Below are positions 1 through 64,000 of a stretch of 64,000 nt of DNA, piece after piece. Positions within the stretch are counted from its first letter, which is position 1; every line of letters begins with the position of its first letter. The position numbers and the translations under genes were made by a program. A model generated the notes under the pieces. That model was not told where the DNA came from. It saw only the letters and a list, made by a program, of their open reading frames with translations, and made no database searches. The DNA comes from a phage. The stretch is taken from assembly GCA_012646185.1 (NCBI GenBank), contig GCA_012646185.1_4706.1; one strand, written 5' to 3'.

Positions 1-3000
1 CCAGAACCAATTATAACAGAATAACTAGCAGCTGTTACCGTTATAACCGAAATTACTGTTCCGCCAGCTCCTCCCCCAGCGCCAAAAAACGTTTCGCTGT
101 TGGAATAAGCCTGACAGCCACCGCCGCCACCGCCGCCACCGGTTATCGTTACTCTAATCCGTTTTGTTCCTTGTGTTGGGGTGTACGTCCCTGACGATGT
201 GAAAACACGCATATTCAGTAAACGCCCGACATATCCGCTAGAATCGGCTAAACCAAGATCTTTAGCTGCTAACGTGATATTAGCTGTACCATCAAACGGT
301 TTACCGTTAATCGTGCGCGCGGTCTGCAACTTCGTCGCCGTTGCTGCGTTTCCTGATGTGTTCTGGTTTCCCGCGGCGTTAACACCTGGCAGATTGATGT
401 TCGCACTACCATCAAAAGAAACCCCACCAATGGTGCGGGCTGTTTGCAGTTTTGTCGCTGTGGCGGCATTCCCCGTGGTATTTTGGTTTCCTGCGGTGTT
501 AACACCCGGCAGACTGATATTAGCCGTACCATCGAACGCAACACCGCCGATCGTCCTTGCTGTTTGCAGTTTTGTCGCCGTGGCGGCATTACCGGTTGTG
601 CCTTGGTTACCGGTGGTGTTTACCCCAGGTAGGTTGATATTTGCCGTACCGTCAAATGAAACGCCGCCTATCGTTCTTGCCGTTTGCAACTTCGTTGCGG
701 ATGCCGCATTCCCTGTGGTGTTTTGGTTACCTGTTGTATTCACACCTGGGATACTATCCTTAGATGTGTAGATCTGTGCCCATTCCGACCATTTCGCATC
801 GGTTGTATCGCGACGTGAACGTAAATAAGCCGGAGCGTGTGCGCCAGAGGTACCTGACCAACCAACGAGGATTTCACCTTCACCTACCGATGAAGCACCT
901 TTGAGGTGAATAACGTTACCATAGGCGGTTGGGTAGCCGTTACTGTACGCTTCATACATCTGGATACCGGTATTACTACCTTGGGTCGCATTAGCTAACG
1001 CGGTAACACGACCTTTGGAGGCGAGAGCGGTAATACTGAAGCTAATGTCCTTAGTACCGTCAAAGGCGACCCCATTAATCTTCCGTGCTGTTTGGAGTTT
1101 CGTGGCGGTAGCCGCATTACCAGAGGTACTCTGATTACCTGCTTTGTTCACGCCAGGCAAATCAATGTTGGCTGTTCCATCAAAGGACACGCCTCCTATG
1201 GTTCTCGCTGTCTGAAGTTTTGTTGCTGAGCCAGCGTTTCCGGAAGTACCTTGATTACCTGCCGCGTTGACACCTGGTAGGTTAATGCTAGCAGAGCCAT
1301 CAAAAGAAACTCCGCCGATCGTGATCGGTGTTTTCAATTTCGTGGCTGTCGCGGCGTTACCCGTCGTGTTCTGGTTGCCTGTCGCATTAACGCCAGGTAA
1401 TGCGACATCCGCTGTTCCGTCAAAGGCAACGCCACCGATTCTACGTGCAGTTTGTAGTTTGGTTGCACTAGCAGCGTTACCGCTGGTATTCTGGGTGCCA
1501 GCTTTGTTAACACCGGGGAGATCGATGTTAGCAGAACCATCGAAGCTGACGCCACCTATCGTTCTTGCGGTAGCGAGTTTAGCTGCTGTGGCTGCATTAT
1601 TACCCACTTTCAGCCAATCATCCCATGGACCATCCTGGCCGTTCCATGATGCCGTTAAACTACGTACGTAAATATTGCCGGTACGTACAGTGTAACGTTG
1701 CGTTCCACCGAATTGTCCAGCAGGGAGCACTTCAAGGTAACCTGCGGCATTTGCTTCAGGGAAATTGTGGGCGACGTCCGCGTTCGTTGATACTGGTTTA
1801 GACCAAATACCCACAGACGCTTCAACCGGACCGTAGGTATTCAGATTTGCGTCGGTGGGGAGCTGTCCTCGAAAACGCTGGAATAGTGTTGCCGATAACC
1901 GCAACAATGCTTGCATGCTTTCAATGCTAGATTGCTGCAGTAACGTCCGTGCTGTCGGTGTGATCGTCGCTAAATCAACCTTATTCGTATCGGTAAAATA
2001 CGGGAATTTGTTTGCTGATGTTGCTAAACCTGAAAAGGCGGTCAGTAATGCGTTAAGGGGCTGCTTCCCAGCTAACGCATTTGTTACCGTCGTTGCGAAA
2101 TTAGGATCACTTCCTATAGCTCGAGCCAGTTTATTAAGTGTATTTAGCGTCGCTGGAGACGAGTCGATCAACGCCGTGATCGCACGCATCACGAATTCCG
2201 TGTTGGCAATCTGTCGACTGCTGTCGTTCACTACAGCCGTAGGCGCTGCTGGGATACCGGTGAACACAGGGCTATTAAGATCTGCCTTGAGCGCGATGAG
2301 ACGTTTAAGTGCGTCGACATCGACTTTCAGGTTTTCCCATCCGATGAGAGAACCACCGCTGCTGGCATGGTAACGGTTGTACCAGAAGTCACCGTTAACG
2401 CCTAAAAAGAATATTCCCTTCTCTTCGTTTTGCGGGCCGGAACTATTTCGTGACGAGCTGATGTAATTGATTTCAATAAGACCAGTAAACGTCACTCCTG
2501 GGATTATTTTGTTGTCTCCAGCTGACTGTGATACCTGGTAAATCCCCGGGGTTGCGGCTTTAACCCATGTTAAGAATTCTGTTACTCCAGCGGTACCGCT
2601 AAAATTCTTAACGTCGGTAAGTATTGCCCCATAACCGAACATACCGGGTAGAGCCACTCGTCCGCCGGTACGGTCACGAATATCTGTCGCAACAACAGGC
2701 AATTGTTTACGAACGGCATTAACCGCCTTAGGTGTGGCCGATTTTGTCTCGTCGTCGCTATCGGTTTCATTACTTAGAATAGTTAAACCGCGTGTAGCAG
2801 TAGTTGCATCAGGAAGAAATGCGTTATCCAACACCTTAAGCTGTACTGCACTCGTATTACTAACAACGACATGCACCTGACAGTTAAGAACGCTGGTTGC
2901 ACCTTCGGCAGGCGTAGGCTTATATCTTTCTGGCGCACTGCAGACGGCAATCAGAACATCTTGGTCATCGTACAGACCGATCTCACGTACCCAGAACCCA

Positions 3001-3254
3001 CCTTGACCAGCAGGAATAATACCCTCAACGATAATCCTGGTTGTGCTGTCACCATCCGCATGGATATTAGAAACTTCCCCACGATAAACTTCGTGAACAA
3101 GCGCTGTTTGGCTGGCGTTCGGGGTTGGGATCGAGCCGTTACCATCACCAACGGCAAAGTGTGTGATTTTTAGTTTCTCACCGTCGGGAAGTAACGCAGC
3201 GGTGATACGTTCTGCTCCTTTATCGGTAACTACCGTTATATATGCTGTACTCAT
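1..3254 (-). CDS. long tail fiber protein, partial (C-terminus runs off the window start): N-terminal domain, lambda Stf-like conserved region, two blocks of fiber repeats
   Basis: Manual minus-strand translation from ATG at 3254: MSTAYITVVTDKGAERITAALLPDGEKLKITHFAVGDGNGSIPTP. Region 2100-2340 reads DLNSPVFTGIPAAPTAVVNDSSRQIANTEFVMRAITALIDSSPATLNTLNKLARAIGSDPNFAT, closely resembling lambda Stf (DSPALTGTPTAPTA...QIANTAFV...DALNTLNELAAALGNDPDFAT). Repeats read GNAATATKLQTARTINGKPFDGTAN. Frame checked at several points but not end to end. Confidence 0.8.
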   Translation of the reverse strand, partial: MSTAYITVVTDKGAERITAALLPDGEKLKITHFAVGDGNGSIPTPNASQTALVHEVYRGEVSNIHADGDSTTRIIVEGIIPAGQGGFWVREIGLYDDQDVLIAVCSAPERYKPTPAEGATSVLNCQVHVVVSNTSAVQLKVLDNAFLPDATTATRGLTILSNETDSDDETKSATPKAVNAVRKQLPVVATDIRDRTGGRVALPGMFGYGAILTDVKNFSGTAGVTEFLTWVKAATPGIYQVSQSAGDNKIIPGVTFTGLIEINYISSSRNSSGPQNEEKGIFFLGVNGDFWYNRYHASSGGSLIGWENLKVDVDALKRLIALKADLNSPVFTGIPAAPTAVVNDSSRQIANTEFVMRAITALIDSSPATLNTLNKLARAIGSDPNFATTVTNALAGKQPLNALLTAFSGLATSANKFPYFTDTNKVDLATITPTARTLLQQSSIESMQALLRLSATLFQRFRGQLPTDANLNTYGPVEASVGIWSKPVSTNADVAHNFPEANAAGYLEVLPAGQFGGTQRYTVRTGNIYVRSLTASWNGQDGPWDDWLKVGNNAATAAKLATARTIGGVSFDGSANIDLPGVNKAGTQNTSGNAASATKLQTARRIGGVAFDGTADVALPGVNATGNQNTTGNAATATKLKTPITIGGVSFDGSASINLPGVNAAGNQGTSGNAGSATKLQTARTIGGVSFDGTANIDLPGVNKAGNQSTSGNAATATKLQTARKINGVAFDGTKDISFSITALASKGRVTALANATQGSNTGIQMYEAYSNGYPTAYGNVIHLKGASSVGEGEILVGWSGTSGAHAPAYLRSRRDTTDAKWSEWAQIYTSKDSIPGVNTTGNQNTTGNAASATKLQTARTIGGVSFDGTANINLPGVNTTGNQGTTGNAATATKLQTARTIGGVAFDGTANISLPGVNTAGNQNTTGNAATATKLQTARTIGGVSFDGSANINLPGVNAAGNQNTSGNAATATKLQTARTINGKPFDGTANITLAAKDLGLADSSGYVGRLLNMRVFTSSGTYTPTQGTKRIRVTITGGGGGGGGCQAYSNSETFFGAGGGAGGTVISVITVTAASYSVIIGS
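270..770 (-). repeat. tandem ~123-nt (41-aa) tail fiber repeats, distal block (Phage_fiber_2-like: ATKLQTARTIxGVxFDGxANIxLPGVN)
   Basis: Period visible on both strands; the antisense frame stays open, giving the artefactual plus ORF 181..771. Confidence 0.8.
1020..1615 (-). repeat. tandem ~123-nt tail fiber repeats, proximal block
   Basis: Same repeat unit as 270-770, separated from it by a ~250-nt non-repeat insert (780-1000). Confidence 0.8.
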
Positions 3255-3260
3255 GGTGTT

Positions 3261-3788
3261 TTATCCTGGATAAATAGTGATGATATCACCAATGACGGTT
3301 GTGGCACCGGCGTAAAGATGAGCCGGAGATACGTCGTGTTGGTTTGTCACAGTAAGATCCAATCGACCACGCCAAACCATGGAGGTATTCGCGATGGGGA
3401 TAGAAATCTTTTTGGATATATCGTCACGAAAATCAATAACAGTGGCGAGGGTAACCGCATCAAAATCAACGTCGGGGTCAAAGACGAACCCGTATTGATC
3501 TGAAATAGCCCGAATAATCGCATGTATAGTTGTTGTCTCAACGGACTCTAAAACGATTTTTACCGGTATTCCTAAAAATGCCTTCGCGATATCGCGTCGA
3601 GCGTAAACGATAAAACTTTCACCACACCACTTTGTTCCTTCATTTGCTGTGACGATCACTTTTGCCCTGTTAGCACCAGAACTCCCATCCAAGGTTAATG
3701 TAAGATCGGAGTTGCTGAACACGCTACCGTTACGTTGGTTTATCAACGTAATCAGTTCGTCTTTCCATGGCGGGTAAAGTGAACGCAT
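3261..3788 (-). CDS. hypothetical protein (175 aa); N-terminal module shared with products of 7605-8435 and 44535-45986
   Basis: ORF with GGAGGAGGG Shine-Dalgarno before ATG at 3788; shares WKDEL...YxRRDIAKxFxGIP...YGxVFD pattern with two other proteins; sits immediately upstream of the tail fiber. Confidence 0.65.
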   Translation of the reverse strand: MRSLYPPWKDELITLINQRNGSVFSNSDLTLTLDGSSGANRAKVIVTANEGTKWCGESFIVYARRDIAKAFLGIPVKIVLESVETTTIHAIIRAISDQYGFVFDPDVDFDAVTLATVIDFRDDISKKISIPIANTSMVWRGRLDLTVTNQHDVSPAHLYAGATTVIGDIITIYPG

Positions 3789-3994
3789 AAGCGCAACCCT
3801 CCTCCAATAATCAAATTAAAATGTAAAACGCCTCGAAACCGGAGTGCGATTCGAGGTAAGCGTAAACAGTCCAGACGACCACATAAAATTCCGCGCATAT
3901 TGCCCCTCTACCCCGACAAAGCGAGATAGAGGGAGGATAACACTTTGTGCTCTGTGGCACTTCAAAGTTCGTGGGGCGGTAACCGCCCCATCGG

Positions 3995-6900
3995 TTAAAT
4001 TGTTGGTTTTACATCGCGTAATAGGGCAATATAATAGCCTAATCCTCGGAGGATCTCTCCACTCCAGAAACCAAAATACATTCCGTCTCTGCCGAGATTA
4101 GCGCTATCTGGTGCAGGACTCCACCCACCATTCATTACGTCATCAACGGTGTAATGGTTGATGTAGTTCTCAACGATTTCGTTATACGCATTAACAGCAA
4201 CAGAATAACCTTTATCGTTGGGATGTCCGTACAACATTGCTAACGACGCACCCGCCAACCATAATCCTGCCATATGACCAGTAAAATCATTAGGGATAAA
4301 AGCGGGAGGTTTATCCATCGGAAAATCCGTAGGAGATTGATAAGCGTTTTCCTGTTGATACGTAAACAAGAAATCAATCCAATGGCTGATGTAAGTGGTT
4401 AACTTCTCAGGGACGGCTAAACCACGATCGAGCAGTCCAGCATAAAGCCGCACCGCTGAAAAGAAAGCCCTCGGCTGATAACCAGACCATGCCGTCTGAT
4501 CGCCGAAGTGGTACATTGTAAAATCATTAACTTTTGATCCGCTTGGCGCATCCCAACGATCCCACACGTACGCACTTGCCCCCGGCCCTAAAACCCCGAA
4601 TTTCTGATAATACCACTGCTGCGAGTCATACCAGAAATTCACAACATTCTGAATCATGAGGTCACGTCGTTCAGTCGATACGTCCATATCCAGGAAGACC
4701 CATGGATGTTGGTAGCCGGGATAAGGCTGACCACGCCAACTGTCGAACGTCGGTGCGTTAGGGATATAGTTGTTAGAGAACGGAATAATACCCGGAGTAT
4801 AAGGCAACGGATCGAGACGTTGGTTGACAATCGTACAATCGCCAACACGTAATGTTCCCTCCGCCTCAAAGGTTGCTTTTAACGTAAACAGCATGGTATA
4901 TCCGTCATCCGTGGTGTAAGTTGACGGTGGATTGTTGATGGCGTAAAGCTTAAATACCCCTTCAGCGATATCGCTGTCGTCAGGCAAGAACAGAATTTCA
5001 GTTGATCCATCCCCCCACACAGGTGCAGAAGGTTTAGGGTCAGTATCAGCGTGGCCCGGTTGATACCCTGAGAGCCTCCATCCGTTCGCCGAAAGCGTCA
5101 ATGTATTTCTTGCTGTGGTGGCCGGTAGCATATACCACCATCGCCAACCATTTGCATCTTCTACACGAACGTTGTAGTCAATCGACGCGAAATAACTGAC
5201 CTGTCTTACGATCTGTTTTGCGGTTGGATTGAATTCAAATTGCCCGCCTGCCGCAGTAAGCTGCGCTTTTAAGAACAACCCATCCCAGGAATCTTCCGCT
5301 GCTTCGCTGAATTCGGTTGTGATGGCGACATCATCTTTCCAGCCGACTTTATCAGCCGATATCAACACAGAACCTGTAACAGCATCACCGGTTGGTGTTG
5401 AAGCTTCATCAACCGCATCAGCAGGAATCAACGAGCCTATTTTGAAATCCCATCCTTTCGGTTCAGCGCTGGAAGGTAATACCAGCTTGTACGTTTTGGC
5501 GTTCGCTTCGGTTTTGTCCAAAGAAAGCGATAATGAGATCTCAACCGGAATTGCAACACCCGCTGCATCTTTACCGCCGCAGGTTACACGAAGAATTGAA
5601 TCACGATTGACGCGGAACGGAATAGCCTGCTGTTCAAGGTAAATTTGTGCTGAAGATGCTTGAATCACAATCCAACCATCGGTATCACGCGTGATTGTGA
5701 ACGGTGCTTTCGATGGGTATGTATACGTGTAAGCGATACCGTCGGTGTCGTAACGATCGGTTCCTTTTACTTGACGGAAGAACTTATCGTTGGCGTCGAT
5801 ACGGGTATATTCTTCAATCGTAAACAAAGATGCCTTGTACGCTTTCTGATAACGCTCCTGCTGCGTTAAACGATATAAGGTGTAGGCTGCTTCACAAAAC
5901 CACTGTTCAGCGTCTGACGCGTTTCCCATGTAGTCTCTGGTGACCGGTACCTGGATCGGTCGGTTATGCTGACACTCGTTCGTTTTGATAAGGTATCCGC
6001 CATATTCAACAGGAACGCGGGGTGCCCACGCAACCAAATAAGAACCGTTGACGGATTTATCTTTGAGTACGATGGTACCTACTTCATCGTCAGTACACGC
6101 TTCAAGATCGTCCCCGTCAGCACTTACGTAACGTTTTGTGCGTAACGCAACTTTCTCGATAGGGAACACCGTACCCTTTGTATCCCAGTCAATCGTCCCA
6201 TCATCATTGGTTTTGAACACATCGGCGTTCAAATTCTGCCAGCCGAGTTTACCTTCATAGACCTGAACAACAAGATCCATGTATTCCCCGAACGTTGGTG
6301 TACCGTGTGTTATTTTCCCGATACCGTTGGTGAATGTAACCGCTGTGTCATGGAAACCCCCGTGTGTTGGGTAATCGTCTTTTGCAAGAGGATAATGGGC
6401 CAACACCGGTTGCTTACCATTAACGATCCAGTTAGCGATCCAGCGTGTCGGTGTATCCGGTGGTTCAAGGCCTGCGTAGAACGCTTTTATATACGCATCG
6501 AACGATGCCTCTGCTAATGTGAGATAATGCGCTTTAAGCTTGGTATCATCCGTTGTATGGCTGAATATACCCGCACCCAGAATTAACAACGACTGTCCTT
6601 CTGTTGTTGCGTCACCATCCGGTTGTGCTTCCTGTCGTGTTGCTGCAATGAAATGACGGTTGTTTACCATGACCCCGCTTTCATTTAACACGTAATGATC
6701 GGTTTCTGGGTCGGTAAACGTTCCTGTGTTTCGGGTTAAGAATCTTGCATGACCATAACCAACGAAATTAACCGGCGACGCTGTAATCATCCATTTACCG
6801 ATAAGTTGAGCAACATCATTATAACGCTCGGATGCGGTGATTTGTTTCACGTACCAGTCTTTATGGTTAAATGTCCAAAGCAGGAAGTAATAAGTTGTAT

Positions 6901-7591
6901 CGATTTCCATCACTGGGAACGTCGGCGTTAACGGCTCCAGCGTTAAGTAGTTGCTCCAGTCAATCTGTCCGCCAACCACCGATGGGGTAATCTCTAATAA
7001 CTGACACCACTCATAACGGTCCGGTACACTACTGGACGTTGTTGGTAAAGGTAACTTGTATACGCCAGTACGATTCAGATCGAACGCTTTTCTAGCCGAT
7101 CCTAAATCAACATAAATACTCGATGATGCGTTTGCACTATATGCCTCCAAAGCACCTAGCGTTGACCGATACATTGAGATGAACAACGTATCTTTCCAGT
7201 AAGGGTTATCCTTGGTTGGTTCTAAAGCGATTTGTGCAAAAATGCTGTTCTGCGCCCCTAACTGGTATGTTGCATTTAAAGATTCTTCTGTGAAATAACT
7301 TTCTGCAATCGTCAGATGGAACTGCTCGTTCAATAATGCGAGTGCGGCGCGTCCAGTAACATCCTCATTACCGGTTTCTTTTTTCATGATCGCGCCGAAC
7401 GGAAACAATGTCGCGAATGACCGTTTTGGTTTATTAACCGTAACCGTCCCCGTGTATTTTCCAACACCATCAAGTTTTTGACTATCGCCAACAGCAGTGA
7501 CTGCGATACCATCAGCCGGGATATTTGTTTTATTTAGTACATTGAGTTGGTCAACCAGATCCTGCTTATCGTCAGGTAAGAATGTCGCCAT
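3995..7591 (-). CDS. large hypothetical protein (1198 aa), probably virion or tail associated
   Basis: Very long uninterrupted ORF co-oriented with tail fiber genes; no motif recognised by eye. Confidence 0.7.
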   Translation of the reverse strand: MATFLPDDKQDLVDQLNVLNKTNIPADGIAVTAVGDSQKLDGVGKYTGTVTVNKPKRSFATLFPFGAIMKKETGNEDVTGRAALALLNEQFHLTIAESYFTEESLNATYQLGAQNSIFAQIALEPTKDNPYWKDTLFISMYRSTLGALEAYSANASSSIYVDLGSARKAFDLNRTGVYKLPLPTTSSSVPDRYEWCQLLEITPSVVGGQIDWSNYLTLEPLTPTFPVMEIDTTYYFLLWTFNHKDWYVKQITASERYNDVAQLIGKWMITASPVNFVGYGHARFLTRNTGTFTDPETDHYVLNESGVMVNNRHFIAATRQEAQPDGDATTEGQSLLILGAGIFSHTTDDTKLKAHYLTLAEASFDAYIKAFYAGLEPPDTPTRWIANWIVNGKQPVLAHYPLAKDDYPTHGGFHDTAVTFTNGIGKITHGTPTFGEYMDLVVQVYEGKLGWQNLNADVFKTNDDGTIDWDTKGTVFPIEKVALRTKRYVSADGDDLEACTDDEVGTIVLKDKSVNGSYLVAWAPRVPVEYGGYLIKTNECQHNRPIQVPVTRDYMGNASDAEQWFCEAAYTLYRLTQQERYQKAYKASLFTIEEYTRIDANDKFFRQVKGTDRYDTDGIAYTYTYPSKAPFTITRDTDGWIVIQASSAQIYLEQQAIPFRVNRDSILRVTCGGKDAAGVAIPVEISLSLSLDKTEANAKTYKLVLPSSAEPKGWDFKIGSLIPADAVDEASTPTGDAVTGSVLISADKVGWKDDVAITTEFSEAAEDSWDGLFLKAQLTAAGGQFEFNPTAKQIVRQVSYFASIDYNVRVEDANGWRWWYMLPATTARNTLTLSANGWRLSGYQPGHADTDPKPSAPVWGDGSTEILFLPDDSDIAEGVFKLYAINNPPSTYTTDDGYTMLFTLKATFEAEGTLRVGDCTIVNQRLDPLPYTPGIIPFSNNYIPNAPTFDSWRGQPYPGYQHPWVFLDMDVSTERRDLMIQNVVNFWYDSQQWYYQKFGVLGPGASAYVWDRWDAPSGSKVNDFTMYHFGDQTAWSGYQPRAFFSAVRLYAGLLDRGLAVPEKLTTYISHWIDFLFTYQQENAYQSPTDFPMDKPPAFIPNDFTGHMAGLWLAGASLAMLYGHPNDKGYSVAVNAYNEIVENYINHYTVDDVMNGGWSPAPDSANLGRDGMYFGFWSGEILRGLGYYIALLRDVKPTI

Positions 7592-7604
7592 TATTTACTC
7601 CACC

Positions 7605-8435
7605 TTAATCGTAACTAAAATAAAGTTTGCTGCTGACGCCGCTATCGGAATGAGGTTTTAATACCAGAACAGAGCTTCCGAACGACGGAAGTATTGGAAC
7701 ATCTAAATCGTTCGCATCGGCAACTTTTCCATTATAAACGACATTGGCTGTTGTGATGAGTTCCCAAGCTAAGGTATAACTCATTGAAATCAGCGACGAG
7801 GCTAAACGGAATGCATTGTATCCTTCTGGAGTATCTCCAACCGACATCGAACGTATCGCATCTTGCGGCGGTAAATTTAGCTTGATGCCGTAGGTGCTGA
7901 ATGTGTGGAAATCCCCTTGTTTACTATCTTCTGGATAATACGAGGTTAGCGGTTCTCGTACCGTAAACAGTTCGCTAATATCGGTACTTACATCTTTTCG
8001 TGCGAGGAATTGAAACGTACCGTGCCATGATGCCGATGCGTCAGAACGAACGGGAACAGATATGGTTTTCTCGCCGCTTTCAAATTTAACCTGTGACGCT
8101 AACGCTGAAGAATCAAAGATCGTTAAATCGATCTTCAACCCATACTTCTTAAACAGCTGCGTTAAGCAGTCTGCTATCGTCGTCTTATCAGCAACGACAA
8201 TAAAAGGTTGGTGTTTGATAAAGAGCTTATTAATGTCTCGACGTTGAAGATAAACCTGTACGGGGTCTTCGACGTAGTAAACCGATTGTGGTGCGGGGGC
8301 TATAGAAAGGCGTAACCGACCCGATGCACCATACCAGGCTGGCGTTAACGTAACGTCTGACAGGGACAACGGATGCTGGAGATAGGCGTTTATTTTAGAT
8401 AACACTTCCTCCTGCCATGATGCTTCAGGATACAT
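7605..8435 (-). CDS. hypothetical protein (276 aa); third member of the shared N-terminal module family
   Basis: N-terminus ASWQEEVLSKIN...YLQRRDINKLF...YGLKIDLTIFD parallels 3261-3788 and 44535-45986; GAGGT before ATG at 8435. Confidence 0.6.
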   Translation of the reverse strand: MYPEASWQEEVLSKINAYLQHPLSLSDVTLTPAWYGASGRLRLSIAPAPQSVYYVEDPVQVYLQRRDINKLFIKHQPFIVVADKTTIADCLTQLFKKYGLKIDLTIFDSSALASQVKFESGEKTISVPVRSDASASWHGTFQFLARKDVSTDISELFTVREPLTSYYPEDSKQGDFHTFSTYGIKLNLPPQDAIRSMSVGDTPEGYNAFRLASSLISMSYTLAWELITTANVVYNGKVADANDLDVPILPSFGSSVLVLKPHSDSGVSSKLYFSYD

Positions 8436-8493
8436 GCTGACCTCATAGATGATCGTTGATAGGAAAGAAACCTAATTCATACCATGGGAACCT

Positions 8494-8555
8494 CAAAAAA
8501 AAAAAAATAGGAAAATAGGAAAAACGGTGTTCACCCCTAAAAAGGATGAACACCG
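8494..8555 (-). terminator. intrinsic terminator for minus-strand transcript: 9-bp stem hairpin (8525-8555) followed by a T14 run (A14 on plus, 8494-8507)
   Basis: Inverted repeat cggtgttca/tgaacaccg with 13-nt loop, directly after stop of 8576-9154 gene. Confidence 0.6.
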
Positions 8556-8575
8556 CGTACCGTTATATCGAACGA

Positions 8576-9154
8576 TTAGTAAGGAATCAGATCGTTAAGC
8601 TTTTCTTCTTCAATGACAAAGAAGTTGTTCTGGTCGTCTAAATCTGTTAACATGACTTGTCCGACAGTAAAGCACGTACCGCCCTTCTTAGGCATCCATA
8701 CCGGCTCATTCGTTACCTTATCGGGATACCATTTGAAACGATTGGTATCCAAGAAGAACGCTGCTTTGTTCGCTTTATCGGTTGAACGATAGCTAACCAA
8801 TGCAGGCCACTCAATCCAGGTGTTTGTGCATGGTACATGTAAAGGATACCAGGCACGCCAGCGTTTGCCTGGGTTGCTAGGATCAACCCAATACTCGGCA
8901 GTCAATACAGCATCTTTATAGTGTTTCTGCATTAACATTTCGAGCACAAGCTCATTACCTTTTGATGCATCTAAAGTCACTTCAGCCATATAAAGAGATT
9001 TAGGTAATTCAGACTGTTTTGCGGTTGGTGTTACAACGCCGGTAACCAACGGTCTGCTCGGTTTACGTTTCTGTTCTTTCCGACGTGTGTAAAAGAATAG
9101 TCCGACAGATACGGCAACAAGTATAATAAACAACACTACCTTAATCCAATTCAT
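8576..9154 (-). CDS. membrane-anchored hypothetical protein (192 aa, single N-terminal TM helix)
   Basis: N-terminus MNWIKVVLFIILVAVSVGLFFY followed by a basic stretch; 4-nt overlap with upstream gene. Confidence 0.6.
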   Translation of the reverse strand: MNWIKVVLFIILVAVSVGLFFYTRRKEQKRKPSRPLVTGVVTPTAKQSELPKSLYMAEVTLDASKGNELVLEMLMQKHYKDAVLTAEYWVDPSNPGKRWRAWYPLHVPCTNTWIEWPALVSYRSTDKANKAAFFLDTNRFKWYPDKVTNEPVWMPKKGGTCFTVGQVMLTDLDDQNNFFVIEEEKLNDLIPY

Positions 9155-9891
9155 TCGTCAATATCTCCTTCTACAAACAGAGTCAATTTGATTTCAGGGT
9201 CATAGAACATAGTAATCACACCATCTTGCTCTACTGAACGTTGTGCTGTCCATATTAACTGTTCATCCCGAATATCAAATTTATGCCGCTCATCACTCAC
9301 CACGGCTTCCGCATCGACATAGTGATAAATGCCACCTTCAGGATTCTCAATCCAACCACGTACCATCAGACGGTCTTTCTGCTTACGTGTGAAGAATCGA
9401 TACGGATCTTCGCAGGTTCGCCAAACGTCACCGCTCTCGCTTACCAGTTCGTCATACACCTTCGAAAGCTCGTCAGGTACTGGAATCAAAATGTTATCCT
9501 GATAGCCTGACCAGAAACGACGTACGTCTTGTAATAAATCGTCGCTTTGTAGTTTAACCACATGCGTGTGATTCGCAAAATCAGTTTTTGATTCGCTGAA
9601 CCAAAACGCTTTTTCGTTCCCTACAACGACATCGATTCGATCATGTTGAACACAAACCCACCCATAAATCCATCCGTAACCATCAACGTTATATAACGTT
9701 GTTTGGTAACTGACAATATCGATGTCGTCAAACGATGCTAATAAAGCTTTAGCCGCTAGAAGCGGGGAGAAGTTTTTCGATTGCGATGCTTTACGGATGT
9801 CTTCTTTGATGAGTAATTTACCGTGAATTGGATGTTCAATAACAAAACCACAGGAGAGCATGATGCTTCCTTGATAACGTGCTTCTTGCAT
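9151..9891 (-). CDS. hypothetical protein (246 aa)
   Basis: Long ORF, co-oriented, overlaps downstream gene start by 4 nt. Confidence 0.55.
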   Translation of the reverse strand: MQEARYQGSIMLSCGFVIEHPIHGKLLIKEDIRKASQSKNFSPLLAAKALLASFDDIDIVSYQTTLYNVDGYGWIYGWVCVQHDRIDVVVGNEKAFWFSESKTDFANHTHVVKLQSDDLLQDVRRFWSGYQDNILIPVPDELSKVYDELVSESGDVWRTCEDPYRFFTRKQKDRLMVRGWIENPEGGIYHYVDAEAVVSDERHKFDIRDEQLIWTAQRSVEQDGVITMFYDPEIKLTLFVEGDIDE

Positions 9892-9974
9892 TTCTATTCC
9901 TCAAATAAAGATTGTCTTTTACGTGACACGATTACAGTTTTATCAGTTCACAGGTTACCGATTTTCGGTAAGAA

Positions 9975-10505
9975 TTAATTCTGACTTCTCACCTTTTCTA
10001 CCGCTTCAAGAATAGCGTCGTTTAGCCGTTCTCCACGTTCCTCCATTGTCTCATCGCCACTATCTATGTAATTAACGGAATGGATACCCCACGCCCAATA
10101 ACGTGTGTCCATCGACTCTTCTTCCTGGGTAGGATCGTATAATCGACTCGCATTGATGGTCCAGACGTAATCAGCCGACTGTTGTAATAAACATTCACCA
10201 ATAGCGTTTATGTAAGACAGCCCTTCGGTTGTTACCGCAACGATCACGTGCGGGTGCTTACGAACAACTTTTGTGGTTGTTTTCCCATCAACAACCACTT
10301 TACGAGTTACGTTATCGTGTCCTTCGCATGACCACATCGGTGCGATACCAGGCGCGTCCAGTAACGCCCGGCAGGCTGGTAAGATACGTGGTTCGATTTC
10401 ACCTTCTTCGATAGCAGCCCGTGCGCGCTCTTTAAAACGCACCAGTTGTTCTTCAGTGACAACAAAAGAAAACATAATTACTCCTTTCTGGTTCTTCCCC
10501 TCCAC
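9975..10505 (-). CDS. hypothetical protein (176 aa)
   Basis: Long ORF, co-oriented. Confidence 0.55.
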   Translation of the reverse strand: MEGKNQKGVIMFSFVVTEEQLVRFKERARAAIEEGEIEPRILPACRALLDAPGIAPMWSCEGHDNVTRKVVVDGKTTTKVVRKHPHVIVAVTTEGLSYINAIGECLLQQSADYVWTINASRLYDPTQEEESMDTRYWAWGIHSVNYIDSGDETMEERGERLNDAILEAVEKVRSQN

Positions 10506-10546
10506 AGCCTCAGGAAGAGAAGAACCGTTTGCTAAGTTGTTATGTA

Positions 10547-10804
10547 TTAAAATGCATTGATTGGACTGTTCAACGCTTTATCACGGATTTGAATCGCCGC
10601 CAGCATTGCTTTCTGGTACGAATCGTAGGCATCGACAGAAACCGTCATATCAACCAATTCCTTTAATGCGGATTCAGCCGCTTTTACACGGACGCGGAAC
10701 TTGGTGATGGCGTTATCTTTGTTACGATAAACCGTGATGTGGTGCAGCGGTTGAACGTTAGTTTTATTAGTTTTAACGGATTTAGTCGCTTTGATCGTTT
10801 TCAT
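10547..10804 (-). CDS. hypothetical protein (85 aa)
   Basis: ORF with AAGGAAA before ATG at 10804. Confidence 0.45.
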   Translation of the reverse strand: MKTIKATKSVKTNKTNVQPLHHITVYRNKDNAITKFRVRVKAAESALKELVDMTVSVDAYDSYQKAMLAAIQIRDKALNSPINAF

Positions 10805-10848
10805 GATGATTTCCTTCTTTATTAGGATGATTACATTTAGTCAGTTTG

Positions 10849-10883
10849 ACAGCATAAACCCTTCCTGCTTTACGCAGGAAGGG
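10849..10883 (-). terminator. GC hairpin (ccttcctgc/gcaggaagg) followed on minus strand by GTTTATGCTG box
   Basis: Inverted repeat 10859-10868/10874-10883 with 5-nt loop, between stop of 10898-11395 and start of 10547-10804. Confidence 0.45.
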
Positions 10884-10897
10884 CATACGGATTTGTT

Positions 10898-11395
10898 TTA
10901 CGTGTGTCGTCGTTTACCAAAGAAAATGTGGCTATCTACCACGGTGATATTGGTAGCATGTTTTCTGAAATGTTTAGGGCGAAGATGTTTCGCGTTAAAG
11001 AATACGGCTCCTCGTGTTGGGTCGGCTTTATGGTAAGCCGTAATGTCGGTATAACGTAATGTTGCGACCTCTCGTGCTATTGCTCTTGCTCGCTCAAAAG
11101 CAGCACGATCGCGTATGACAATACGCCTTTGTTTTGTCCAGGGGAATTGACCTCTTTGCAGTACGACGTCTTTGACGTTCGTAGGGAATCGGTAGTCCAT
11201 AGATCGATTATGTATTAAAAACGCCACGGAGTATTGCCCTTTTACAGATTCGCCTCTGGCTTCCATATACACAGCACATGCGACGATCTCTTTCCGGCAA
11301 TCGATTCTAGGCCCTGCGTTCACTGATGCTTGACTGAACGGTGTAATAAGCAACATAACAAGCCCTAAAATCAACGTGTGTAAAATACCTTGCAT
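10898..11395 (-). CDS. secreted cell wall hydrolase, SleB/CwlJ-like (Hydrolase_2 family), candidate endolysin
   Basis: Signal-peptide-like N-terminus MQGILHTLILGLVMLLITPFSQASV; motif MEARGESVKGQYSVAFLIHNRS...RFPTNVKDVVLQRGQFPW matches the SleB-type hydrolase signature. Confidence 0.65.
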   Translation of the reverse strand: MQGILHTLILGLVMLLITPFSQASVNAGPRIDCRKEIVACAVYMEARGESVKGQYSVAFLIHNRSMDYRFPTNVKDVVLQRGQFPWTKQRRIVIRDRAAFERARAIAREVATLRYTDITAYHKADPTRGAVFFNAKHLRPKHFRKHATNITVVDSHIFFGKRRHT

Positions 11396-11647
11396 CTTAA
11401 TAACCTCACGATAAGGTGCTGTCCACTGGCGTCTTGATAACGCATCCCGTCATCGGGTTGTTCTATTCAGCGGGCAGCAGGTTAGCGTCAGATGTTTGCC
11501 CGACATCCACGACAGAAATAAACGGTACTGAAATTACGGTCTCCTCTGGTTTGGCAATAAACATAACGTTGGATAACAGAACCCATTTCCCGCATCCAAC
11601 GCGGTAAAGGTGTACATCGTTTGAATTCATATAGTTTCTCAAAGATG

Positions 11648-12016
11648 TTAACCTCTACCGTCAAGCCATAGGTTGTATTTATCCCGAACATACGGATCGC
11701 GATAAATACGTCGATAGACTTGATGTGGTATAAACTTGCAATGTACGAGTTCGTCGCTTAATTTATGCCGTCGCTCCATACCGTTGTGAATACGACGTAT
11801 CTCCCGGATATTAAAGGTTGTTTTATTCAAGAGAATAGACATAATGGCAGATCGATGATCCAGATTAAAGATCGCCATCACGCTTCGTATCTCGCGTAAA
11901 ACAACTTCTCTATCGACAAGGATGCGATTAGTTAACTTAAGATTCTCCGTGATACCCATAACCTTCATCCTCGACACGTCGACACATCGGTAAAAATAAA
12001 CACCAGCTTGTTGCAC
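11648..12016 (-). CDS. hypothetical protein (122 aa)
   Basis: ORF co-oriented; overlaps next ORF. Confidence 0.45.
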   Translation of the reverse strand: MQQAGVYFYRCVDVSRMKVMGITENLKLTNRILVDREVVLREIRSVMAIFNLDHRSAIMSILLNKTTFNIREIRRIHNGMERRHKLSDELVHCKFIPHQVYRRIYRDPYVRDKYNLWLDGRG

Positions 12017-12308
12017 TGAGGATCGCCGTTGCGATGATATTTGCTATATCACTCAGTCGAGCATCGACCTGCCACATAACAAGCATGAAAAGAACGTACG
12101 CGAACCCATACACGACAAACCGTCTGATGTTACGCGTCGACCACGTACAAATATACAAAAGGGGAAGCTGCCCTATAACACAAACGATGGTTCGGATAAC
12201 GTAATAAACGCGTTCCGTCGTTGTTTCAAAATCGATATTCGTTGCAGAAATCCCAATCATTATAAAAGTGAAAATGAAATAGATTTTTGCGTATGTCTTT
12301 AAACTCAT
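11937..12308 (-). CDS. multi-pass membrane protein (123 aa), holin-like candidate
   Basis: Several hydrophobic segments (IYFIFTFIMIGISA, LPLLYICTW, VVYGFAYVLFMLVMW); lies in the lysis-like cluster. Confidence 0.5.
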   Translation of the reverse strand: MSLKTYAKIYFIFTFIMIGISATNIDFETTTERVYYVIRTIVCVIGQLPLLYICTWSTRNIRRFVVYGFAYVLFMLVMWQVDARLSDIANIIATAILSATSWCLFLPMCRRVEDEGYGYHGES

Positions 12309-12324
12309 GGCTTTTCCCGATCGT

Positions 12325-12519
12325 TTATTTGTGTTTTCCTACATTCCTCAACAAGGTAACGATAACGAATACCGCTATCATCAAGAAGACGAACCATAAC
12401 CCTACGTTAATTCGGGCAGCAGGTTCATCGACCATGAAGAACATCATCCCACAAAACCCAATGACCATCCATGCTAGAACCATCCCCGTTAATCCCCGTA
12501 GTAGCATATGTCCCATCAT
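12325..12519 (-). CDS. small two-TM membrane protein (~64 aa from revised start)
   Basis: Start moved to ATG at 12519 (MMGHMLL), preceded by GAAGGAG; hydrophobic segments LTGMVLAWMVIGFCGMMFF and LWFVFLMIAVFVIVTLL. Confidence 0.5.
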   Translation of the reverse strand: MMGHMLLRGLTGMVLAWMVIGFCGMMFFMVDEPAARINVGLWFVFLMIAVFVIVTLLRNVGKHK

Positions 12520-12692
12520 GAACTCCTTCCTACTTTTTCTGATAAAGCGATGATTCAAATTTTAGAAACACCGCTAACGCGAGTGCGATTAATAACGCAC
12601 GTACCCACATACCTCCTTGACAACTGTTGTACAACATAAAGACCAGAGCAATGCCGCCCATATGCAGGCGGCACTTATCGAACAATGTTGGT

Positions 12693-12920
12693 TTATACAT
12701 AAGAGATTAAACGTTGAATGATTTTTACTTTGCCTTTACCTGGACCTTTCTTGCGGCGATTCAACAGACGGATACTGTTTCCAGTTACGGTGTCGCCATC
12801 ATAATCAGCCTGGAACTGTGATAAAAAAGCAGGTTGTATCTGATCGACACCAGGATTGCTGTGGAAAGGATTGAGGCTTAAAAGAGGGTTAGCTGGAATC
12901 ATCGTATTGTCCTTACTCAA
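12693..12920 (-). CDS. hypothetical protein (75 aa)
   Basis: Short ORF, co-oriented; weak support. Confidence 0.35.
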   Translation of the reverse strand: MSKDNTMIPANPLLSLNPFHSNPGVDQIQPAFLSQFQADYDGDTVTGNSIRLLNRRKKGPGKGKVKIIQRLISYV

Positions 12921-13271
12921 TTATTTACCCAGATAGAGATATTCACCGCCCTGAACAACACCGGTTGCTGGATCAACAAGTATACGAACCCGCGCGTAGG
13001 TCTTGAAAGAGGGGTTGAAAACTTCGAAGTCTGCCACTTTCAATTTCACGCTGGGGTTGGTAGGGTTCTTAACTCCAGGGAGTTCTTTCGGGGTACCGAA
13101 ATCAACACCGCATTCTTCAAGGTCTGCTGGCGTCATGCTCTCCATGGCCATGTAGATTGCTTTTGCTTTATCGTAAACTTCTGGGCTATCCAGCAATCCA
13201 GCCTGCGCTGAACCGACAACACTACCGAACAGAATAGCAACAGCAACAAACAATTTAGTTAACGTTTTCAT
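12921..13271 (-). CDS. small secreted protein (116 aa)
   Basis: Signal-peptide-like N-terminus MKTLTKLFVAVAILFGSVVGSAQA; no lipobox cysteine. Confidence 0.55.
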   Translation of the reverse strand: MKTLTKLFVAVAILFGSVVGSAQAGLLDSPEVYDKAKAIYMAMESMTPADLEECGVDFGTPKELPGVKNPTNPSVKLKVADFEVFNPSFKTYARVRILVDPATGVVQGGEYLYLGK

Positions 13272-13307
13272 GATATTTTCCTCGAAAGTAAAATGTTACA
13301 ATACCTA

Positions 13308-13730
13308 TTAACGTACGGCCGCTACGCTGTTAGCGCATGCCTGAATATCATCGGTATTTACGATGATGGTTTCGTTAAACGCACGAATACGCGCACGACG
13401 TGCTTCTTTAAGGCTGGCGATTGCGCTAGCAGCTTGATCTGTATTCGCAAGGCTAATAACCGGGATCAAACGCATGTCAGGACTGCAGATATTCAATGCT
13501 TGGTATACACGTCCATTGATTCCTACGGTATCAGACATCGGATAGTGCGCACGGCATTGAAATTGACCCATGACAACAAGCGAACGATCGGAGATACCAA
13601 TTTGATAACGCCCGTCTTCGCTGTAGGCGTAGCAGTTATTCCCACGAGCCATCCAGTTAGCCTGTGCTTGCGTGCTAACAAAAGCCAGAGTGGTAACGAT
13701 AGCGAATACGATATTTTTGAACAGTTTCAT
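13308..13730 (-). CDS. small secreted protein (140 aa)
   Basis: Signal-peptide-like N-terminus MKLFKNIVFAIVTTLAFVSTQAQA; AAGGA before ATG. Confidence 0.55.
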   Translation of the reverse strand: MKLFKNIVFAIVTTLAFVSTQAQANWMARGNNCYAYSEDGRYQIGISDRSLVVMGQFQCRAHYPMSDTVGINGRVYQALNICSPDMRLIPVISLANTDQAASAIASLKEARRARIRAFNETIIVNTDDIQACANSVAAVR

Positions 13731-13788
13731 GATAAAGATCCTTATTGAAATAAAATCGGTATAAAGGCCCCCATTTAGGGGGACCTGA

Positions 13789-14106
13789 TTAGTTTGCGCG
13801 TAAGAAATGACCCAGAACCGTTACGATTGGAAACAGCCCTGTAACAGTATCATCGCCCGAAAACATCATCATTGTTCCGTTAACGGTGATGAAACGGATG
13901 TCGGTTGCGGACCCATCGATAGCGACAAAACGCATCGAGTTCGGTGGAAGGTCCTCAACCACTTCCACGAGATACTCGCGATTATCAAAGGCTTCTTTAA
14001 CACGACGCATGAAACGAATCAATGTTCCTTCCGCGTCGGCTTCCAAATGACCTAAGATATCGCGATTATTACGACTAGCAAATACAGCCATTTTAAACAT
14101 ACACAT
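13789..14106 (-). CDS. hypothetical protein (105 aa)
   Basis: ORF with AAAAGGA before ATG at 14106; conserved 20-mer about 70 nt upstream. Confidence 0.5.
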   Translation of the reverse strand: MCMFKMAVFASRNNRDILGHLEADAEGTLIRFMRRVKEAFDNREYLVEVVEDLPPNSMRFVAIDGSATDIRFITVNGTMMMFSGDDTVTGLFPIVTVLGHFLRAN

Positions 14107-14176
14107 CTTGACATCCTTTTATATTGGATTGATTGCTAATAGTTCAAGGTGAAGCTGATTACTGCATTGCTTCACC

Positions 14177-14196
14177 TAAGTAATATAGCCGTGAAA
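14177..14196 (-). promoter_or_regulatory. conserved 20-mer taagtaatatagccgtgaaa (minus-sense TTTCACGGCTATATTACTTA), candidate early promoter element
   Basis: Identical 20-mer recurs at 42189-42208; both are intergenic and upstream of minus-strand genes; contains TATATTAC. Confidence 0.4.
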
Positions 14197-14214
14197 ATTA
14201 ATGTATTAACCTAT

Positions 14215-15171
14215 TCACGCTTTTGCTAAGTAGGGTTGGATCTCATTAATCCGTTTAACCACAACCTCAGGGAAAAGTTTGAGTATTTCATCAGGTGGTA
14301 TCGCACCTTCTGTCCAACGATAACGTTCAACCATCTCAATGCGTGGACTCCCTCCGACGTCAGCGATACGAAAGATACAGGCGATGCCTAAATCGAAACA
14401 TACGCTGTAAATATCTTCCGTACCTCCTTTATCTGCAAGTATTTTCGCAAAATGCTCGTTATCCGGAAGAATGGCTAAATTACGGATACACCAAACATTA
14501 TCCCCCATTTCTTCAAGTTTTGGGTAGGTTAAAGTGTGCCCGTATTGTGTTAACCATCGATGATTTTCTAGGTAGAAGTCCTTATCTCCGGGTCGATAAC
14601 CCCGTAACACCGCCGTGTAGAAGAGATTGGGCATATCGAGCAGTTCTTGAATCGTTGGACCCGTATGCTCCCAAAGACAGATTTGTTTACGGTCTATATC
14701 GTAATCTGTGACGTTACTCACCTCCCAACTTATCGTAAGTTCGTCAACAACATGCCAACCTAAAGCCTGTTCACCACCAAGCAGATTAACAATGGCTGTT
14801 ATTTCATACTTGTCAAATACACCTAAATTACGCGGCGGCTGCATCGTACGTAATGGCTCCCACAGCACACTGTAATCATAGAGCAAATGACGACATAAAC
14901 TTTTTGTTAGGGGTGTCTGTTCAGTGAACAGTGGAAGAATCACTGTATCTAATAACGGGCGTAACGGATGATCATTCGGTGGTAACGGGGCAGCCAGCCG
15001 ACCTCCTTCTTTGGGGTAATCGAGACCAAACCCGTAACGCTCCGAAATGAGTGCAATCAGCACTTTTGCTACGCGGTTACGTAGCATGCGATGGATATCA
15101 TCACTGTAACTGAATTTCGGTTTATTACCGCAAACGAAGGTGAAGTATCTGGGCGTTAGCACAGCCATCAT
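14215..15171 (-). CDS. hypothetical protein (318 aa)
   Basis: Long ORF, co-oriented. Confidence 0.6.
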   Translation of the reverse strand: MMAVLTPRYFTFVCGNKPKFSYSDDIHRMLRNRVAKVLIALISERYGFGLDYPKEGGRLAAPLPPNDHPLRPLLDTVILPLFTEQTPLTKSLCRHLLYDYSVLWEPLRTMQPPRNLGVFDKYEITAIVNLLGGEQALGWHVVDELTISWEVSNVTDYDIDRKQICLWEHTGPTIQELLDMPNLFYTAVLRGYRPGDKDFYLENHRWLTQYGHTLTYPKLEEMGDNVWCIRNLAILPDNEHFAKILADKGGTEDIYSVCFDLGIACIFRIADVGGSPRIEMVERYRWTEGAIPPDEILKLFPEVVVKRINEIQPYLAKA

Positions 15172-15178
15172 CTTTCCC

Positions 15179-15625
15179 TCAATCTAAATAGTACGTGATG
15201 GATAGGTCTTTTCCATCGAATACAATATCCGTGCAGTCATGGATGGTCGGTAATACCATTTTTGCTGCTATTGGGACGTATGCCTGCAGTTCCATGAAGT
15301 TATTCATACGGAACGCGCGACGTACCATCAGCGGTGTTAGTGTAAACGTTACGCTGACGTTACCGCTTGGGAGCAGGTGCATTATCGCATGCCCATGATC
15401 GCACCAACAATGGTTTTCGATCCATCCGGTGTAAATCAGAATGTCTTTATCTTCGTCGTAATAAGCAATGCCGGTCTGCTTTAAGTGGCTGGTAAATCGA
15501 GAGGCTTGCTCGTAGCCCGCACGCAACATTCGAGCAACCAGTCGAGTATTGTTAGCGATTCGATTCTGTTCGTTGGTTTTTGTGGTTTTGAAAATTTCGA
15601 TACGTTCTGCTTTTGTAATTTGCAT
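15179..15625 (-). CDS. hypothetical protein (148 aa)
   Basis: ORF, co-oriented, 7-nt gap to next gene. Confidence 0.55.
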   Translation of the reverse strand: MQITKAERIEIFKTTKTNEQNRIANNTRLVARMLRAGYEQASRFTSHLKQTGIAYYDEDKDILIYTGWIENHCWCDHGHAIMHLLPSGNVSVTFTLTPLMVRRAFRMNNFMELQAYVPIAAKMVLPTIHDCTDIVFDGKDLSITYYLD

Positions 15626-15703
15626 GATTACTGTCCTTTTGAAATATGTTTAGATAAGGAGGATTTACCGGGTATTAAAAAGTTATTTGGTGTGTAATGT
15701 TTT

Positions 15704-16303
15704 TTACTTAGGTTCCAGTGTTGGTCCGAACAACCAGAATGTCAGACGCTGGTAAACCTGTTCGATGACTGCGGCTTCTGTTTGCTCTTCTAGTGCTTTC
15801 CCTTTCTTATGTTGTATTTCTGGCGGGATGTCGCCGTTGTAAACATACCCTGCTGAGAAGTCCCACGCCAGCCGTTTACCGAAAGTAGGTAAGAACACCT
15901 CTTCGAATCGGAACGCTTTCGAATTCCAATGCAACAGCTGATCGGATTCAACATGTAAAGCTTTATTACGTTTGCTTGGCATGTTTCCGAAGTACTGAAC
16001 GATAGCTGATTTCATAACCTGATCTGCGAAGTCTTTGGCTTCGGCCTCATCGAGGGGAGGCAGACGATGTGATAGATTCAGCTTGCGTTGTTCAACATCG
16101 ATCTTACGCATCGCTTTAATCAAATCACTAGGAACGATTTTACCCTTATGGCCTTCCTGTCGGTGTATGAAACACCCCTGGAATAACACGCAAAGTTCTT
16201 GAGGCGCGCTACTTTCCATTCGTCCGTAAGCAACGATCACCGAACGACGACGATCAATAACTTCGCGGATAAACCGCGGCTCAGTAATACTCACCACTGT
16301 CAT
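15704..16303 (-). CDS. hypothetical protein (199 aa)
   Basis: ORF, co-oriented. Confidence 0.55.
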   Translation of the reverse strand: MTVVSITEPRFIREVIDRRRSVIVAYGRMESSAPQELCVLFQGCFIHRQEGHKGKIVPSDLIKAMRKIDVEQRKLNLSHRLPPLDEAEAKDFADQVMKSAIVQYFGNMPSKRNKALHVESDQLLHWNSKAFRFEEVFLPTFGKRLAWDFSAGYVYNGDIPPEIQHKKGKALEEQTEAAVIEQVYQRLTFWLFGPTLEPK

Positions 16304-16347
16304 TTAAAGCCCTCTTTATCTTTTTCCATTTCTCTTTACATAACCAC

Positions 16348-17073
16348 TTAAGACGTTGCCATCTTATCTTCCAGAGACTTCTTCGGTAAACCATGGATAA
16401 CTCCTTCCGGGGTTAAGAACACACAGTCTGGATTCTGCGTTCGTGAACGGTCATCTGGGCTGTTCAACGAAAACAACAACGCAGAAATACCTTTTGTCCG
16501 ATTTAACGTTGCGACGATCACATCAAGCTGCCGTAGCGCATCCGATACGGTTCGATGAGGAACGATTCGCGACTGTTTGAAGCTGGCTAACCGCCAAGTC
16601 TCGAACAAACAACGCAGTTTAAACACGTCGGACGGAATAGCTGTAGATCCCTGTTCGATGACCTCAACCCGATCAGCTTCAGGATAACCTACAGCAACCG
16701 CACTAAAGTGTCTTACCCCATTATGAAAATCATCGATAGACGCTTCAGCGTATTTACATACCGTACCAGAAACGACCATCACTTTTGCTAAACCGCGATA
16801 ATTGATCGTTAACGGAATACGAAATACGCGTAAAGCATGTTCCGGATTTAATGAGACGTCATTCACTTTCGCAGATACCAGCGCACCTCGTTCATATCGA
16901 GCTTTGAACGGCAGCCCATTATAAACGGGGTTGATTACAACGCCCCCTGGGGAGGCGTTAGCATTAAGATGAGTGTTAAGCCAATCGGATACTTCCTGTC
17001 TGCTGGTTACGATTAACATAAAACGGTCCTCCATTTCTTTTCCTTCATTCATGGCGCATATCTTCCAAATCAT
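16348..17073 (-). CDS. hypothetical protein (241 aa)
   Basis: ORF, co-oriented; overlaps upstream gene end. Confidence 0.55.
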   Translation of the reverse strand: MIWKICAMNEGKEMEDRFMLIVTSRQEVSDWLNTHLNANASPGGVVINPVYNGLPFKARYERGALVSAKVNDVSLNPEHALRVFRIPLTINYRGLAKVMVVSGTVCKYAEASIDDFHNGVRHFSAVAVGYPEADRVEVIEQGSTAIPSDVFKLRCLFETWRLASFKQSRIVPHRTVSDALRQLDVIVATLNRTKGISALLFSLNSPDDRSRTQNPDCVFLTPEGVIHGLPKKSLEDKMATS

Positions 17074-17695
17074 CCTTTTGTTTTGTAAATTCTGATTGCT
17101 TGCGATAAACCTCCCATGAGTCGTATATACCGTAAAAGTTCAAATGGCGTGCATTTAAGTTCACGGTGAATTCTTCCACAGAGGCAAAATCCGAACGAAG
17201 CATCGAATGGAAGGTGTCATCTCCAGTGCAGCCTCCGTATCCTTCACCCTGATAGACCAAAAGCTGGTGGGGTTGGATACGTGCGGCAACCAACGCAGCT
17301 TGTGGTTCGTCGTAAGGTGGCCATGACAGTAGAATAACGTCGTACTGTGAAAGATCGATGTTTGTGTAGTCGGCTTGCTGAATGTCCTCGATAAACGGGT
17401 GGGGATGTAATTCCGTATCGTAAGCGGTAATGTCCTCAACACCAAGTTTACGCAACACATAGGTCAGGTAACCTGTCCCACAACCCAGGTCAGCAACACG
17501 TCGCCCGTAACAGATGTTTGCTAACTGGAGCGCGGTATCCATGGTTAACAACGACCATCCGATGTGTTGGGTATATTCTTCACGGACAATCCATTGTTGA
17601 TGGTGCGTCATCGGTTCTAAGATAGCAGCAAGCTGCTGGTACGGCAACGGCATTTTGGTTTCGCCTTGCGTGAGTAATGCGATAACATCGTTCAT
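17045..17695 (-). CDS. SAM-dependent methyltransferase (class I fold), substrate unknown
   Basis: Motif I VADLGCGTGYLTY and a downstream LLSWPPYDE segment resembling the (D/N/S)PPY box; start set at ATG 17695 (MNDV) with AAAGGA SD; the track start at 17728 lies in a hairpin loop. Confidence 0.55.
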   Translation of the reverse strand: MNDVIALLTQGETKMPLPYQQLAAILEPMTHHQQWIVREEYTQHIGWSLLTMDTALQLANICYGRRVADLGCGTGYLTYVLRKLGVEDITAYDTELHPHPFIEDIQQADYTNIDLSQYDVILLSWPPYDEPQAALVAARIQPHQLLVYQGEGYGGCTGDDTFHSMLRSDFASVEEFTVNLNARHLNFYGIYDSWEVYRKQSEFTKQKDDLEDMRHE

Positions 17696-17710
17696 TTTGT
17701 TTCCTTTTAT

Positions 17711-17738
17711 CGGCATAAGCCCTCCCATGTCGGGAGGG
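17711..17738 (-). promoter_or_regulatory. GC hairpin CCCTCCC/GGGAGGG followed on minus strand by CTTATGCCG box
   Basis: Arms 17720-17726 and 17732-17738; same box as at 32318-32326. Confidence 0.4.
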
Positions 17739-17743
17739 TACGA

Positions 17744-18172
17744 TTATTCATTTTCAATAACTTTAAGATTCGGTGTACCGAGCGTTTTCTTCACCAACGC
17801 CTCAGCGACGCGTTTCTCGATGAAATCGGTCGCATTGCTTCCGTCTATCGTACGCATATCACCACGGAAATTGTTGAAGACCATAAACAAGTCACAACCG
17901 TCGATAGGTATCGCAAGATCATAACTGACTTGTGATGCGGTGAAATGGACACCCACGACAACGGCGGGAACGAATTTAACTGCTGTGTTATCTCCTTCTT
18001 CCCCGGTTCCGAACGGAAGCTCAACACGATCACCGATAGAGAACTGTGTGACATCATTAATCGCGTGAGTTAATGCAATTCGTTGCATGTTAGCGATATT
18101 TTCATTATTCGCATCACAAGGTAGATCCAGGACTTCTTCCAACGTGAAGAATTTACGATCGAACCAGCTCAT
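17744..18172 (-). CDS. hypothetical protein (142 aa)
   Basis: ORF, co-oriented, 1-nt gap to GNAT gene. Confidence 0.5.
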   Translation of the reverse strand: MSWFDRKFFTLEEVLDLPCDANNENIANMQRIALTHAINDVTQFSIGDRVELPFGTGEEGDNTAVKFVPAVVVGVHFTASQVSYDLAIPIDGCDLFMVFNNFRGDMRTIDGSNATDFIEKRVAEALVKKTLGTPNLKVIENE

Positions 18173-18173
18173 G

Positions 18174-18707
18174 TTAAGCTCCTTTGTGTTTTACGGACGA
18201 TGTTAACCAGGACGATCTTACCGTGAAACCCTCAGACTCATAGAACGCCTGGGCTTCATCATTGTCGGCGCGAACATCCAGACCGATAGAATGACCACCG
18301 CATTGGTAAGCGATGTTACGTGCTTCGTTCATCAAGGCATGGCCGATCCCGCGTCCGCGATATTCGGGTTTTACAATAATCGATGTAACGTCATAAATGC
18401 CCATATGGCTCTCTGTATTCACTTCCAAGAGACCTACCGGCATCGAAGCGATAGCATCGATCATAACGACCAACATTGCAGTGTCTGGTAAACGCTTTTC
18501 TAATTCTAAAGCATCGTACTCGCGTTTTAAATCGGGGATATTCTCAAACATAAACGTGGTAGCCCATGCCTCTGATTCTACATCGTCGAGAATACGGTAC
18601 AGCTCACGAATCTGTCGTTTATGCGGGTAAAGGTGTGGATCGGCAGCCGTTGAGGCGATAACGCAATAGAACGGCCTTTCATTAATAACTACTGTTTTGA
18701 TGCTCAT
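18174..18707 (-). CDS. GNAT family N-acetyltransferase
   Basis: Acetyl-CoA binding motif IVKPEYRGRGIGHALMNEA followed by FYESEGF. Confidence 0.7.
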   Translation of the reverse strand: MSIKTVVINERPFYCVIASTAADPHLYPHKRQIRELYRILDDVESEAWATTFMFENIPDLKREYDALELEKRLPDTAMLVVMIDAIASMPVGLLEVNTESHMGIYDVTSIIVKPEYRGRGIGHALMNEARNIAYQCGGHSIGLDVRADNDEAQAFYESEGFTVRSSWLTSSVKHKGA

Positions 18708-19210
18708 GCTAAAATTCCTTCATTACCTAACAGTCGGTTACGATGACGTCGGTACATTTGACAAAGTGTTGTGATTTGATAATGTTTGTTGTAACGCACC
18801 TCGATACGTTTTTGCACCTCTTTCCATGGAAGTTTATCGTATTGCCGATAACGATGGATTTCATTTAACATACGAAGACGAGTAGGATCGGTGTTCTTTA
18901 TCGTCGTGAGCTTCACGCGTTGGTATCCACGCTGTAGTCCCGATTCGGAATACGTGACGTCAAACTCATCCTGAATGATGGTAATGATCTCCCGCCACCG
19001 ACGGTTCTCGCCATCACGTAAATGGACAACCCGCGATAAGATATCGTTCCGATTACGATGACTCAGTTTAATGTTAAGCATTGAAGCAATCGCGCTAATT
19101 GCTCTCTGACTCCGTCCTAACGCTTCACCTATTTCTTTCGATGTCATGACGCCCGCGTTTCGGCGTATGAATGCGATTTCGGTTGTTGTGTATTCTTTAC
19201 CTGCTGCCAT
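18704..19210 (-). CDS. HTH DNA-binding protein, tandem paralog 6 of 6
   Basis: Two HTH-like segments (TTTEIAFIRRNAG...SKEIGEALGRSQRAISAIASML) and the family C-terminal W...Y pattern. Confidence 0.6.
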   Translation of the reverse strand: MAAGKEYTTTEIAFIRRNAGVMTSKEIGEALGRSQRAISAIASMLNIKLSHRNRNDILSRVVHLRDGENRRWREIITIIQDEFDVTYSESGLQRGYQRVKLTTIKNTDPTRLRMLNEIHRYRQYDKLPWKEVQKRIEVRYNKHYQITTLCQMYRRHRNRLLGNEGILA

Positions 19211-19674
19211 TTCTTACCACGTGTGTTATAATAGTAACGCTGACAAAGATGTGTGTGACGATACTCCCGTTTGAACTCGACGCTGATAATGCGAGCAACT
19301 TCTCTCCAGTTAACTCCTTCATGCCGAAGTGCTGTAATACGGTCTGAAATTTTGCACCATTCATCTGGATCGTATCGTCGTAGCTTGAGTCGTCGTATTA
19401 CAGAGGCGACACTCGCTCTCGATCGGCCAAGATGATTTGACAGTTGTTTAACCGAGTATCTGTGGATATTGTCACGAATATAGGAAATCTCGTTGTCCGT
19501 ATATGCCTCATTGGTTCTCGACGAAGGGAACAGCATATACAACTTATTCTTAATCGCGCTTTCTGTGCGTTGAAATACAGAAGCCAGCTCACTAACCGGT
19601 GGTCTGGGTATCTGGTCCGCGTAATTCTCGAGGCGTGAGAGTTCCTCATCTGTCCAGCGACGGTATTTGCGCAT
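19144..19674 (-). CDS. HTH DNA-binding protein, tandem paralog 5 of 6
   Basis: Start moved to MRKYRRWTDEELSRL; second HTH SVKQLSNHLGRSRASVASVIRRLKL; C-terminal VNWREVARIISVEF. Confidence 0.6.
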   Translation of the reverse strand: MRKYRRWTDEELSRLENYADQIPRPPVSELASVFQRTESAIKNKLYMLFPSSRTNEAYTDNEISYIRDNIHRYSVKQLSNHLGRSRASVASVIRRLKLRRYDPDEWCKISDRITALRHEGVNWREVARIISVEFKREYRHTHLCQRYYYNTRGKKWQQVKNTQQPKSHSYAETRAS

Positions 19675-20149
19675 AGGCAGCTCCTTTGTTTTTCGTGTAG
19701 TAGCACCAACGTTGATACAACGCGTGTTTATTCGTTGTAATCCCAAATTTAACAACAACGTCGTAGGTAATAACATCCCAATTTTGGGTGACGTTAAGTC
19801 GTTCCGCGATAAACGCGATAATCGCTTCCCGTTCTTGCTTTGTTAACGCACGACGAATTCCATTAAGCCGTATAAACTGACGAACCGAGTCATACGAACG
19901 GTTTAAATCAAACGCAATCTCCCGCAGCGATCTTTGTTTGATTACCGACTTGATGTACGCACGTTCTTCTTCCGTATACGGCCGATGCTTTTGACGTTGA
20001 CGTATTCCCAAGCGACCCAGACACGCGTCGATGCTGGCGCGTGTTCGTCCTGTCCGTTGTGCGATTTCATCAATCGTCATCGATGTGTTTAAGTACAGAT
20101 GCGTGACGTCTTTCAGCTCGTCGTCACGCCACGGTTGAGATCGTCTCAT
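19646..20149 (-). CDS. HTH DNA-binding protein, tandem paralog 4 of 6
   Basis: WRDDELKD...MTIDEIAQRTGRTRASIDACLGRLGI and a second HTH SLREIAFDLNRSYDSVRQFIRLNGI. Confidence 0.6.
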   Translation of the reverse strand: MRRSQPWRDDELKDVTHLYLNTSMTIDEIAQRTGRTRASIDACLGRLGIRQRQKHRPYTEEERAYIKSVIKQRSLREIAFDLNRSYDSVRQFIRLNGIRRALTKQEREAIIAFIAERLNVTQNWDVITYDVVVKFGITTNKHALYQRWCYYTKNKGAAYAQIPSLDR

Positions 20150-20627
20150 CTTGGACCCCTCTTTTCTTTCTATGATGCCACCAACGCTGATAGACAGCTT
20201 GCTTCGTACGTGTTATACCGAAATGCGCATTAACTCGTTCAGCAATGTGGTGCCAATCCTGTGTTTCTTCTAACAATGTATCAACGAAGGCTATGAAGAT
20301 CTTAGTATCATCCTCGCTTAACCGCTTGAAACCATGACGGTGTGCTATCGTTCTAATACTGTTTGGATCCCTGTTTAAATCGCGTGCGAGCTGTTTATAA
20401 CTTTTGTGTTTGCAGTGTGCTCTGATATATTCCAACTCATCGACGCTGAAACGTTTATGCGGTTTACGACGTTCAACATTTAAGTATATCAACCTCGATT
20501 TAATTGCACCGTACGTTGTTTCCATGATTTCTGCGATTTCACGGATTTTTAATTTCGGGTGACGATAGTACAATTCCAGCAACTGTTCATCATCCTTACG
20601 ATTCCATCGTCGTATTGGAGGTTTCAC
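20124..20627 (-). CDS. HTH DNA-binding protein, tandem paralog 3 of 6
   Basis: WNRKDDEQLLELYY...IREIAEIMETTYGAIKSRLIYL and SYKQLARDLNRDPNSIRTIAHRHGF. Confidence 0.6.
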   Translation of the reverse strand: MKPPIRRWNRKDDEQLLELYYRHPKLKIREIAEIMETTYGAIKSRLIYLNVERRKPHKRFSVDELEYIRAHCKHKSYKQLARDLNRDPNSIRTIAHRHGFKRLSEDDTKIFIAFVDTLLEETQDWHHIAERVNAHFGITRTKQAVYQRWWHHRKKRGVQDETISTVA

Positions 20628-20640
20628 AACGAGATTTCTC

Positions 20641-21108
20641 CTATTCTGCGCGTTTTAATGCTTGAGTGTAGTAGAGGCTATGAACACCGCTTAACGTGTA
20701 ATGGGTGTTAAATTCGTTATTGATGATATTCCGTATTCTCTCCCAGGTGTTATTCTCTTTTCTAAGGGTGTGTATTCGATAATAAATCATCTCTCGACGT
20801 TGTGCTTTGCACGCGACAATGCCATAACGGTAGCAGAGTTTAGCGATTGCGTCCACGCTACGATTGAACATCGCTGCAGCTTCTTTTACGCTGTGCGTCT
20901 TGAGATAATCGGCTAACATCACGCGTTCTTCGAAACAACAATAGCGGTGACGTGACATGAGTTTCCAGCGCTTGCGATTACGGTTAATTCGACCTTGAAC
21001 AGAGCCTTCTGTTCGGTCAAGCCGTGCCGCAATCTCTTGCATTGGGATACCGTTTCGGTACAGGGTAATCAATACCGCATCTTCTTCGGGTGTCCAGTCC
21101 TTGACCAT
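20641..21108 (-). CDS. HTH DNA-binding protein, tandem paralog 2 of 6
   Basis: WTPEEDAVLITLY...MQEIAARLDRTEGSVQGRINRNRKRW and SVKEAAAMFNRSVDAIAKLCYRYGI. Confidence 0.6.
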   Translation of the reverse strand: MVKDWTPEEDAVLITLYRNGIPMQEIAARLDRTEGSVQGRINRNRKRWKLMSRHRYCCFEERVMLADYLKTHSVKEAAAMFNRSVDAIAKLCYRYGIVACKAQRREMIYYRIHTLRKENNTWERIRNIINNEFNTHYTLSGVHSLYYTQALKRAE

Positions 21109-21120
21109 AGTGCCACCCCA

Positions 21121-23784
<2,664 letters not shown>

Positions 23785-23891
23785 GTTGTCGTTTCCTCCA
23801 TACGAAACCAAAAAATTGTCAAAATGTACATCAGCATAACGCCCGTGCCCACCCGCGATGGGAGGGACACAGGCAATACGCTTTTATTTCG

Positions 23892-24500
23892 TCAAGACTT
23901 CACAACACATTCGACTTCGTCGTTCATATAAGCTTCGTATAACGACAGCACTTCCTTCATTTTAATTTCAGGTAACGCGACGGAACGAATCGCTTTCAGG
24001 ATATTCCGTGTTTGATGGTGTTTAACCTTCGCTTCACGTAGTTTACAGAATTGACGAATACAGGTATTAACCTTACCGCCTTCAGCACGTTCGAGGGCGA
24101 CATGCAGTTTCAGGTCAAGTAATACTTCCGTGAGTTCCTGGGTGGCAGGATCGTTACGAATAAGCCGCACCGTCCGTTCATCCGGATTCAGCATCTCGAG
24201 GAACTGAAGCTTGATCTGTTCAGGTACGGGTTTCGTGTTCATCATGATGGCATCAAGCTGTTCCTTAACACCCGGCTCATTAAACACGTAACGTTCGATG
24301 TTTACGACGTGTGCTTTTCCTGACTCGCCGTAAACCGCCATCGCACGATAGTCATCAAACAACACAGCATACAACAAATCCTGTTCCGGTCCGATGGTAC
24401 CATCGATGAGCTTCGGCGCGTGCTTCTTCAGGAAGCCATAGCGAATCGCCTCATCCGGCATGATCGTCCACGCATTAACGGGCTGCTTTACGAGTTCCAT
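23892..24500 (-). CDS. hypothetical protein (~202 aa)
   Basis: Start moved to ATG 24500 (MELVKQ) with GAGGTG SD. Confidence 0.55.
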   Translation of the reverse strand: MELVKQPVNAWTIMPDEAIRYGFLKKHAPKLIDGTIGPEQDLLYAVLFDDYRAMAVYGESGKAHVVNIERYVFNEPGVKEQLDAIMMNTKPVPEQIKLQFLEMLNPDERTVRLIRNDPATQELTEVLLDLKLHVALERAEGGKVNTCIRQFCKLREAKVKHHQTRNILKAIRSVALPEIKMKEVLSLYEAYMNDEVECVVKS

Positions 24501-24768
24501 GTAACACCTCATCAAGATTATCACTTACACCTGGCGGTACCACGATACCGGTACGAATCACAGCAGCAACTTCCTGCATGCCTTTACCCTTCAACGCATA
24601 GGTTTCATGTACCGTATTACGTCGCGTCGTTAACCCAACAAATTTACATACGACCATGTTGTTTTCTGAAAGGTAGGCGGTGTCGAGTTCACCGTGCAAC
24701 AATTCTTTCTCTTTGGTATCAATACCCAATAACGCAATTTGATAAGCAGAAAGTTTCCAATAGCGCAT
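24475..24768 (-). CDS. hypothetical protein (~97 aa), overlaps both neighbours
   Basis: ORF bridging two genes in a different frame; weak support. Confidence 0.35.
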   Translation of the reverse strand: MRYWKLSAYQIALLGIDTKEKELLHGELDTAYLSENNMVVCKFVGLTTRRNTVHETYALKGKGMQEVAAVIRTGIVVPPGVSDNLDEVLHGTRKAAR

Positions 24769-24784
24769 GTTATCACCCAAACTG

Positions 24785-25201
24785 TTAAGAAGCATCCTGT
24801 TTAATGTTGATGAGTATTTCCGTTCGAACCGGATTAGTCAGCACAGCACGCATGCGTTCAAGCATCATTGGGTTATCCGTAACCACCACATCGGCGTAAC
24901 ACAATGGATGACTTTCGAATGCTTCGGTGTCACTTACTAACAGAACACCCATCACATTTACGTATTGCGGTATGCGTCCACGGATGCGCTGCCACAGGTC
25001 ATGAGTAAGGTCTTCGTTTTCTAATGCGACCACGACGACAGGACTGATATTTACCGGGAAACGCGGATGCACCGTGCGGCGAAAGGTTACCCAGCTTTCG
25101 ACGTGGGATAATGCAAGTTCGAGAGAACAGCACTTTGGAGAAATCTGTATGTTTATTTGCTGAATCAATGAAAGGGGGTTTTGTACAGTCGCTTCAGCCA
25201 T
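24785..25201 (-). CDS. hypothetical protein (138 aa)
   Basis: ORF, co-oriented, abuts next gene. Confidence 0.5.
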   Translation of the reverse strand: MAEATVQNPLSLIQQINIQISPKCCSLELALSHVESWVTFRRTVHPRFPVNISPVVVVALENEDLTHDLWQRIRGRIPQYVNVMGVLLVSDTEAFESHPLCYADVVVTDNPMMLERMRAVLTNPVRTEILINIKQDAS

Positions 25202-26179
25202 TTACTTTTTCCTGAAAATTAATGTTGGTAAGCCGTTTCTTACAGCATAATACAACACTAAGAGGTTAATCTTGCCTGCGGATACCGTAAGCATTTTACG
25301 ACGACGTGGTAAACTAACCGGTACGGTAGATGCCATCGTTGCGCTGTTCTTGAACGTTTGGGAATAACGTCGCAGCGACGCTTCACCTAACAATGGAAGG
25401 AACAGATCCTCGGTAAGAATATCATCGCAGATATACGTAATCGCAAGTAACGGCGGATTCCACTCGTTCAGGAACTCGAAAATCTCGTTTGCAATACCCA
25501 GCGCGTTATTGGGAAGCGGAACCTCACGAACGTATTTCTGATTGCCTTTATCCAGCAGGATTCTTGACATACAGTAATCGTGGATTATACCCGCAACATC
25601 ATCCGCTGTTTCTGCGCTCTGCATCAACGCCTGTGCTTCTTCCCAGGTCAGTTGACGTTTTGTTTCGTAGTAGGTTGGTTTCAAAACCGCGTAAAAATCG
25701 TGGATTAAGCGACCAACGTCCCCACGGGTTTTCTCTGCCAACGCGATTGCGTACGCTTTCTTCTCCGCATCCGTTAAGATCTGATTACGCCACAGCTCGT
25801 ATTCGTCTAACAGCTCGGTGTATTTGGCTGTCCATTCAGAGGAAAGATAATAACCAATACTGTCAATCAACGCATGCGTTAAAACACCCAGACGCTCGCG
25901 TCTTGGATCGACCGACGGCTCATAGACGAAAGGCAGCTTCGGTTTTTCAAAGCCGCTGGCTACAACGGTATCTGAAAAAGCGTTAGCGAAAACACCCATC
26001 GGTTTCCACGACGTAAGGAGATCCTGATATAGCATTGGATGAACGTTATTAATCGCTGTGAGTTTATCATCGAAAAGACTCACGCTTGGATGTTCGGCAT
26101 TCGCGAGCTCAAAATAAATTCTTTCGAGCAACGCCTTTACCGCATCGCGTGTCTTATCGATTGGGCCAACAGAAGCCAT
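25202..26179 (-). CDS. hypothetical protein (325 aa)
   Basis: Long ORF, co-oriented. Confidence 0.6.
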   Translation of the reverse strand: MASVGPIDKTRDAVKALLERIYFELANAEHPSVSLFDDKLTAINNVHPMLYQDLLTSWKPMGVFANAFSDTVVASGFEKPKLPFVYEPSVDPRRERLGVLTHALIDSIGYYLSSEWTAKYTELLDEYELWRNQILTDAEKKAYAIALAEKTRGDVGRLIHDFYAVLKPTYYETKRQLTWEEAQALMQSAETADDVAGIIHDYCMSRILLDKGNQKYVREVPLPNNALGIANEIFEFLNEWNPPLLAITYICDDILTEDLFLPLLGEASLRRYSQTFKNSATMASTVPVSLPRRRKMLTVSAGKINLLVLYYAVRNGLPTLIFRKK

Positions 26180-26193
26180 GTAAATTATCCTCG

Positions 26194-26460
26194 TTAAAAA
26201 GTACCCATGATCGATAGGGCAATATGGTCTTTGTTCGCACGCGCTTGTAACGACATATCAAGACCGCTTTTCTTAATATGCCAACGTGCCACCAGTTCCG
26301 GTTGGTCAACGGAATACAGCCCTTCTCGATGTTGATTCAACCATTTAGCAATTGGATGCAATTTATCAGGATCGACCACACCCAATTCCAACCCACCGGG
26401 TGTTAATGGTTTAGAATAAAAGTCAAGTGCGTTCCGTAAAAAGTCATCCTCGATGCTCAT
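26194..26460 (-). CDS. hypothetical protein (88 aa)
   Basis: ORF; its ATG overlaps the stop of the small upstream ORF (ATGA). Confidence 0.5.
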   Translation of the reverse strand: MSIEDDFLRNALDFYSKPLTPGGLELGVVDPDKLHPIAKWLNQHREGLYSVDQPELVARWHIKKSGLDMSLQARANKDHIALSIMGTF

Positions 26461-26573
26461 CGTAGCATACCTGCCATGCCAATTACGGCAAACAGTACGC
26501 CGACGGCGCTATACGCAAGCAGCGCTTTAGCAACCCAAGATTTTATTTCCGTAAGCTCGTCATTATTCACCAT
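26457..26573 (-). CDS. small single-TM membrane protein (38 aa), not in the ORF track
   Basis: Manually translated MVNNDELTEIKSWVAKALLAYSAVGVLFAVIGMAGMLR; GAGGTG SD 4 nt before ATG at 26573; stop TGA overlaps ATG of 26194-26460. Confidence 0.4.
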   Translation of the reverse strand: MVNNDELTEIKSWVAKALLAYSAVGVLFAVIGMAGMLR

Positions 26574-26652
26574 GTTTCACCTCGTTCGGTTGTTGTCTGA
26601 TCTCATACCTTTACTTAAGCGTGTATCCCCGCCATTAAGACGGGGTGCTTAT

Positions 26653-27027
26653 TCACCAGAGACGATTACCTTCCTCGTCCCACCAAGCAATCGCTCGTGT
26701 CGACTCGAATGTGTTAGGGCGTAATGTCATACCCTTGCGGTCAACGATTAACCGCAACTCAGTACCGAACCACTCAATCGAGATAAACAAACCCTTCCGA
26801 ATGATTGCTTGATAACCTGATAACCGCTCAAAGAGTCGTTGAAAAATCTCATCATGTTCGCACGACACTAATGCTTCTGAATAGCGTCGCATCGCTTTTG
26901 CATCGCTAGGTAAGCGTGTTTTACAGTCCCACCATAACACAGCGTACATCAATGCGGCATTACGCAATCGTAACGATTGAACTGGCGTTAGTTGTCGTCC
27001 TTCAACATCATCGATAATAACGTACAT
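26653..27027 (-). CDS. hypothetical protein (124 aa)
   Basis: ORF, co-oriented. Confidence 0.5.
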   Translation of the reverse strand: MYVIIDDVEGRQLTPVQSLRLRNAALMYAVLWWDCKTRLPSDAKAMRRYSEALVSCEHDEIFQRLFERLSGYQAIIRKGLFISIEWFGTELRLIVDRKGMTLRPNTFESTRAIAWWDEEGNRLW

Positions 27028-27033
27028 TGCGTT

Positions 27034-27288
27034 TTATTCCGCGTTTGTTTCCTTAACATGGACACATTCCGCATCGATAGTCACACCGGTAGAACGATGG
27101 GTCTCGCTGGTAGAATCAAATCCGCTGTTGAACAACATGGCGAACGTGTTATTATCCATACGAGCAAAGGTCTCCGCAATACGATCGGGATGAAAATCGG
27201 TGCGGTTGATGGTCGATTTCACAAAAACTCCTATAAACAATTTAATTATTGGTATTAAGATTAAAGCAGGATCTGCGGACAGCAGCAT
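27034..27288 (-). CDS. hypothetical protein (84 aa)
   Basis: Fills gap between neighbours; overlaps next gene by 28 nt. Confidence 0.35.
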   Translation of the reverse strand: MLLSADPALILIPIIKLFIGVFVKSTINRTDFHPDRIAETFARMDNNTFAMLFNSGFDSTSETHRSTGVTIDAECVHVKETNAE

Positions 27289-27746
27289 GATTCGTAACCA
27301 CCTTCATGGGGTAACGTATTGCTGGTGTCAGGCCAAACAAGCTGAATACCTGCAACTTTTTTACCATAACGAGCGAAAGCCGATATCGCATACACTTCGT
27401 TGAAGGAGTCGATATCCTCAATTTCGCGCACGTCAAGACGCAAGGTTTCACCCGTACCCTTCAAAGTCAGATTGCCATCGAACGCGCCTAACGGGATGGT
27501 CTTTGCCTTCACCATGAAGTTACCCAGTTTGTTGATTGCTGAACCAAGGGCAGGGCAGTAACCGGATACGAAGATTTCCGGCATTCCGTGTTCGGTTAGA
27601 CCAACAGTATACATAAAGCCAGGCTCGTCGCTTCCCTCATCAGGAGCGACACTGATAATAGCCCATTGCTTTTTCTCGATATATTCTTCGATAAAATCGT
27701 CCAGTTTTGAAAAATTGTTTTCATTAAGCTTAACTGTGTTACTCAT
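27261..27746 (-). CDS. hypothetical protein (161 aa)
   Basis: ORF, co-oriented. Confidence 0.5.
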   Translation of the reverse strand: MSNTVKLNENNFSKLDDFIEEYIEKKQWAIISVAPDEGSDEPGFMYTVGLTEHGMPEIFVSGYCPALGSAINKLGNFMVKAKTIPLGAFDGNLTLKGTGETLRLDVREIEDIDSFNEVYAISAFARYGKKVAGIQLVWPDTSNTLPHEGGYESCCCPQILL

Positions 27747-28032
27747 GTTCTTTATCCTTTAATGCGTTTTCTAACCAGCGGACATAACTTTCACGATAAA
27801 GGTGAATGTGCCTTTTACCGTCGCGAAAGTTAGGGTCAATAAGATGAATCGCAGCATGGGTTGAAGTCATCGCATGCTGTAAATGTTTTCGTGTTAATCG
27901 CCCAAGTTTTACCCAACGTTGAATATACCGTGCGTCTGCCGCTAAACAGGTACGTTCATCGATGAAAGGTACCAATACCTGAACGATACTACCGTAATAC
28001 ACCATCGAACTGTTGAACATCTGCGTCTCCAT
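27739..28032 (-). CDS. hypothetical protein (97 aa)
   Basis: ORF, co-oriented, 8-nt overlap. Confidence 0.45.
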   Translation of the reverse strand: METQMFNSSMVYYGSIVQVLVPFIDERTCLAADARYIQRWVKLGRLTRKHLQHAMTSTHAAIHLIDPNFRDGKRHIHLYRESYVRWLENALKDKEHE

Positions 28033-28050
28033 GCAAATGGATGGGGCGGA

Positions 28051-28359
28051 TTAGTGAAGAATTACCGTTTGCGATCCGTTCTCGTATTCGGTAAGTAGCT
28101 CGTCGTACCGACGATCGACAGCCTTGATCGCATTATCGATCTCTGTCATGTCTGATGCAACAGATCGTTTCGCTTCCAGTCGATATACTAACGCATCACG
28201 CATACCCTCGGCTGCAGCGAGTTCGCAAGTTGCTTGATGTTTATTATCCGAAAAGACGAAGAATGGTTTGTTCTCTTCATCAGCCAAGAAGTAGTTACGA
28301 ATCTCAACCAACCTTTCATCTGGAACCAGTTCACAATTGTTTTCGTTCATTTTCATCAT
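28051..28359 (-). CDS. hypothetical protein (102 aa)
   Basis: ORF, co-oriented. Confidence 0.45.
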   Translation of the reverse strand: MMKMNENNCELVPDERLVEIRNYFLADEENKPFFVFSDNKHQATCELAAAEGMRDALVYRLEAKRSVASDMTEIDNAIKAVDRRYDELLTEYENGSQTVILH

Positions 28360-28364
28360 CTCTC

Positions 28365-28697
28365 TTAAAGTTTTAACGTATTGACGCCGCTTATAAAGGC
28401 GTTGATTTCATTGTCGATGTTACCGGTTTGCTCGATAATCTTCTCCACCATCAATCTTGGTTTGTTATAAGCGATACTTACAGCATCGGGACCATTCCCA
28501 TACATGCTCGCCACGTAAATTCGAAGTTCTTTTAAACGATCAAGTAACAACTGCGTGATTTCCAGAACTTCTTCTGTAGCGGTCTGTACGTTGCATTCGC
28601 GTAACTTGTGCTCTAACAGCGAAGTCGCAGCATCGAGCATGGATGTGTATTTACGATAGTTATAAATATCAATTATAGCTGTCTGATTCATATACAC
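28365..28697 (-). CDS. hypothetical protein (110 aa)
   Basis: ORF, co-oriented. Confidence 0.45.
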   Translation of the reverse strand: MYMNQTAIIDIYNYRKYTSMLDAATSLLEHKLRECNVQTATEEVLEITQLLLDRLKELRIYVASMYGNGPDAVSIAYNKPRLMVEKIIEQTGNIDNEINAFISGVNTLKL

Positions 28698-28702
28698 GTT
28701 GT

Positions 28703-29071
28703 TTATTTATCGGGGTCTGGAAAATAGTAAAATCGCCAATGCAACATAGAGATCGCATTTCTTATTCGATTCGCACGAACACGGCGTCCGAGAAAGGACT
28801 TATAGCAAGAATCGCAATCCATAAACAACTCATGGCTCGATTTCATCAGAACCACGATATCTCTTATATACGAATTGCAGTACTCGATAAACGGGTCTGT
28901 ATCGTACGTATATTTCCTCGCACTACCTATCCCCAACTCTCTATTTAACTCACGACAATTTATCATGAGCTTCACATAACGGATAAGCCGAACGAAGTCA
29001 CGTAAATTACGATTAAACCAATATCGATACCAAAATGACTGTATACTCCGAACAGTTCTATTTAACTTCAT
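28703..29071 (-). CDS. hypothetical protein (122 aa)
   Basis: ORF, co-oriented. Confidence 0.45.
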   Translation of the reverse strand: MKLNRTVRSIQSFWYRYWFNRNLRDFVRLIRYVKLMINCRELNRELGIGSARKYTYDTDPFIEYCNSYIRDIVVLMKSSHELFMDCDSCYKSFLGRRVRANRIRNAISMLHWRFYYFPDPDK

Positions 29072-29702
29072 TGATACCTTCTATTAGTTGTACAGCAACT
29101 TCTTTTTCGGTGCTATAAAAGAACTTGCGGTGGAACTGAACAAGAAGCTTTTCGAATTTACATTGAACGATCTTTTTGCGTTCGATGTGACCCAGGGAGA
29201 GCAAAGCACCCATGCAACGTACCGCTTGTTCGAGAACCTGTTTCGCGGTATCGTGATCGTCCGGTAACGGTAAATCTTCCTCGTCATCTTTAGCGATAAG
29301 ACGTCTAATGATGTTATCGATACGTATCTCATCACCGTTAATGAAAGCGCCTTTCTCCCATTCATCAAATCGTTGATGGATTCGACGTTGTAAGTTGGCT
29401 CTGTCTTCCATTAACTCTTTCAACTGGCTTTCTAAGCGGGATACGGTACGGCGGTCGGTATCAGTGAAGTTTTCCGATTCTTTGTACCACCAATCATTAC
29501 GTGCTTGTAAATCATTAATGCGAGAAATCGTCCGACGACACTCGTTAACAAACGCATCACCGTTCGATAGCTCCGTACCGAAATAGCATTTGTATTTATA
29601 ACGCATAACACGGATTAAACGTTTCGTTAGAAAACCTTGTTTCTCCAGTTTCTTCTTCAGTTGGGTGTATTTCTCTTCTTTTGTTTCCGCGATATCTTTC
29701 AT
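29058..29702 (-). CDS. hypothetical protein (214 aa), charged and helical in character
   Basis: ORF, co-oriented; K/E/R-rich. Confidence 0.5.
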   Translation of the reverse strand: MKDIAETKEEKYTQLKKKLEKQGFLTKRLIRVMRYKYKCYFGTELSNGDAFVNECRRTISRINDLQARNDWWYKESENFTDTDRRTVSRLESQLKELMEDRANLQRRIHQRFDEWEKGAFINGDEIRIDNIIRRLIAKDDEEDLPLPDDHDTAKQVLEQAVRCMGALLSLGHIERKKIVQCKFEKLLVQFHRKFFYSTEKEVAVQLIEGINEVK

Positions 29703-30049
29703 GCCATATTCTCCGTTATATGCTTTAAACTGTTGCGTATGCTTTTCAATCGATGGTTAAATCCGGAACGGTAACATTTCCGTACAACCCATGGCGCTCG
29801 CGCTTTATTCGCCTGATGAAGCTGTTCATTCACCTGCGACGCTATACGTAAACGCTCTAATAAAGACCTCAACCGAACGACAACCAACGGCTGTTCTTTC
29901 ACCTTCTCTAGTTTGAGTAAAGAGTCAATATGAAACTTTATATCGATAATCTGATTCCTGTTTTTGCGGTACTGATGAATATACCAGCATCGACGAAAAT
30001 AGGTGATGCTAAGCATAGGGTGGATCCTCTTCAACGCTATCTCCAACAA
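29699..30049 (-). CDS. hypothetical protein (116 aa)
   Basis: ORF, 4-nt overlap with neighbour. Confidence 0.45.
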   Translation of the reverse strand: MLEIALKRIHPMLSITYFRRCWYIHQYRKNRNQIIDIKFHIDSLLKLEKVKEQPLVVVRLRSLLERLRIASQVNEQLHQANKARAPWVVRKCYRSGFNHRLKSIRNSLKHITENMA

Positions 30050-30234
30050 TACATCGGATTAGGTGCTTTATGGCATTTATAAATACCTACTTTCTTCTGT
30101 CTACCTTTACCTGGGCCTCGTTTAACGCGTTTGTTATAAACACGACCCAAATATCGAGTGGCGATACATCGGGATGAATACACCGGGTCGATATATTCTA
30201 GCGTACCTGCTTCTGTCACTTCGAGACATTGCAT
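30037..30234 (-). CDS. hypothetical small basic protein (65 aa)
   Basis: Short ORF; weak support. Confidence 0.35.
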   Translation of the reverse strand: MQCLEVTEAGTLEYIDPVYSSRCIATRYLGRVYNKRVKRGPGKGRQKKVGIYKCHKAPNPMYCWR

Positions 30235-30260
30235 GCGTAACCTCTCTTTCCTCTAAAAAG

Positions 30261-30467
30261 TCAGTCTAACATAAGCCACGGCATCGCTTTCGCGATAGAA
30301 TCCACCGCAGCATTTGCGATCTTCCGTTCAGTCGTTGGTACCACATGCGCCACGAACCGTTTTCCTTTATTGCAACCTTTCTTGTGTTTTCCTTTGACTA
30401 AACGAACACCAATCATGTCGTTGATAACATGATTTAGTATATGGCGCTGTAGAGAATTAATCATCAC
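30261..30467 (-). CDS. hypothetical small basic protein (68 aa)
   Basis: Short ORF; weak support. Confidence 0.35.
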   Translation of the reverse strand: MMINSLQRHILNHVINDMIGVRLVKGKHKKGCNKGKRFVAHVVPTTERKIANAAVDSIAKAMPWLMLD

Positions 30468-30633
30468 TTTTACTCCAGGCAGAGAAGATTCTCGGTTTTA
30501 GTTCTATCTGTCCGCATATCCAGGTGTATCTCCATTTACCTTTACGAGGACCTTTCTTATTTTTAACACCTATCAGAATACGATAGGGATATGACCAAGC
30601 CATTCTAAACTCCTAAAATAAATCTCGATATTC

Positions 30634-30927
30634 TTAATGCAGTTGCTTCTTAAAACCTAATTTAAGAAGCGTCATTCTCTTGTCGATGGTATCTAATGCT
30701 TCCAGCAAGGATTTACGCTGCTCCTTTGTAAGCGTATCGACGCGTAGACGTTCGTTAATTTCCGCTTTAAGCTGTATAGGAAGGGTTTGTGTAAGTATGC
30801 TATCAGCCTCCATCTCGTAACTATTTTTCGGTGTGGGTAATGCTTCAGTAACACCAGTGAGATAAAAACCGATAGTGGTTACTCGTTCATCCATTGCTTC
30901 TAGCAGTTCAGAACTTACTTCATCCAC
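30634..30927 (-). CDS. hypothetical protein (~98 aa)
   Basis: Start set at GTG 30927 preceded by GGAGG; the track start at 30960 lies inside hairpin 30945-30962. Confidence 0.45.
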   Translation of the reverse strand: MDEVSSELLEAMDERVTTIGFYLTGVTEALPTPKNSYEMEADSILTQTLPIQLKAEINERLRVDTLTKEQRKSLLEALDTIDKRMTLLKLGFKKQLH

Positions 30928-30974
30928 GATAGTCCTCCGTATTAGGGTGGGCGTACCCACCCTCAGTTGTTAAT

Positions 30975-31994
30975 TTACACCGCCACCTTAGCCTTGATAG
31001 CGGGATGTGATTGATATCCAACAAACACAAAGTCTTCGTAACAGTAATCCGTAATACTTTCCGGTTTACGTACGATTGTTAGCTTCGGTAATGGGTACGG
31101 CTCACGGCTGAGCTGCTCTTTAACCTGTTCGAAGTGGTTGTGATAGATGTGGCAATCTCCACCCGTCCACACGAACTCACCAACGTCCATATTCAGCTGT
31201 TGGGCAAGCATATGCGTCAGCAGTGAATATGATGCGATGTTAAAGGGAGTCCCTAAAACTGTGTCCTGTGATCTTGCGAGTAGCATGCATGATAAGGCGC
31301 GTGTCGGTACGCTGTGTGTATTCAACCAAAGTTCCGTTTCACTGTGTCGTACATCATCCGTAACCCACTGGGTTCTTAACACATCGTTGCGTTGAACATA
31401 ATCAACGCGTTCATCGATAGTGAGTTCGTGAGTGTAGAACTGATAGAAACTGTGGCATGCTGACAGCGCCATATCGTCTAAATCACCAACGTTCCATGCG
31501 CTAACGATGATCCGTCGAGAATCAGGATCTTCTTTGAGTTGACGCATCACGTTTGCGATTTGGTCGTGGTGTTTAACATACAAGAGATGTTTGACCATAC
31601 CGGCGTCAACAACACCGCAATACTCATAACCACGTTGCATCAAAGTACGGGTACGTTCTGTATCATGCGGAACAACCACTTTGTAGTCAATCCATTCTCG
31701 CCATTGTCTGCCGTAAATCGGTCCTAGATTCCCTTCCTTATCAGCCCATTCATTCCAGATACGAACACCGTTATCTTGAAGATAAGCAACGTTCGTATCA
31801 CCATTAAGAAACCAGAGCAGTTCGTGGATAACGCTCTTAAGGTGAATCTTCTTGGTGGTTACCAGCGGGAATCCTTTCTTCAAGTCAAAACGCATTTGAC
31901 GTCCGAATACGGAACGGGTTCCGGTACCTGTGCGGTCGGCCTTATCGCGACCATTATCCATGATGTCTTGCAAAAGGTCCAAATACTGTTTCAT
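30975..31994 (-). CDS. thyA: thymidylate synthase (ThyA family) carrying two in-frame insertions
   Basis: Near-identical blocks to E. coli ThyA: [63 protein letters not shown] (catalytic Cys present), [41 protein letters not shown]; 339 aa versus ~264. Confidence 0.85.
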
Positions 31995-32194
31995 TTTAAT
32001 CCTCTAAGTGTTTCAAGTAGTTCCTGAAATTTATAACGATATTTAGGATTGCTTAACGTGTAGCAGCAGCCATGTACCACGTTATACGCGTAATCAACTT
32101 GTAAACCACGAACCTTCGGATCCAATGATAGATTCAACGGCGCATCATCAAAAATCCACGCTTCAATGTTCTTCTTGGATTCCTTCGTTAACAT
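31991..32194 (-). CDS. hypothetical protein (67 aa)
   Basis: Short ORF, 4-nt overlap with thyA. Confidence 0.4.
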
Positions 32195-32317
32195 CGTTTT
32201 TCACCTCGTCGTAAAAGTAAATAGAGTTTTGTCGAGACGCCCTAATTACTTACAACGTCGGTTCTCCCGGCTTCAGAGAATTCTTAAAATCCGTTAGTTT
32301 TGATAGATAGGGTAAGA

Positions 32318-32347
32318 CGGCATAAGAGCCTCCCATTACGGGAGGCT
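32318..32347 (-). promoter_or_regulatory. GC hairpin (agcctccc/gggaggct) followed on minus strand by CTTATGCCG box
   Basis: Arms 32327-32334 and 32340-32347; box identical to that at 17711-17719. Confidence 0.4.
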
Positions 32348-32359
32348 TCATTAATCGGC

Positions 32360-32908
32360 TTATTTCACAAGAACAGCGAATTCGAGAACATAAATAGCTT
32401 CATCGTCCATCGGATTTGTTGTGGTATAACCAGCGAAGCAATAGCCCATATCCACGATAAACTCGCTAAGTTTATCGATGACTGATGCCCCGATACGATC
32501 GTCAACAGACAGGCGACATTTACGGGTTATGTTTTGCCCGCGAGGAACGCCAGCTAACACGGATAGGAAATGTACGATCCGGTTATTGGTTGCGAACTGC
32601 ATGTAATCATCGTAGTACTTAAGGTCTTTCATCGCAGACTCTACCGTCATACGACGACCAGGTGACACATACTCAGAATAAGAATAAGCTGCGATCGTAC
32701 GACGATCTTCAGTAAGGTAAGTATTCCCTTCGGGATGATAACTCTCGACTGTTCCGTCTTCATGGGTGACGGTCACAACAGGTGCGCCGTACTCATCGCG
32801 ACCGAAATCAATTTTACATTTATCCGAAAGCGGTAGAACCGTACAAGGCTTTGCACTGTTCTCATCAGGGAGATCGTAACCACTCATCATTTTCAAGAAC
32901 ATAGACAT
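32360..32908 (-). CDS. hypothetical protein (182 aa), tandem paralog A
   Basis: Shares MSxFxKxM...D.N.AKP.T...F.RD..G.P...THED...TIAAYSYS pattern with 32993-33526. Confidence 0.55.
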   Translation of the reverse strand: MSMFLKMMSGYDLPDENSAKPCTVLPLSDKCKIDFGRDEYGAPVVTVTHEDGTVESYHPEGNTYLTEDRRTIAAYSYSEYVSPGRRMTVESAMKDLKYYDDYMQFATNNRIVHFLSVLAGVPRGQNITRKCRLSVDDRIGASVIDKLSEFIVDMGYCFAGYTTTNPMDDEAIYVLEFAVLVK

Positions 32909-32992
32909 AATAGAACCTCATGATAATAGATAATAGAAATGATAGATAGTACAACAAATTGAGGGGTATTATCCCACCCCTCGTAGGGATTA

Positions 32993-33526
32993 CTACTTAA
33001 CGATCGCGATGATTTTGCCACCCGCACCGGCGTAATATGCCGTTAACTTACCAGTAAACAACTCTTGTAAAAGACGATTTACGTTACTAACAAAATTAGG
33101 ATTGTCCGATTTTACAAAATCGATGTTTCGCGTTTGTTTTATATCACGATCGATTAAACGGATTTCCAACAACGCACAAATAAGGCGATCGTCGAGTTTA
33201 CCACTCGCATCCAGCACTTCCCCATACTTCGTAGCACGGACGTCCGCATACATACGGTCAACATCATCCTTCCCAAAACCACAGGAATAGGCATACGTTG
33301 CGATGGTGTTACCATTGTCCATCACATAAACGTTACCACCTGGGTAATCGATAAATCGTTGATCCTTATCACCATGAGTGACGAACTCCAGTGTCGGTCT
33401 ACCTAGTGAATCACGATTGAATTCGATAGTTGTCAAACGGTCAGGCACCACATGTAACGTAAACGGTTTTGCATTGTTACGATCGCTAGTATCGCAGTTA
33501 CCCATTACTTTTACGATAACACTCAT
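32993..33526 (-). CDS. hypothetical protein (177 aa), tandem paralog B
   Basis: Paralog of 32360-32908; AAGGAA before ATG. Confidence 0.55.
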   Translation of the reverse strand: MSVIVKVMGNCDTSDRNNAKPFTLHVVPDRLTTIEFNRDSLGRPTLEFVTHGDKDQRFIDYPGGNVYVMDNGNTIATYAYSCGFGKDDVDRMYADVRATKYGEVLDASGKLDDRLICALLEIRLIDRDIKQTRNIDFVKSDNPNFVSNVNRLLQELFTGKLTAYYAGAGGKIIAIVK

Positions 33527-33600
33527 GTTTTATTCCTTAGTAGTCCTAGTAGTAGTATTGAGGAATTTCACCTCATTAGATAGTCTATTTTGGTAATGTT

Positions 33601-33900
33601 TTACTGAAACAAGACATTAAATTCGACAAGATACCCATCGGATCTATCGCCCCGATAACGGTTGCAGAAAACACCGAATTTCATCAAGAACTCACATAGC
33701 TCTTCGGCTTTGTATAACGGAATACGATTTTCGTCGAGCAGAGGGCAACTATGGCTAACCCGCTCCGACGAATCAACGCAACACAAATAAAGAAGGAACC
33801 GAACAATAGCTCGGTTCTTAGTAAAGCTCTCGAATTCACCCACAGTTCTGAACTCATCGAGGAGCTTTGTCGTTTTCTTCAATCGTTCACGATCGAGCAT
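33601..33900 (-). CDS. hypothetical protein (99 aa)
   Basis: ORF with TGAGGT before ATG at 33900. Confidence 0.45.
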   Translation of the reverse strand: MLDRERLKKTTKLLDEFRTVGEFESFTKNRAIVRFLLYLCCVDSSERVSHSCPLLDENRIPLYKAEELCEFLMKFGVFCNRYRGDRSDGYLVEFNVLFQ

Positions 33901-33913
33901 GTTAACCTCAATA

Positions 33914-33954
33914 CGAACATAACCCTCCTCCTTCCCTTACGGGTTGGAGGAGGG
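33914..33954 (-). promoter_or_regulatory. extended GC hairpin (ccctcctcc/ggaggaggg with inner ccc/ggg stem) followed on minus strand by TTATGTTCG
   Basis: Inverted repeat 33923-33931/33946-33954; the following ATG is out of frame with the downstream gene. Confidence 0.4.
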
Positions 33955-33963
33955 GATATACTG

Positions 33964-34278
33964 TTATTCTGTTTTCGGTGTTGAACCGTTCTTCTTGAAG
34001 TCGGATTCGTATTTCACGTTAGAATCGAGAACCTCACGAACGGTTTTATCTGTACAACCACGGGCGACGTATGCATTAAGATCGTCGCGTAATTTACGCA
34101 TCGTTGTTTTATCCGCATCAGAAACATCTGACTTGGTAAGACGGAATGCAATTGCATCACGAACTTTATTCAGCGTTGCTGGATTATTACGCTGCTCTGC
34201 AAATACCGCTTTGATGAATGTACCGCTATCTTTCGAAGCGATGGCTGCATCAAGAATTTCAATATGCTTTTCAGACAT
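33964..34278 (-). CDS. hypothetical protein (104 aa)
   Basis: ORF, co-oriented. Confidence 0.45.
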   Translation of the reverse strand: MSEKHIEILDAAIASKDSGTFIKAVFAEQRNNPATLNKVRDAIAFRLTKSDVSDADKTTMRKLRDDLNAYVARGCTDKTVREVLDSNVKYESDFKKNGSTPKTE

Positions 34279-34329
34279 CTTCTTTCCTTTAATAAACGAT
34301 CATCGTCATATTCATTGCGCAGGATGCTA

Positions 34330-35655
34330 TCACTTCAAAAGCTTAGACACCGCCATGCTTCGCGCCATCGCAACGTCATACGCATCCATGATCGCGTCAC
34401 CGATAGCGGTATGACGGATCAACGGAATACCCATATCTGGATACTCTTTGGTGCCTAAGATGGATACCGGTTTGTCTTGATACGCGGCAACCATCGAACG
34501 AATATCCTGAACCTGGTTATAACGGCAGATTGGTTTGAAGCCCGCTTTACGGAACCAATGCTCTAATTGCGGCCAATCTGTTTCACCACGAGCAAGATAA
34601 TAGAAGGTATCTTTACCGTAGTATTCGGTCATTTTGTCACGAATACTGTTGACGAACGCATTTACTTCGGCGATGGCTTCTTTATAACCCATTGCCTTAC
34701 AATGTTGAAAACAATAGTCGCGCGCTTCCTTTGGTGCTTTGGTTTGCCACCATTCTACTGTTGATTCACTGATACGACCACCGTCAGCGATTTGACCATG
34801 AACGTCAGGGAAGATATCTATACGCGGACCGTTAACAATGGATTCTGGATTAGCCAGATCGAAGAACACGATACCGATTTCCAGCAATACTCCATTCTTT
34901 TCCAGACTAAGGTTTTCAACATCTAAACAAAATGCGGGCTTCTCTACCGCTAACGGCTCGAACGAATGGTTGCTGGTATCCGATTCGGTTTTAAGTTCGA
35001 CGACAGCCGGATCGGTATCCGTAGGTTTCAGTTCTACTACAGCATCATCGAGTCCCGATAACGAAAAATAGTCTTCGAAGAAATCGGATATCGTCATACC
35101 ATGCAAATTGATATCGCAATCTTCCAACCATTGCTTCAACTGGTGCTCACCGGCATGAATCGCTAAACGGCACGGTCCGGAACGATCATCTAGCGCTGCA
35201 TCGATCCAGAAGAAAGCGCGTATAAGTAAGTAAGGATTATACTCCGCGATGATTTCTTGGCTAGCCGAGAAATCGTACACCATTAGTTGTATTATTCCCT
35301 TACGCGTGTTATACGGATCAACTTTCAATCGACGCACTATTTCTTCTACGAATTCCAACGCGCGCGTGTACGAGGTGGACCCACCTTGTTCATACGAACA
35401 TATACCCGTCAAAAGTTCCTTATAGGACGCATATGGAACCATAGGCGATAATTTGTACGACAGTTCAGTATTGTAATTATCGCATAATTTCTTCGGGGCG
35501 ATAGCATCCTGTATCGCTGTAATAAACGCCGGTCCATCAATATCAAACAACCATCCTTGACGCCGGTATGCAGTGTACCGTAATAACGCACCGATAACTG
35601 CCTGGGGCGGTGTATATTCTTTCCCGTTAATTTCAAACAGTAGTTTGCTCATCAT
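34330..35655 (-). CDS. protein with C-terminal DEDDh 3'-5' exonuclease domain (DnaQ/RNase T-like) and unknown N-terminal domain
   Basis: Exo I-like FCLDVENLSL, central YYLARGETDW, Exo III-like HTAIGDAIMDAYDV in the C-terminal ~190 aa. Confidence 0.6.
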   Translation of the reverse strand: MMSKLLFEINGKEYTPPQAVIGALLRYTAYRRQGWLFDIDGPAFITAIQDAIAPKKLCDNYNTELSYKLSPMVPYASYKELLTGICSYEQGGSTSYTRALEFVEEIVRRLKVDPYNTRKGIIQLMVYDFSASQEIIAEYNPYLLIRAFFWIDAALDDRSGPCRLAIHAGEHQLKQWLEDCDINLHGMTISDFFEDYFSLSGLDDAVVELKPTDTDPAVVELKTESDTSNHSFEPLAVEKPAFCLDVENLSLEKNGVLLEIGIVFFDLANPESIVNGPRIDIFPDVHGQIADGGRISESTVEWWQTKAPKEARDYCFQHCKAMGYKEAIAEVNAFVNSIRDKMTEYYGKDTFYYLARGETDWPQLEHWFRKAGFKPICRYNQVQDIRSMVAAYQDKPVSILGTKEYPDMGIPLIRHTAIGDAIMDAYDVAMARSMAVSKLLK

Positions 35656-35667
35656 AACACCTTTTCA

Positions 35668-36003
35668 TTATTCTGGTTTATCTGTTGTCAGGCCGAGTCC
35701 GGTCAATATCACGTAATCATACCACGCTTTTACTTCTGCTTTCGCTTCATCTAAACTGAATGCGTTGATGTGCGGAAACTCATCGTTGACTGGGAAAGGT
35801 AAATCGCAGTCGTAGCTTGTATCGTCTTTCCAACCTTTCCATTCGATCGTTAGGGAACCAAAAACGGTCTCAGCGACAACATGATTATAGCGACAGTTTT
35901 CACACGGTGCGTGCTCTTCCGACCACACAAGCTCATGCTGCGCTAAAAGTTGTTGTACAACCGATAATGGTTGCTCTTCATTAAGTTCGATACTGTCTAT
36001 CAT
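35668..36003 (-). CDS. hypothetical protein (111 aa)
   Basis: ORF, co-oriented. Confidence 0.45.
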   Translation of the reverse strand: MIDSIELNEEQPLSVVQQLLAQHELVWSEEHAPCENCRYNHVVAETVFGSLTIEWKGWKDDTSYDCDLPFPVNDEFPHINAFSLDEAKAEVKAWYDYVILTGLGLTTDKPE

Positions 36004-36596
36004 CGCATACCCTCCTTTTCCTTATCGTAATCGCTGCAAATATTGACAAACGCAGTATTATCAGACAGCGTGGCGACCATCTGACGGATTGCGACCAATG
36101 GTTCAAGTTTAGGATTGATTGATTCACCGGTCAACGCGCTTATTGCTCGTGTGATCTCAACCAAATCAACGTTCGGGTCTTTGTCATCAATAATGAGTAA
36201 ACTCTTCGCCGGTTTCTGACGACGTTTGATGATCAACAAATACGTGATGAGGTTCTCACGCCAAGCATCAGAATCCAGATTGCGTATCAGGGTTAACGCG
36301 CGACGCTCTTCCGCCCATGATGGTTTCTCACGGATAACAGGCATGTAAGATAATTGCTCAGCAAGCCCTTTCAAACTGACACGGTTGGTGCCACCGGGAT
36401 GCTCACTAATCCGCAACATCTCGGTTAACAGACGGACATAGGCGGCTGTTGTCGAAACACCCCTCAGCGGCAGGAACACATTATGTCCTGGAACCCCATC
36501 GTGACTCAGCGGTGCGATATACGCCATGAATCGCCGAATATCATCATCGGTCTGTTCTCCAGCAACGAACTTAAACGCTTCACGTAAAACGCTCAC
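36000..36596 (-). CDS. hypothetical protein (198 aa)
   Basis: ORF, 4-nt overlap. Confidence 0.5.
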   Translation of the reverse strand: MSVLREAFKFVAGEQTDDDIRRFMAYIAPLSHDGVPGHNVFLPLRGVSTTAAYVRLLTEMLRISEHPGGTNRVSLKGLAEQLSYMPVIREKPSWAEERRALTLIRNLDSDAWRENLITYLLIIKRRQKPAKSLLIIDDKDPNVDLVEITRAISALTGESINPKLEPLVAIRQMVATLSDNTAFVNICSDYDKEKEGMR

Positions 36597-36882
36597 TATG
36601 AAGTCTCCTTAATGTTTCTTGCATGCGTAGTCTCTTCGGCAGAAATAGACGTTTGTATAGATCGATTAACAGATAACGCATAACGGAAGCAACCACCAGG
36701 TATTCGCCTTCGGCTTCCGAGTAGCGTATCATGTTAATCGGATAGTTCAAATAAGAATAAGAAAAGAGATCATCGTTGGTGAGGTGATGATCTTCAAGAT
36801 ACTGACGAAACAATTCTGCTAAGGCATCGTACTCCATTCCGTAGTAACACAACGATACCTGTCTTACCGACAGTCGTTTCAT
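36580..36882 (-). CDS. hypothetical protein (100 aa)
   Basis: ORF, overlaps neighbours. Confidence 0.4.
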   Translation of the reverse strand: MKRLSVRQVSLCYYGMEYDALAELFRQYLEDHHLTNDDLFSYSYLNYPINMIRYSEAEGEYLVVASVMRYLLIDLYKRLFLPKRLRMQETLRRLHSERFT

Positions 36883-37721
36883 GCTGGGTTACCTTTTAGT
36901 TTTCCGCGTATCATGTCAACAACGCGTGAGGGATCAGAAATAACATTGGCGATAAGATGATCGATAGGTAGGTCGAGAATGATATTCTTCAGCTGGAAAG
37001 CCGTATCTTTACGACGCACGCCATAGAACACACCATCTTTAAACACAACCTCGTACGAAATGGGGAGCTGGCTAATAACCGTGTTAGCGTAATCACCCAA
37101 CCACATCGACCCCGCCATCAGATGCGCACAAACCGCATGACTAATACGCACATCTTTGTTCTTCCGGCTAACGTCTTTGGTTTTCGACATGGTGACCAGA
37201 AGCTCGCTGATCTTACTCAACATATCGTCGTATACCCCAAAGAACTTAATCAGTTGTCGGGCACCTAACGATATATATGTTTCCCGTGGTAAGACACAAC
37301 ACACCTGCGGTAACGTTCCAACCCCATAAACACAACTGTGTGGCGATAATGGGAGCAAATCAGCAACCGCGTTTTTGATGTTGTTATACTCAACGATATC
37401 ATTGAACGGTGAAAGGCCTTTCGTAATCGGTTTATCAATCGCCACATCGAACTCCGCGAACGTCCATGCTGCTTTACGTGGTTCCGCTTTCTGGTACGGT
37501 GGAGCCAGTACCGCGACAACGCGAAGCCGATGTTCATGGGTATCACGCAGCTTAAGTTGGATACCCTCATCGTCACCCTCACGCACAAGTGAGTAGCGGC
37601 TTGCGCAGTCATCACATACCACCGTTGGTTCGTGTTGACCGTATGCTGCAAGCATCGGTTTACTAAGATCTTTATCACAGTGTTTACAGCGATGATCCTG
37701 TTCCTGATAACTAATTTTCAC
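36879..37721 (-). CDS. hypothetical protein with N-terminal Cys4 zinc-ribbon (280 aa)
   Basis: CKHCDKD...VVCDDCASRY near N-terminus. Confidence 0.55.
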   Translation of the reverse strand: MKISYQEQDHRCKHCDKDLSKPMLAAYGQHEPTVVCDDCASRYSLVREGDDEGIQLKLRDTHEHRLRVVAVLAPPYQKAEPRKAAWTFAEFDVAIDKPITKGLSPFNDIVEYNNIKNAVADLLPLSPHSCVYGVGTLPQVCCVLPRETYISLGARQLIKFFGVYDDMLSKISELLVTMSKTKDVSRKNKDVRISHAVCAHLMAGSMWLGDYANTVISQLPISYEVVFKDGVFYGVRRKDTAFQLKNIILDLPIDHLIANVISDPSRVVDMIRGKLKGNPA

Positions 37722-37736
37722 ACCGAGACCCCTTTG

Positions 37737-38693
37737 TTAATGCAAGACACGATCTGCTGGAATTATCGAAGCATTGCTGTCGGACAGATTCGTCGCTTTA
37801 CGATCAGGACTGAATCGACGAGCGTTCTCTTCATGGTAGTTGACAGGGTTATCCTGTTTTAACAGTTCCATTGCCTCATCAAACGTTAGTTCCCGAAATC
37901 CTCTTGGATAGAGGAACAGGGGTTCATCAACATCCAGCCCTTTAACAAACCCGTGCGACAACCAGACACTACCATCAGCACTGTAAAGAACCGGCTCAAC
38001 GTCATAATCCAAGACGTATTGATACCAATAATTAAACAGTTGAGCAATCCACCGATTACGTAATAAGTAATCGATCGTAACCGCACTACGCACGCTGTGG
38101 CACCAGCCGATCTTACCATCAACTTTCTGCAGCAACGTACCCTCATTTGCTTGATGAATAACCGCATTAAATAACCACGCGAGATCGGTTGCGAAAAGTG
38201 CGGCTTCTTGAATATCGCTAATGTAACGCATGGGTATCGTCAGATGCGTGCGGTAATGTGACATTGCCTCTTCGTAGTTGTCTCCTTCGATGCAGAGAGT
38301 CCCGTTTGGCGACAGATGTCCCTGATTCAACGACTGACCAATATAAAGATCAGCGATCGCGTTAATATATTCGACGGTGCCCAAGGTTAACTCAGACATA
38401 AAACAATCGACATCAACAGCCATCGATGTGCTGGAAACAAACGGATTGGTTGGGCGAGTTGTATTAGAGAAAATAATCGACCAAATCGCTTCGTGTTTTT
38501 CATCCGATGGCAAAAACGAAATATGGCGTTCTGCGCTATTATCGACAACAAATACCTTAACGGTTTTCAAACAGCTAGTACAAACATAGCACGTGTTCGG
38601 CAACGGCATATCCGAAAACATATCGTAACGAATCGATGCCAACGAAATGTCATGTCCGCAATGAGGGCATGTCGTATCAATAAGCGTTTTCAT
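37737..38693 (-). CDS. hypothetical protein with N-terminal Cys4 zinc-ribbon (318 aa)
   Basis: TCPHCGHD...CYVCTSCLKT near N-terminus. Confidence 0.55.
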   Translation of the reverse strand: MKTLIDTTCPHCGHDISLASIRYDMFSDMPLPNTCYVCTSCLKTVKVFVVDNSAERHISFLPSDEKHEAIWSIIFSNTTRPTNPFVSSTSMAVDVDCFMSELTLGTVEYINAIADLYIGQSLNQGHLSPNGTLCIEGDNYEEAMSHYRTHLTIPMRYISDIQEAALFATDLAWLFNAVIHQANEGTLLQKVDGKIGWCHSVRSAVTIDYLLRNRWIAQLFNYWYQYVLDYDVEPVLYSADGSVWLSHGFVKGLDVDEPLFLYPRGFRELTFDEAMELLKQDNPVNYHEENARRFSPDRKATNLSDSNASIIPADRVLH

Positions 38694-38923
38694 TATTGAA
38701 TTCCTTTTGATAAGAATAACTGAATATCGGTAAACTGTTCTTCAGGAACATCGTCAGCAGCCGTTAGAACCTTAGAGCCATGTTCATTGAGGTAAGCTTC
38801 CCGTAGACAACGATGACGTCGATTGGCTTCCTGGAACTCAGTGTCCGTCATGTAAACCAGCGTAAACTTCGAACGTTTATTCGGATTGTATCTCTTATTA
38901 CGTTTCTTTGGTTTCTTCGCCAT
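38693..38923 (-). CDS. small basic protein (~76 aa)
   Basis: Start moved to ATG 38923 (MAKKPKKRNKRYNPNKRSK) with GAGG SD; the track start lies in hairpin 38938-38961. Confidence 0.4.
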   Translation of the reverse strand: MAKKPKKRNKRYNPNKRSKFTLVYMTDTEFQEANRRHRCLREAYLNEHGSKVLTAADDVPEEQFTDIQLFLSKGIQ

Positions 38924-38937
38924 AATAGCCTCGTGAA

Positions 38938-38961
38938 GGTGGATGGGCACACCCATCCACC
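38938..38961 (-). terminator. 10-bp GC hairpin ggtggatggg/cccatccacc with 4-nt loop
   Basis: Perfect inverted repeat between stop of 38987-39493 and start of 38693-38923. Confidence 0.45.
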
Positions 38962-38986
38962 TTCCTCCATGTTAAAGTGCGTTCAT

Positions 38987-39493
38987 TTATTCAGGTGTAC
39001 GTACGGTACGCGTGTTGGGATCAACCATTGCTGGCACACCCGCTGGACATTTACGGACATCGATCCGCATCTCCGGCTCGATCGGACGAACGCGATACGT
39101 TTTGCCGTCATCGGTTAACACCGAAATGGTCAACGCTTGGTTCAATTCACTAACGAAGCTCACCAAACGCTGTTGTCCGCCCTTCGACCAGAAGTTAAGA
39201 TCGGTTTCTCCATTGAAATAACTGATTCCATCAGCGGTTCCAATCGTGATTTTAACGATACCTGGATAGTCACGAAGAAGAGGTGCCTGATAACCTTCAT
39301 CTTCCGTATCCAGTTTTACCCACGCGCCTCCCGTAGACAAGCAGTTAACTTCCAAGGCGGTTGGTGCACTGACTTCTGCTGATGACCAGGTATACATCGT
39401 GCCTAGTTTAGCGTGTCCAGTTTCCAGTTCGCTATAATCCCAAGCATGTGCTGAAGCCGCAATAAACAAAGTCGCAAGAAACAACTTTTTCAT
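38987..39493 (-). CDS. secreted protein (168 aa)
   Basis: Signal-peptide-like N-terminus MKKLFLATLFIAASAHA. Confidence 0.5.
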   Translation of the reverse strand: MKKLFLATLFIAASAHAWDYSELETGHAKLGTMYTWSSAEVSAPTALEVNCLSTGGAWVKLDTEDEGYQAPLLRDYPGIVKITIGTADGISYFNGETDLNFWSKGGQQRLVSFVSELNQALTISVLTDDGKTYRVRPIEPEMRIDVRKCPAGVPAMVDPNTRTVRTPE

Positions 39494-39547
39494 TCTTTCG
39501 ATTCCTATTAAAAGTGACCGATTTCTGTGGTCGAGATTGCTAATAAA

Positions 39548-40009
39548 TTAATTCCGGTTTTGTTTCCGTATTGCACGGTTACGTTTACGTTCTTGGTCTT
39601 TGACTGTACCAAGAAACTTCTTTAATTCTGACGGTTCGAGCGTACCCTCACGTACCACACCGTTTTGTTCGATATGGTACGACCAATAACCAACTTCAGC
39701 CGTTAAGGATAACGTTGTCGGTTGTTCGTCAGGTAACGATCGGGGTGAGAAAATAAAGAGTAATTCAAAAGGCGTTTCTCGGCTGATGGTGGGGCGGATA
39801 CTCACATCAAGTCCCTCCCATCGCTGAGGTTTAAATATTCCTCCGGCGGCGATGATTGTCTCCGAGCGCTGGTCTACAAGCTCAGCTAATTCACGATCAT
39901 CGTTGAAATAAATATCGTGAAGGATATCCGTATCGATAAAAAACCCGCGATCCGAATCGTGACGAACAATGGAATTCTTCATTCTAACGCCTTTATTGTT
40001 TGTTTTCAT
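39548..40009 (-). CDS. hypothetical protein (153 aa)
   Basis: ORF, co-oriented. Confidence 0.5.
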   Translation of the reverse strand: MKTNNKGVRMKNSIVRHDSDRGFFIDTDILHDIYFNDDRELAELVDQRSETIIAAGGIFKPQRWEGLDVSIRPTISRETPFELLFIFSPRSLPDEQPTTLSLTAEVGYWSYHIEQNGVVREGTLEPSELKKFLGTVKDQERKRNRAIRKQNRN

Positions 40010-40056
40010 GTCCTATACGAACATGAAAAACCGTTAATTTTTACCGTAGTCGTGTG

Positions 40057-40332
40057 TTAAAAATCCACGCCGCGACCCGTCATCGACGAAGGAACCGCGC
40101 GATAATAGAAGTAGATGTAATGGTCACGATGGCTAAAACAGTTTTTGCAAGCATAGAACTCTCCAGATCCAATGAATGATTTAATACGTGTAACTTGAGG
40201 GTGTCGTGTGAGTAACGCCTGTAGAACGATTTCCATTTGGTGTGCGCTCAAACCAGGTCGAGCTGCAACATGATAATGAAGCTCCTTAAGAAATCGCTTC
40301 CAGGGGTCAGGTTGTGTCGATGATCGAGACAT
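40057..40332 (-). CDS. hypothetical protein (91 aa)
   Basis: ORF with AAGGAGATAAAG before ATG at 40332. Confidence 0.4.
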   Translation of the reverse strand: MSRSSTQPDPWKRFLKELHYHVAARPGLSAHQMEIVLQALLTRHPQVTRIKSFIGSGEFYACKNCFSHRDHYIYFYYRAVPSSMTGRGVDF

Positions 40333-40357
40333 CTTTATCTCCTTAACGGGTGCTGGT

Positions 40358-40388
40358 AACGCAGCATAAACCCTCCCCGAAGGGAGGG
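40358..40388 (-). promoter_or_regulatory. GC hairpin CCCTCCC-TTCG-GGGAGGG followed on minus strand by TTTATGCTGCG box
   Basis: Arms 40371-40377 and 40382-40388 with a TTCG loop in minus sense; directly after stop of phosphatase gene; the ATG begins only a 10-codon ORF. Confidence 0.45.
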
Positions 40389-40398
40389 CGGTTAACGT

Positions 40399-40956
40399 TT
40401 ACTCCATCCATACTTCTTCGTCGTAATGATTTTCTATCGCATTACGCCAAAAACGTACGGTGTCCAAACTAATCGGTGCGTAAAAGTGTTGGTCAACGCC
40501 GACGTTAAGTCCGTTGGCCTTCGCTAACATACAGCGATGAATATGACCGAATAAATTAAAGTAGCCTGGGTTTCTTTCGCTGGGCTTATGGCATAGCCAG
40601 TAGGATTCGTCATTGCTAATCGGCAATACCAGCGGGTGCTCATAAACAGCAGCAAACCCCATACCGAGCAGTTTATCACGCCACGCTTCGAAGCTTAATC
40701 CTGTCGCTTTGTATGCGTCTTCGTCCCAATTCCCCATTACCAATTGAACCTGGATATCAGAACGAATGGCTTCCACGAACTCGAACTTACCCCAATCACC
40801 TAAATGCCATAACACACTGTTCTTTGGAAGGTTGTTGATGGCTTTCAGCATATGCTGGTTCATATCGGCGACGCTTGCGAACGGACGGCGTGAATACGTC
40901 CATGTACGCTCGCTATCAAAATGGGTATCCGACATAAAGAAGATGGGTGGGGTCAT
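40399..40956 (-). CDS. calcineurin-like metallophosphatase (Ser/Thr phosphatase or ApaH-like)
   Basis: Motifs in order: FMSDTHFD (DxH), HLGDWGKF (GD), VMGNWDED (GNHD/E-like), FGHIHR (GH). Confidence 0.7.
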   Translation of the reverse strand: MTPPIFFMSDTHFDSERTWTYSRRPFASVADMNQHMLKAINNLPKNSVLWHLGDWGKFEFVEAIRSDIQVQLVMGNWDEDAYKATGLSFEAWRDKLLGMGFAAVYEHPLVLPISNDESYWLCHKPSERNPGYFNLFGHIHRCMLAKANGLNVGVDQHFYAPISLDTVRFWRNAIENHYDEEVWME

Positions 40957-41435
40957 TGATTTAATTGCTCCAGAAATGCGCGACCCGATTTACTTGCTTT
41001 TAAATGCTGTTCTGCGGAAGTAAGCAGAAGATCGGTTGGCGTATATGCAGCGCTACCTTTCCACGCTGTTTTCAGTTTACCCTTTTCGATACTGAACTGA
41101 ATCAGTTGTTGGGTACCGAAGTTAAGCGTGTTCGTCGCGGCGCTAAATACACCGCCCATCATGCTGTAACCAAAGACTTTCACGTTTTCCGTGTAGAAGT
41201 CGTTATCGATCAATTTGTTCTGGAGCTCGAGTTGGTCGGACGGCAGCAATCCCCCATCAAAGACGCTTAAAATACCAGCCAGGCGATACATGCTCACCTT
41301 TCCTGAAACGCCCACCACGTAGTTGCCGTACAGGGTTTCTTCCAGTTTAGCAACAACGGTGCGATCGTCGGAGGTTTTCATCGAAACCTCAATACCATCA
41401 CCAACTTCTGTTAACGTTAAATCAACGATACTCAT
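40953..41435 (-). CDS. hypothetical protein (160 aa)
   Basis: ORF, 4-nt overlap with phosphatase gene. Confidence 0.5.
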   Translation of the reverse strand: MSIVDLTLTEVGDGIEVSMKTSDDRTVVAKLEETLYGNYVVGVSGKVSMYRLAGILSVFDGGLLPSDQLELQNKLIDNDFYTENVKVFGYSMMGGVFSAATNTLNFGTQQLIQFSIEKGKLKTAWKGSAAYTPTDLLLTSAEQHLKASKSGRAFLEQLNQ

Positions 41436-41456
41436 TCATTATTCTCCGCTTTCATG

Positions 41457-42143
41457 TTAACACATGATTTCACCATGTTTCTTTTCAACATACGTATAAA
41501 CGTCATCCAAATAAGCAATGAGTTTATCACGATCCGCACAGAGCGATTTAATCACCGCAATCTCTTTCATATAAAGCTGCTGACCTAACGCCGGATACGT
41601 AATCCATGCGTAGCCGTCAGGCGCAAATTTAGAAATAAGATAATCAGCGGTTTCCTGTAATGCGAACTCTTTACTCATCTGGCCGTAACGATGTTCGATT
41701 GCACGGATACCAAAACGTTCGTTATCAAGACGACCCATATCCGCCAAACGAAGCACCTGAGAAGCAACCGAGCTACGTGGACCAGAGTACGAGGCACGAT
41801 GTTCAGCAATAAGTACGCGTATCTCCTCGATGTCCTCCGGTGTGAAAATATGCTGCTCGTTACGAAGCAGGATAACCGATGCACGAATACCCCCGATAAG
41901 GTGGTGGTATGTTCTGTTTTCGTGGCAAGCGATATCATGCATAAAAGCAGCGGTTAATAGACGACGACGTTCCGTGGGTCTGATGATCCCAACCACATCA
42001 GCAAGTTCATTTGCCAGTTCAACAACAGCAAGCACATGTTCTTCTTGATGTGCAAGATCGTTCTTCCGAATATTTTCAATTACTTCAGCGCGTGTTTCCT
42101 GAGATAAGAAATTTAAACAATCCAACGAATATAAAGATTTCAT
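41457..42143 (-). CDS. HD-domain phosphohydrolase-like protein
   Basis: HEEHVLAVVELA ... AAFMHDIACHE ... histidine and aspartate pattern typical of HD domain. Confidence 0.55.
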   Translation of the reverse strand: MKSLYSLDCLNFLSQETRAEVIENIRKNDLAHQEEHVLAVVELANELADVVGIIRPTERRRLLTAAFMHDIACHENRTYHHLIGGIRASVILLRNEQHIFTPEDIEEIRVLIAEHRASYSGPRSSVASQVLRLADMGRLDNERFGIRAIEHRYGQMSKEFALQETADYLISKFAPDGYAWITYPALGQQLYMKEIAVIKSLCADRDKLIAYLDDVYTYVEKKHGEIMC

Positions 42144-42188
42144 CGCACGTACCTCTTTGAATCTATTAATAAATTTTCTTTACTCACG

Positions 42189-42208
42189 TAAGTAATATAG
42201 CCGTGAAA
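42189..42208 (-). promoter_or_regulatory. second copy of conserved 20-mer taagtaatatagccgtgaaa, about 46 nt upstream of ATG at 42143
   Basis: Exact 20/20 identity with 14177-14196; lies in the divergent intergenic region. Confidence 0.4.
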
Positions 42209-42303
42209 GGATTTGTGTTGGTCCGTCTCGATGCCCATCGTATTTTATGGATTGTCGAATGACGTCATTTTAAGGGACATCCCCGGCCTCCTCCCCAGGA
42301 AAG

Positions 42304-44433
42304 GTGTGGGGAGGAGTTTTTATCATACATTCTATTAAATCGAGCGCGATTATGTTGGATAGAATCAATCGTTTAATGAACCGAATAACGGTTAAAAATC
42401 AGAGTAACAACACCGTGCATATCGGGGGTATCGATGCCTGGCGTCTTTCAGATGACATTCAGCGAATATGGGGTACCTCCCGATTTATGAAACATATGTT
42501 TCGTAATTTCTCTTCTAGTGGACTCAGTCTCCACAACTTTTACCTTCCCGATTTCGTTTATATTCTCGAAACGATCATCGAAGCAAAGAATACCCGTAGC
42601 AACAAACGCATGCTGAAACACCTTATTGAGGTACTGCTACAGGAAACCTGGCTGCAAAATACCACAATCGAGCAACCTGCAATCCTCGATAAAGCACGCA
42701 TGAACAAAATGCTAACGCTCTCTTTGTTCGATTATCAAGATGAGTTTATCGACATCTATAACCGTAACGTACCTAAATACCGACTGAAAGGATACGTGTG
42801 CGCGATGGGTGCTGGTGCGGGTAAAACAATCACCGCATTGGCTTTAAGCGCCGCAATGAACGTCGACGTATTTGTGGTCTGCTGTCCTAAGAACACCATG
42901 CGTTCAGCATGGCAATCCGATGTAAACAAAGCCATCGTTGACCCCGCAACAGAAACCGCGTTCTGGTCAGACACAATGCCACCATCACAGCTGCAGAAAA
43001 GCGATAAGTATTATTTTCTGCATTACGAATCGATGGGTTTATTAAACGATGTAATGATCAAGCATAAACGCACAGCGAAGCGCGTTCTTATTGTTGTTGA
43101 CGAAAGCCATAACTTCAACGACAAGAACAGCCAACGTTCCCAACGACTGGTTGATCTTGTACAGACAATGCGTCAAACCATGAATGCGGATGTGCACGTC
43201 TTGTTTATGTCGGGTACGCCTGTTAAACAAATGGGTTCTGAGATGATCCCCTGTTTAGGTTGTATCGACCCGATGTTCCAAGGACAGGTGGTCGATAGCT
43301 TCAAATCAATTTACGGTTTAACCAGCAGTCGCGCTAACGATATCCTCAGACATCGTCTTGGGTTCATGATGCATGTCGTACCTAAAGAGGCTTATCGTAA
43401 AACCCGTCCGGAAGTTCAGGACGTTTACGTGAAGCTCCCTAACGGTAGCGATTATACCATCTCAAGTATCCGCGACGACATGGCGGTATTTGTACGCGAT
43501 CGGGCGAAGTATTACAAGGATAACTGGGGGCATTACAGAAAGATTTTTGATGACGCCTTGGACTACTATCGTAAGACTATTCGTACCGATGGTGAACGTA
43601 AAGAGCTATCTCGATACGAATCGATTGTTACTCGTTTCCAGAAAGGTTACGATCCCGTCAGAGACAAAGAAGATGCGATGTTCTGCAATACGTTTGAAAA
43701 ACGAGCGATCATGCCGGTTCTTCCTTCCGATTTAAGGATCGCTTTCAAAGACGCCAAGAGCGTCATCAAGTACGTTGGGTTGAAAATTCAGGGTGAAGCG
43801 TTAGCGCGCGTTCTCGGTGCAGCCCGCATTCGGTGTCATGTCGACATGGTGGAGTACATCGACTTCGAAGGGTACATCAACAACGCTGAAGCCAAAGTGT
43901 TGATCTTCACGTCGTACGTTCAGGTGGTTGAGCGCGTCGACAACCTGCTTCGTGATGCGGGTTTCTTACCGGAACCCATTTACGGGAAGACCAACAAAAA
44001 CATCAACCAAATACTTGCTCGTCTACGCGATGATCCTGACAGCGGTCCCGCTATTGCAACATTTGATAGCTTAGCTGAAGGGGTTCCGATGCTGATGTGT
44101 AATGTCGGCCTTTTCCTGAACAACCCGTGGCGTTCATCCGATGAAATCCAAGCCATCAGCCGTCTCGATCGCGTAGGACAAACGCAGCCTGTTCGGATTT
44201 ATCGTTTCATGTTGGATACAGGAAGCGAGGGTAACGTTTCTACACGTAGCCACGAAATCATGGAGTTAAGTCGACAGCTTGTTGAAGAAATCACGGGTGT
44301 CAAATATGTTGTGAACAAGCAAGATGATGTTAACTTGCAAGAAACGTTGGCAATGGAAGGATACGACCAATACGTTACCGTAAACACCACGGAATACGAT
44401 ATTAAACCACGACCTGCGTTCTTGGAATGGTGA
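42304..44433 (+). CDS. superfamily 2 DNA/RNA helicase (DExH box)
   Basis: Walker A CAMGAGAGKTITAL, motif II VVDESHNF, motif III FMSGTPV, helicase C-terminal region; true start may be ATG at 42352. Confidence 0.7.
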   Translation: MWGGVFIIHSIKSSAIMLDRINRLMNRITVKNQSNNTVHIGGIDAWRLSDDIQRIWGTSRFMKHMFRNFSSSGLSLHNFYLPDFVYILETIIEAKNTRSNKRMLKHLIEVLLQETWLQNTTIEQPAILDKARMNKMLTLSLFDYQDEFIDIYNRNVPKYRLKGYVCAMGAGAGKTITALALSAAMNVDVFVVCCPKNTMRSAWQSDVNKAIVDPATETAFWSDTMPPSQLQKSDKYYFLHYESMGLLNDVMIKHKRTAKRVLIVVDESHNFNDKNSQRSQRLVDLVQTMRQTMNADVHVLFMSGTPVKQMGSEMIPCLGCIDPMFQGQVVDSFKSIYGLTSSRANDILRHRLGFMMHVVPKEAYRKTRPEVQDVYVKLPNGSDYTISSIRDDMAVFVRDRAKYYKDNWGHYRKIFDDALDYYRKTIRTDGERKELSRYESIVTRFQKGYDPVRDKEDAMFCNTFEKRAIMPVLPSDLRIAFKDAKSVIKYVGLKIQGEALARVLGAARIRCHVDMVEYIDFEGYINNAEAKVLIFTSYVQVVERVDNLLRDAGFLPEPIYGKTNKNINQILARLRDDPDSGPAIATFDSLAEGVPMLMCNVGLFLNNPWRSSDEIQAISRLDRVGQTQPVRIYRFMLDTGSEGNVSTRSHEIMELSRQLVEEITGVKYVVNKQDDVNLQETLAMEGYDQYVTVNTTEYDIKPRPAFLEW

Positions 44434-44438
44434 TTAAG

Positions 44439-44475
44439 AAGCTCTGCATGATGTCAGGCAGAGCTTTATACTTGC
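44439..44475 (+). terminator. intrinsic terminator after helicase gene: 9-bp hairpin aagctctgc/gcagagctt followed by TTATACTT
   Basis: Perfect inverted repeat 44439-44447/44458-44466 starting 6 nt after the stop codon. Confidence 0.5.
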
Positions 44476-44534
44476 ATTTGTTGCAACAATCGTATGACGT
44501 ATACGCGTTGTACTTATTTAATAAGGCAGAATAA

Positions 44535-45986
44535 ATGAAACTTAAACAAAGCTGGAAAGACGAACTTCTCGCGTTAGTAAATAGCAAAAACAGCTTACAG
44601 CTGACATTAGCCGACGTAAAATTTGAACTAACTGAACCGGTAAGCGAAGTGCCCGGAACGGTTGTCGTTACGATCAAACCGAACGATGATAGCCGTTACT
44701 TTAACGAGCAGTCTCTGACCTACATCCGTCGAGACATCGCTAAAAACTTCACCGGGATCCCGTTACGGGTTATCGTTAAAAATGATACCGCCGTAAGGGA
44801 TATCATCAATACGATTGCTGAACGTTACGGATTGGTATTTGACACAACCATCGACTTCCTCGAATCCGAGCTGAATAAGCAGATTACGTTCGAAGACACC
44901 GGTATTAAAGACATTACGGTTCCGGTTGCAAACACGTCTTATGTTTGGGCTGGTAATCTTCAGTTCAATATCGCTAACGATACGTTGAGCTTGATTACGA
45001 TCATCAAGCAAACCAATCTTACGAATCTGGTTTATCTGGATGGTGTTGAATCTAACACATCGGGTTCGTTACTATTAGCAACGACCTCGGTTATCGGCGA
45101 AAACGGAAATGCCGAAACAACTGAAGGTGTCCTTGACGCCGCGTACTTCCAGAATATCCTGAACGTCATGGTTCGTTATGGTGATATTACCAGCGAACAA
45201 ATGCAACAAGCAATGCAGACAATTAACGGAAGCGAAGACGCTCGTAGAGTAGAGGTGCGGTCATACGGTGACGCCGAATTACTGGTAACCACCAAGAAAG
45301 ATTGGGTTATCGGTAGCCTTAAGGGTGCTATGGTTGTTGGTCACGCTTCACCTAAACCAATCCAATACGTTCTTAAAACAAAAGGCGGCACCATTATATT
45401 GTCATTAGATGGTTGGACAAATGTCAATATCGATTGGGGTGATGGGAATAAGACGACGCAGGACTCAGGCGATAATGAATATCAGCACAATTATGCGGAC
45501 ACTACAGAACGTACGATCGTCGCTACGGGTACCCCTACCAACGTTGGAGATACAGACGTACAGCAAAGCTTCACCGGTGGTAACATCACTGAAATCGTTG
45601 ACTGGAACAACGGATTACCTAAGGCCCCATCATTACTTGCAGCGAACAGTTTAACTAAGGTTCCCGATTATATCCCGGCATACTGGACATCGTTAGAAGG
45701 TATGTTTACGCGATGCAGCGCTATTAACGACGTGAACATCACCAAATGGAACACCCGCAACGTTACTTCAATGAAGGACCTCTTCTACGGTTGCGCTACG
45801 TTCAACCAACCGATCGGTTCGTGGGATGTTTCGTCTGTTAAGAATGCAGACAATATGTTGTCTGGGTGCTTCGCGTTCAATCAGGATCTGAGTGGTTGGA
45901 CATTCCCGGCAGGCACTTCACACATCAACTACGACGCCATGACCGCCGCATGGCAGGCTGGTTATAAACCACACTTCACCGAGTAA
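44535..45986 (+). CDS. two-domain protein: shared N-terminal module plus C-terminal DUF285/BspA-like repeats; candidate fiber or adhesin
   Basis: N-terminus parallels 3261-3788 and 7605-8435; C-terminus has repeats MFTRCSAINDVNITKWNTRNVTSMKDLFYGCATFNQPIGSWDVSSVKNADNMLSGCFAFNQDLSGW. Confidence 0.65.
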   Translation: MKLKQSWKDELLALVNSKNSLQLTLADVKFELTEPVSEVPGTVVVTIKPNDDSRYFNEQSLTYIRRDIAKNFTGIPLRVIVKNDTAVRDIINTIAERYGLVFDTTIDFLESELNKQITFEDTGIKDITVPVANTSYVWAGNLQFNIANDTLSLITIIKQTNLTNLVYLDGVESNTSGSLLLATTSVIGENGNAETTEGVLDAAYFQNILNVMVRYGDITSEQMQQAMQTINGSEDARRVEVRSYGDAELLVTTKKDWVIGSLKGAMVVGHASPKPIQYVLKTKGGTIILSLDGWTNVNIDWGDGNKTTQDSGDNEYQHNYADTTERTIVATGTPTNVGDTDVQQSFTGGNITEIVDWNNGLPKAPSLLAANSLTKVPDYIPAYWTSLEGMFTRCSAINDVNITKWNTRNVTSMKDLFYGCATFNQPIGSWDVSSVKNADNMLSGCFAFNQDLSGWTFPAGTSHINYDAMTAAWQAGYKPHFTE

Positions 45987-46044
45987 AAAAAAAAAAAAAT
46001 AGATAGCATATCTTCCTCCCTACCCATAACGGGCGGGGAGGAAG
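45985..46044. terminator. bidirectional terminator at convergent junction: A15 run (45985-45999) plus extended GC hairpin (46012-46044)
   Basis: cttcctccc/gggaggaag arms with inner ccc/ggg stem; T15 in minus sense follows the hairpin after stop of 46062-46400. Confidence 0.55.
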
Positions 46045-46061
46045 GTTTATGTCAATTTAAC

Positions 46062-46400
46062 TTAGAACCAGAGTTCTTTCATGAAGTAGGCTTCCATATC
46101 GTAGATAAGCCACTCGTCAGGGATTTCTAAAGGATCGTCTTCGGTTAAGGTCAGCATGTGCAGGGCGAACGCACGCTTAATATCGTTCAGCAGTTTCTCG
46201 TCGTCGTAACCTTCGGGTAGTTTACGGTCTACCAGCTGGGTTTGTTTATAGACGTCGCGGAATGCTTCAGGGCTGTGTTTGTCCATCGGAAATTGTTCAG
46301 CAGCCTGAACCATAGAAAGCGTCCAGCTTACAACATTGTAACGCTCACCATTAATTTCACTGAACTGATCATCGATTAAACAGATTTGTTGTACGTTCAT
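46062..46400 (-). CDS. hypothetical protein (112 aa)
   Basis: ORF, last gene of the long minus-strand block. Confidence 0.5.
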   Translation of the reverse strand: MNVQQICLIDDQFSEINGERYNVVSWTLSMVQAAEQFPMDKHSPEAFRDVYKQTQLVDRKLPEGYDDEKLLNDIKRAFALHMLTLTEDDPLEIPDEWLIYDMEAYFMKELWF

Positions 46401-47290
46401 TCATTTTCTCCATTCTTATCTTGGTCGCAATCACACTCTTCGACGTCTTTCTTACTTAAACGTAAGACACCGAGTGCGGCATGCTTGAGTTCTTGCAACG
46501 CGCTTTTCAGCTGACCTTCTTCATCGAAATCAAAATACTTCTCGTTGTAGCTTAATGCTGGAATCATATTTACGAGAGGTTCGATGGCGGGCATCAGCAT
46601 TTCAATGACGACCTTAGGATCAACAAAGCGTTCAAACCCTTCAGGAAGTTTGCTCGCTACAACCTTATCGTTTTTGATGTAGAATTTGTTCTTGAACAGA
46701 TCGTCAAGAATAGCGTTCTCTTCATCCGTACGTTTTGCGTGAGGACGATCGATCATCTGTACAAACACACCATTCAACGCTTCAGGCAACGTCGGATTTT
46801 CACGAAGATAAGTTCCAGCCGGAATTTCAATATCGATCTTCGTCCACTCAACAACCTGGTGGTCTCGTGTGTAGATGACGTCAACTTCCCACGCCAGGCC
46901 ATCAGCGCTTTCTACGGTGTAACGTGTTTTCGCCTGGCCTTCAGGAGCCATGCGTTCGATCGCGTCAAACATCTCGACTGGAATTTCGACTTCGCTTTCC
47001 GTTGCATCACCTGGACCACGATACACCTTCGTGGTCATGATGTATTTCGGCTCTTCGTTATCGATCTGGATCGCACGTGCGCGCACCTGACCTTTCACAC
47101 CACCAACGGCTGTGTTATCAAACAACCATTGATGTTGCACCATATGTTCGATTTTTGATGCGACTTGACGAAGACGTTCAACACCGTCTTCAGCCAGTTT
47201 ACCAAAGAAGACCAGCTCACGTTCCTGCTGTGTCTCACCACTTAACATCATTAAATTGGCGATTTGTTTCACGCCTCTTACTTGTGACAT
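46397..47290 (-). CDS. hypothetical protein (297 aa)
   Basis: ORF, 4-nt overlap. Confidence 0.55.
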   Translation of the reverse strand: MSQVRGVKQIANLMMLSGETQQERELVFFGKLAEDGVERLRQVASKIEHMVQHQWLFDNTAVGGVKGQVRARAIQIDNEEPKYIMTTKVYRGPGDATESEVEIPVEMFDAIERMAPEGQAKTRYTVESADGLAWEVDVIYTRDHQVVEWTKIDIEIPAGTYLRENPTLPEALNGVFVQMIDRPHAKRTDEENAILDDLFKNKFYIKNDKVVASKLPEGFERFVDPKVVIEMLMPAIEPLVNMIPALSYNEKYFDFDEEGQLKSALQELKHAALGVLRLSKKDVEECDCDQDKNGENE

Positions 47291-47358
47291 ACATGCTCCG
47301 GTTATAAGGGCCTACATCGAGGCCCCTCATTGATTTTTGATTCCACCAAACGCTATCG

Positions 47359-48933
47359 TTACAATTCAAAATCTTCATCGATAACACGCTGGGTAAGCAC
47401 TTTGTCGCTGAAGAACTCCACCTTGCGCTGATGGTATTTACGGTGCGCTTCGATAGAAGTACATACCAGATACCAGAACGTTGGCGTCATTCCTTCAAAC
47501 TTCCCTTTCAGCTGACGCAGTCGCCCCAACACCTGAATGTTGCCGGTTCGTGACCCCATCGCTAACGTCATGAACGTCATCACCAAGTCAGGGAGGTCGA
47601 TACCTGTACCTGCCGATTTCACCGTCGTAACGCTAATATCGTTATCCAGCAAGACCATGAAATCTTCTTCAGCAGTATAAGGACCGATCTCTAGCTCAGG
47701 AATACGCTCACTGAGATAGTGCGACAACGACTTACACATATCAACGGTTGCACAATACACCAGCATCTTCATGCCTTCCTGATACTGGTTCATGAAACCT
47801 TTGATGATAACGGTATAGATGAAGTTAAAATACGCGAGTTTGAGTTGCTTGTTCTTCATGATAGACTGTTCGAATATCGTGTGTGAATAAGCTCCGCCAA
47901 ACCCTTTGTATCTGACTTTATCTGTACTGCGTAGTCGATATGTTACCGCATTTACCGCAATATATTTCTTGTATTCGCCTTTTGCATAACGGGCTTCTTT
48001 CGGATACATCAAATACAACATCTGTTCGATAAACGGATCATCGGACACCGCCGTTGCCGACAGATAAATGATTTCCGGAATACTGGCGTAACACTTGACC
48101 TTAAACAAGAAATGCAATGCTTCGTGACACTCGTCATGAATCAGCAAACCTATGCCGGTCTTTTCCCAAAACTCAGCGGGATGAAAGGCATATGGCGCAA
48201 CGCAGTTATTCTTCTCGTAGTCCGCAATATAACGTTGGAACATGTTCAAGGAGAACAATGCGATTTTGAAGTCGAGCTCACCTTGTTCAACCAAGGTTTG
48301 AAACTCCAGCATGCTGTAACGAGGAATGTCGGGATGTGGTGGATCCTCCTTAGCGTTCCCGCGTATCTCAATAACGTCCCCTGGTTCCATCCCGAAGAAG
48401 TTCAGCAGTGAGCTTCGCCAACCTGGCATGTATCTCGGCGACAGAATGATACCCGTCCGTACACCACGTCGGAAGGTAATCTCCTGCGACATGGCCGTTT
48501 TTCCTGACCCCGTTTGAGCGGTGTTTAGGCTCATTCTGAAGGGGGTATCCTTACCCCCGTCCATGTACTCCAACCATTCTTGCTGATCTTGACGCCATGG
48601 AAACTTCCATTTCTTTACGAACTCCACTTCTTTACCTGGTACCGGATCGTGATAGACGATTTCCAACCACTCTTTTCGTATCCCTCGGGAAAAGATAAAA
48701 TCCAAAAACGATTTCAACTGTTCACGGAGTAAGTATACCTCGCTATAATCGCTTCTCGCCGCGGCATACGTGTTTATGGTATCGGTAACCATTCTCCGTG
48801 TACGAGGGTCACGCCGTTTCCTCAGATGCAAACAACGGTCTCGAAGGTAATGGCCTATCAAATGGGCAAATCGAAGTCCGTATCCGCTCAGCCTCATGCC
48901 ATGCGAGAAGACGTCGATACGAGCTAACTTCAT
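47359..48933 (-). CDS. superfamily 2 helicase (DExH box)
   Basis: Walker A TAQTGSGKTAMS, motif II LLIHDECHE, SAT motif YLSATAV, motif VI QVLGRLRQ. Confidence 0.65.
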   Translation of the reverse strand: MKLARIDVFSHGMRLSGYGLRFAHLIGHYLRDRCLHLRKRRDPRTRRMVTDTINTYAAARSDYSEVYLLREQLKSFLDFIFSRGIRKEWLEIVYHDPVPGKEVEFVKKWKFPWRQDQQEWLEYMDGGKDTPFRMSLNTAQTGSGKTAMSQEITFRRGVRTGIILSPRYMPGWRSSLLNFFGMEPGDVIEIRGNAKEDPPHPDIPRYSMLEFQTLVEQGELDFKIALFSLNMFQRYIADYEKNNCVAPYAFHPAEFWEKTGIGLLIHDECHEALHFLFKVKCYASIPEIIYLSATAVSDDPFIEQMLYLMYPKEARYAKGEYKKYIAVNAVTYRLRSTDKVRYKGFGGAYSHTIFEQSIMKNKQLKLAYFNFIYTVIIKGFMNQYQEGMKMLVYCATVDMCKSLSHYLSERIPELEIGPYTAEEDFMVLLDNDISVTTVKSAGTGIDLPDLVMTFMTLAMGSRTGNIQVLGRLRQLKGKFEGMTPTFWYLVCTSIEAHRKYHQRKVEFFSDKVLTQRVIDEDFEL

Positions 48934-50936
48934 AACGTGATTACATCCTCCGGTTTAGGTTCTTTACGCGGTAACAGCATGTAGTCGATCGGATGATCTG
49001 GCTTCATGGTTGGGATATAACTGTTCGGGTTTTGGAACGCATCCAGTTGCTCTTGGTGAGCGAACTTCATACTCAAGGAGCGCATGTTCATGTTCTTCTT
49101 GAAGGTACTGAAGTATCGTGTTGTTCCCTGTTTCGGCATGCGATAATCTTTCGTGTGCGGCGAACGAATCATGCTGGCGTAGAGAATAACATCGAGATGC
49201 GAAAGGTTCATTCGCAGACGCTGAGCGCACAGACGATGCCAATAGTACAGCACGTTTGCAACTTCTTCCGGCGTTGCTTCGTCTTCCGAGAGGAATCCGG
49301 CACTGAAAGAACCTTTCCCGAATTTGAACTCACGTTCGATTTCTTTTGCGTATTCCATCATGTTTTTGTGGATTAACGGCATCTGGAATAACGTACGTGA
49401 ATTGTCCCAATGTTTCAAGTCGAAAATCACAATCCCGTCAGGCGTCACTTCCCAGCTATGGCGTTTAAGATAACGGATAAACGCTTTACTCGGTACAACA
49501 GGACGACCGCAGAAATCGAAATTGACTTTGAGCTTACGATAGCTTTCATCTTTCCTGTCGTAAATCTCCATATCGCAAAGCGTCATGTTGAACAGACGCT
49601 GTGGTATCAGCGAACTGATTTCTTCCGCTTCGGCTACGTCGTACAACATGTTAGCAAGACCTAACTTCATCTTAATCAACACGTGTTTACCTTTCAGCTC
49701 ACGTGCGAGTTTGATGTCGTTCATGTTCTGGCTGTAGCGAAGGATATGCTGATATTCCGGTGGGATTGGTGCTGTAGAGACCGTTGACGAACCATCGTGG
49801 TGTTTGGTAGAAAGAATGTTCTGCGTTACCTGTTGCGAGCAGGTACGCGCTGCACCATCGCCGACATTATCAGTCAATGCGAAGTTATGACTTAATTCAC
49901 CGTAACACGTTGTACATACCCCAGCAGGATCGGGATGATGACAATAGTTAACGGAGCGCATGCGTACCGTCGTGCCGATCAATTCTTTCATGTGTGGTTG
50001 TATCGCTACCAACGAACCGTCGTCACGAATAATGAATCGACCGTGGAAACCACGCAGGTCGGTCTCATCGCGGATTGGCATCGGGATGGTCTCTTTACTA
50101 CCACAATCACCAGGATGAAGTCGTTGTACAACCGCTGTCGCTATCTGAAGTTCACGACCGAAATATTCAGACTTTTTAATCTGCTCTTTGTTGAACAGCA
50201 ACGATTTCGCCGCAGAACGACTTTCTTTCAAGCTGTCAGGAAGAGAGATCAAACCGGCTGCGTACGACCGCATTACCGGATCGCGGAATATCTCGGAGTT
50301 AATATCAGTCAAGAATCCACGCATCCCAATACACTGTAGCACCTGCCCAATCGAAACGTGTTCGGTTCTTACCGCACGTGCGATAGGGTTTGCATGTAAC
50401 GTTTTATCGGTGCTCAGTACCTTCGTCAGTTTCTTGTATGCGCTTTCAATGCCTTCGCGGGTGGGTTCCGCTTCGGCGATGATTTTCTTAACTTCGGGGT
50501 GTACAGTAATCTGATAAAAATCATCCGCGCAAATCGTTGTTACGTATTCCTCCAACGCATACGTAAAGAAGTTATATACATTGTTAAACATATCGAACAG
50601 TGCTTTCCAGAGAACCTCACGATTCTCTTGTGGATAAGCATACATGCATTGACGATACGCTGCGCTTTGCAACGCAACCGATGAACCCGCTGTGAACTTG
50701 CGTTTATCGACCAGGTTCTCTTTTGTCAATGGTGTCTCAGGATACATGCGATGTACAGACCAGTGCATGTAACTAAAGAAAATGCGTCGCGCACGTAATT
50801 CATGAACGCCATCGTCCATCTCGATATATACACGGTCATTAGGCTGTGCCCATTCGAACACCTCATCAACCGGCCAATGCATAAGCTCGCGTGCCCTCAC
50901 ACGACGTTTCGTGGTGGTTGTCTGTGTTGTAATCAT
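48930..50936 (-). CDS. RNA polymerase beta-prime-like subunit (C-terminal-type fragment of a split phage multisubunit RNAP)
   Basis: RSVNYCHHPDPAGVCTTCYG (nt ~49900-49945) parallels E. coli beta-prime SVVSCDTDFGVCAHCYG; following GDGAARTCSQQVTQNILSTKHHDG parallels the trigger-loop start [28 protein letters not shown]. Confidence 0.7.
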   Translation of the reverse strand: MITTQTTTTKRRVRARELMHWPVDEVFEWAQPNDRVYIEMDDGVHELRARRIFFSYMHWSVHRMYPETPLTKENLVDKRKFTAGSSVALQSAAYRQCMYAYPQENREVLWKALFDMFNNVYNFFTYALEEYVTTICADDFYQITVHPEVKKIIAEAEPTREGIESAYKKLTKVLSTDKTLHANPIARAVRTEHVSIGQVLQCIGMRGFLTDINSEIFRDPVMRSYAAGLISLPDSLKESRSAAKSLLFNKEQIKKSEYFGRELQIATAVVQRLHPGDCGSKETIPMPIRDETDLRGFHGRFIIRDDGSLVAIQPHMKELIGTTVRMRSVNYCHHPDPAGVCTTCYGELSHNFALTDNVGDGAARTCSQQVTQNILSTKHHDGSSTVSTAPIPPEYQHILRYSQNMNDIKLARELKGKHVLIKMKLGLANMLYDVAEAEEISSLIPQRLFNMTLCDMEIYDRKDESYRKLKVNFDFCGRPVVPSKAFIRYLKRHSWEVTPDGIVIFDLKHWDNSRTLFQMPLIHKNMMEYAKEIEREFKFGKGSFSAGFLSEDEATPEEVANVLYYWHRLCAQRLRMNLSHLDVILYASMIRSPHTKDYRMPKQGTTRYFSTFKKNMNMRSLSMKFAHQEQLDAFQNPNSYIPTMKPDHPIDYMLLPRKEPKPEDVITL

Positions 50937-51081
50937 TATTACTTTCCGATTTAAATGGTTTTATCATACGGTTTACCAATTCCGTTGGAATTTACTATCA
51001 TCATGATAGCATCGGGAATCCCTTCTCTTAGGTTATGTAGGTGTTAATATATCTCCACTGCCGGAGTAAAAGTCGGCAACA

Positions 51082-51567
51082 TTACCCGGCTTTCTGTCGT
51101 AGAGCGTACGGATCCATAGCGTCTGATATATCCGAAACAACCGTGAGAATGAAGCCCTTTATCTGTCTCACTTCGGTCACACGCAATCCTTTATCGTTAC
51201 GGTATACGTTTTCTTCACCAACCAACTTTGGTCGGATAACATAAACGCCATCAACATACGGGAATGTCGAATACGGATAAACACCAATAGAAATGATGTT
51301 TGGATAATCGCCTCGAAGGTCGCGTCCGAACTTATCAACTCGACCATAAATCGTTCCATCCGCACCTTCCACCTCAATGAGATCATTTCGAATATCCTGA
51401 AATAGCTGTTCTAAGGTGTCGGCGGGGTACGCGTATGCGACGCCTAACGCACGATCCTCGATCGTTTTGACATTGAATCCGTTAAGCCAAACAATCCGTT
51501 CATTCGCCCATGTTTCTTCATATACCGTTAACCCATCGCCGTATATGTTGGCGTGTGCTATCTCCAT
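51082..51567 (-). CDS. hypothetical protein (161 aa)
   Basis: ORF with GAGGAAATGAGATT before ATG. Confidence 0.5.
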   Translation of the reverse strand: MEIAHANIYGDGLTVYEETWANERIVWLNGFNVKTIEDRALGVAYAYPADTLEQLFQDIRNDLIEVEGADGTIYGRVDKFGRDLRGDYPNIISIGVYPYSTFPYVDGVYVIRPKLVGEENVYRNDKGLRVTEVRQIKGFILTVVSDISDAMDPYALRQKAG

Positions 51568-51668
51568 AATCTCATTTCCTCTTCTACGTAGAAATAGATG
51601 ACATGTTGGATATACGTTGCCTTTGCATATATTGCTTTATTTCCGTCAGAAATAACGGAAAATAAAAA

Positions 51669-51711
51669 CAACGACATAATTCCCTCCCACCTCCACATGG
51701 GAGAGGGAGGG
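51669..51711 (-). promoter_or_regulatory. extended GC hairpin CCCTCCC/GGGAGGG (inner ctcc/ggag stem) followed on minus strand by AATTATGTCGTTG
   Basis: Arms 51682-51688 and 51705-51711; directly after stop of 51725-52087. Confidence 0.4.
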
Positions 51712-51724
51712 TTATTCGTGTTTA

Positions 51725-52087
51725 TTATTCTACGCTGTCTTCTTCCGTATCTTCCTCTTCAGAACCATCGAATGTTTTCATTGTGACGGTGGTATCCCAG
51801 TTAGCCGCGTAATCGGCCATCGCTTCACGCAGCGCTTCTTCACCAGCATCACCAGCCAGGTCAAGTACAACCAAACCTTGTGCGACGTTTTGAGCAACGG
51901 TATCAATAACGGTTGCATCTTCTTCAAAACTACGTACGGGTTCAATGGTACCTACATCAACAGCATAGTTCGTGGTTGCTGTAAACACGGCGACTTGTAG
52001 CGCATTGCTATCTTCATCATGCAGTGCTGCTTCAATACCGATTGGACGAGCCAGTTCTTGCAGTGTTAATTTGCGAATTAAGTTCAT
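51725..52087 (-). CDS. small acidic protein (120 aa); paralog of 52586-52996 product
   Basis: Shares AQGLVVLDLAGDAGEEAL versus ARGLMLLELFGEQGRTEL segment; acidic C-terminus EEEDTEEDSVE. Confidence 0.5.
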   Translation of the reverse strand: MNLIRKLTLQELARPIGIEAALHDEDSNALQVAVFTATTNYAVDVGTIEPVRSFEEDATVIDTVAQNVAQGLVVLDLAGDAGEEALREAMADYAANWDTTVTMKTFDGSEEEDTEEDSVE

Positions 52088-52119
52088 TATGTTTTCCTCA
52101 GGTGAATGTTAGCAATCGT

Positions 52120-52467
52120 TTAAAACTTTAAAACTTTTTCGATACGATGGTTGACGAGTTCATTGAACGACTCTTCAGCTTGTTCGATGATTTCATCAAC
52201 GTCGATATCTAATTGTTGGGGTTGGATAACATGCTCTTTCATGGTTTCCAGCCAGTATTCGGCTTTAATCATGACGTTAGCGACGTGTTCGACCTGGCTG
52301 CGTATGTCGACGATCTGGCAGTCAGGATTGTTAATATCGATGATGTGTCCGTGGTGGTTGATAAAACCTAGCTTATTTGATGCCCTTACCGCATCGCGGG
52401 TAAGTTCTTGCAAGATTAAATTATTAACGTAGTTCACTGCTACGGAACGATTTTCGTTATCACTCAT
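52120..52467 (-). CDS. hypothetical protein (~115 aa)
   Basis: Start moved to ATG 52467 (MSDNENR) with AAAGAGG SD. Confidence 0.5.
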   Translation of the reverse strand: MSDNENRSVAVNYVNNLILQELTRDAVRASNKLGFINHHGHIIDINNPDCQIVDIRSQVEHVANVMIKAEYWLETMKEHVIQPQQLDIDVDEIIEQAEESFNELVNHRIEKVLKF

Positions 52468-52530
52468 ACCAGGGATCCTCTTTAAGTCATCACATTCTAG
52501 TGTTAAGCAGTTAAAATAAACCGTTCCTTT

Positions 52531-52574
52531 TATCAGCATAAACATCCTCCTCCCACCACATGGGCAGGAGGAGG
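52531..52574 (-). promoter_or_regulatory. GC hairpin (cctcctcc/ggaggagg) followed on minus strand by TTTATGCTGAT box
   Basis: Inverted repeat 52546-52553/52567-52574; box about 80 nt upstream of the SD-supported start at 52467. Confidence 0.4.
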
Positions 52575-52585
52575 CGTAATATGCA

Positions 52586-52996
52586 TCAGAAAGGAGGACG
52601 ATCTTTAAATTCTAGCAACGTGTCTTCGAAGCAAGCGATAAGTTCAGACTGCAATTCGGTACGGCCTTGTTCACCGAAGAGTTCCAGCAACATTAACCCC
52701 CGAGCGGTCTTCGTAGCAACCTCTTCGCAGATGCGGAGATCGTGAACTTCATCATCGCCGACATCTTTACGTAACTGCGCTGCAATGGGCTTAAGATTGC
52801 CGTTTTCATCGTGTTCGTCACGAAATGCATCATAAGCCGCATCGATGTTCGCGATCCGTGTCAACCCTTCAGAATCCCGCCAGTCTCGATATAATCCAAG
52901 AAGACGGTTATGATTCTTCGTTTTGACGTTCGGTGCCGGAAGGTTGCGCAACAGATGTGGTGTAATCATTGCTATCACGCTATCCGAATGATCCAT
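52586..52996 (-). CDS. small protein (136 aa); paralog of 51725-52087 product
   Basis: See 51725-52087. Confidence 0.5.
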   Translation of the reverse strand: MDHSDSVIAMITPHLLRNLPAPNVKTKNHNRLLGLYRDWRDSEGLTRIANIDAAYDAFRDEHDENGNLKPIAAQLRKDVGDDEVHDLRICEEVATKTARGLMLLELFGEQGRTELQSELIACFEDTLLEFKDRPPF

Positions 52997-53007
52997 CGTA
53001 TACCTCG

Positions 53008-55176
53008 TTAGCTTTCGCAGTCATCTGCGTCGATGATTTGTCCGCCAGCAACGTTCAGTTGATGATACAGAATCCTCAACGCACGGTTGCCGCCAATGGG
53101 ATACTTCTCGAAGTTGGTTGCAATAGGAATCGCTGACGGTTTATCGGTCGCATAGATGCTTTCAGTGATGCTATCCACCTGTTTTGGATTGTTCGCATAA
53201 TCCATAAAGACGCTCGCGAACCATCCGCCAGCAAAGGCGGTAACTTCGCGATGTTCAGATTCACCACAGTAACGAGTTGGTTGCTCTTTACCCGGAGAAC
53301 TGTATTTATCGCTATTACTGAGTTTCGACGGTAGTCCATGCGCTTGCAGTTTAGGGATGCCCACCGCTGACCAGTCGTTCGCCGTCTTCTCCAACATCAT
53401 GATGTACGTGTCACCGATCGCAATATCGTTCTTGGTTGTCCGCCACTGCCCAGAACGCCCACGATACCGTACAGGACCTTTCTTCAACGGGAACTCACGA
53501 ATCAGATTCTCCATACGTTCTGAACCTGCTGCGATACTGTCTGTCGGGATATAAACTTCCGTACCGTGGCGTTGTACGTACCGTAAATGATCCCATTTAT
53601 CCTCATCCGTGATACAGTATTTTTCAACAACCTGTTCCACGAATTCAGGACTGACGATATAGTAGTAGCGCATCAGTGTGTTCCAAGCGGTCTCCAGATC
53701 GCCTGCATCCATCACCGGTTTCAGTTCACGCATGATCTGATCACCAACGCCGTTGATGTAAGGTGCGTTAACACGACTTAAACTCATCCTTTTGATTACC
53801 GTACTATCGTCGAACATGAAGTCCGCAACGTTACCCCATTGGTCAACCGGCATTTCATCGTCTTCCATGATGTCGGTTACGACGAATTTATCACCCGCCA
53901 TACCGGTGAATTTAAACCCGATACCTGGAACAACGTCGTACGTGTACGTGATGGTCACACGCCAATCATCGAGATTCTCTTTACGATAATCGCGGGTCGG
54001 TAACACATGACGTAGCTGTCCGTTGGGATTGCGGATATCAATACCGTGTTCAGCATCAGCCAGGTTCAACCACCACATCACCGTTTGATGATGACGTATC
54101 GGCGTACCAACGCGTTCACGTTCGTACTTACGAACAGCATCCTGAATTCGGGTGTAAAGCAAACCAATCGCGTTCTCGTATTTCAGGAATTGACGATACG
54201 GAGGACGCATCTTCTCTTCCATCATAATCGCACGCTCGCGGGCTTGACGTCCAGAACGACGATGCCGGTCGCTGACAACATCGATATCCGTTACACGCGC
54301 ATTCGGTTCCGCGTAAGTGAGGTCGTCGTAAACATAATCCACGCGCTGAAGATTACACGTCATCATGTCAACAACGCTGAGGATAGGATCGATTTCGCGT
54401 GTTGCTGCAAGTAACCCATCCTTACGAATACGCTCACCGTTCTCGGGTATTGCTTGATATACCTCATCGTCACCGTAGAGATTGATTGGGTATCGTGATT
54501 TACCTGATGTGATCGTCCGCTTCTCAATGCCGGTACTGGTGAAATGCTTCAATACACCACGACGGGCAACACCACCATCCTCGATACACTGATAGAAGCT
54601 ACCGAAACACACTTTGCAATCGCGACCGTAACCCCACTCGCGCGTTTCTTGATTGATCGCTGGGCTTTCCATCAAACGAGAATATCGCGGTACGATCTGG
54701 CCTCGACGAAGGGAATGGAACAAGTTGGTTGGTCGAAAACGGAAACCGTACTGCTGATGCATGATGTGATGCTCAGGCACTTCAAGCAAGCGTAGCTCGT
54801 GACGGTTACCATCCTCTTGGTTTTCATACAGCACGTAATGCATCGTGTTTGTTTTGATGCTGTTTGCTGTATGCCCCGGTTGGAAACGTGGGATGATATC
54901 TATGATGCGAGATTCGACTGGAAACTCTACTGACCACGTGTTCTGTCCGTACTGGTATTCGATCCCCGTCGTCAGTCGGGACGGTTTCGCATCTTTGATA
55001 ACCAACGCTTGGCTAAGATGTCCACCAAACATCGCAGCGCGCTGTGCTGAGTTATAATGCAGTAGCCCGTTAAGTCCAGTCCCTACGCCAGTATACTCCT
55101 GTTTAATGGGAATGATTTTACCTTCAGCGATTGCCTGCTTCACAGATTCATAAAGAGGTTTTTCTTTATAATGCAT
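53008..55176 (-). CDS. RNA polymerase beta-like subunit (C-terminal-type fragment of a split phage multisubunit RNAP)
   Basis: [40 protein letters not shown] parallels E. coli beta [56 protein letters not shown] parallels [45 protein letters not shown] parallels [28 protein letters not shown], with matching spacing. Start moved to ATG 55176 with AGGAAG SD. Confidence 0.75.
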   Translation of the reverse strand: [722 protein letters not shown]

Positions 55177-55206
55177 AGGACTTCCTATTATCGAATTGAG
55201 GTACGT

Positions 55207-55561
55207 CATGTCTAACACGCCCCTGAACGACTTTCTTAAGACAAACCCCGATGACCTCATCCACGATCTTGATTTCAGGAACGTTGTTGAGATGCATCTG
55301 GAATATTTCAAAAATGCCGGACTGGTCTCTACGATAGACATACCACCCGAACGCGCCTACGAATTCGATGGTAACTTTTATGGATTGTGTCGTGTTCTGC
55401 TCGGCGAGGGTAGCGAACCAATGCACTGGATAACCATGAGACTCAATGGTTATCGCGACCCTACGGAATACACCGCCGATGTTCTAACCATGAAGATTGT
55501 CGATACAAGCGCAATCAACACATTAAAACAACAGTACCGCACAATCCACTACAGCGCTTAA
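55207..55561 (+). CDS. hypothetical protein (~118 aa), lone plus-strand gene inside the minus block
   Basis: ATG at 55207 preceded by GAGGT; followed by hairpin 55567-55595; could be spurious. Confidence 0.35.
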
Positions 55562-55566
55562 GATAA

Positions 55567-55606
55567 CCCTCCCACAGCGTAAAGCGTAGGGAGGGCATTT
55601 ATGCCG
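55567..55606. terminator. GC hairpin CCCTCCC/GGGAGGG (15-nt loop) followed on plus strand by CATTTATGCCG
   Basis: Arms 55567-55573 and 55589-55595 between convergent ORFs 55207-55561 (+) and 55627-56907 (-). Confidence 0.45.
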
Positions 55607-55626
55607 TCGTTCGATGACTTAATACA

Positions 55627-56907
55627 TCAGAAACGATTCACAGTACGTCCTGTCCACGCGCTCAGGATGTTGTTACGTTCCATCTCAGCCCGACGACGTA
55701 AACCGTTTGGCGACTGCGGTGCTTGCGGCATCCCCCATCCAGCCGGTTGCATACCCATGCCCGGCCAAGCAGCGTTATTGAACATCGTACCGTTACGTTC
55801 CGCAACACGGTTCATCAGCGCATCAAACGTGCTATTACCTGCCGGTTGGTTACCGCCGCTTTCCCACTGATTAGGTTGGACAGGTGCGGTTTTACCCAAC
55901 AGGTTATCGATCACACTGCCTGTTGAAGCAGGACGCGGTTGCATACCTTCATGTGCAGCTGCTGATGGATTTGGCTTAACCGTCGGCTGTGGACGACTGT
56001 TCAGCGTTACACCCATGTTGTATTTCGCTGGCGGAATCTGACCACGATGTTGATTGATCGGTTCAAAATCCTCAACCCAGGTAACATCACAGTAGCCGTT
56101 CTCTTTACCGTCGTACTTATCACCAAACAGTTTGATGAGATTGTTCAGCGGTTCCATCAGCTTAGCGAAGCTGTGGATAAGACAATCGAAATACGGAGCA
56201 TGAGGATCGCTTGACCCAGCGTTGTACGTTTCACTTACCTCACCCGCGTGCGGGATAACGTACTCAACCAGGTTTCTCAGCATGTTAAGATCTTTCTTGG
56301 AAATCTCAACACCACACCAGTACGTTTTCTTATCTTTCGTGCTGATGTGTTCTTCTTCCATGAACGGGAAAGTAACGACCGCAACGCGGGTCATCTTCTT
56401 ACCCATGTAGGTTGCGCCGGTACGACGAAGATAAATTTTGGACAGCGTATACGGTGTGTCGCGTTTCAGCCAAACGGTGACCAGTTTGCCCAGGGTCGTT
56501 AGTGTTTTATCGCTGGCGTCCGCAAGGATGTTGAAGAACTCTTTTTGCTTCGGTCCGAAACGTTTTGCTTCTTTAGGATTGATTGCGGTTTCAACCATCC
56601 AAATCAGCATGGAGCATAGCGTGGCGTTAAAACGAACAACCATCGCACGACGCAGGAACTGAAGTACTTCCGATTCGCCGTTCATCACGTCTTCACTTAG
56701 CGGATGGAACAGCACACGTTCAGCCAGCTGATTTCCGGTACGAACTTCAGAAACCGGCATCAGCAACGGCATGCTTTCCACGGTAGCGGCAACTGCAACA
56801 ACTTTACCATCCCCATCCGTAAAACGATATTCTAATTCGTGGGCGTCATTCTCAAAATAGTTAACGCTCTGTAGTGCTTTGCGATAAGCTTCGATAAGCT
56901 TCGACAT
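55627..56907 (-). CDS. hypothetical protein (426 aa) with low-complexity P/Q/G/N/M-rich C-terminal region
   Basis: C-terminal ~120 aa rich in Pro, Gln, Gly, Asn, Met (GMQPAGWGMPQAPQSPNG). Confidence 0.55.
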   Translation of the reverse strand: MSKLIEAYRKALQSVNYFENDAHELEYRFTDGDGKVVAVAATVESMPLLMPVSEVRTGNQLAERVLFHPLSEDVMNGESEVLQFLRRAMVVRFNATLCSMLIWMVETAINPKEAKRFGPKQKEFFNILADASDKTLTTLGKLVTVWLKRDTPYTLSKIYLRRTGATYMGKKMTRVAVVTFPFMEEEHISTKDKKTYWCGVEISKKDLNMLRNLVEYVIPHAGEVSETYNAGSSDPHAPYFDCLIHSFAKLMEPLNNLIKLFGDKYDGKENGYCDVTWVEDFEPINQHRGQIPPAKYNMGVTLNSRPQPTVKPNPSAAAHEGMQPRPASTGSVIDNLLGKTAPVQPNQWESGGNQPAGNSTFDALMNRVAERNGTMFNNAAWPGMGMQPAGWGMPQAPQSPNGLRRRAEMERNNILSAWTGRTVNRF

Positions 56908-56962
56908 ATTGTATTTCCTTTTCTTTACGTCAACGGTCCCCCTACAACAGGGGACCTATGGA

Positions 56963-58549
56963 TTAGAAGTTGCCTTTGGTAGTTACCGCATCCACCAGGT
57001 TAAACAAATCAACGCTCAGCTTATACACCTCCTGCTGGCTACGGTTGAGCAGCGGGCTGTATGCAGATGGGTTGATGTTCGGCATGGTGTACGGAATCGG
57101 TGCAGAACCGTCAACGCTGATCTTGAACTGGCTGTCCAGGAACAGGTTAATCGCGCCGCTCACCATAACCGCATTCGGGTTGTTGCCCAACATGGAGGGT
57201 AGGATATTGGTAATCATGTCAGAACGCATTTGTTCAGCAGCACGGTTACAATCGTATCCTTTAATGAACGGTACTGCGTCGGTAACCGCAACCGCCCACT
57301 GACCAGGCATGATACCGAGTTCTGGGTGACCATGGTTGTCAGCAATGAAACGGAACGATTCCAACATGCGGTATGTCATCGCAGCAGGCATCATTGCAGC
57401 AAGCGATGAGCAATACAGCGTTGGATAATCGATCACGTCCCAGCTCTGACTATCGGTCGGCATCCAACCAAACTCGGTGGTTGCTGATGTACCACGACGA
57501 GCTTCCACATACGGGAATAACGTTAAGACATCACGGATATGTTCACCGAACATCCGTTTCATGTCCGCCCAACTCAGGCTGCCGCTGAACGCGAATCCTT
57601 CATCACGCATAATCGCACCGAATACCGGATGCGCAACCAACGGTTCTTCGCGAACAGCTTGAGCGGCTTCTACGTAAATATCCTCGTTCTCTGCGCTACC
57701 TGGATGAGACCCGCTTTCGTACGTCTGACGAATAGCCCCAACATTATCGAAGGCTTTTCTTAGATAAATGGTTGGGATGTTCGTATCGGCACTAGCGGGT
57801 TTGATTTTCTCTGTTGCGAAACACATTGCTGCTTCCACACCACGGAAAACCGGTTCCGGTTGCGGTGGATAGGATGTACGATGAACCACATCAGCGTAGG
57901 CGGGATCGAACTGTTGCATTACGTTCTGCATGGCTGGGTCCATGAACTGGTTATCAAAACCACCATTGCCCACCCAACGCGCTGTTGATGCATAGGTCAG
58001 CGTATCCTGAACACGAGTACTGAACTGAACATCACGATTAACCGGGTCGTATGCGCCGGTCAACAGGTTCGTTGCGTCCATCGGGGTTGCACGAACGATT
58101 TGCTTACCGAACATATCCGTTGTGGTTGTTTCGGTTACCTGGATTACGTTCGTGAAGAAGAACACCAGTTCGTTCGGCAGATCGATAGCGCGCGTTGTAA
58201 ACGCATCGAGGCTTACAGAATGGTCGGTGTATCCAGAAATGTAATGGACACGCTTGGTTCCTGGTGCGAGGGTCAAGGATTCTTCTACCGCCATCATGAA
58301 ATGGAAACGACGTGTGCCCCAACCATTCGCAATCTCCGAAACCCCCTCAGGTTCTGCAGACTGCTGCAACAAACCGGTTGCAAGCTTATTGATTGCTGAT
58401 GGTGTTGTTGCCGTACCGAACTTCGTCGTGTTAATGAAGTCTTCGATGCTACGCATGCTATCTGCGTGGAATCGTAGTGGGCGACGTTGTACGTTGTTGT
58501 ACGGTGCGGTTTCAACCATCAGTATTTCACGAACATTCATCGGGATCAT
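56963..58549 (-). CDS. hypothetical protein (528 aa)
   Basis: Long ORF, co-oriented, 1-nt gap to upstream gene. Confidence 0.6.
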   Translation of the reverse strand: MIPMNVREILMVETAPYNNVQRRPLRFHADSMRSIEDFINTTKFGTATTPSAINKLATGLLQQSAEPEGVSEIANGWGTRRFHFMMAVEESLTLAPGTKRVHYISGYTDHSVSLDAFTTRAIDLPNELVFFFTNVIQVTETTTTDMFGKQIVRATPMDATNLLTGAYDPVNRDVQFSTRVQDTLTYASTARWVGNGGFDNQFMDPAMQNVMQQFDPAYADVVHRTSYPPQPEPVFRGVEAAMCFATEKIKPASADTNIPTIYLRKAFDNVGAIRQTYESGSHPGSAENEDIYVEAAQAVREEPLVAHPVFGAIMRDEGFAFSGSLSWADMKRMFGEHIRDVLTLFPYVEARRGTSATTEFGWMPTDSQSWDVIDYPTLYCSSLAAMMPAAMTYRMLESFRFIADNHGHPELGIMPGQWAVAVTDAVPFIKGYDCNRAAEQMRSDMITNILPSMLGNNPNAVMVSGAINLFLDSQFKISVDGSAPIPYTMPNINPSAYSPLLNRSQQEVYKLSVDLFNLVDAVTTKGNF

Positions 58550-58550
58550 T

Positions 58551-60137
58551 TTATTTTTTTCCTCTTAAATTTACTACGTGTTCATTTAATCGAACAACTA
58601 ATTGCACAAGCTGCTGACGGATATCTGCTGGACAAAGCATCAATCCTTTACGGTCAGCTGGGACTTTCTCAAGGATTTCCGGGCCTGCTGCTGAAACATC
58701 CCAGTCCCATTCACAAAACGCATCGGCCACCATGTTAATACCGACAACCGGTAAAGTTGTACGTTCATCTTCATACATGGCGTGTGGATACAATTTATTG
58801 ACAGTAATGATCTCCTGTGGTTTTAATTGGTGGATAATCTGATAAACATCGTCGCGTTTGACCTGGATACCTACGGTCAGCGCTGCCAGTTGAGGAAAAC
58901 CCCAATGGTCTAATAAGCAAGCTGCAATCGCTAACGCTTTTGCTTGATGCACGGCTTCAATCGGTGCCAGACTTCTCGCCGGAAGATGGCTATCAAGCAA
59001 CCATTGTGCCAGTGCTCGGCATCCACGGTTGATTGGTTTTAACTCAACGGTGTCATCATGTTTAGCGTACGTGTATCCGTCGTAACGTTTTGCGATACGC
59101 GCATACATGTCTTCAACTTTACCGTAAGGTGCCGTTTCGTCGACGTCGTGCAACACACGTTCCATCTGGGTAAGATACGCGATATCAAGAATGAGTACAC
59201 GCGGTGAACGTTTATCTTTCACCATCAACGCATCAATCACGCCTTGACTGTCTTCATCTTGCGCGTTCCCTCGTGGGGTTTTCTCACGAATCGGTCCGCT
59301 GAAACGTCGTTCCGTACAAAGGTTATTCACATAGCTAAAGATCAGTGTTACCAGATGCGTACAACTCACCAACACCCCATCTTTAACGACAGGCTGTACG
59401 GCTTGGTCCAAGTCGCGTACGGCGAGACGGCGGACGATGGCTTGTGAACGCAACCAGCCGGGCACTTTCTCCGTCGACATGTAATCCACGGTCATCGACA
59501 GCGTGATCTTTTTATCACCCGTCTGTGCGCGGATATAGTCTTCCAGTCGGTCGTAAGCGGCGATATCGTGAATGCGTGTTTTATACATCAACGACATAGC
59601 CACTTCTTCTTTACGAACCGTTCCGTACGTTTTCCCTGCGTCAATCAGAAACTCTGCCCAAATCGGCACCATCAGACGGACGTAGATCGCTAACGCCGTT
59701 AACTCAACGTAATCATTTCGTAAATAGGTTTTCTCAGGAATATCATCCTCACCTAATGTTGTTTTCATGTCCGGCGGTAATTTTACCCAACCCGGGGTAT
59801 TACACAACGCCAGAATCTCTTCGTACACAACCGGTTTGTAAATTTCACCAACAGCGCGACTCAACTCCTCCATTTGTTGTTGTGGAGCAATGTAGTTATC
59901 CATCGCTTCACGTGCTTTAACGAACCCTTCGAAGATGTCGTCAATTCGACGTGGGTTCTTTTGTTCTATCCAGGCGAGATACTTGTTAATCTCCCGCATC
60001 TGATTGCTAGCCATATCCCCATCAATCTTGATGTAACCCTGACCTGAAAATTCCACAGTACGTCCATCACGGTGTTTGATGAGATAGTGATCCAGCTTTT
60101 CTTTTCCTTGCGTCGTAATGACGGGCACTATGTGCAT
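58551..60137 (-). CDS. hypothetical protein (~528 aa)
   Basis: Start moved to ATG 60137 (MHIVPV) with AAGAGG SD. Confidence 0.6.
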   Translation of the reverse strand: MHIVPVITTQGKEKLDHYLIKHRDGRTVEFSGQGYIKIDGDMASNQMREINKYLAWIEQKNPRRIDDIFEGFVKAREAMDNYIAPQQQMEELSRAVGEIYKPVVYEEILALCNTPGWVKLPPDMKTTLGEDDIPEKTYLRNDYVELTALAIYVRLMVPIWAEFLIDAGKTYGTVRKEEVAMSLMYKTRIHDIAAYDRLEDYIRAQTGDKKITLSMTVDYMSTEKVPGWLRSQAIVRRLAVRDLDQAVQPVVKDGVLVSCTHLVTLIFSYVNNLCTERRFSGPIREKTPRGNAQDEDSQGVIDALMVKDKRSPRVLILDIAYLTQMERVLHDVDETAPYGKVEDMYARIAKRYDGYTYAKHDDTVELKPINRGCRALAQWLLDSHLPARSLAPIEAVHQAKALAIAACLLDHWGFPQLAALTVGIQVKRDDVYQIIHQLKPQEIITVNKLYPHAMYEDERTTLPVVGINMVADAFCEWDWDVSAAGPEILEKVPADRKGLMLCPADIRQQLVQLVVRLNEHVVNLRGKK

Positions 60138-60194
60138 AACAACCTCTTTTCGCGGTTCCCTGTTAAAACGTCTTCTGTGACGTCTACCACAAAG

Positions 60195-60210
60195 GTAATA
60201 TAAGCGTGAA
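60195..60210 (-). promoter_or_regulatory. variant of the conserved promoter-like element (gtaatataagcgtgaa), about 58 nt upstream of ATG at 60137
   Basis: Matches the 20-mer at 14177 and 42189 at 14 of 16 positions; minus-sense reads TTCACGCTTATATTAC. Confidence 0.3.
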
Positions 60211-60341
60211 TAATTTTGGATTCCGGCTGAGTTATCGCTCAGCATGCAAGGCATCCCGCCGAAGCGAGACACCTTGCACTAACGGAAAATATTCGCGTTA
60301 CCTTCTGAATCGAAGACTCAGAATGCGATGCTAAAGCGTTA

Positions 60342-61130
60342 TTAGAACGCTAAGCCATCAAAGGCTATGGACGGATCGTCGTCGTCATTTGCGCTTGGCG
60401 CATCCCAACGGGTATCAGGGGCCGCTGAAGCCGAACTTGATGCGTTAGAGTTACCGTTGTACTGGCCATTACCAGCATTACGGTTACCGCCGCCGTTGTT
60501 ATTGTTACGGTTATAGCTATTGTTGCCATTACTTACGCTACGGCTTTCACCGTCGAAATTGGTTGCGAGGATGCTCGGCAACACTGCGCGATGAATACGT
60601 ACAAATTCCAACGCACAAAGCGGAGAAACAACCCCGATCTGTAAAGGTTGCCCAGACTCATCAACCAGAGCGTGGAAACGCGGCGGCTTGAATACGAATT
60701 GGATGTTCGGTTTTTGGTACGCTGTTACAGCGATATATACCGAACCATCATCGTTCTTACCAACCCATGTTGTACTTTCGGTAATCTGTTTCTTCTTACC
60801 TGGGTTATTGCGATCGTCGATAACCTTTTCGTTCTTCATCGCAAAACGTTGGCCTGGTTTACCCTTAGCAACCTGCTCGAGGATCGCAAGCAGGTTATAG
60901 AACGCGTATGAACTCATGCGCGCCCAAATGCTTTCAGCGCGACCCTGCTGGTCTTTACGACCGGTGTAAACCGTGATACGCGGTTGATTCTTAGCAACGC
61001 TAATTTTCAATGAGGGGATTGAATTACCGCCCTCAACCTTTTCGTCCGCCCACAGTTTCCAGTTGTTGTCGTCATACGCTGTAGGAATAATGTTTCCTTG
61101 TGGTTTACTGCCCGAATTCCAATTGCTCAT
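60342..61130 (-). CDS. putative single-stranded DNA-binding protein (SSB-like architecture)
   Basis: Globular N-terminal part, then Asn/Gly-rich linker (NRNNNNGGGNRNAGNGQYNGNSN) and acidic C-terminal tip DDDDPSIAFDGLAF, reminiscent of SSB tails ending DDDIPF. Confidence 0.45.
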   Translation of the reverse strand: MSNWNSGSKPQGNIIPTAYDDNNWKLWADEKVEGGNSIPSLKISVAKNQPRITVYTGRKDQQGRAESIWARMSSYAFYNLLAILEQVAKGKPGQRFAMKNEKVIDDRNNPGKKKQITESTTWVGKNDDGSVYIAVTAYQKPNIQFVFKPPRFHALVDESGQPLQIGVVSPLCALEFVRIHRAVLPSILATNFDGESRSVSNGNNSYNRNNNNGGGNRNAGNGQYNGNSNASSSASAAPDTRWDAPSANDDDDPSIAFDGLAF

Positions 61131-61203
61131 TTTCAGCCTCGTTACGTAGTGTGAATCAATTTCTGGTTCAGATGATAGTCAATATTAGTTAAAAATTACA
61201 GCC

Positions 61204-62037
61204 TCAGCGGAACATGTCCAACAGAAAACGTTTTGCGAAGGGGTCACGTAACTGGTTGACACCAAAGCGTGTACGGTCTTCTGTTGTTAATGGATTCCAT
61301 TGACTCTGTTTCGCAAGATCTAACAGCATCCTTTTTATTTTCACCGGCCCACTGTTGAACTGTACGGCTTGGTCACCGAACGTTCCCAACGTCATCTTTG
61401 TAAATGGAAGATTCGCAACCTCTGGACGATCCCCACCAGTAAGTTTGGTCGACCACTGATGTTTTCGTTTCAAGGTTCCAGTATGGCTTTCTACCAAAAT
61501 AAGTTCACCAAAACCGGTTCTTGCCAACAAGTCAGAAACATAGTGCGTGGTGATATACGATGTCTTGGTTATCGTGGGTAATTTACAATCCATCGATTCG
61601 ATATTAGGGAGTCGATCTACAGACGCCATCAACCCACGATAAAGTGTAGCGAGTCCTTTTTGTTTTTCGGTGTGTGGCTCCTTATGTATAGCGTGCGGAT
61701 AAACACGCTTTATTGACGCATAGGTTGGCGCATATATCCGCAAACGAATATGGGGAACGAGTTCATTCACCAACTGCCTTAGCTGCAGTAACTCGTTTTG
61801 AAAATCCCCTGTTATCATCGATAACGGTAATTTATGTTGTTCAACGTCTTCAAAGCTTTCAACGAAATTGCGTGCTAAAGTACGCAGGTTGAACAACCAA
61901 TCCATCGGTGTTTCTGGCTGTTGCTGTACTGCTGATAGTGTTGCTGACGTCCCTACCGATAAAGGATAATCACCTAACGTGCGGGCGTACATATTGCTCA
62001 TACCCCACAACTCCTTCTTATCATGGCAACGTATCAA
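61204..62037 (-). CDS. hypothetical protein (277 aa)
   Basis: ORF, overlaps downstream nuclease gene by 17 nt. Confidence 0.5.
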   Translation of the reverse strand: MIRCHDKKELWGMSNMYARTLGDYPLSVGTSATLSAVQQQPETPMDWLFNLRTLARNFVESFEDVEQHKLPLSMITGDFQNELLQLRQLVNELVPHIRLRIYAPTYASIKRVYPHAIHKEPHTEKQKGLATLYRGLMASVDRLPNIESMDCKLPTITKTSYITTHYVSDLLARTGFGELILVESHTGTLKRKHQWSTKLTGGDRPEVANLPFTKMTLGTFGDQAVQFNSGPVKIKRMLLDLAKQSQWNPLTTEDRTRFGVNQLRDPFAKRFLLDMFR

Positions 62038-63163
62038 GCCAAGCAGAAACCTTTAAGGCATCAACGTTCGGGTATTTATTACGAATGCGTTCGACCAACA
62101 AACGCTTAACGTTGTCCTTTGTCAAGTCCCCACCTTTCTCGATAACGTTATTGACAAAACTGTTCTTTAATAGCGACTGGTTGTTCTTGGCATCCGTTTT
62201 AATTGACCAGACAAAACCTGGATACAAAGAAGGGATAGAACGAAACGTTTTCGCCGCATCGTCTTCCTTATCGCAGCGTATTCGGATATGATCACCCTTC
62301 TTCAATGGAGCCAATTCCCGTTCCAACACACGGACAATTTCATCTCCAACAAGACCATGCAGTTTTATCGTCTTGTAGACATCTGCTTTCTTGTTTTCAA
62401 CAAATTCCCACTGGTCGTTAAACGTTTCCGTTAACATATAACGGAGATACCCTTTTGGACCTTCTTCACCGTGCGCCAAGCGACCGAACGAACCGCCAAC
62501 CATGATACGTCCTTTCTGGGATTGTAAGTGGATGTGCCCGCTCACGACCCACCCTTGGGTCTTCTCCACCATTGCGTTATACGCATCGCTGCTATGAACA
62601 CATGTTGCTTTTAACGCTTCTGGTGGAAGCTGATATTCAAACGCGCCATGCATCAGAATGAAGTCCGGCGATCCCTTCTCATCAATAAGTCGGTTCACAG
62701 CCGACAACGTCACATCCGGATCGTGGCTGTAGTTATCTGGAAGATAGAGCACTTTTAAACCAAAGTCTTCATCAACCATGCAGAGATCATCGTAATAACG
62801 AACTTTCGCTCCTATCTCCATGACCTCGTTCTGTTCAACGAACCACTGGCTTTGCTTCTGGTCGTGTAAATTGGTACCCTCAAGAAAGATCAACGTAATA
62901 TCGTGTTTTCTTGCATACCGTAACAACCAGGTGCCCCAGGCACGAACAGCAACCACGTCACTCGTCACAAACGTCGTGATACGATCGAAGACATCACCGC
63001 TGAACGTAATCACATCAAGCAGCGCAGGATCTTCTTTTGTAATGTAATAACGCAGTTGGCTAATCAGGTTTACTGTCGGTGTTTGACGATGGATAAAGTG
63101 AATATCCGACAAATTGATTCCACGTAATACCCCAGGCGTTTTATTTCGACTGAAGTCTCGCAT
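62021..63163 (-). CDS. calcineurin-like metallophosphoesterase, Mre11/SbcD-like nuclease candidate
   Basis: Motifs in order: LSDIHFIH (DxH), FSGDVFDR (GDxxD), LEGTNLHD (GNHD-like), ILMHGAFE (H), VSGHIHLQ (GHxH). Confidence 0.55.
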   Translation of the reverse strand: MRDFSRNKTPGVLRGINLSDIHFIHRQTPTVNLISQLRYYITKEDPALLDVITFSGDVFDRITTFVTSDVVAVRAWGTWLLRYARKHDITLIFLEGTNLHDQKQSQWFVEQNEVMEIGAKVRYYDDLCMVDEDFGLKVLYLPDNYSHDPDVTLSAVNRLIDEKGSPDFILMHGAFEYQLPPEALKATCVHSSDAYNAMVEKTQGWVVSGHIHLQSQKGRIMVGGSFGRLAHGEEGPKGYLRYMLTETFNDQWEFVENKKADVYKTIKLHGLVGDEIVRVLERELAPLKKGDHIRIRCDKEDDAAKTFRSIPSLYPGFVWSIKTDAKNNQSLLKNSFVNNVIEKGGDLTKDNVKRLLVERIRNKYPNVDALKVSAWLDTLP

Positions 63164-63945
63164 CAGAATTCCTCTAGGTTGCTGCTGCTAATAGTCCCCG
63201 TCGTAGACGGCATGTTTCTACTACCCACCGACGCAGTTGTTGAAGAGGTTCTGGCTAGATTCAATCCATTTAATAACCCACGCTCTTTTACCGTACGACG
63301 TGAACCATCACGAACATCGTAAAGGGGTACGTTATAATGGTCAAAAATCCGAAGCCATTGCACGTAATCAGCAACAACATGGTCTTTGCTTTCATTCGGG
63401 GCAAAGCGATCAAGCTGATGGTCGACGTAAGCTTTAGCGCTTTCAGGATTGAAGTTATACTGTCGACGTGCTTTGTCCACCATCGCGAGGAAACATGTGT
63501 TGGGGTCACGATTGATGTATGAACGTGTCCGGATAAAGATAGCCGGTACCGTAAACAGAACCTTGTTGTTATTCCCATCAGCAACGATGTTAACCGCACG
63601 ATGCGGTTGGCCTGCTATCTTACACCAATCGTGAACAATGGTGCTATTACTCAGCATCTCCGCGTATTCAGGATCCTGCGAAAACATTCCTGCGAACGGA
63701 TACAAGAAATGTTTAACGAACAGCGATTCAGGCAGGATGTTGGGACGCGTCATCTCCTGTAAACCTTTTCGTAGAAGCTCGCTATTGTCTACCAGCTCCT
63801 GCCACATGTCCGGTCGTGTTTTCGGGATGGACGGATCCTGAGCGCGGCGAATGCGCTCTTCCTCATTTACAACCACTACCCCAGCCGGATACCCCAATAA
63901 ATCCGTTCCTTCGCTAACGTTGCTGTTAGTTTGGCGCGCCTTCAT
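63163..63945 (-). CDS. hypothetical protein (260 aa)
   Basis: ORF, 1-nt overlap with nuclease gene. Confidence 0.5.
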   Translation of the reverse strand: MKARQTNSNVSEGTDLLGYPAGVVVVNEEERIRRAQDPSIPKTRPDMWQELVDNSELLRKGLQEMTRPNILPESLFVKHFLYPFAGMFSQDPEYAEMLSNSTIVHDWCKIAGQPHRAVNIVADGNNNKVLFTVPAIFIRTRSYINRDPNTCFLAMVDKARRQYNFNPESAKAYVDHQLDRFAPNESKDHVVADYVQWLRIFDHYNVPLYDVRDGSRRTVKERGLLNGLNLARTSSTTASVGSRNMPSTTGTISSSNLEEF

Positions 63946-64000
63946 TTACTTCCTCCTGCCACTTGATAAAATTACCACGCTCGGATCGCAGAACACCGCC

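What the first reader, a model, noticed from the sequence alone, without database searches (positions are those of the whole stretch)
1..3254. Long tail fiber with two repeat blocks split by a non-repeat insert
The minus-strand fiber ORF has a lambda Stf-like conserved region near 2100-2340, then two blocks of ~41-aa repeats (1020-1615 and 270-770) separated by a ~75-aa non-repeat segment (780-1000). It continues beyond the window edge. The repeat DNA keeps the antisense frame open, which produced several artefactual ORFs in the track. Repeat-number variation here would be a simple route to fiber length or host-range change.
Basis: seen in the sequence. Interest (0 to 1): 0.5.

Follow-up and report, generated by a model that had tools for sequence, protein, structure and literature searches.

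The report
Goslar-type jumbo-phage tail fibre repeats
This is the tail-fibre gene of a jumbo phage closely related to E. coli phage Goslar, cut off by the end of the assembly; its shaft is built from 40-residue units whose number really does differ between otherwise nearly identical phages, but the gene is an ordinary member of a known family.

Summary
The minus strand of 1-3254 is one open frame of 1084 codons with no stop, and it runs off the window. It is the ortholog of Goslar gp90 ("tail fiber repeat protein"), a protein detected in virions. Corrections: the repeat period is 40 aa (120 nt), not 41. Block 1 has 5 units (1041-1601) and block 2 has 4 (270-755). The insert is about 95 aa (756-1040), not 75. 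The insert is a beta-rich knob; its model most resembles the domains that interrupt the T4 gp34 shaft and the R-pyocin fibre knobs. P1 gpS has the same unit-knob-unit plan with one unit on each side. A 1212-aa ortholog that aligns without gaps implies 128 missing codons, a glycine-rich tip. Among 120 ortholog cluster representatives, block 1 has 3-8 units and block 2 has 1, 3 or 4, always in register. One pair of genes differs by three substitutions and a clean 240-bp indel with an 8-nt junction. Units within a gene are only 59-79% identical in DNA, so this is not a slippage-type hypervariable locus. The antisense ORFs are by-products of composition. Verdict: real, well explained, a new member of a known kind, of modest interest.

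The parts
1..3254 (-). Tail-fibre gene, ortholog of Goslar gp90. It holds the first 1084 of an inferred 1212 codons; the 3' end lies beyond window position 1.
   Evidence: No stop in 1084 codons. Ungapped 95.7% nt identity to the 1212-aa gene L004:5001-8639. 100% identical to the partial 1085-aa protein P0006, from a 236,379-bp E. coli contig.
2832..3254 (-). N-terminal tail-collar fibre domain (aa 1-141), the presumed baseplate-attachment end.
   Evidence: PF12571, E 6.3e-41.
2709..2804 (-). One Phage_fiber_2 repeat (aa 151-182). Assigning it to the mixed alpha/beta fibrous unit of T4 gp34/gp12 is my inference from the shared conserved Ser/Thr-Pro ('ATP' here); it was not tested.
   Evidence: PF03406, E 2.9e-8. 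51% identity to lambda orf-401 aa 353-387. Description of the gp34 repeat in PMC5537660.
2319..2669 (-). Non-repeat region (aa 196-312), called 'knob 1' here. It is probably globular but is uncharacterised.
   Evidence: No Pfam hit at E<=10. No detectable profile similarity to knobs 2 or 3.
1914..2279 (-). Conserved region of lambda Stf / P1 S type (aligned stretch aa 326-447).
   Evidence: 54% identity over 122 aa to the lambda stf junction region, E 8e-45. PDB 9d93 'tail collar fibers gp4' matches Goslar gp90 residues 355-415, the same conserved region.
1602..1883 (-). Knob 2 (aa 458-551), a non-repeat domain ending in W..W, directly before block 1.
   Evidence: Sequence. A relative, P0115, carries four such domains in tandem. 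No Pfam hit.
1041..1601 (-). Repeat block 1: five 40-aa units (aa 552-738). The last unit is cut short where the knob begins.
   Evidence: Unit order matches units 1-2-6-7-8 of an 8-unit relative.
756..1040 (-). Knob 3 (aa 739-833), the 'non-repeat insert'. It is a predicted six-strand beta domain.
270..755 (-). Repeat block 2: a lead-in plus four 40-aa units (aa 834-995). The last unit is the joint to the tip module.
   Evidence: TRF period 120, 3.8 copies.. All tip types diverge right after '...FDG..NITL'.
1..269 (-). Start of the glycine-rich C-terminal tip domain (aa 996-1084), truncated by the window and contig end.
   Evidence: The Goslar ortholog has PF21722 Gly_rich_2 at residues 1132-1321, E 1e-11. 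Complete orthologs end ...ICIIEEFM.
181..771 (+). Antisense ORF of 196 aa over block 2. Judged non-coding.
1267..1671 (+). Antisense ORF of 134 aa over block 1. Judged non-coding.

Best explanation
The gene encodes the baseplate tail fibre of a Goslar-like, nucleus-forming jumbo phage. It is truncated only because a circularly permuted genome was written out as a linear contig that starts inside the gene.

The protein is modular:
- an N-terminal tail-collar attachment domain and one Phage_fiber_2 unit;
- an uncharacterised region;
- the Stf/S-type conserved segment;
- knob 2, then five 40-aa shaft units, then knob 3, then four 40-aa shaft units;
- a glycine-rich receptor-binding tip. In complete orthologs the tip is followed by a Caudo_TAP chaperone gene.

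The unit-knob-unit plan is that of P1 gpS, with the units multiplied on both sides.

Inferred: the units build a thin trimeric beta-structured shaft and the knobs are beta-prism-like bulges on it, as in T4 gp34. Each unit would then add very roughly 2 nm.

Shown: in natural relatives the number of units changes by in-register deletions between non-adjacent diverged units. These use very short microhomology and leave chimeric units. Also shown: the last unit is the joint at which different tip modules are attached.

Inferred: unit number tunes the reach of the fibre, while the tip module sets receptor specificity.
For: Identity of the gene:
- The rest of the window is 95.4% identical to Goslar at full coverage. 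The gene matches Goslar_00090 with the same neighbours.
- Pfam PF12571 and PF03406; tail-fibre PHROGs.
- gp90 is found in virions.

Truncation:
- P0006 is identical, partial, and on a 236,379-bp contig.
- The Goslar genome is circularly permuted (PMC6563267).
- The gene is collinear with a 1212-aa ortholog.

Architecture. P1 S reads unit-knob-unit-tip. Acj9 gp37 also has a unit on each side of the knob.

Shaft: weak profile match to the phage L Dec C-terminus, E 0.0026. [quoted passage not shown]

Copy number:
- Block 1 has 3-8 units and block 2 has 1, 3 or 4, always in 40-aa register, in 120 representatives.
- P0008 vs P0025 differ by 1 aa plus an 80-aa indel. P0002 vs P0042 differ by 4 aa plus a 120-aa indel.
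- Junction units are chimeric.
- In DNA there are 3 substitutions plus one 240-bp indel, with an 8-nt junction GATGGTTC.
- More than a dozen distinct unit orders exist, and nearly all keep the first and last unit.

Tips: Gly_rich_2 followed by a TAP gene; S74 (two C-terminal sequence variants) and a short tip without a TAP gene; a lambda-Stf Collar tip. All are joined at the last unit.
Against: - No experiment links unit number to fibre length, adsorption or host range.
- The tail fibres were not resolved in the Goslar cryo-EM map, so where gp90 sits on the baseplate is unproven.
- The 40-aa unit has no solved structure and no Pfam model. The beta-helix reading rests on one weak match.
- The tip and chaperone are not in the window.
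- Deletion rather than insertion is the direction inferred by parsimony.
Confidence: 0.85

Rival explanations
1. The differences in unit number among relatives are assembly artefacts: repeats collapsed or mis-joined in short-read assemblies.
For: Most orthologs come from short-read draft or metagenome assemblies. The window's own contig breaks inside this gene.
Against: Units share at most 20 nt of exact identity within the window gene, and the indel junction examined has only 8 nt. That is too short for k-mer collapse. All variants stay in frame and in register. The same variants recur on several contigs and in several samples. Finished Goslar itself carries 7+4 units.
Confidence: 0.05
2. The locus is a contingency locus. 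Near-identical tandem DNA repeats slip at high frequency within a lysate and switch fibre length back and forth.
For: Alleles that are otherwise almost identical differ in unit number.
Against: Units in one gene are 59-79% identical in DNA (block 1: 59-68%) and the longest exact repeat is 20 nt. The event examined in DNA and the protein-level junctions look like deletions that create chimeric units. Such deletions are not reversible by slippage. The repeats look old and are kept at the protein level.
Confidence: 0.08
3. The units matter mainly as conserved joints for recombination, so that tips or distal halves can be swapped between phages. Unit number would then be a neutral by-product with no effect on infection.
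For: All tip types diverge exactly after the last unit. The fibre cassette is nearly identical between phages whose flanking genes differ by 2-8%. The same unit occurs in at least 11,785 representative proteins, including P1, SSU5, 9g and T4-like fibres.
Against: This does not explain why multi-unit arrays are kept on both sides of the knob in all but two of the 120 representatives, or why the first and last unit are almost always retained. No DNA of 85% identity or more is shared with other known phages or with complete E. coli genomes, so there is no sign of recent exchange outside the group. This rival is compatible with the main explanation rather than exclusive of it.
Confidence: 0.3
4. 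The protein is not the baseplate tail fibre. It belongs to another fibrous system of the virion, such as the collar filaments or the proposed DUF7941 fibre cloud.
For: The fibres were not assigned in the Goslar map. The gene immediately upstream encodes a DUF7941 protein.
Against: The N-terminal PF12571 domain is the tail-collar fibre N-terminal domain, and the shaft and tip modules are shared with P1 S and lambda Stf. The collar filaments were assigned to gp126. The protein itself has no DUF7941 domain.
Confidence: 0.07
5. The long plus-strand ORFs over the repeats (181-771, 1267-1671) are real overlapping genes.
For: 196 and 134 codons are open, with 0 stops in 163 codons over block 2.
Against: No PHROG hit. 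All three of the longest antisense ORFs lie in the one antisense phase that is stop-poor across the whole gene (23 stops against 39 and 78). Shuffling the sense codons gives open stretches of 149 +/- 36 codons, against 218 observed.
Confidence: 0.02

Closest known systems
Escherichia phage vB_EcoM_Goslar gp90 (Goslar_00090, QBO63883.1, 'tail fiber repeat protein', 1324 aa)
   Same: Ortholog with the same neighbours. The same domain order from the N-terminus to the glycine-rich tip. Orthologous units are 86-95% identical in DNA.
   Different: Goslar has 7+4 units against 5+4 here. It also has 32 extra residues after the Stf-like region. DNA identity in this gene is lower than in the rest of the window: 89.8% over 61% of the gene, against 95.4%.
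Phage P1 tail fibre gpS (also P7, D6)
   Same: The Stf-type conserved region, then a 40-aa unit, then a knob 69-72% identical to knob 3, then a unit, then the tip, with a chaperone gene downstream.
   Different: P1 has one unit on each side of the knob instead of 5 and 4. Its N-terminus is different. Its tip is switched by Cin-mediated inversion at cix, upstream of the first unit. No invertible segment is seen in the Goslar-like loci.
Lambda side tail fibre Stf
   Same: 54% identity over the conserved segment and a shared PF03406 unit. One Goslar-like relative, P0092, even carries a lambda-type Collar tip ending ...NIAFNYIVRLA.
   Different: No match to the 40-aa units or knob 3 was found in lambda's annotated orf-401 and orf-314. 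Different N-terminus and virion context: side fibre of a siphovirus.
T4 proximal long tail fibre gp34 (PDB 4UXE, 4UXG, 5NXH)
   Different: No detectable sequence similarity to the units or the knob. Identity in the structural alignment is about 11%.
R-type pyocin fibre (PA0620; PDB 6CL5, 6CL6, 6CU2)
   Different: Resemblance of fold only. It is not known to me to contain 40-aa unit arrays; this was not tested here.

Membership tests
Tail-collar fibre proteins (Pfam PF12571 N-terminal domain) | N-terminal PF12571 domain above the gathering score | tested here: met
   140.3 bits against a cut-off of 23, E 6.3e-41, residues 1-141
Tail-collar fibre proteins (Pfam PF12571 N-terminal domain) | Phage_fiber_2 (PF03406) unit after the N-terminal domain | tested here: met
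   33.6 bits against a cut-off of 22, residues 151-182
Tail-collar fibre proteins (Pfam PF12571 N-terminal domain) | C-terminal receptor-binding module with a dedicated assembly chaperone gene downstream | not testable with these tools
   The 3' end and downstream gene lie outside the window. In the ungapped 95.7%-identical ortholog L004 the tip is PF21722 and the next gene is PF02413 Caudo_TAP.
Tail-collar fibre proteins (Pfam PF12571 N-terminal domain) | Homotrimeric fibre attached to the baseplate of the virion | not testable with these tools
   The ortholog gp90 was detected in virions by mass spectrometry, but the fibres were not resolved (bioRxiv 10.64898/2026.04.21.720040).
Goslar gp90 orthologous group | Full-length collinear similarity and conserved neighbours (175-aa DUF7941 gene and 1198-aa tail protein upstream) | tested here: met
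Stf / gpS conserved-segment fibres (lambda Stf, P1 S, Mu S) | Conserved segment '...SP.(L/F)TG.P.APTA...QIANT.FV...LNTLNELA.A(L/I)G.DP.FATT..NALAGKQP...' | tested here: met
   54% identity over 122 aa to lambda, E 8e-45. The same segment is present in P1 S.
Invertible-segment host-range switches (P1 Cin/cix, Mu Gin/gix) | Alternative tip and chaperone genes in inverted orientation, flanked by crossover sites, with a nearby invertase | tested here: not met
   In complete orthologous loci the genes downstream of the fibre are all on the same strand: TAP, then a conserved 168-aa gene. There is no second tip and no recombinase domain. The window itself ends before this region.
Slipped-strand contingency loci | Tandem DNA units that are identical or nearly so | tested here: not met
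   Units are 59-79% identical in DNA and the longest exact repeat is 20 nt.
Slipped-strand contingency loci | Unit number differs between otherwise near-identical alleles | tested here: met
   Three substitutions plus a 240-bp indel over a 3.5-kb gene. Several protein pairs show the same.
T4 gp34-type shaft (triple beta-helix interrupted by beta-prism domains) | Insert domain with the fold of the gp34 P domains | tested here: inconclusive
T4 gp34-type shaft (triple beta-helix interrupted by beta-prism domains) | Repeat units form a trimeric beta-helix | not testable with these tools
   The only support is a weak profile match to the Dec C-terminus (E 0.0026), itself only modelled as a beta-helix. 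No trimer prediction was available.

The most novel reading that the evidence does not exclude
The 40-aa unit would be a very widespread shaft module of phage fibres: at least 11,785 representative proteins and up to 15 units per protein, with no Pfam model hit and no solved structure found here. In Goslar-like jumbo phages its arrays would act as a natural length dial. An ancestral array of eight units, 1-(2-3-4)-(5-6-7)-8, is repeatedly trimmed by in-register microhomology deletions. Selection would act on the resulting reach of the fibre, for example to match the depth of O-antigen or capsule, independently of the tip, which is exchanged at the last unit.
Probability: 0.3. Interest if true: 0.5.

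Novelty: new member of a known kind. Interest (0 to 1): 0.3.

Why it matters
Goslar is the E. coli model for nucleus-forming jumbo phages. Its tail fibres are the one part of the virion that the 2026 cryo-EM study could not resolve. This work adds several things:
- a domain map of the fibre;
- a catalogue of natural length variants (3-8 and 1-4 units);
- two variants that lack the middle knob altogether;
- four main alternative tip types.

Together these give ready-made designs for testing which parts set host range and reach. The work also flags a very common fibre-shaft repeat that still lacks a curated family and a structure. None of this changes the general picture of how tail fibres evolve.

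Tried and rejected
- Profile-profile comparison of the three non-repeat domains (knobs 1-3) found no significant similarity (probabilities 0.5-3.7%). I do not claim they are homologous.
- The first AF2 model of knob 3, built on 12 close sequences, was unusable (pLDDT 47). A second model with more diverse rows reached 76.9.
- Sequence searches of the PDB with knob 3, alone or as a profile, found nothing meaningful. The whole Goslar protein matched only 9d93, over the Stf-like segment.
- NCBIfam gave no family for the window protein and only a far sub-threshold match for the Goslar ortholog.
- A word-indexed search with knob 3 alone returned only 10 fragments.
- The exact source contig of P0006 is not on record, so the other end of the contig could not be read.
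- Megablast of the gene found nothing in 5,426 complete E. coli genomes and only Goslar among phage records.
- A literature search for fibre repeat number and length found nothing specific. A search for a structure of the P1 fibre also found nothing.
- I considered a Cin/Gin-type inversion switch and a slippage-type contingency locus and rejected both (see the membership tests).
Full report
**1. The observation**

The reverse strand of window 1-3254 translates into 1084 codons without a stop. The frame starts at the ATG at 3254. An AGGA lies upstream, and the TAA of the upstream gene lies six bases before the ATG. The frame runs off the window.

The repeats are real, but their period is 120 nt / 40 aa, not about 41.
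- TRF reports 275-733, period 120, 3.8 copies, score 400.
- In register, units start at aa 552, 592, 632, 672 and 712 (block 1, window 1041-1601).
- Further units start at aa 848, 888, 928 and 968, after a partial lead-in (block 2, window 270-755).
- In an alignment of 11 units, 21 of 40 columns are invariant.

The segment between the blocks is aa 739-833 (window 756-1040). That is about 95 residues rather than 75.

The lambda Stf-like region is confirmed. Window aa 326-447 is 54% identical to the lambda stf junction region, E 8e-45.

**2. What genome and what gene**

The rest of the window (3255-28000) is 95.4% identical to Escherichia phage vB_EcoM_Goslar at full coverage. Goslar is a 237-kb chimallivirus.

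The ORF is the ortholog of Goslar_00090, 'tail fiber repeat protein', 1324 aa. The upstream neighbours are the same: a 175-aa DUF7941 gene and a 1198-aa tail protein.
- Pfam finds the tail-collar fibre N-terminal domain PF12571 (E 6e-41) and one PF03406 unit.
- The best PHROG matches are tail-fibre families.
- A 2026 preprint detected gp90 in purified Goslar virions by mass spectrometry but could not resolve the tail fibres (bioRxiv 10.64898/2026.04.21.720040).

**3. The missing end**

A partial 1085-aa E. coli protein, P0006, is 100% identical to the window's product and lies on a 236,379-bp contig. The 3254 bases give 1084 codons plus GG, which still reads as Gly. Window position 1 is therefore almost certainly the contig end.

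Goslar's genome is circularly permuted (PMC6563267). The break is an arbitrary linearisation point, not biology.

The gene is collinear, without a gap and 95.7% identical in DNA, with a 1212-aa gene on a contig of a Salmonella enterica assembly (L004). So 128 codons are missing. They encode the rest of a glycine-rich tip (PF21722 in Goslar). In L004 the next gene is a Caudo_TAP chaperone.

**4. The insert**

Knob 3 is 69-72% identical to a segment of P1, P7 and D6 gpS. It is about 56-75% identical to lambdoid side fibres, about 50% to a group of Vibrio phages, and 30-42% to Acinetobacter T4-like gp37.

It has no Pfam family and no sequence match in the PDB.

An AF2 model built on a more diverse alignment reached pLDDT 76.9 and pTM 0.67, with six strands.
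- The Foldseek ranking is also led by phage proteins: an Acinetobacter phage tailspike first, then gp34 entries at probability 0.99-1.0 with weak E-values near 0.01.

The gp34 shaft is described as a triple beta-helix interrupted by beta-prism domains (PMC5537660). I read knob 3 as such a bulge. This is an inference from a moderate match of fold.

P1 gpS reads '...unit - knob - unit - tip', and Acj9 gp37 also has a unit on each side of the knob. The 'two blocks split by an insert' is therefore the P1-type plan with the units multiplied on both sides.

**5. The unit**

No Pfam model hits the units, even at E<=10. Precomputed Pfam lists for the orthologs agree.

A profile of the unit finds only the C-terminus of the phage L decoration protein in the PDB (E 0.0026). 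[quoted passage not shown]

Against 1.84 billion representative proteins the profile finds 11,785 at E<=0.001 and 4,436 at E<=1e-10, with up to 15 units in one protein. The unit is therefore common but uncurated.

A rise of roughly 2 nm per unit is a rough guess from gp34 dimensions: 18 nm per about 370 residues.

**6. Does unit number vary?**

Yes. Among the 120 best ortholog cluster representatives, most lie on contigs of 234-249 kb from E. coli, Salmonella and Shigella assemblies and from metagenomes.
- Block 1 has 3, 4, 5, 6, 7 or 8 units, most often 5.
- Block 2 has 1, 3 or 4 units, most often 3.
- All are in 40-aa register. The window has 5+4.

Pairs that are otherwise almost identical differ only by clean indels.
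- P0008 vs P0025: one substitution and 80 aa.
- P0002 vs P0042: four substitutions and 120 aa.
- P0075 vs P0087: 40 aa in block 2.

The unit at the junction is a chimera of two parental units.

In DNA, L010 and L011 differ over the 3.5-kb gene by three substitutions and one 240-bp indel. The junction shares only 8 nt, GATGGTTC. The flanking genes differ by 2-8%.

Mapping units onto an 8-unit relative shows a higher-order pattern, 1-(2-3-4)-(5-6-7)-8. There are more than a dozen different derived orders, and nearly all keep units 1 and 8. The window is 1-2-6-7-8.

Within the window's gene the units are only 59-79% identical in DNA and the longest exact repeat is 20 nt. This argues against assembler collapse and against slippage-type hypervariability.

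Two relatives (P0093, P0114) lack knob 3 altogether: block 1 is fused to block 2. Another (P0115) has four knob-2-like domains in tandem.

**7. Tips**

Relatives carry four main kinds of tip:
- a Gly_rich_2 tip followed by a TAP gene;
- a Peptidase_S74 tip (self-chaperoning), in two C-terminal sequence variants, with no TAP gene;
- a short tip ending FAG..N(E/Q)GY, with no TAP gene;
- a lambda-Stf Collar tip.

All diverge immediately after the last unit, '...FDG..NITL'. The last unit is thus the joint for tip exchange, which is the more likely route to a change of host range.

**8. Antisense ORFs**

Plus-strand ORFs 181-771, 1267-1671 and 1855-2373 all lie in the one antisense phase that is poor in stops across the whole gene (23 stops against 39 and 78).
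- Over block 2 that phase has 0 stops in 163 codons.
- Shuffling the sense codons gives longest open stretches of 149 +/- 36 codons, against 218 observed. 4.8% of shuffles reach the observed value.
- None of the three has a PHROG hit.

They are by-products of composition.

**9. Verdict**

The gene is a new allele of a known, annotated tail fibre, built from modules shared with P1, lambda and T4-like fibres. What unit number does to the fibre and to infection remains untested.

Noticed in passing
window 3261-3788 (-): The gene immediately upstream encodes a 175-aa DUF7941 protein, the ortholog of Goslar gp91. Its stop codon ends 6 nt before the fibre's ATG. A 2026 preprint proposes that DUF7941 proteins form head-to-tail filaments, a 'fibre cloud', around the baseplate. 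The tight coupling to the fibre gene might mean it is an adaptor. This was not tested.
   Followed up: partly
L006:1557-3308 and L008:1556-3310, against window 3789-3994: Some Goslar-like relatives carry an extra gene of about 583 aa (DUF7941 + DUF285) between the 1198-aa tail protein gene and the 175-aa DUF7941 gene. The window and Goslar have only a gap of about 200 nt there.
   Followed up: no
window about 1880-1915 (aa 448-458): Goslar has 32 extra residues here. Relatives fall into several length classes at this spot (first unit at aa 547-597). It coincides with the point where lambda homology ends and where P1 has its cix crossover ('VIQY|LGLRE'). This is an old module boundary shared across phage families.
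   Followed up: partly
proteins P0006, P0008, P0016, P0034 and others; Near-complete Goslar-like genomes (234-249 kb contigs) turn up in draft assemblies labelled E. coli, Salmonella enterica and Shigella flexneri. One example is a 98%-identical fibre in a Salmonella assembly. No match exists in 5,426 complete E. coli genomes. This suggests carry-over or a carrier state in cultures rather than integration.
   Followed up: no
L010 vs L011: The fibre gene and about 2 kb downstream are almost identical between two phages whose neighbouring genes differ by 2-8%. The fibre cassette seems to have moved recently between Goslar-like lineages.
   Followed up: partly
window 270-1883 against the rest of the window: The distal shaft (knob 2 to block 2) has 50-52% G+C, against 45.7% for the rest of the window. 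Part of this reflects Gly/Ala/Thr-rich composition. It may also reflect a foreign origin of these modules.
   Followed up: no
L005:1148-1768 (lambda orf206b): Lambda's reference annotation also carries a 'hypothetical protein' ORF antisense to its stf gene (orf-401). It is probably the same kind of artefact as the antisense ORFs here.
   Followed up: no
window 3995-7591 (-): A 1198-aa protein with no Pfam domain but a very strong match to PHROG 2871, 'tail protein' (E 6e-297). It is conserved next to the fibre gene in all related loci examined.
   Followed up: no

Follow-up and report, generated by a model that had tools for sequence, protein, structure and literature searches.

A shared N-terminal DUF7941 module on four proteins of a Goslar-like jumbo phage, including the long tail fiber protein

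The window analyzed here, a stretch of phage DNA of 64,000 nucleotides, contains four genes whose products carry related N-terminal modules; three of these genes are neighbors close to its left edge. Region 3000–9200 of the window presented 97.1% nucleotide identity to Escherichia phage vB_EcoM_Goslar, a jumbo phage of 237 kb, and the gene order (gp91, gp92, gp93, gp161) is the same in the window as in Goslar, with amino acid identities to the Goslar orthologs of 99.4% (gp91), 97.6% (gp92), 98.9% (gp93), and 95.9% (gp161). At the nucleotide level, the window can be described as a ~97% variant of Goslar, without an essential difference in these DUF7941 genes, and the Goslar gene names are used below for the orthologs. 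The following features are discussed:

1..3254, minus strand: N-terminal ~1084 codons of a gp90-type (P1 S-like) tail fiber gene, identified as a stop-free frame with the Goslar gp90 N-terminus at codon 3
3261..3788, minus strand: gp91 ortholog (175 aa), an open reading frame (ORF) matching Pfam DUF7941
3995..7591, minus strand: gp92 ortholog, "long tail fiber" (1198 aa), identified with a held-out family HMM, hhalign, and PHROG 2871
7605..8435, minus strand: gp93 ortholog (276 aa), matching Pfam DUF7941 and PHROG 1037
8524..8556, minus strand: hairpin resembling a terminator (stem of 15 bp), immediately upstream of gp93, a consensus match only
44535..45986, plus strand: gp161 ortholog (483 aa), matching Pfam DUF7941 and DUF285 as well as TIGR02167, and represented by an AF2 model

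The gp90-type gene begins 6 nt downstream of gp91 and continues past the left window edge; the gp90 N-terminus does not contain a DUF7941 module, as the family HMM gave only noise there. The genes are arranged as two tight pairs, with a gap of 6 nt from gp91 to gp90 and of 13 nt from gp93 to gp92, and with 206 nt between the pairs. The gp93-gp92-gp91-gp90 block probably begins at the hairpin at 8524–8556; a scan for sigma-70 promoters returned matches at background level only. According to the Goslar annotation, gp90 is followed by a gene encoding the tail fiber assembly protein gp89.

An earlier note on this DNA had proposed, from the sequence, that the products of 3261–3788, 7605–8435, and 44535–45986 share an N-terminal domain. 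The ORFs are exact, and all three pairs were significant in pairwise BLASTP, with 36% identity over 148 aa between gp91 and gp161 (E = 3e-29), 33% identity over 163 aa between gp93 and gp161 (E = 8e-18), and 29% identity over 147 aa between gp91 and gp93 (E = 9e-12); a lack of significant pairwise similarity, which that note had named as the outcome speaking against a shared domain, is thus not what the alignments gave. The motifs quoted in support of the domain (W-K/Q-D/E-E-L/V, Y-x-(x)-RRDI-x-K-x-F, and YG-x-x-F/I-D) were found among the invariant columns. The length originally given for the domain, ~110 aa, was too short; the module consists of a folded domain of ~150 aa and a linker motif of ~30 aa. 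All three proteins passed the Pfam model DUF7941 (PF25613; profile length of 276 positions, gathering cut-off of 27 bits), with scores of 58.2 (gp91), 36.0 (gp93), and 88.4 bits (gp161), and PHROG 1037 and PHROG 2935 annotate the module as "virion structural protein".

The two short members differ in how much of the family profile they contain. In gp91, the DUF7941 module (aa ~4–150; nt 3339–3788) is followed by a 25-aa tail that ends in the linker-like sequence "IGDIITIYPG", without a distal domain, and the protein covers only the first ~150 positions of the DUF7941 profile. In gp93, the module (aa ~5–156; nt 7968–8435) is followed by a linker and the family C-terminal region; aa 56–275 correspond to positions 63–274 of the 276 positions of the DUF7941 profile, and PHROG 1037 matches aa 9–275. 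The three proteins had been described as having C-termini of different kinds, which holds for gp91 (short) and gp161 (DUF285) but not for gp93, where the supposedly distinct "medium" part is the remainder of the full-length DUF7941 profile. Because neither gp91 nor gp93 has a distal binding domain, the suggestion that they are alternative adhesins was abandoned; they consist of the module and a linker (plus the family C-terminal domain in gp93) only, and may represent chain or adaptor subunits without a binding domain. Searches of Pfam, PHROG, and NCBIfam yielded no match of gp91 or gp93 to a chaperone-like family.

An HMM of the three modules identified 132 representatives among 1.84 billion proteins, and a family HMM of 158 positions was built from these representatives and the Goslar paralogs. 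In 137 of the 141 family proteins, the module starts at residue 25 or earlier. With distant members as queries, tblastn matched 75 and 119 phage records, and the genomes among the matches listed were all 197–322 kb in size, with 2–8 copies per genome; DUF7941 is presumably a jumbo-phage (chimallivirus) family. A tblastn search with gp91 retrieved Goslar only, and a word-indexed protein search retrieved near-identical relatives only, even with a profile query. Beyond gp91, gp92, gp93, and gp161, no ORF of the window scored against the family HMM; the ORF at 19144–19776 had shown a weak match to the three-sequence HMM (E = 0.012), which disappeared with the broader family HMM and was dismissed as chance.

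The long tail fiber gene at 3995–7591 is indeed flanked by two of the genes, as had been pointed out previously, and its product, gp92, also bears a copy of the module. This diverged copy (aa 10–141; nt 7169–7564) is followed by a linker region that extends to about aa 278 and then by a tail-protein body of ~920 aa (PHROG 2871). The score of gp92 against Pfam DUF7941 was below the threshold (13.4 bits, E = 0.055, aa 45–142), and hhalign of the three-sequence profile against gp92 found nothing (probability 0.1). A family HMM trained without gp92 matched it with E-values of 5e-8 to 1e-7 at HMM positions 6–142 of 158, and hhalign of a 30-sequence profile against gp92 gave E = 4.2e-4 over 133 columns; a first score with a broad HMM (E = 1e-13) was discounted as circular, since gp92 was in the training pool. 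We thus classify gp92 as a fourth, diverged DUF7941 member by sequence profile, and since gp92 carries the module, gp93, gp92, and gp91 constitute three consecutive DUF7941 genes.

The body of gp92 has a different distribution from its N-terminus. PHROG 2871 (tail protein) matched aa 279–1190 over its full length (E = 5.8e-297), and tblastn found 42–49% identity over aa 279–1196 to tail proteins in ~530 phage records, among them PCH45 and members of unrelated groups (PBECO4/121Q-type jumbo phages, rV5-like myoviruses, and the podovirus Cronobacter Ss1); no Pfam, NCBIfam, or PDB sequence match was found for the body (window 3995–6757). Similarity begins abruptly at residue 279/280 in nearly all of the matches listed, and at residue 227 in PCH45. 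As read from these alignments, gp92 is a graft of the module onto a tail-protein body that phages widely exchange, and the DUF7941-bearing N-terminus is lineage-specific. Compared to Goslar, 16 of the 29 amino acid changes in gp92 fall in codons 1–171 (window 7079–7591; Fisher p = 3e-5), and synonymous differences are evenly spread along the gene; by this comparison, the module copy of gp92 is fast-evolving at the protein level.

When a profile of 30 diverse modules was compared with PDB, a single match was obtained, 9xqd_0 ("PHIKZ127"; E = 5.3e-14); single-sequence PDB searches with gp161, gp93, and gp92 found nothing. The evidence on the fold comes from the gp161 module, which was modelled alone and inside the full-length protein. 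The AF2 model of gp161 aa 1–164 had a pLDDT of 89.4 and a pTM of 0.79, and a Foldseek search of PDB with the gp161 module gave 9xqd_0 as the sole significant match (E = 1.7e-6, probability 1.00), with TM scores of 0.56/0.61 over 149 aligned columns; in BFVD, 76 matches were found at E ≤ 1e-3, and the named ones all belong to PhiKZ-like jumbo phages. The module is, according to these models, a ~150-aa alpha/beta fold, that of the N-terminal domain of PhiKZ gp127. Although PhiKZ gp127 presents only ~21% identity to the module, its N-terminal module is homologous and has the same fold, and a linker starts from about residue 150 in both. A motif at the start of this linker (phi-x-L-x-x-phi-I-x-x-x-x-L-x-G) is conserved across 121 members directly after the module; the motif region of gp161 shows 55% identity over 31 aa to that of the filament-forming Goslar protein gp22, and gp91, gp93, and gp92 show a weaker form of the motif.

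In the baseplate of PhiKZ, each star lobe has one gp127, which lies at the end of the band formed by dimers of gp139; this part, the outer peripheral baseplate, is called the fiber-attachment platform by the authors of that study (PMC13250141). The Goslar homolog of PhiKZ gp139 is gp32. PhiKZ gp127 (290 aa) lacks an adhesin domain and occurs once in each star lobe, whereas gp161 and gp92 bear large C-terminal domains; gp161 is also ~20 times more abundant than PhiKZ gp127.

The gp161 protein is the longest of the three initially recognized members, and its full-length AF2 model (mean pLDDT of 87.1) divides it into a module (aa 1–150; nt 44535–44984), a low-confidence linker that contains the conserved motif (aa 151–176; nt 44985–45062) and has a pLDDT below 50 at residues 156–173, a middle domain (aa 177–270; nt 45063–45344), a beta-sandwich that includes "IDWGDG" (aa 277–345; nt 45363–45569), and DUF285/BspA-type repeats (aa 350–483; nt 45582–45983). 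Residues 385–456 passed the Pfam model DUF285 (PF03382) with 78.2 bits (cut-off of 25; E = 5.4e-22), and the PARCEL repeat model TIGR02167 was passed with 33.7 bits (cut-off of 30). The middle domain (aa ~200–270) showed no sequence similarity to the C-terminal domain of gp22 or gp93. A run of 13–15 A directly after the gp161 stop codon (45984–46000) differs in length among relatives. P0003, a fragment of 183 aa encoded on a 1.1-kb contig, is 98% identical to the N-terminus of gp161. Its database entry calls it a hypothetical protein from Salmonella enterica serovar Enteritidis, from which it follows that the sampled Salmonella material contained a Goslar-like phage.

We compared the gp161 locus of the window (44535–45986) with those of L002 (6001–7452), L003, L004, and L005 (5543–6816), and L011 (2501–3955), and found that gp161 is broken at two predicted domain boundaries in wild relatives. 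Three independent assemblies (L003, L004, and L005) have in common a 2-nt insertion at codon ~152, which results in a 153-aa module ORF and a 271-aa linker-DUF285 ORF with a TTGA stop/start overlap; this break falls exactly between the module and the linker motif, and the same assemblies also have in common a 180-nt in-frame deletion of the beta-sandwich. In L002 and P0001, codon 277 is changed from CAA to TAA, with the downstream frame open, and both lesions are found together in P0004. At the frameshift, neither a canonical −1 slippery heptamer nor an RF2-like +1 site could be identified, and no Shine-Dalgarno sequence precedes the TTG starts in the split alleles. The idea that a suppressor tRNA rescues the split alleles has no support, as no tRNA genes were found in the window or in loci L002–L005. 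Since the middle domain of gp161 shows no sequence similarity to the C-terminal domain of gp22, the product of the ochre allele is also not presented here as a complete protein of the gp22 type. The fused form of gp161 is probably ancestral, since the window, Goslar, and a 237.5-kb IMG/VR contig all have it, and this contig carries the C-terminal variant of the split alleles.

The simplest reading of these alleles is that the adhesin part of gp161 may be dispensable and repeatedly lost, because several wild relatives have a truncated or split gp161. A more tentative reading, to which we give rather little weight, is that the module and the linker could be a separable socket and plug that act in trans, since evolution repeatedly fuses these parts (in proteins with 2–5 tandem modules) and splits them (in gp161). 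If so, cargo such as a DUF285 adhesin could be recruited to baseplate filaments non-covalently through the linker alone, and genes that split or fuse at module boundaries would determine the composition of a host-recognition "cloud".

A further difference between the window and these relatives was observed in a helicase gene (Goslar gp164; 47359–48933, minus strand) that encodes 524 aa in the window. Its counterparts encode 876 aa in L002 (8822–11452), L004 (8187–10817), and L005 (8188–10818), with a weak LAGLIDADG_3 match, and 753 aa in L003 (8184–10445); this difference points to an insertion in the longer alleles, an intein or a homing endonuclease, that the window lacks.

Across the family, the module precedes a wide range of C-terminal partners, including DUF285 (12 of 87 representatives), a ConA-like lectin, cadherin, Ig-like repeats, the Gp38 adhesin, and GH-related domains. 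Unexpected C-terminal Pfam matches were observed in single members, namely to the T-even tail fiber adhesin Gp38 (E = 4.6e-20) and to heat-stable enterotoxin ST (E = 1.5e-8), and one family member presented a C-terminal match to a non-contractile tail sheath TIM barrel (E = 3.3e-84). Thirteen representatives (P0048, P0059, P0060, P0062, P0075, P0079, P0094, P0100, P0101, P0109, P0112, P0127, and P0134) contain 2–5 tandem modules per ORF with a spacing of ~170–180 aa, an arrangement that fits modules aligned in chains. The best matches of these tandem modules in sequenced Erwinia and Salmonella jumbo phages are adjacent separate genes.

Two known systems resemble this architecture in part. Modular tailspikes and fibers (e.g., the head-binding domain of the P22 tailspike and the branched sets of the CBA120/G7C type) combine a virion-specific N-terminal anchor with an exchangeable C-terminal receptor-binding or enzymatic part. 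Similarly, the gp92 body is common to unrelated phages and its N-terminus is lineage-specific, and several proteins per phage carry the anchor. However, the fold of the DUF7941 module is unrelated to theirs (there was no other PDB match), head-to-tail polymerization has been proposed for it, and many DUF7941 members do not have a receptor-binding part. The second system is that of the BspA/DUF285 (PARCEL) surface proteins of bacteria and large phages, which the C-terminus of gp161 resembles in passing both models; domains of this type are scattered over many jumbo phages. In the DUF7941 family, by contrast, the repeats are mounted on the module and are lost, shortened, or separated in close relatives.

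The presence of a shared module on these proteins is already known; a preprint by Basu et al. (bioRxiv 10.64898/2026.04.21.720040, 22 April 2026) describes ten DUF7941 proteins in Goslar (gp22, gp23, gp31, gp33, gp34, gp86, gp91, gp92, gp93, and gp161), three of which (gp86, gp92, and gp161) additionally contain domains of the carbohydrate-binding, glycoside hydrolase, or LRR type. The set is thus not limited to three proteins, nor is it the small set that the earlier note had proposed, with these ten members in Goslar and four in the window, including the "long tail fiber". According to the same preprint, purified Goslar gp22 formed filaments in vitro, as seen by negative-stain EM; AF3 predicted head-to-tail dimers, the N-terminal domain of one protomer serving as the docking site for the linker and C-terminal domain of the preceding one; a PhiKZ gp126-gp127 heterodimer was fitted into baseplate density; and a baseplate-anchored "fiber cloud" was proposed for host recognition (10.64898/2026.04.21.720040). 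Because the finding has been published for Goslar itself, the value of the present analysis of the shared module is that of independent confirmation. The held-out test of gp92, the split and truncated gp161 alleles, the tandem-module relatives, and the gp92 graft point at ~279 possibly go beyond what the consulted sections of the preprint contain.

Copy numbers for the Goslar orthologs are given in Table S4 of the preprint as medians per virion (10.64898/2026.04.21.720040). The gp161 protein was present at ~111 copies (27 peptides); gp92, gp93, and gp86 at ~4.9, ~4.8, and ~4.5 copies, respectively; gp91 at ~1.2 copies with 2 peptides, which is the level of likely contaminants; and gp90, gp33, gp22, and gp23 at ~43, ~112, ~577, and ~2144 copies, respectively. 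An absence of all three initially recognized proteins from virions, the other outcome that would have spoken against the proposal, is therefore not observed, as the Goslar orthologs of gp91, gp93, and gp161 were all detected in purified virions. The products of neighbors of gp161 on the minus strand (46062–46400, 46397–47290, and 40953–41435) were also abundant in the mass spectrometry of Goslar virions, in which gp162 was found at ~127 copies (close to the ~111 of gp161), gp163 at ~45, and gp158 at ~926 (10.64898/2026.04.21.720040). The preparation used for mass spectrometry also held chimallin and PhuZ, showing that co-purification happens, and no DUF7941 density was seen in the Goslar baseplate maps.

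Taken together, we consider it likely that gp91, gp93, and gp161, together with the diverged gp92, are DUF7941 proteins that form chains anchored at the baseplate through the module, with distal host-binding domains in the long members. The module would hold these proteins on the virion, and would be followed by a flexible linker that opens with the conserved hydrophobic motif; the linker (with the C-terminal domain, where present) of one protomer would dock on the module of the next, so that chains would grow outward from six baseplate sites, and the long members would show host-binding or carbohydrate-active domains distally, i.e., the DUF285/BspA repeats of gp161 and the ~920-aa body of gp92. 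The module is interpreted as a virion-association element because of its homology to a baseplate component, its near-universal N-terminal position, and its adhesin-type partners. The original idea of a common virion-attachment module agrees with the detection of the orthologs in Goslar virions, with the homology to PhiKZ gp127 in sequence and fold, and with the location of the module ahead of adhesin and carbohydrate-active domains; as for the more specific idea of one attachment module with alternative distal domains, virion association stands, but simple one-to-one attachment does not agree with the published model of head-to-tail filaments. The step from "attached" to "polymerized" is taken because of the gp22 filaments, and also because of copy numbers above the number of baseplate sites, the tandem modules, and the linker motif; polymerization itself was shown for one protein, Goslar gp22, in vitro. 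The baseplate location is extrapolated from one PhiKZ protein, because the Goslar baseplate maps showed no DUF7941 density. The contaminant-like level of gp91, the chimallin and PhuZ in the virion preparation, the sub-threshold Pfam score of gp92, and the broken gp161 alleles also count against this interpretation. From these data we infer that the proteins of the window sit on the baseplate, polymerize, and bind the host.

Other readings of the same data were weighed. Each module could dock alone at a fixed baseplate site, as a simple one-to-one adaptor without polymerization, just as each star lobe of PhiKZ contains exactly one gp127; gp92, gp93, and gp86 are each present at ~5 copies, close to six, and the adjacent gp93 and gp92 (13 nt apart) have matching copy numbers, like the PhiKZ gp126/gp127 pair. 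As an account of the whole family this is unlikely, since gp161 (~111), gp33 (~112), gp22 (~577), and gp23 (~2144) are present far above six or twelve sites, gp22 forms filaments in vitro, and proteins with tandem modules exist; for gp92, gp93, and gp86, however, a role as one-per-star-lobe adaptors is a live alternative.

The gene arrangement points to a further possibility, namely that the short members are assembly or attachment factors for the next fiber gene (gp91 for gp90 and gp93 for gp92) rather than filament subunits. The tight pairs (gaps of 6 and 13 nt, with 206 nt between them), the low level of gp91 (~1.2 copies) relative to gp90 (~43), and the lack of a DUF7941 module of its own in gp90 would agree with such a role, but virions contain as much gp93 as gp92, gp90 is already followed by a protein dedicated to tail fiber assembly (gp89), and the searches of gp91 and gp93 returned no chaperone-like family, which together make this role improbable, though conceivable for gp91 with respect to the adjacent gp90. 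It appears very improbable that the proteins are located inside the virion or merely co-purify, with C-termini that function post-injection or play no part in adsorption. While the maps without DUF7941 density, the nucleus-shell and PhuZ contaminants in the preparation, and copy numbers in the thousands that resemble those of inner-body proteins would be expected under this reading, the PhiKZ gp127 module is built into baseplate density, the domains fused to the module are typical of extracellular adhesins, lectins, and tail-protein bodies, and genes for tail fibers and the baseplate surround those of the DUF7941 proteins.

Little is understood about how nucleus-forming jumbo phages recognize their hosts, and the DUF7941 proteins, as likely baseplate-anchored chains with distal host-binding domains, are a plausible main player in this process. 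Their role matters for the prediction of host range and for the engineering of therapeutic jumbo phages.

Follow-up and report, generated by a model that had tools for sequence, protein, structure and literature searches.

A three-hairpin spacer in the fibre locus of a Goslar-like jumbo phage: probable origin by fusion of two older intergenic regions

The window (the whole 64,000-nt stretch of phage DNA analysed here) belongs to a close relative of Goslar (Escherichia phage vB_EcoM_Goslar), a jumbo phage of E. coli that forms a nucleus and belongs to the Chimalliviridae; over positions 3200-4600 the two are 96.9% identical at the nucleotide level. The genes around this region all lie on the minus strand, in the order 1198-aa ORF, 206-nt spacer, 175-aa ORF and tail-fibre gene, the two ORFs corresponding to Goslar gp092 and gp091, respectively (Table 1). 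The gp091-like protein matches the Pfam family DUF7941 (PF25613, E = 1.2e-15), as does the product of the upstream gp093-like gene, and a Pfam search with the gp092-like protein gave no matches. Goslar gp092 has been described as a DUF7941 fibre protein with carbohydrate-binding/glycosidase domains, and gp091, gp092 and gp093 are among ten Goslar DUF7941 proteins proposed to make up a host-recognition 'fibre cloud' (bioRxiv 10.64898/2026.04.21.720040). The gene downstream of gp091 starts at 3254; its N-terminus is that of the tail-fibre gene, and its counterpart in Goslar and in related loci is annotated as tail fibre (PF12571).

Several other features of the window may be recorded here. Identity to Goslar falls to 83-89% in positions 1-1900, as against 94-96% elsewhere, and the tail-fibre gene carries in that stretch several internal repeats of 68-75% identity with cross-matches to various parts of Goslar gp090. 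Indels with respect to Goslar are found at 15657/15704, 21444 and 34949-35664; gp108 (~390 nt) and gp120 (~710 nt) are missing from the window, and one segment of ~700 nt has been replaced. Within the last codons of the gp092-like gene, in antisense orientation, there is a near-consensus promoter of the sigma-70 type (4008-4035, plus strand; TTTACA-16 nt-TATAAT, 11 of 12 matches), which is probably irrelevant because the phage does not use host RNA polymerase.

Table 1. Coordinates of the spacer, its component features and flanking genes, and of members of the terminator-hairpin family elsewhere in the window
Feature	Position	Strand	Basis or remark
gp092-like gene, 1198 aa	3995-7591	-	stop TAA at 3995-3997; ORF list and Goslar comparison
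Spacer, 206 nt	3789-3994	- (sense)	between gp092-like and gp091-like ORFs
Hairpin 1, GGGGCGG-TTA-CCGCCCC	3973-3989	-	starts 5 nt past gp092 stop; -16.5 kcal/mol, z = -3.9
Orphan RBS TTTGAAGTG	3958-3966	-	locus alignment; TTTGGAGTG in Goslar, L003, L004
Relic of last codons and stop of a DUF7941+DUF285 gene	3941-3957	-	window CCACAGAGCACAAAGTG, Goslar TAGTAGCATAATCGTA, intact relatives GTAGCAGCATAA-TCGTA
Hairpin 2, 12-13 bp stem, loop CUUUGU	3903-3934	-	-20.2 kcal/mol, z = -3.7
TATG no. 1	3896-3899	-	4 nt past hairpin 2, in GCAATATGCGCGG
GAATTTTATG block with TATG no. 2 at its end	3882-3891	-	candidate late promoter, predicted +1 at G3882
Hairpin 3, CCTCGAA/TTCGAGG, structured 12-nt loop	3831-3856	-	-11.1 kcal/mol, z = -1.9
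U-rich tail UUUUACAUUUUAAUUUG	3812-3828	-	behind hairpin 3
Shine-Dalgarno GGAGGAGGG of gp091	3797-3805	-	AGGAGGG invariant
gp091-like gene, 175 aa, DUF7941	3261-3788	-	ATG 3786-3788
Family hairpin	10853-10884	-	hairpin + TTTATGCYGT
Family hairpin	17714-17738	-	hairpin + TTTATGCYGT
Family hairpin	23827-23874	-	hairpin + TTTATGCYGT
Family hairpin	32321-32347	-	hairpin + TTTATGCYGT
Family hairpin	33910-33955	-	hairpin + TTTATGCYGT
Family hairpin	40365-40389	-	hairpin + TTTATGCYGT
Family hairpin	46013-46050	+	hairpin + TTTATGCYGT
Family hairpin	51675-51705	-	hairpin + TTTATGCYGT
Family hairpin	52537-52574	-	hairpin + TTTATGCYGT
Family hairpin	55554-55596	-	hairpin + TTTATGCYGT

The first-pass annotation of this DNA had described three hairpins in the spacer, and an inverted-repeat search of 3780-4000 finds exactly these three. 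The perfect GGGGCGG/CCGCCCC hairpin nearest to gp092 (hairpin 1) has arms at 3972-3980/3982-3990 that are 100% complementary, and its loop on the coding strand is TTA. The ccctcta/tagaggg hairpin (hairpin 2) extends to 12-nt arms (3904-3915/3922-3933) that are 83% complementary as DNA, both mismatches being G-U pairs in the sense RNA, and the arms of the third (hairpin 3; 3831-3837/3850-3856) enclose a 12-nt loop. Also as annotated, GGAGGAGGG is found as a Shine-Dalgarno sequence, 8 nt ahead of the gp091 start codon, and there are two minus-sense TATG motifs, at 3896-3899 and 3882-3885; a third, at 3786-3789, overlaps the start codon. Calculated folding energies place hairpins 1 and 2 beyond chance and hairpin 3 at the margin (z-scores in Table 1); for the spacer as a whole z = -2.7, and of 200 shuffles 3 reached an equally stable fold. 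The Goslar record has terminators annotated elsewhere in the genome and none in this spacer, and an Rfam scan of 3000-5000 (E <= 10) gave no relevant covariance-model matches.

Comparison with relatives (about 25 loci, drawn from IMG/VR, from metagenome contigs, and from contigs encoding the gp091 homologues of 35 protein clusters) revealed the spacer as a fusion of two parts, each of which has a separate existence in other genomes. In one arrangement (type B: L004/L038, L011, L012 and L013), the gap between gp092 and gp091 holds only hairpin 1 and GGAGTGCTTATG: the end of gp092 (...ACAATTTAA) is followed after 5 nt by hairpin 1, then by ATGA(ACT)TTGGAGTGCTTATG and a gp091 that starts MSTVYPGW. 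The 5' part of the spacer in the window (3958-3994, native to the 3' flank of gp092 and holding, behind the gp092 stop, hairpin 1 and an orphan RBS) is equivalent to the complete, ~45-nt spacer of these relatives. In the other arrangement (type A, seen in 17 loci: L021-L028 and L030-L037), gp091 is preceded by a gene that bears no relation to gp092 and whose product is a DUF7941+DUF285 protein, 584 aa long (249 aa in L021) and ending ...GTAGCAGCATAA. After the stop codon of this gene come TCGTATTATCC, hairpin 2, (T)AATATG, GGAATTTTATG, hairpin 3 with its U-rich tail, and GGAGGAGGG, leading into a gp091 that starts MRSLYPPW. The 3' part of the window spacer (3789-3957) is this ~160-nt cassette, with, in order, a relic of a gene end, hairpin 2, the invariant GAATTTTATG, hairpin 3 with the U-rich tail, and the real RBS. 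In most Goslar-like genomes the cassette sits behind the DUF7941+DUF285 gene, and it always accompanies type A gp091. The two designs are combined in the window, in Goslar, and in L003 and L010. It therefore seems very probable, from the alignment of these loci, that the spacer is a recombination scar in which two older intergenic regions have been joined end to end. Beyond what had been read from the window by itself, the ~160 nt that remain after hairpin 1 and the orphan RBS thus appear to be an imported cassette with its own history.

The remains of both partners can be recognized at the junction. In type B relatives the same GGAGTG runs directly into CTTATG, the gp091 start; the orphan RBS of the window (TTTGAAGTG) is a decayed form of the Goslar TTTGGAGTG. 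Directly behind the orphan GGAGTG, Goslar has GTAGTAGCATAATCGTATTATCC, which matches the end of the DUF285 gene, including its stop codon, at 22 of 23 positions, and the relic in the window has decayed further than that of Goslar (AGCACAAAGTG versus AGCATAATCGTA). This further decay accounts for the high variability of the relic (3941-3957), which no other part of the spacer shows. L029 presents the mirror case: gp093 and gp092 are gone, and what is left in front of a type B gp091 is hairpin 1 and the RBS, along with 13 nt from the end of gp092. The three hairpins within 206 nt are thus not one designed unit: the scar has brought together the hairpins that lay 3' of gp092 and 3' of a gene since lost, and next to them the gp091 leader. 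Two further observations concern these loci. The junction in L029 (1440-1475) has a perfect 9-bp palindrome, TTGGTTATG-ATGAC-CATAACCAA, overlapping the 13-nt gp092-end relic, and in L004 (3001-3528) the gp091 homologue is itself recombinant, its N-terminal half being of type B (MSTVYPGW...) and its C-terminal half nearly identical to the type A of the window.

Hairpin 1 is kept in 9 of 9 loci of the gp092 type, 5 nt past the gp092 stop and with a folding energy of -10 to -17.5 kcal/mol. In L013 a wholly different 8-bp stem occupies the position (the hairpin was folded variant by variant, and the L013 stem differs in length). Because a hairpin is kept everywhere, even as a different stem in L013, its structure is under selection. 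The first-pass annotation took hairpin 1 for a likely terminator, a suggestion that finds little support here: the stem is strong and conserved, but the downstream flank (ACGAACTTTGAAG, with ACGAAC following the stem) has no U-tract and no TTAT tail, and transcription appears to continue beyond it, since in type B genomes the gp091 start codon is ~20 nt past the hairpin, which leaves no room for a promoter before gp091, and transcription must therefore pass through. Hairpin 1 may thus be at most a partial or leaky terminator, or else a hairpin giving 3'-end protection or stability. It also lacks the C/U-rich 5' arm of the phiKZ terminator motif, its arm polarity being the opposite. Among the three hairpins, the one that resembles the known class of chimallivirus terminators is hairpin 2, and the U-rich tail belongs to hairpin 3, not to hairpin 1.

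The class in question was defined in phiKZ, in which the terminator motif 5'-BCCYCCCCHWWDGGGRRGGBYTTATKYYGT-3' was found at 61 sites mapped by ONT-cappable-seq (Putzeys et al., 2024, PMC10914365); the same conserved hairpin with TTAT is a terminator motif in 201phi2-1 (PMC11512511). GC-rich hairpins with a TATG within 5 nt number 12 on the coding strand of the window, compared with 2.4 ± 1.5 in shuffles, and Goslar has about 20-25 copies (~20 of them strong) with the consensus stem-UUUAUGCYGU, only some of which are annotated as terminators. Genome-wide, they often take the form CCCTCC.../...GGGAGGG, then TTTATGCYGT, past stop codons. This family is the E. coli-chimallivirus version of the phiKZ/201phi2-1 terminator motif. 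Like its members, hairpin 2 is GC-rich, lies in sense orientation shortly past a stop codon (11 nt past the DUF285 gene stop in relatives), and has a C/U-rich 5' arm (CCCUCU...) and a G/A-rich 3' arm (...AGAGGG), so that CCCUCUAUCUCG/CGGGGUAGAGGG agree with the CCYCCC-type 5' and GGGRRGG-type 3' arms of phiKZ; it also has a TATG within 4 nt. It differs in its longer stem (12-13 bp) and in lacking the U-run and CYGT present in every clear member: the flank GCAATATGCGCGG does not contain (Y)TTATKYYGT within 0-3 nt of the stem. When scored with a position weight matrix for flanks, built from 19 Goslar family members and combined with folding of each site (family stems are of 7-17 bp), this flank gave -10.4, whereas family members give +1.9 to +14.7; among all TATG sites in the genome its score lies at the 41st percentile. 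Hairpin 2 thus looks like a divergent relative of the phiKZ-type terminator family, and not a clean member of it.

The two G-U pairs of hairpin 2, together with a weaker fold in antisense (-14.8 versus -20.2 kcal/mol), indicate that its role is to be sought in the sense RNA. When the 12 distinct cassette sequences from the 17 type A loci were aligned, 97.9% of its cells were paired, with four pairs varying on one side and one on both sides, and several changes swapping wobble for Watson-Crick pairs or the reverse. For hairpins 2 and 3 together, 95.5% were paired over the variants, as opposed to at most 65% with the partners slid; in a shuffle control the percentage paired was not significant (56 of 500 shuffles). 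Given how closely related the variants are, such covariation statistics carry little weight. The 3' arm of hairpin 2 is poly-G in L025-L028 (~1440-1455) and L033 (~1385-1400), ranging from G10 to G13 between otherwise identical contigs, which may be due to assembly noise or may mark a tract prone to slippage ahead of the fibre operon. Two spacers of the window contain a long homopolymer: an A13 on the plus strand (T13 on the coding strand; 8495-8507) past the canonical terminator upstream of the gp093-like gene, and an A15 at 45985-45999, directly past the gp161-like stop codon.

Conservation in the cassette is highest not in its hairpins but in the GAATTTTATG block between them, which is unchanged in 12 of 12 distinct variants. 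At 10 nt, it is the longest invariant run (permutation p = 0.0004), exceeding the Shine-Dalgarno AGGAGGG. TATG no. 2 stands at its end, while TATG no. 1 has been lost (as TATA) in L035-L037. In phiKZ, late promoters of the non-virion RNA polymerase consist of TATG with the +1 at G, the TATG being necessary but not sufficient (Yakunina et al., 2015, PMC4666361), and the same core and +1 are given in PMC12809450. A published Goslar RNA-seq time course (bioRxiv 10.1101/2023.09.20.558163) located transcription starts for just two genes, chmA and its neighbour encoding a non-virion RNA polymerase subunit, and no RNA 3' ends. Since the most conserved block ends in the core of the phiKZ late promoters, we propose GAATTTTATG as a candidate late promoter with its +1 at G3882, bearing in mind that TATG is the phiKZ consensus and may not be that of Goslar. 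The case for the TATG is one of conservation; its frequency is not significant: two in 206 nt, where ~0.8 would be expected (there are 254 minus-strand TATG in the 64 kb). The window has one copy of GAATTTTATG, a search of the rest of the 64 kb gave no recurrent promoter motif resembling it, and TATGCG is not enriched in Goslar intergenic regions (6%, compared with 9-10% in coding sequence). Both TATGs of the spacer resemble phiKZ late promoters in lying ahead of virion genes on the coding strand, and no. 2 has an AT-rich upstream flank; unlike the mapped +1 sites of phiKZ, the start in the spacer is predicted from sequence alone.

The main rival to the promoter reading is an endonuclease site of the RNase E type: GAAUUUUAUG, which is AU-rich and would be single-stranded, could be where a polycistronic gp092-gp091 RNA is cut, with hairpin 2 protecting the 3' end so formed. 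An invariant AU-rich block flanked by stable hairpins would suit such a site well, as would our failure to define an independent promoter motif; the fact that the block ends exactly in the promoter core TATG speaks against it. That the block is unchanged even though the upstream gene differs in the common arrangement fits both readings. We regard processing at this site as distinctly unlikely, and continue to prefer GAATTTTATG as a candidate promoter.

Hairpin 3, which follows the block, is less regular in its occurrence and form. It is absent from L025-L028 and reshaped in L021; in the 10 variants that have it 91% of cells are paired, with one two-sided change. Its general shape, together with the U-rich tail, recalls a Rho-independent terminator, from which it differs in its weak stem, 12-nt loop and interrupted U-run (the tail reads CG-UUUU-ACA-UUUU-AAUUU). 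Hairpins 1 and 2 do not have a U-tract at all, although hairpin 1 has the strong GC stem of such terminators, and a terminator scan with a loop limit of 3-8 nt called none of the three hairpins on the coding strand. Hairpin 3 and UUUUACAUUUUAAUUU together are, we suggest, shaped like an intrinsic terminator or attenuator. The three hairpins could alternatively be taken together as tandem, fail-safe terminators, efficient enough to insulate gp092 fully from the fibre operon, for they are all on the sense strand downstream of a stop codon, the last has a U-rich tail, and hairpin-type terminators are abundant in chimalliviruses. This seems very doubtful: hairpins 1 and 2 are without a U-tract or TTAT tail, the first must be read through where gp091 lies ~20 nt beyond it, an efficient stop at hairpin 3, just 25 nt before the RBS, would silence gp091 and the tail fibre, and the tandem layout is already explained by the fusion of two spacers.

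The clean presence or absence of the cassette between gp092 ends that are otherwise 99% identical might suggest that the ~160 nt missing from type B loci had been inserted between gp092 and gp091, as a non-autonomous, MITE-like element or as the gene for a structured non-coding RNA. However, a blastn search of phage records with the spacer gave Goslar as the sole match, and the cassette had no matches in E. coli genomes, so it is not host-derived. A pattern scan of IMG/VR with GGAATTTTATGYGGTCG found the cassette only in Goslar-like genomes, nine other matches being chance occurrences outside the cassette context. Because it is also present in single copy in both Goslar and the window, a mobile-element origin is unlikely, and there are no terminal inverted repeats, no target duplication, and no matches in Rfam (E <= 10). 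The left end of the cassette shows homology to a gene's 3' end, and the cassette always travels with type A gp091. All told, we consider insertion of an element or RNA gene highly improbable, and retain the fusion of two spacers as the explanation. We give almost no credence to a small protein encoded by the spacer (48 aa from ATG 3898 or 22 aa from ATG 3884), for although ORFs of 48-49 aa are present, GAGG lies 6 nt ahead of ATG 3898 and two window-Goslar substitutions are synonymous in that frame, this putative RBS is buried in the stem of hairpin 2, only 8 aa of the first ORF remain in L021, L030 and L033, its ATG is lost in L035 and its frame is shifted in Goslar and L003, and the second is cut to 5 aa in L030 and L035; a conserved small ORF was accordingly rejected, with frames truncated or lost in L021, L030, L033, L035 and L025.

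How might such a composite spacer work? The explanation that we favour, and hold to be probable on balance, combines a chimeric origin by modular recombination in a host-recognition locus with roles for its parts as leaky terminators, promoter and attenuator; the individual functional assignments, taken one at a time, range from rather unlikely to evenly balanced. The region upstream of type A gp091 would have been imported from a genome in which the DUF7941+DUF285 gene preceded gp091. In the sense RNA, hairpins 1 and 2 would fold where the gp092 message ends, acting as leaky terminators or in 3'-end protection. The non-virion RNA polymerase of the phage might then re-initiate at TATG no. 2 (+1 = G3882), yielding a 94-nt leader for the operon of gp091, tail-fibre and assembly genes, and hairpin 3 with its U-rich tail could stop some transcripts early, releasing a short RNA of ~60 nt (the predicted distance from G3882 to about U3822) and so tuning fibre expression. 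The first-pass annotation had supposed that part of the spacer may regulate the fibre-proximal genes. The presence of sense-strand, RNA-type hairpins upstream of the fibre genes, and of a TATG matching the phiKZ late-promoter core, agrees with that supposition, the particular roles being those that we infer.

The closest kinds of known element would be the phiKZ-type terminator hairpins, the TATG late promoter and the 5'-UTR short RNAs, with the PeSLs of T4-like phages as an analogy. In phiKZ, a 5'-UTR short RNA of about 71 nt arises by premature termination (T102/PHIKZ221; PMC10914365), and in 201phi2-1 one such RNA, sRNA005, lies upstream of a tail gene (PMC11512511); such RNAs are abundant in both phages, and are recognized by a transcription start followed by a termination site within 250 nt, upstream of an ORF. 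The spacer resembles them in its sequence of predicted promoter, ~60 nt, hairpin with U-rich tail and RBS of a virion gene. It differs in that its layout is purely predicted, in having no sequence similarity to them and a different family of downstream gene, and in that hairpin 3 is not universal among the relatives. The PeSLs are cassettes of promoter plus stem-loop at module boundaries (Arbiol et al., 2010, PMC2839356; Comeau et al., 2014, PMC4122927). Like them, the cassette is a regulatory unit of stem-loops and promoter at a gene-swap junction, travelling with its neighbour gene. However, PeSLs are repeated and recombine with each other, whereas the cassette is single copy in Goslar and in the window, only the general hairpin+TTATG family being repeated, and its junction looks like one of microhomology (TGGA..TG) adjoining the hairpins and not within them. 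One might go further, and see in the cassette a portable expression unit of the host-range operon, in which a GAATTTTATG promoter and hairpin 3 as a conditional terminator would make a ~60-nt leader RNA that sets fibre dosage, and which would move intact whenever the upstream DUF7941 fibre gene is exchanged, as the chimallivirus counterpart of the T4 PeSL; we think this unlikely.

In sum, the spacer is a regulatory one of ordinary kind, and modular recombination within a host-range locus accounts for its unusually dense hairpins. There is nothing in it to surprise a specialist; its importance is modest. Nevertheless, it shows the phiKZ/201phi2-1 family of terminator hairpins (stem plus UUUAUGCYGU) to be conserved in an E. 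coli chimallivirus, and it provides, in GAATTTTATG, a concrete and testable candidate for a late promoter where only TATG is a known determinant. For those who would engineer the host range of Goslar, it marks a natural module boundary. More generally, it is a base-level example of how Goslar-like phages exchange their tail-fibre genes and those of the newly described DUF7941 'fibre cloud': crossovers seem to have taken place just inside the 3' ends of genes, leaving short relics behind, while each downstream gene retains its own package of hairpin, candidate promoter and RBS.

Follow-up and report, generated by a model that had tools for sequence, protein, structure and literature searches.

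Does a SleB-type hydrolase gene beside small membrane and secreted proteins mark a phage lysis cassette? The initial annotation read positions 10898 to 13730 of a phage sequence (GCA_012646185.1_4706.1) in this way. The window, meaning the whole 64,000-nt stretch analysed, has ~97% nucleotide identity to Escherichia phage Goslar, a nucleus-forming jumbo phage. The same locus lies at 110508–113340 of the Goslar genome (vB_EcoM_Goslar, NC_048170.1) as gp098–gp104, with identical gene order and 96.9% nucleotide identity. We conclude that the locus is probably not a lysis cassette, because in Goslar it is expressed early and a conventional late endolysin is encoded elsewhere.

Gene content and transcription timing

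All described ORFs lie on the minus strand. The two multi-TM proteins and two secreted proteins that the initial annotation placed after the hydrolase are indeed present, but the hydrolase is the last gene in transcription order, not the first. The features are listed by window position, with their Goslar homologues.

10898..11395, minus strand: SleB/CwlJ-type cell-wall hydrolase, 165 aa (gp098 homologue, PF07486)
11396..11647, minus strand: ultraconserved 252-nt stretch, possible structured leader, between gp099 and the hydrolase
11648..11959, minus strand: soluble basic 103-aa protein (gp099 homologue)
11937..12308, minus strand: 123-aa inner-membrane protein with four hydrophobic segments (gp100 homologue)
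12325..12516, minus strand: 63-aa protein with two TM segments and a basic C-terminus (gp101 homologue)
12530..12700, minus strand: 56-aa hydrophobic protein (no Goslar annotation)
12693..12902, minus strand: 69-aa soluble protein with a cationic C-terminal tail (gp102 homologue)
12921..13271, minus strand: secreted 116-aa periplasmic protein with a signal peptide (gp103 homologue)
13308..13730, minus strand: secreted 140-aa periplasmic protein with a signal peptide and four conserved Cys (gp104 homologue)
8576..9154, minus strand: 192-aa type II (N-terminal anchor) membrane protein, last gene of the early block (gp094 homologue)
8524..8556, minus strand: strong intrinsic terminator between gp094 and gp093, a 15-bp stem followed by a T run

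The window differs from Goslar by ~3%, with the changes mainly in gp100 and gp102. The Goslar record annotates neither the conserved leader nor the 56-aa membrane ORF, which metagenome gene callers also left out.

Expression data come from Goslar itself, which is 97% identical to, and not the same as, the phage of the window. The RNA-seq experiment compared a ChmA knock-down with a control (Armbruster et al., Sup. Table 2, bioRxiv 10.1101/2023.09.20.558163), and the knock-down transcriptome matches that of wild-type infection at 5–20 min (Armbruster et al.). Upon this pre-nucleus arrest gp094–gp105 keep full read counts. The gp098 counts, 636/743/699 (control) and 488/494/621 (knock-down), correspond to a log2 fold change of about +1; values for gp098–gp104 range from +0.9 to +1.5, while late genes go down by 3 to 7 log2 units (Armbruster et al.). 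Read density is uniform over gp094–gp106. The switch from early to late falls between gp094 (log2 fold change +0.6, or +0.65) and gp093 (–5.4 to –6.6) (Armbruster et al.), where it coincides with the terminator at 8524..8556. A canonical lysis cassette is expressed late with the morphogenesis genes, which gp098–gp104 are not in the Goslar data. Early transcription is by itself no proof of early or sub-lytic activity.

The hydrolase and its possible leader

The gp098 homologue is a SleB/CwlJ-like hydrolase, as first annotated. It matches Pfam Hydrolase_2 (PF07486) over profile positions 1–100 of 100 (E 6e-16; 59.3 bits against a cut-off of 27) and PHROG 938, ‘endolysin’. Its amino acid identity to Goslar gp098 is 99.4%. 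RefSeq already names gp098 ‘endolysin’, with the Hydrolase_2 domain annotated. A GAGG Shine-Dalgarno sequence lies 8 nt upstream of the ATG. The catalytic motif is intact. The segment AVYMEARGES aligns with AVYGESRGEP of the Bacillus SleB structures 4F55 and 4FET, including the Glu of the Y-x-E-x-R-G-E motif, and E45, R47, G48 and E49 of this motif are invariant across Goslar-like, T5-like and rV5-like homologues. The catalytic residue of SleB is the Glu that aligns with Glu45 here.

The enzyme is not a true orthologue of spore SleB. It scores 41.4 bits against TIGR02869 (equivalog cut-off 236.5), with the match confined to its catalytic part, residues 34–158, and the signal peptide occupying the N-terminus. 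It lacks the N-terminal PG_binding_1 domain of Bacillus SleB, and spore cortex cannot be the substrate of a phage enzyme.

Residues 1–23 are a predicted cleavable Sec signal peptide, judged by inspection and hydropathy, which bears out the signal sequence in the initial annotation. The N-terminus, MQGILHTLILGLVMLLITPFSQA/SV (slashes mark predicted cleavage sites), fits the Sec pattern in its strongly hydrophobic core, its Pro at –6 and its small residues at –3 and –1. The core, ILHTLILGLVMLLITPF, is Leu/Ile/Val-rich (mean hydropathy 1.97, ~22% small or polar residues) and runs into P-F-S-Q-A/S, a site of the signal-peptidase I type (AXA). These are sequence features of a Sec-secreted endolysin of the fOg44 Lys44 type, and the homologues keep signal peptides. 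We rejected a SAR endolysin by inspection, since the N-terminal segment is Leu/Ile/Val-rich with an AXA site, and a SAR domain would be weakly hydrophobic, rich in Gly/Ala/Ser and uncleaved.

Signal-bearing SleB enzymes are less unusual than was first supposed: such homologues occur in ~1,039 phage records, T5 among them. Among the matches listed, no phage above 200 kb besides Goslar has the gene, which appears to be a trait of the Goslar lineage within the set of jumbo phages listed. Homologues from T5-like phages (T5 sleB, Epseptimavirus) and rV5-like phages (Vequintavirinae: CR3_087, CR9 gp095, CB7_83) have the Hydrolase_2 domain and the Y-x-E-x-R-G-E motif in common. They also resemble the hydrolase here in their cleavable-type signal peptide, length (~150–175 aa) and location in non-structural gene regions, but are only 24–38% identical to it. 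In a T5-like and an rV5-like phage, the gene is solitary among small soluble genes, beside replication genes. Here, in contrast, it closes a run of membrane and periplasmic genes, is preceded by a 252-nt leader and lies in a chimallivirus genome. The CB7 paper reports that SleB homologues occur beside other peptidoglycan hydrolases in the same genome, that CB7_83 is toxic upon expression in E. coli, and cites the CR3 homologue as implicated in lysis (PMC7344957).

The 252 nt upstream of the hydrolase are the most conserved sequence of the locus, 97–99% identical in six Goslar-like genomes against 57–92% for the flanking genes. An Rfam search gave no match, and no counterpart was found in the other phages or E. 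coli genomes searched. A 55-codon ORF lies inside the stretch at 11463–11630; its coding status is doubtful. RNA folding gives a minimum free energy (MFE) of –71.3 kcal/mol (z = –2.06), with six of the seven variable sites unpaired in the MFE structure. In the predicted fold of three variants, the AAGAUG at the hydrolase start codon is base-paired with a 5' CAUCUU, and the variable 35 nt lie at a helix apex. Such a fold may hide the start codon.

Small membrane proteins and the secreted pair

The gp101 homologue has two segments with hydropathy 2.2 and 2.9, the C-terminal sequence RNVGKHK and a strong AGGAAGGAG ribosome-binding site, and is conserved in all relatives examined. Searches of Pfam, PHROG and NCBIfam, holin families included, gave no match; its apparent holin likeness is one of class-II-like topology. 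The 43-aa hydrophobic ORF suggested upstream of gp101 is real, but is more likely 56 aa long, starting at an upstream ATG at 12700 with an 8-nt overlap with the gp102 stop. All five nucleotide differences from Goslar are synonymous, and in the more distant relative L008 the ORF is intact and of equal length, N-terminal 13 residues included. The protein has one clear hydrophobic segment, at residues 30–48. In size and topology it resembles a holin, as gp101 does; neither matches a holin family.

The remaining small proteins are more variable. The gp100 homologue, with four hydropathy peaks, differs from Goslar at 11 amino acids, concentrated in TM1, and the gene is missing in the relatives L008 and L018 and found in L013 and L014. 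This four-TM protein is variable and dispensable. The gp102 homologue is fast-evolving (8/69 amino acids differ from Goslar), with no hydrophobic segment and no Pfam or PHROG match. The gp099 homologue (pI 10.3, no hydrophobic segment) has a conserved C-terminus, ...KYNLWLDGRG, and no family match in Pfam, PHROG and NCBIfam searches; in L008 it is present and diverged (57% nucleotide identity). The gp094 homologue at the end of the block reaches hydropathy 2.64 at residues 3–21.

The gp103 and gp104 homologues have signal peptides ending in ...VGSAQA/G and ...STQAQA/N. An exhaustive, library-wide HMMER search with a gp104 profile matches the N-terminal ~140 aa of the proteins P0008 (E 1e-8) and P0010–12 (E 2e-4 to 4e-4), and BLASTP with gp103 matches the C-termini of P0008 and P0012 (E 2e-5 and 8e-6). 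A conserved Trp and four Cys are common to gp104 and the island-protein N-domain; gp103 and the C-domain have the motif FEV[YF]N..Y..Y..V.V in common. Thus gp104 and gp103 correspond to the N-domain and C-domain of an unnamed two-domain periplasmic protein of enterobacterial islands (e.g. WP_309046913.1). They are a split version of this uncharacterised protein, in separate genes with a signal peptide each. The homologues are cargo of CP4-like mobile islands, beside anti-restriction, RadC and toxin-antitoxin genes, and the gp104-like domain is paired with several different C-terminal partners. In an AF2 model of a fused homologue, the gp103-type domain is a helix with a four-stranded sheet (pLDDT 82–92). 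Its resemblance to the YpeB-type PepSY domain is at fold level; sequence comparison gave no support for a PepSY domain (PF03413) in a hydrolase partner protein.

Spanins were rejected for this pair, whose homology is to a bacterial genomic-island protein. A six-frame lipobox scan of the whole window found no convincing lipoprotein and no spanin pair, in agreement with the initial annotation. Goslar has a single good lipoprotein, gp088, which is encoded outside the window and is not preceded by a membrane-protein gene.

Lysis and the competing readings

The initial annotation named a canonical endolysin and holin elsewhere in the genome as evidence that would go against a lysis cassette, and a conventional endolysin does lie elsewhere in Goslar. 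This is gp024, a soluble, late GH108 + PG_binding_3 muramidase, outside the window and found also in the Goslar-like genome with L008 and L025. Orthologues 43–53% identical occur in PaBG, SPN3US-like, Erwinia, Vibrio and Klebsiella/Serratia jumbo phages, and gp024 is conserved also in Goslar-like UViGs. Its counts fall from 271/366/372 to 4/4/4 in the ChmA knock-down, like those of capsid and tail genes (Armbruster et al.); the drop upon pre-nucleus arrest is about 30-fold. Purified Goslar virions yielded gp024 (10 peptides, estimated 50–120 copies), so it could be an entry lysin instead of the endolysin. The same virion preparation also contained chimallin and PhuZ as contaminants.

The phiKZ cassette consists of gp141 (i-spanin), gp141.1 (o-spanin), gp142 (class III holin), gp143 (regulator) and gp144 (transglycosylase) (Manohar et al. 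2026, PMC12894885). It resembles the locus here in that genes for membrane proteins and for a muralytic enzyme, one part of a canonical cassette, are clustered in a chimallivirus genome. However, the phiKZ genes lie among tail genes and include a lipobox o-spanin and a soluble endolysin (PMC12894885), whereas the locus here has no lipobox, a secreted enzyme and early genes. The phiKZ holin, regulator, spanins and endolysin have no sequence homologue in Goslar or in the window. The lysis-like cluster of the initial annotation is hard to maintain: its genes are of the early class in Goslar, the late gp024 lies elsewhere, gp100 is dispensable and the secreted pair are not spanins. A contribution of the locus to lysis is possible.

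We instead read the locus, with a probability of about 0.55, as the downstream part of an early, envelope-targeted accessory block in a Goslar-like nucleus-forming phage. The block would begin with gp105 and end with gp094 (minus strand, ~14106 to 8576 in the window), and the virion RNA polymerase would transcribe it before the phage nucleus exists. Here it would supply two Sec-secreted periplasmic proteins, three or four small inner-membrane proteins and, last, the SleB/CwlJ-family hydrolase, which is predicted from its sequence to be exported and to have its signal peptide cleaved. The hydrolase may then be an accessory, sub-lytic periplasmic enzyme of wall remodelling; its T5-like and rV5-like counterparts likewise coexist with a separate endolysin. 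The leader may restrain its translation, since both the start codon and some of the ribosome-binding site are base-paired in the predicted fold. For terminal lysis, the late, conserved gp024 is the more likely agent, acting with late membrane proteins from other parts of the genome. As for the small membrane and periplasmic proteins of the block, their most likely role is to alter or protect the envelope, for example to exclude superinfecting phages or to control the hydrolase, and we favour this over the role of holin or spanin.

The ‘endolysin’ label in RefSeq and PHROG and the CR3 homologue's implication in lysis count against an accessory role. So do the toxicity of CB7_83 in E. coli (PMC7344957), the finding of gp024 in virion preparations, the lack of a recognisable phiKZ lysis-gene homologue in Goslar and the holin-like size and topology of gp101 and the 56-aa ORF, all of which favour the SleB-type enzyme as the working endolysin, or one of two. 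The enzyme would then be Sec-exported throughout infection and build up harmlessly in the periplasm until the membrane potential is lost through a pinholin-like depolariser, either or both of gp101 and the 56-aa protein. Comparable systems are the secreted Lys44 of Oenococcus phage fOg44 and the SAR-endolysin/pinholin pairs; the outer membrane would be broken by something besides spanins. The catalytic motif and export signal are intact, the two adjoining membrane proteins are conserved, with a basic C-terminus and class-II-like topology, and the leader could delay translation. We nevertheless consider such an endolysin unlikely. The cluster is early, with read counts undiminished upon pre-nucleus arrest in Goslar; the other jumbo phages listed lack a SleB enzyme yet have gp024 orthologues; and the T5-like and rV5-like homologue coexists with a separate endolysin and does not adjoin membrane proteins. 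Moreover, the N-terminal segment is not SAR-like, the double Met of gp101 is not conserved in L008, and no family match supports a holin.

The early timing would also suit a superinfection-exclusion or envelope-defence module, analogous in logic to Imm and Sp of T4. T4 Imm is a small 2-TM protein and T4 Sp a periplasmic inhibitor of the incoming tail lysozyme. Here gp104/gp103 and the small membrane proteins would block the entry of competing phages or DNA, and the hydrolase would be an unrelated neighbour or be held in check by the periplasmic pair. The likeness is one of topology, early genes for a small 2-TM inner-membrane protein and a Sec-secreted periplasmic protein, and the CP4-like islands that hold gp104/gp103 homologues are a setting typical of element-protecting functions. 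In addition, gp100 and gp102 are fast-evolving or intermittently present, as expected of conflict genes. We regard this as quite unlikely, given that gp104/gp103 and the small membrane proteins resemble neither Imm nor Sp in sequence, match no family of PHROG, Pfam or NCBIfam and show no sequence relation to PepSY, and that Goslar has no known exclusion phenotype. That the genes form no functional unit, being unrelated moron-like accessories clustered in a plastic early region by an accident of mosaic evolution, fits the patchy gp100, the strongly diverged gp099, the mosaic pattern of local identity among Goslar-like genomes, the SleB homologues without such neighbours elsewhere and the several partners of the gp104-like domain. 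This seems very unlikely to us: envelope-addressed genes make up 6/8 here against ~16/250 genome-wide (hypergeometric P ~7e-7, calculated post hoc), the order gp104-103-102-orfX-101-(100)-099-leader-SleB is maintained in 6/6 Goslar-like genomes examined, and a bacterial fusion links gp104 and gp103. Just as doubtful is a self-contained, regulated wall-remodelling module made pre-nucleus, in which gp104/gp103 tune a leader-gated SleB enzyme and the sacculus is loosened or primed. The leader would pair the enzyme's start codon with sequence just past the upstream gene's stop codon, and a cystatin/PepSY-like fold of gp103 would echo the SleB–YpeB pairing of Bacillus spores. In this way the infected cell would gain room for virion bouquets and the large, rotating nucleus, or be readied for abrupt lysis. 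If this were true, an unrecognised role before lysis would extend to ~1,000 SleB-like genes of T5-like and rV5-like phages.

For Goslar-type phages, which lack recognisable homologues of the phiKZ cassette, RefSeq applies the label ‘endolysin’ to two different genes. Timing and conservation point to gp024 and late membrane proteins for lysis, and the SleB-type enzyme would then be a secreted wall enzyme expressed early. What purpose it serves is equally a question for about a thousand genomes of T5-like and rV5-like phages, in which the gene is routinely annotated ‘endolysin’, and bears on lysin mining for antibacterials. New for this model jumbo phage are the missed 56-aa membrane gene, the ultraconserved leader and the gp104/gp103 gene fission, by which a periplasmic pair of the phage is tied to an island protein widespread in enterobacteria.

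Gene order and early transcription

The window corresponds to about 99.6–163.6 kb of the Escherichia phage vB_EcoM_Goslar genome in the same orientation, and positions 10500–14200 align without gaps to NC_048170.1 110110–113810 at 96.9% identity. Goslar, a 237-kb jumbo phage of the Chimalliviridae, forms a phage nucleus; we use its gene product numbers (gpNNN) for the window homologues as well. The initial annotation read 10898–13730 as a lysis-like cluster headed by a signal-bearing SleB-type hydrolase. The hydrolase, multi-TM and secreted proteins and small open reading frame (ORF) that it listed are all present. Its order is reversed by transcription: all cluster genes lie on the minus strand, so the hydrolase comes last, not first. 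The features are:

13308–13730, minus: gp104 homologue, classical signal peptide ending AQA/N (slash, putative cleavage site)
12921–13271, minus: gp103 homologue, classical signal peptide ending AQA/G
12693–12902, minus: gp102 homologue, 69 aa, cationic C-terminal tail
12530–12700, minus: orfX, a hydrophobic 56-aa ORF absent from the Goslar annotation
12325–12516, minus: gp101 homologue, two hydrophobic segments and a basic C-terminus
11937–12308, minus: gp100 homologue, 4-TM (four hydrophobic segments)
11396–11647, minus: non-annotated putative leader, 252 nt, between gp099 and the hydrolase
11463–11630, minus: possible 55-codon ORF in the leader, filling its first conserved block
10898–11395, minus: hydrolase (gp098 homologue), 165 aa, Pfam Hydrolase_2, PHROG 938
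8524–8556, minus: intrinsic terminator with a 15-bp stem, just 3' of the gp094 homologue

The order gp104-gp103-gp102-orfX-gp101-(gp100)-gp099-leader-SleB is kept in six Goslar-like genomes. Searches of the neighbour genes against Pfam, PHROG and NCBIfam gave no match at E < 0.001. orfX had been noted as a possible 43-aa hydrophobic ORF; it is real, but its frame reaches an ATG at 12700, which makes it 56 aa long. It overlaps the gp102 stop by 8 nt, its differences from Goslar are all synonymous (5/5), and it is intact, first 13 residues included, in the more distant relative L008. The metagenomic contigs also carry no gene call for it. The window, Goslar and two relatives (L013, L014) have gp100, but L008 and L018 lack it; across these two groups the nucleotide identity of gp099 is only 57%. 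Presence or absence of gp100 beside a diverged gp099 marks a mosaic junction (window 11937–12308; L008 7417–7444; L018).

The gp102 homologue is fast-evolving (8 of its 69 aa are different in Goslar), and its C-terminal tail is highly cationic (RLLNRRKKGPGKGKVKIIQRLISYV). Two Goslar-like contigs from metagenome assemblies (L015 and L016, one labelled human gut metagenome) carry more diverged copies of gp104 (83% identical) and likewise of gp103. Their occurrence in such assemblies indicates that the Goslar lineage is broader than a single isolate.

Transcription timing was read from published Goslar RNA-seq at 30 min, which compares a control with knock-down of the nuclear-shell protein ChmA; the knock-down transcriptome is reported to match wild-type infection at 5–20 min (Armbruster et al., bioRxiv 10.1101/2023.09.20.558163). 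Supplementary Table 2 of that study is bimodal. Capsid, tail and other late genes drop by 3–7 log2 units, and reads for gp024 fall from 271/366/372 to 4/4/4. Counts for gp094–gp105 are maintained; for gp098 they are 636/743/699 (control) and 488/494/621 (knock-down), a normalised log2 fold change of about +1. The terminator at 8556–8524 matches the switch from gp094 (early) to gp093 (late) exactly, and read density is even over gp094–gp106. In Goslar itself, the cluster thus makes up the distal portion of a block transcribed early, before the nucleus forms; this assignment is carried over by inference to the 97%-identical window phage.

The log2 fold change in Goslar is +0.9 to +1.5 for gp096–gp105 and mostly about -0.6 to +0.8 for gp106–gp155. 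This difference suggests two early sub-classes (the gp106–gp159 homologues occupy window 14107–43100). It also suggests a promoter within the 108 nt that precede the gp105 homologue (about 14107–14214); a simple k-mer count found no repeated early-promoter motif.

The hydrolase and its conserved leader

The hydrolase matches Pfam Hydrolase_2 at E 6e-16 (59 bits, cut-off 27) and PHROG 938, labelled 'endolysin'. Its AVYMEARGES motif aligns to AVYGESRGEP in the Bacillus SleB crystal structures 4F55 and 4FET, and the motif residues are invariant in one T5-like and one rV5-like homologue. Going by the SleB structures, we take the first Glu of the motif, which is aligned in both, to be the catalytic residue. 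The N-terminal segment, MQGILHTLILGLVMLLITPFSQA/SV, combines a core of Leu, Ile and Val that is strongly hydrophobic with Pro at -6; positions -3 and -1 carry small residues. In our judgement, from sequence inspection, this is a signal-peptidase I pattern, unlike Gly/Ala-rich SAR domains. Both the enzyme family and the signal sequence proposed initially are thus upheld.

Secreted SleB-type enzymes had been called an unusual endolysin choice, but they are common in virulent enterobacterial phages. The SleB gene has about 1,039 phage matches, and T5 itself has 'sleB'. Among the matches listed, the best beyond the Goslar-like copies is at most 38% identical, and among about 100 matches listed, Goslar is the only phage larger than 200 kb. 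A word-seeded search for intermediate SleB relatives that would trace the origin of the cluster returned only proteins 87–98% identical. In the T5-like phage atrejo and the rV5-like phage CR9, the homologue has a signal peptide and is solitary among small soluble proteins, near RNase H, helicase and primase and without membrane neighbours. According to the CB7 paper (PMC7344957), the CB7 homologue has a signal peptide and is toxic in E. coli; it coexists with a T5-type peptidase of its own kind and with spanins, which form a pair elsewhere. We therefore regard secreted SleB-type enzymes such as the signal-bearing homologues in T5-like and rV5-like phages as accessory proteins that virulent enterobacterial phages commonly encode. 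GenBank and RefSeq already contain the hydrolase gene, and phage SleB-like secreted hydrolases are a large, known and uncharacterised group.

The leader is 97–99% identical in six Goslar-like genomes, against 57–92% for the adjoining genes. It differs from Goslar at two positions. Against L008 its identity is 97%, and that of the genes on either side is 57% and 92%. The comparison with L013 gives 98.5–99.5%, and just one other segment in about 18 kb is of this kind. L017 is the most distant copy: its first ~195 nt and its last ~45 nt are unchanged, and replacement is confined to the ~35 nt in the middle. Searches of the leader found no Rfam family, tRNA, second genomic copy or match in other phages or E. 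coli.

The leader RNA has a predicted folding energy of -71.3 kcal/mol (z = -2.06), and the MFE structure leaves six of the seven variable positions unpaired. With the start codon added, the predicted folds of the window, L008 and L017 copies are all closed by CAUCUU/AAGAUG pairing; CAUCUU directly follows the gp099 stop and AAGAUG spans the hydrolase start codon. The Shine-Dalgarno of the hydrolase is partly paired in the fold, and the variable segment forms the apex of a conserved helix. Stems are invariant among copies, so there is no covariation signal to read. The 55-codon ORF ends exactly where conservation ends in L017. Its substitutions are all non-synonymous (5/5, with 0 synonymous), so the constraint on the leader looks nucleotide-level. 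In L008 the hydrolase reading frame could be extended upstream; a 1-nt indel excludes this extension. With low confidence, we read the stretch as a leader that would limit or couple hydrolase translation.

The secreted pair gp104/gp103

The initial annotation saw no spanin pair with a lipobox. A six-frame scan of the window agrees, giving no credible lipoprotein and only antisense or out-of-frame artefacts. gp104 and gp103 were rejected as spanins, being homologous to a two-domain periplasmic protein of bacterial islands. A word-seeded search with gp104 found Goslar-like copies only. Searching exhaustively with HMMER and a profile of gp104 gave four longer enterobacterial island proteins, P0008 (E 1e-8) and P0010–P0012 (2e-4 to 4e-4). 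The match covers their first ~140 residues, with a Trp and four Cys in common. Mature gp103 matches their C-terminal ~70 residues (pairwise BLASTP E 2e-5 and 8e-6), with the common motif FEV[YF]N..[YF][KR].Y..V.V and the end G[RK]. The pair is therefore a split two-domain periplasmic protein, with a separate signal peptide on each half.

The island family comprises about 80 clusters from Klebsiella, Enterobacter, Citrobacter, Salmonella, Serratia and E. coli, all annotated 'hypothetical', and has no Pfam or NCBIfam model. In some members the gp104-like domain is joined to another C-terminal domain or to none. The island genes (loci L019–L023) lie in CP4-like islands, with a YeeP/YkfA-type GTPase on one side and DUF932, anti-restriction, RadC and CbtA/CbeA genes on the other.

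A structure model of gp104 alone was unusable (pLDDT 60, shallow alignment). The AlphaFold model of the fused P0012, from a 35-sequence alignment, has pLDDT 75 overall and 80–90 within domains. It predicts a beta-rich fold with a helix for the N-domain and a helix on a four-stranded sheet for the C-domain. Foldseek with this model found nothing below E 1e-3. Structure comparison scored a designed cystatin-fold protein at 7.4, Bartonella IalB at 6.2 (95 residues aligned), the C-terminal (PepSY) region of YpeB at 6.1, YpmB at 5.5 and the colicin M immunity protein at 5.0. The YpeB match is attractive, since SleB works with YpeB in spores. A gp103-family profile search found no PepSY protein by sequence, so a PepSY link for gp103 was rejected at that level, and the modelled resemblance of the gp103-type domain to YpeB is a lead, not a result.

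Endolysin candidates and the role of the cluster

RefSeq labels two Goslar genes 'endolysin', gp098 (SleB-type) and gp024. The latter (L002 17700–18335, outside the window) encodes a soluble 211-aa protein with Glyco_hydro_108 (GH108) and PG_binding_3 domains. Copies 92–98% identical to it occur in further viral contigs of the Goslar type, among them the genome carrying L008, and it has orthologues 43–53% identical in PaBG (Pseudomonas), the SPN3US group and Erwinia, Vibrio, Proteus and Klebsiella/Serratia jumbo phages. Purified Goslar virions contain gp024 (10 peptides, an estimated 50–120 copies; bioRxiv 10.64898/2026.04.21.720040, Table S4); the preparation also held chimallin and PhuZ. gp024 may be either an entry lysin or an endolysin. 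The giant tail protein gp204, which corresponds to phiKZ gp181, contains a third peptidoglycan hydrolase domain.

phiKZ has an experimentally defined cassette, gp141–gp144 (PMC12894885); sensitive tblastn of these against Goslar and the window gave no match below E 0.2. Two late-class genes outside the window are candidates for the real lysis machinery. gp085 (Goslar L003 43878–44447) has a single TMD and is conserved in enterobacterial chimalliviruses (PCH45, PhiEaH1, Moabite-like and Klebsiella jumbo phages). gp088 (L003 47923–48426) is the sole clear lipoprotein of the genome. In both cases DUF7941 and tail-fibre genes are nearby, and at the sequence level the two are unlike the phiKZ holin and spanins.

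Our preferred reading, at a probability of about 0.55, is an early block of accessory genes directed at the envelope, in which the hydrolase is auxiliary. The hydrolase would be exported, its signal peptide cleaved, and would have sub-lytic activity in the periplasm, with the leader as a translational brake. The small membrane and periplasmic proteins may guard or modify the envelope, and terminal lysis would fall to gp024 and late membrane proteins.

A Sec-exported endolysin with pinholin-like partners would fit the holin-like size and topology of gp101 and orfX, the detection of gp024 in purified virions and the lack of sequence homologues of the phiKZ cassette in Goslar. We consider it unlikely, since gp024 is a conventional endolysin candidate elsewhere that is widely conserved in jumbo phages, the cluster belongs to the early transcription class, 4-TM gp100 is dispensed with in two relatives, SleB homologues are solitary in T5-like and rV5-like phages, and the secreted proteins are not spanins. 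On the same grounds of timing, comparative anatomy and homologue context, we think that the cluster is probably not a lysis cassette. A superinfection-exclusion or defence module is a rather improbable reading of the same genes. Six of the eight cluster genes are envelope-addressed, against about 16 of 250 genome-wide (post hoc P ~7e-7), and chance neighbourhood seems to us the least probable explanation.

The cluster is not a recognised system. The result is useful to specialists and not very surprising: the cluster is re-read in the light of published transcriptomics, a small gene missed in annotation is added, gp104 and gp103 are tied by gene fission to a family of island proteins, and an ultraconserved leader is described.
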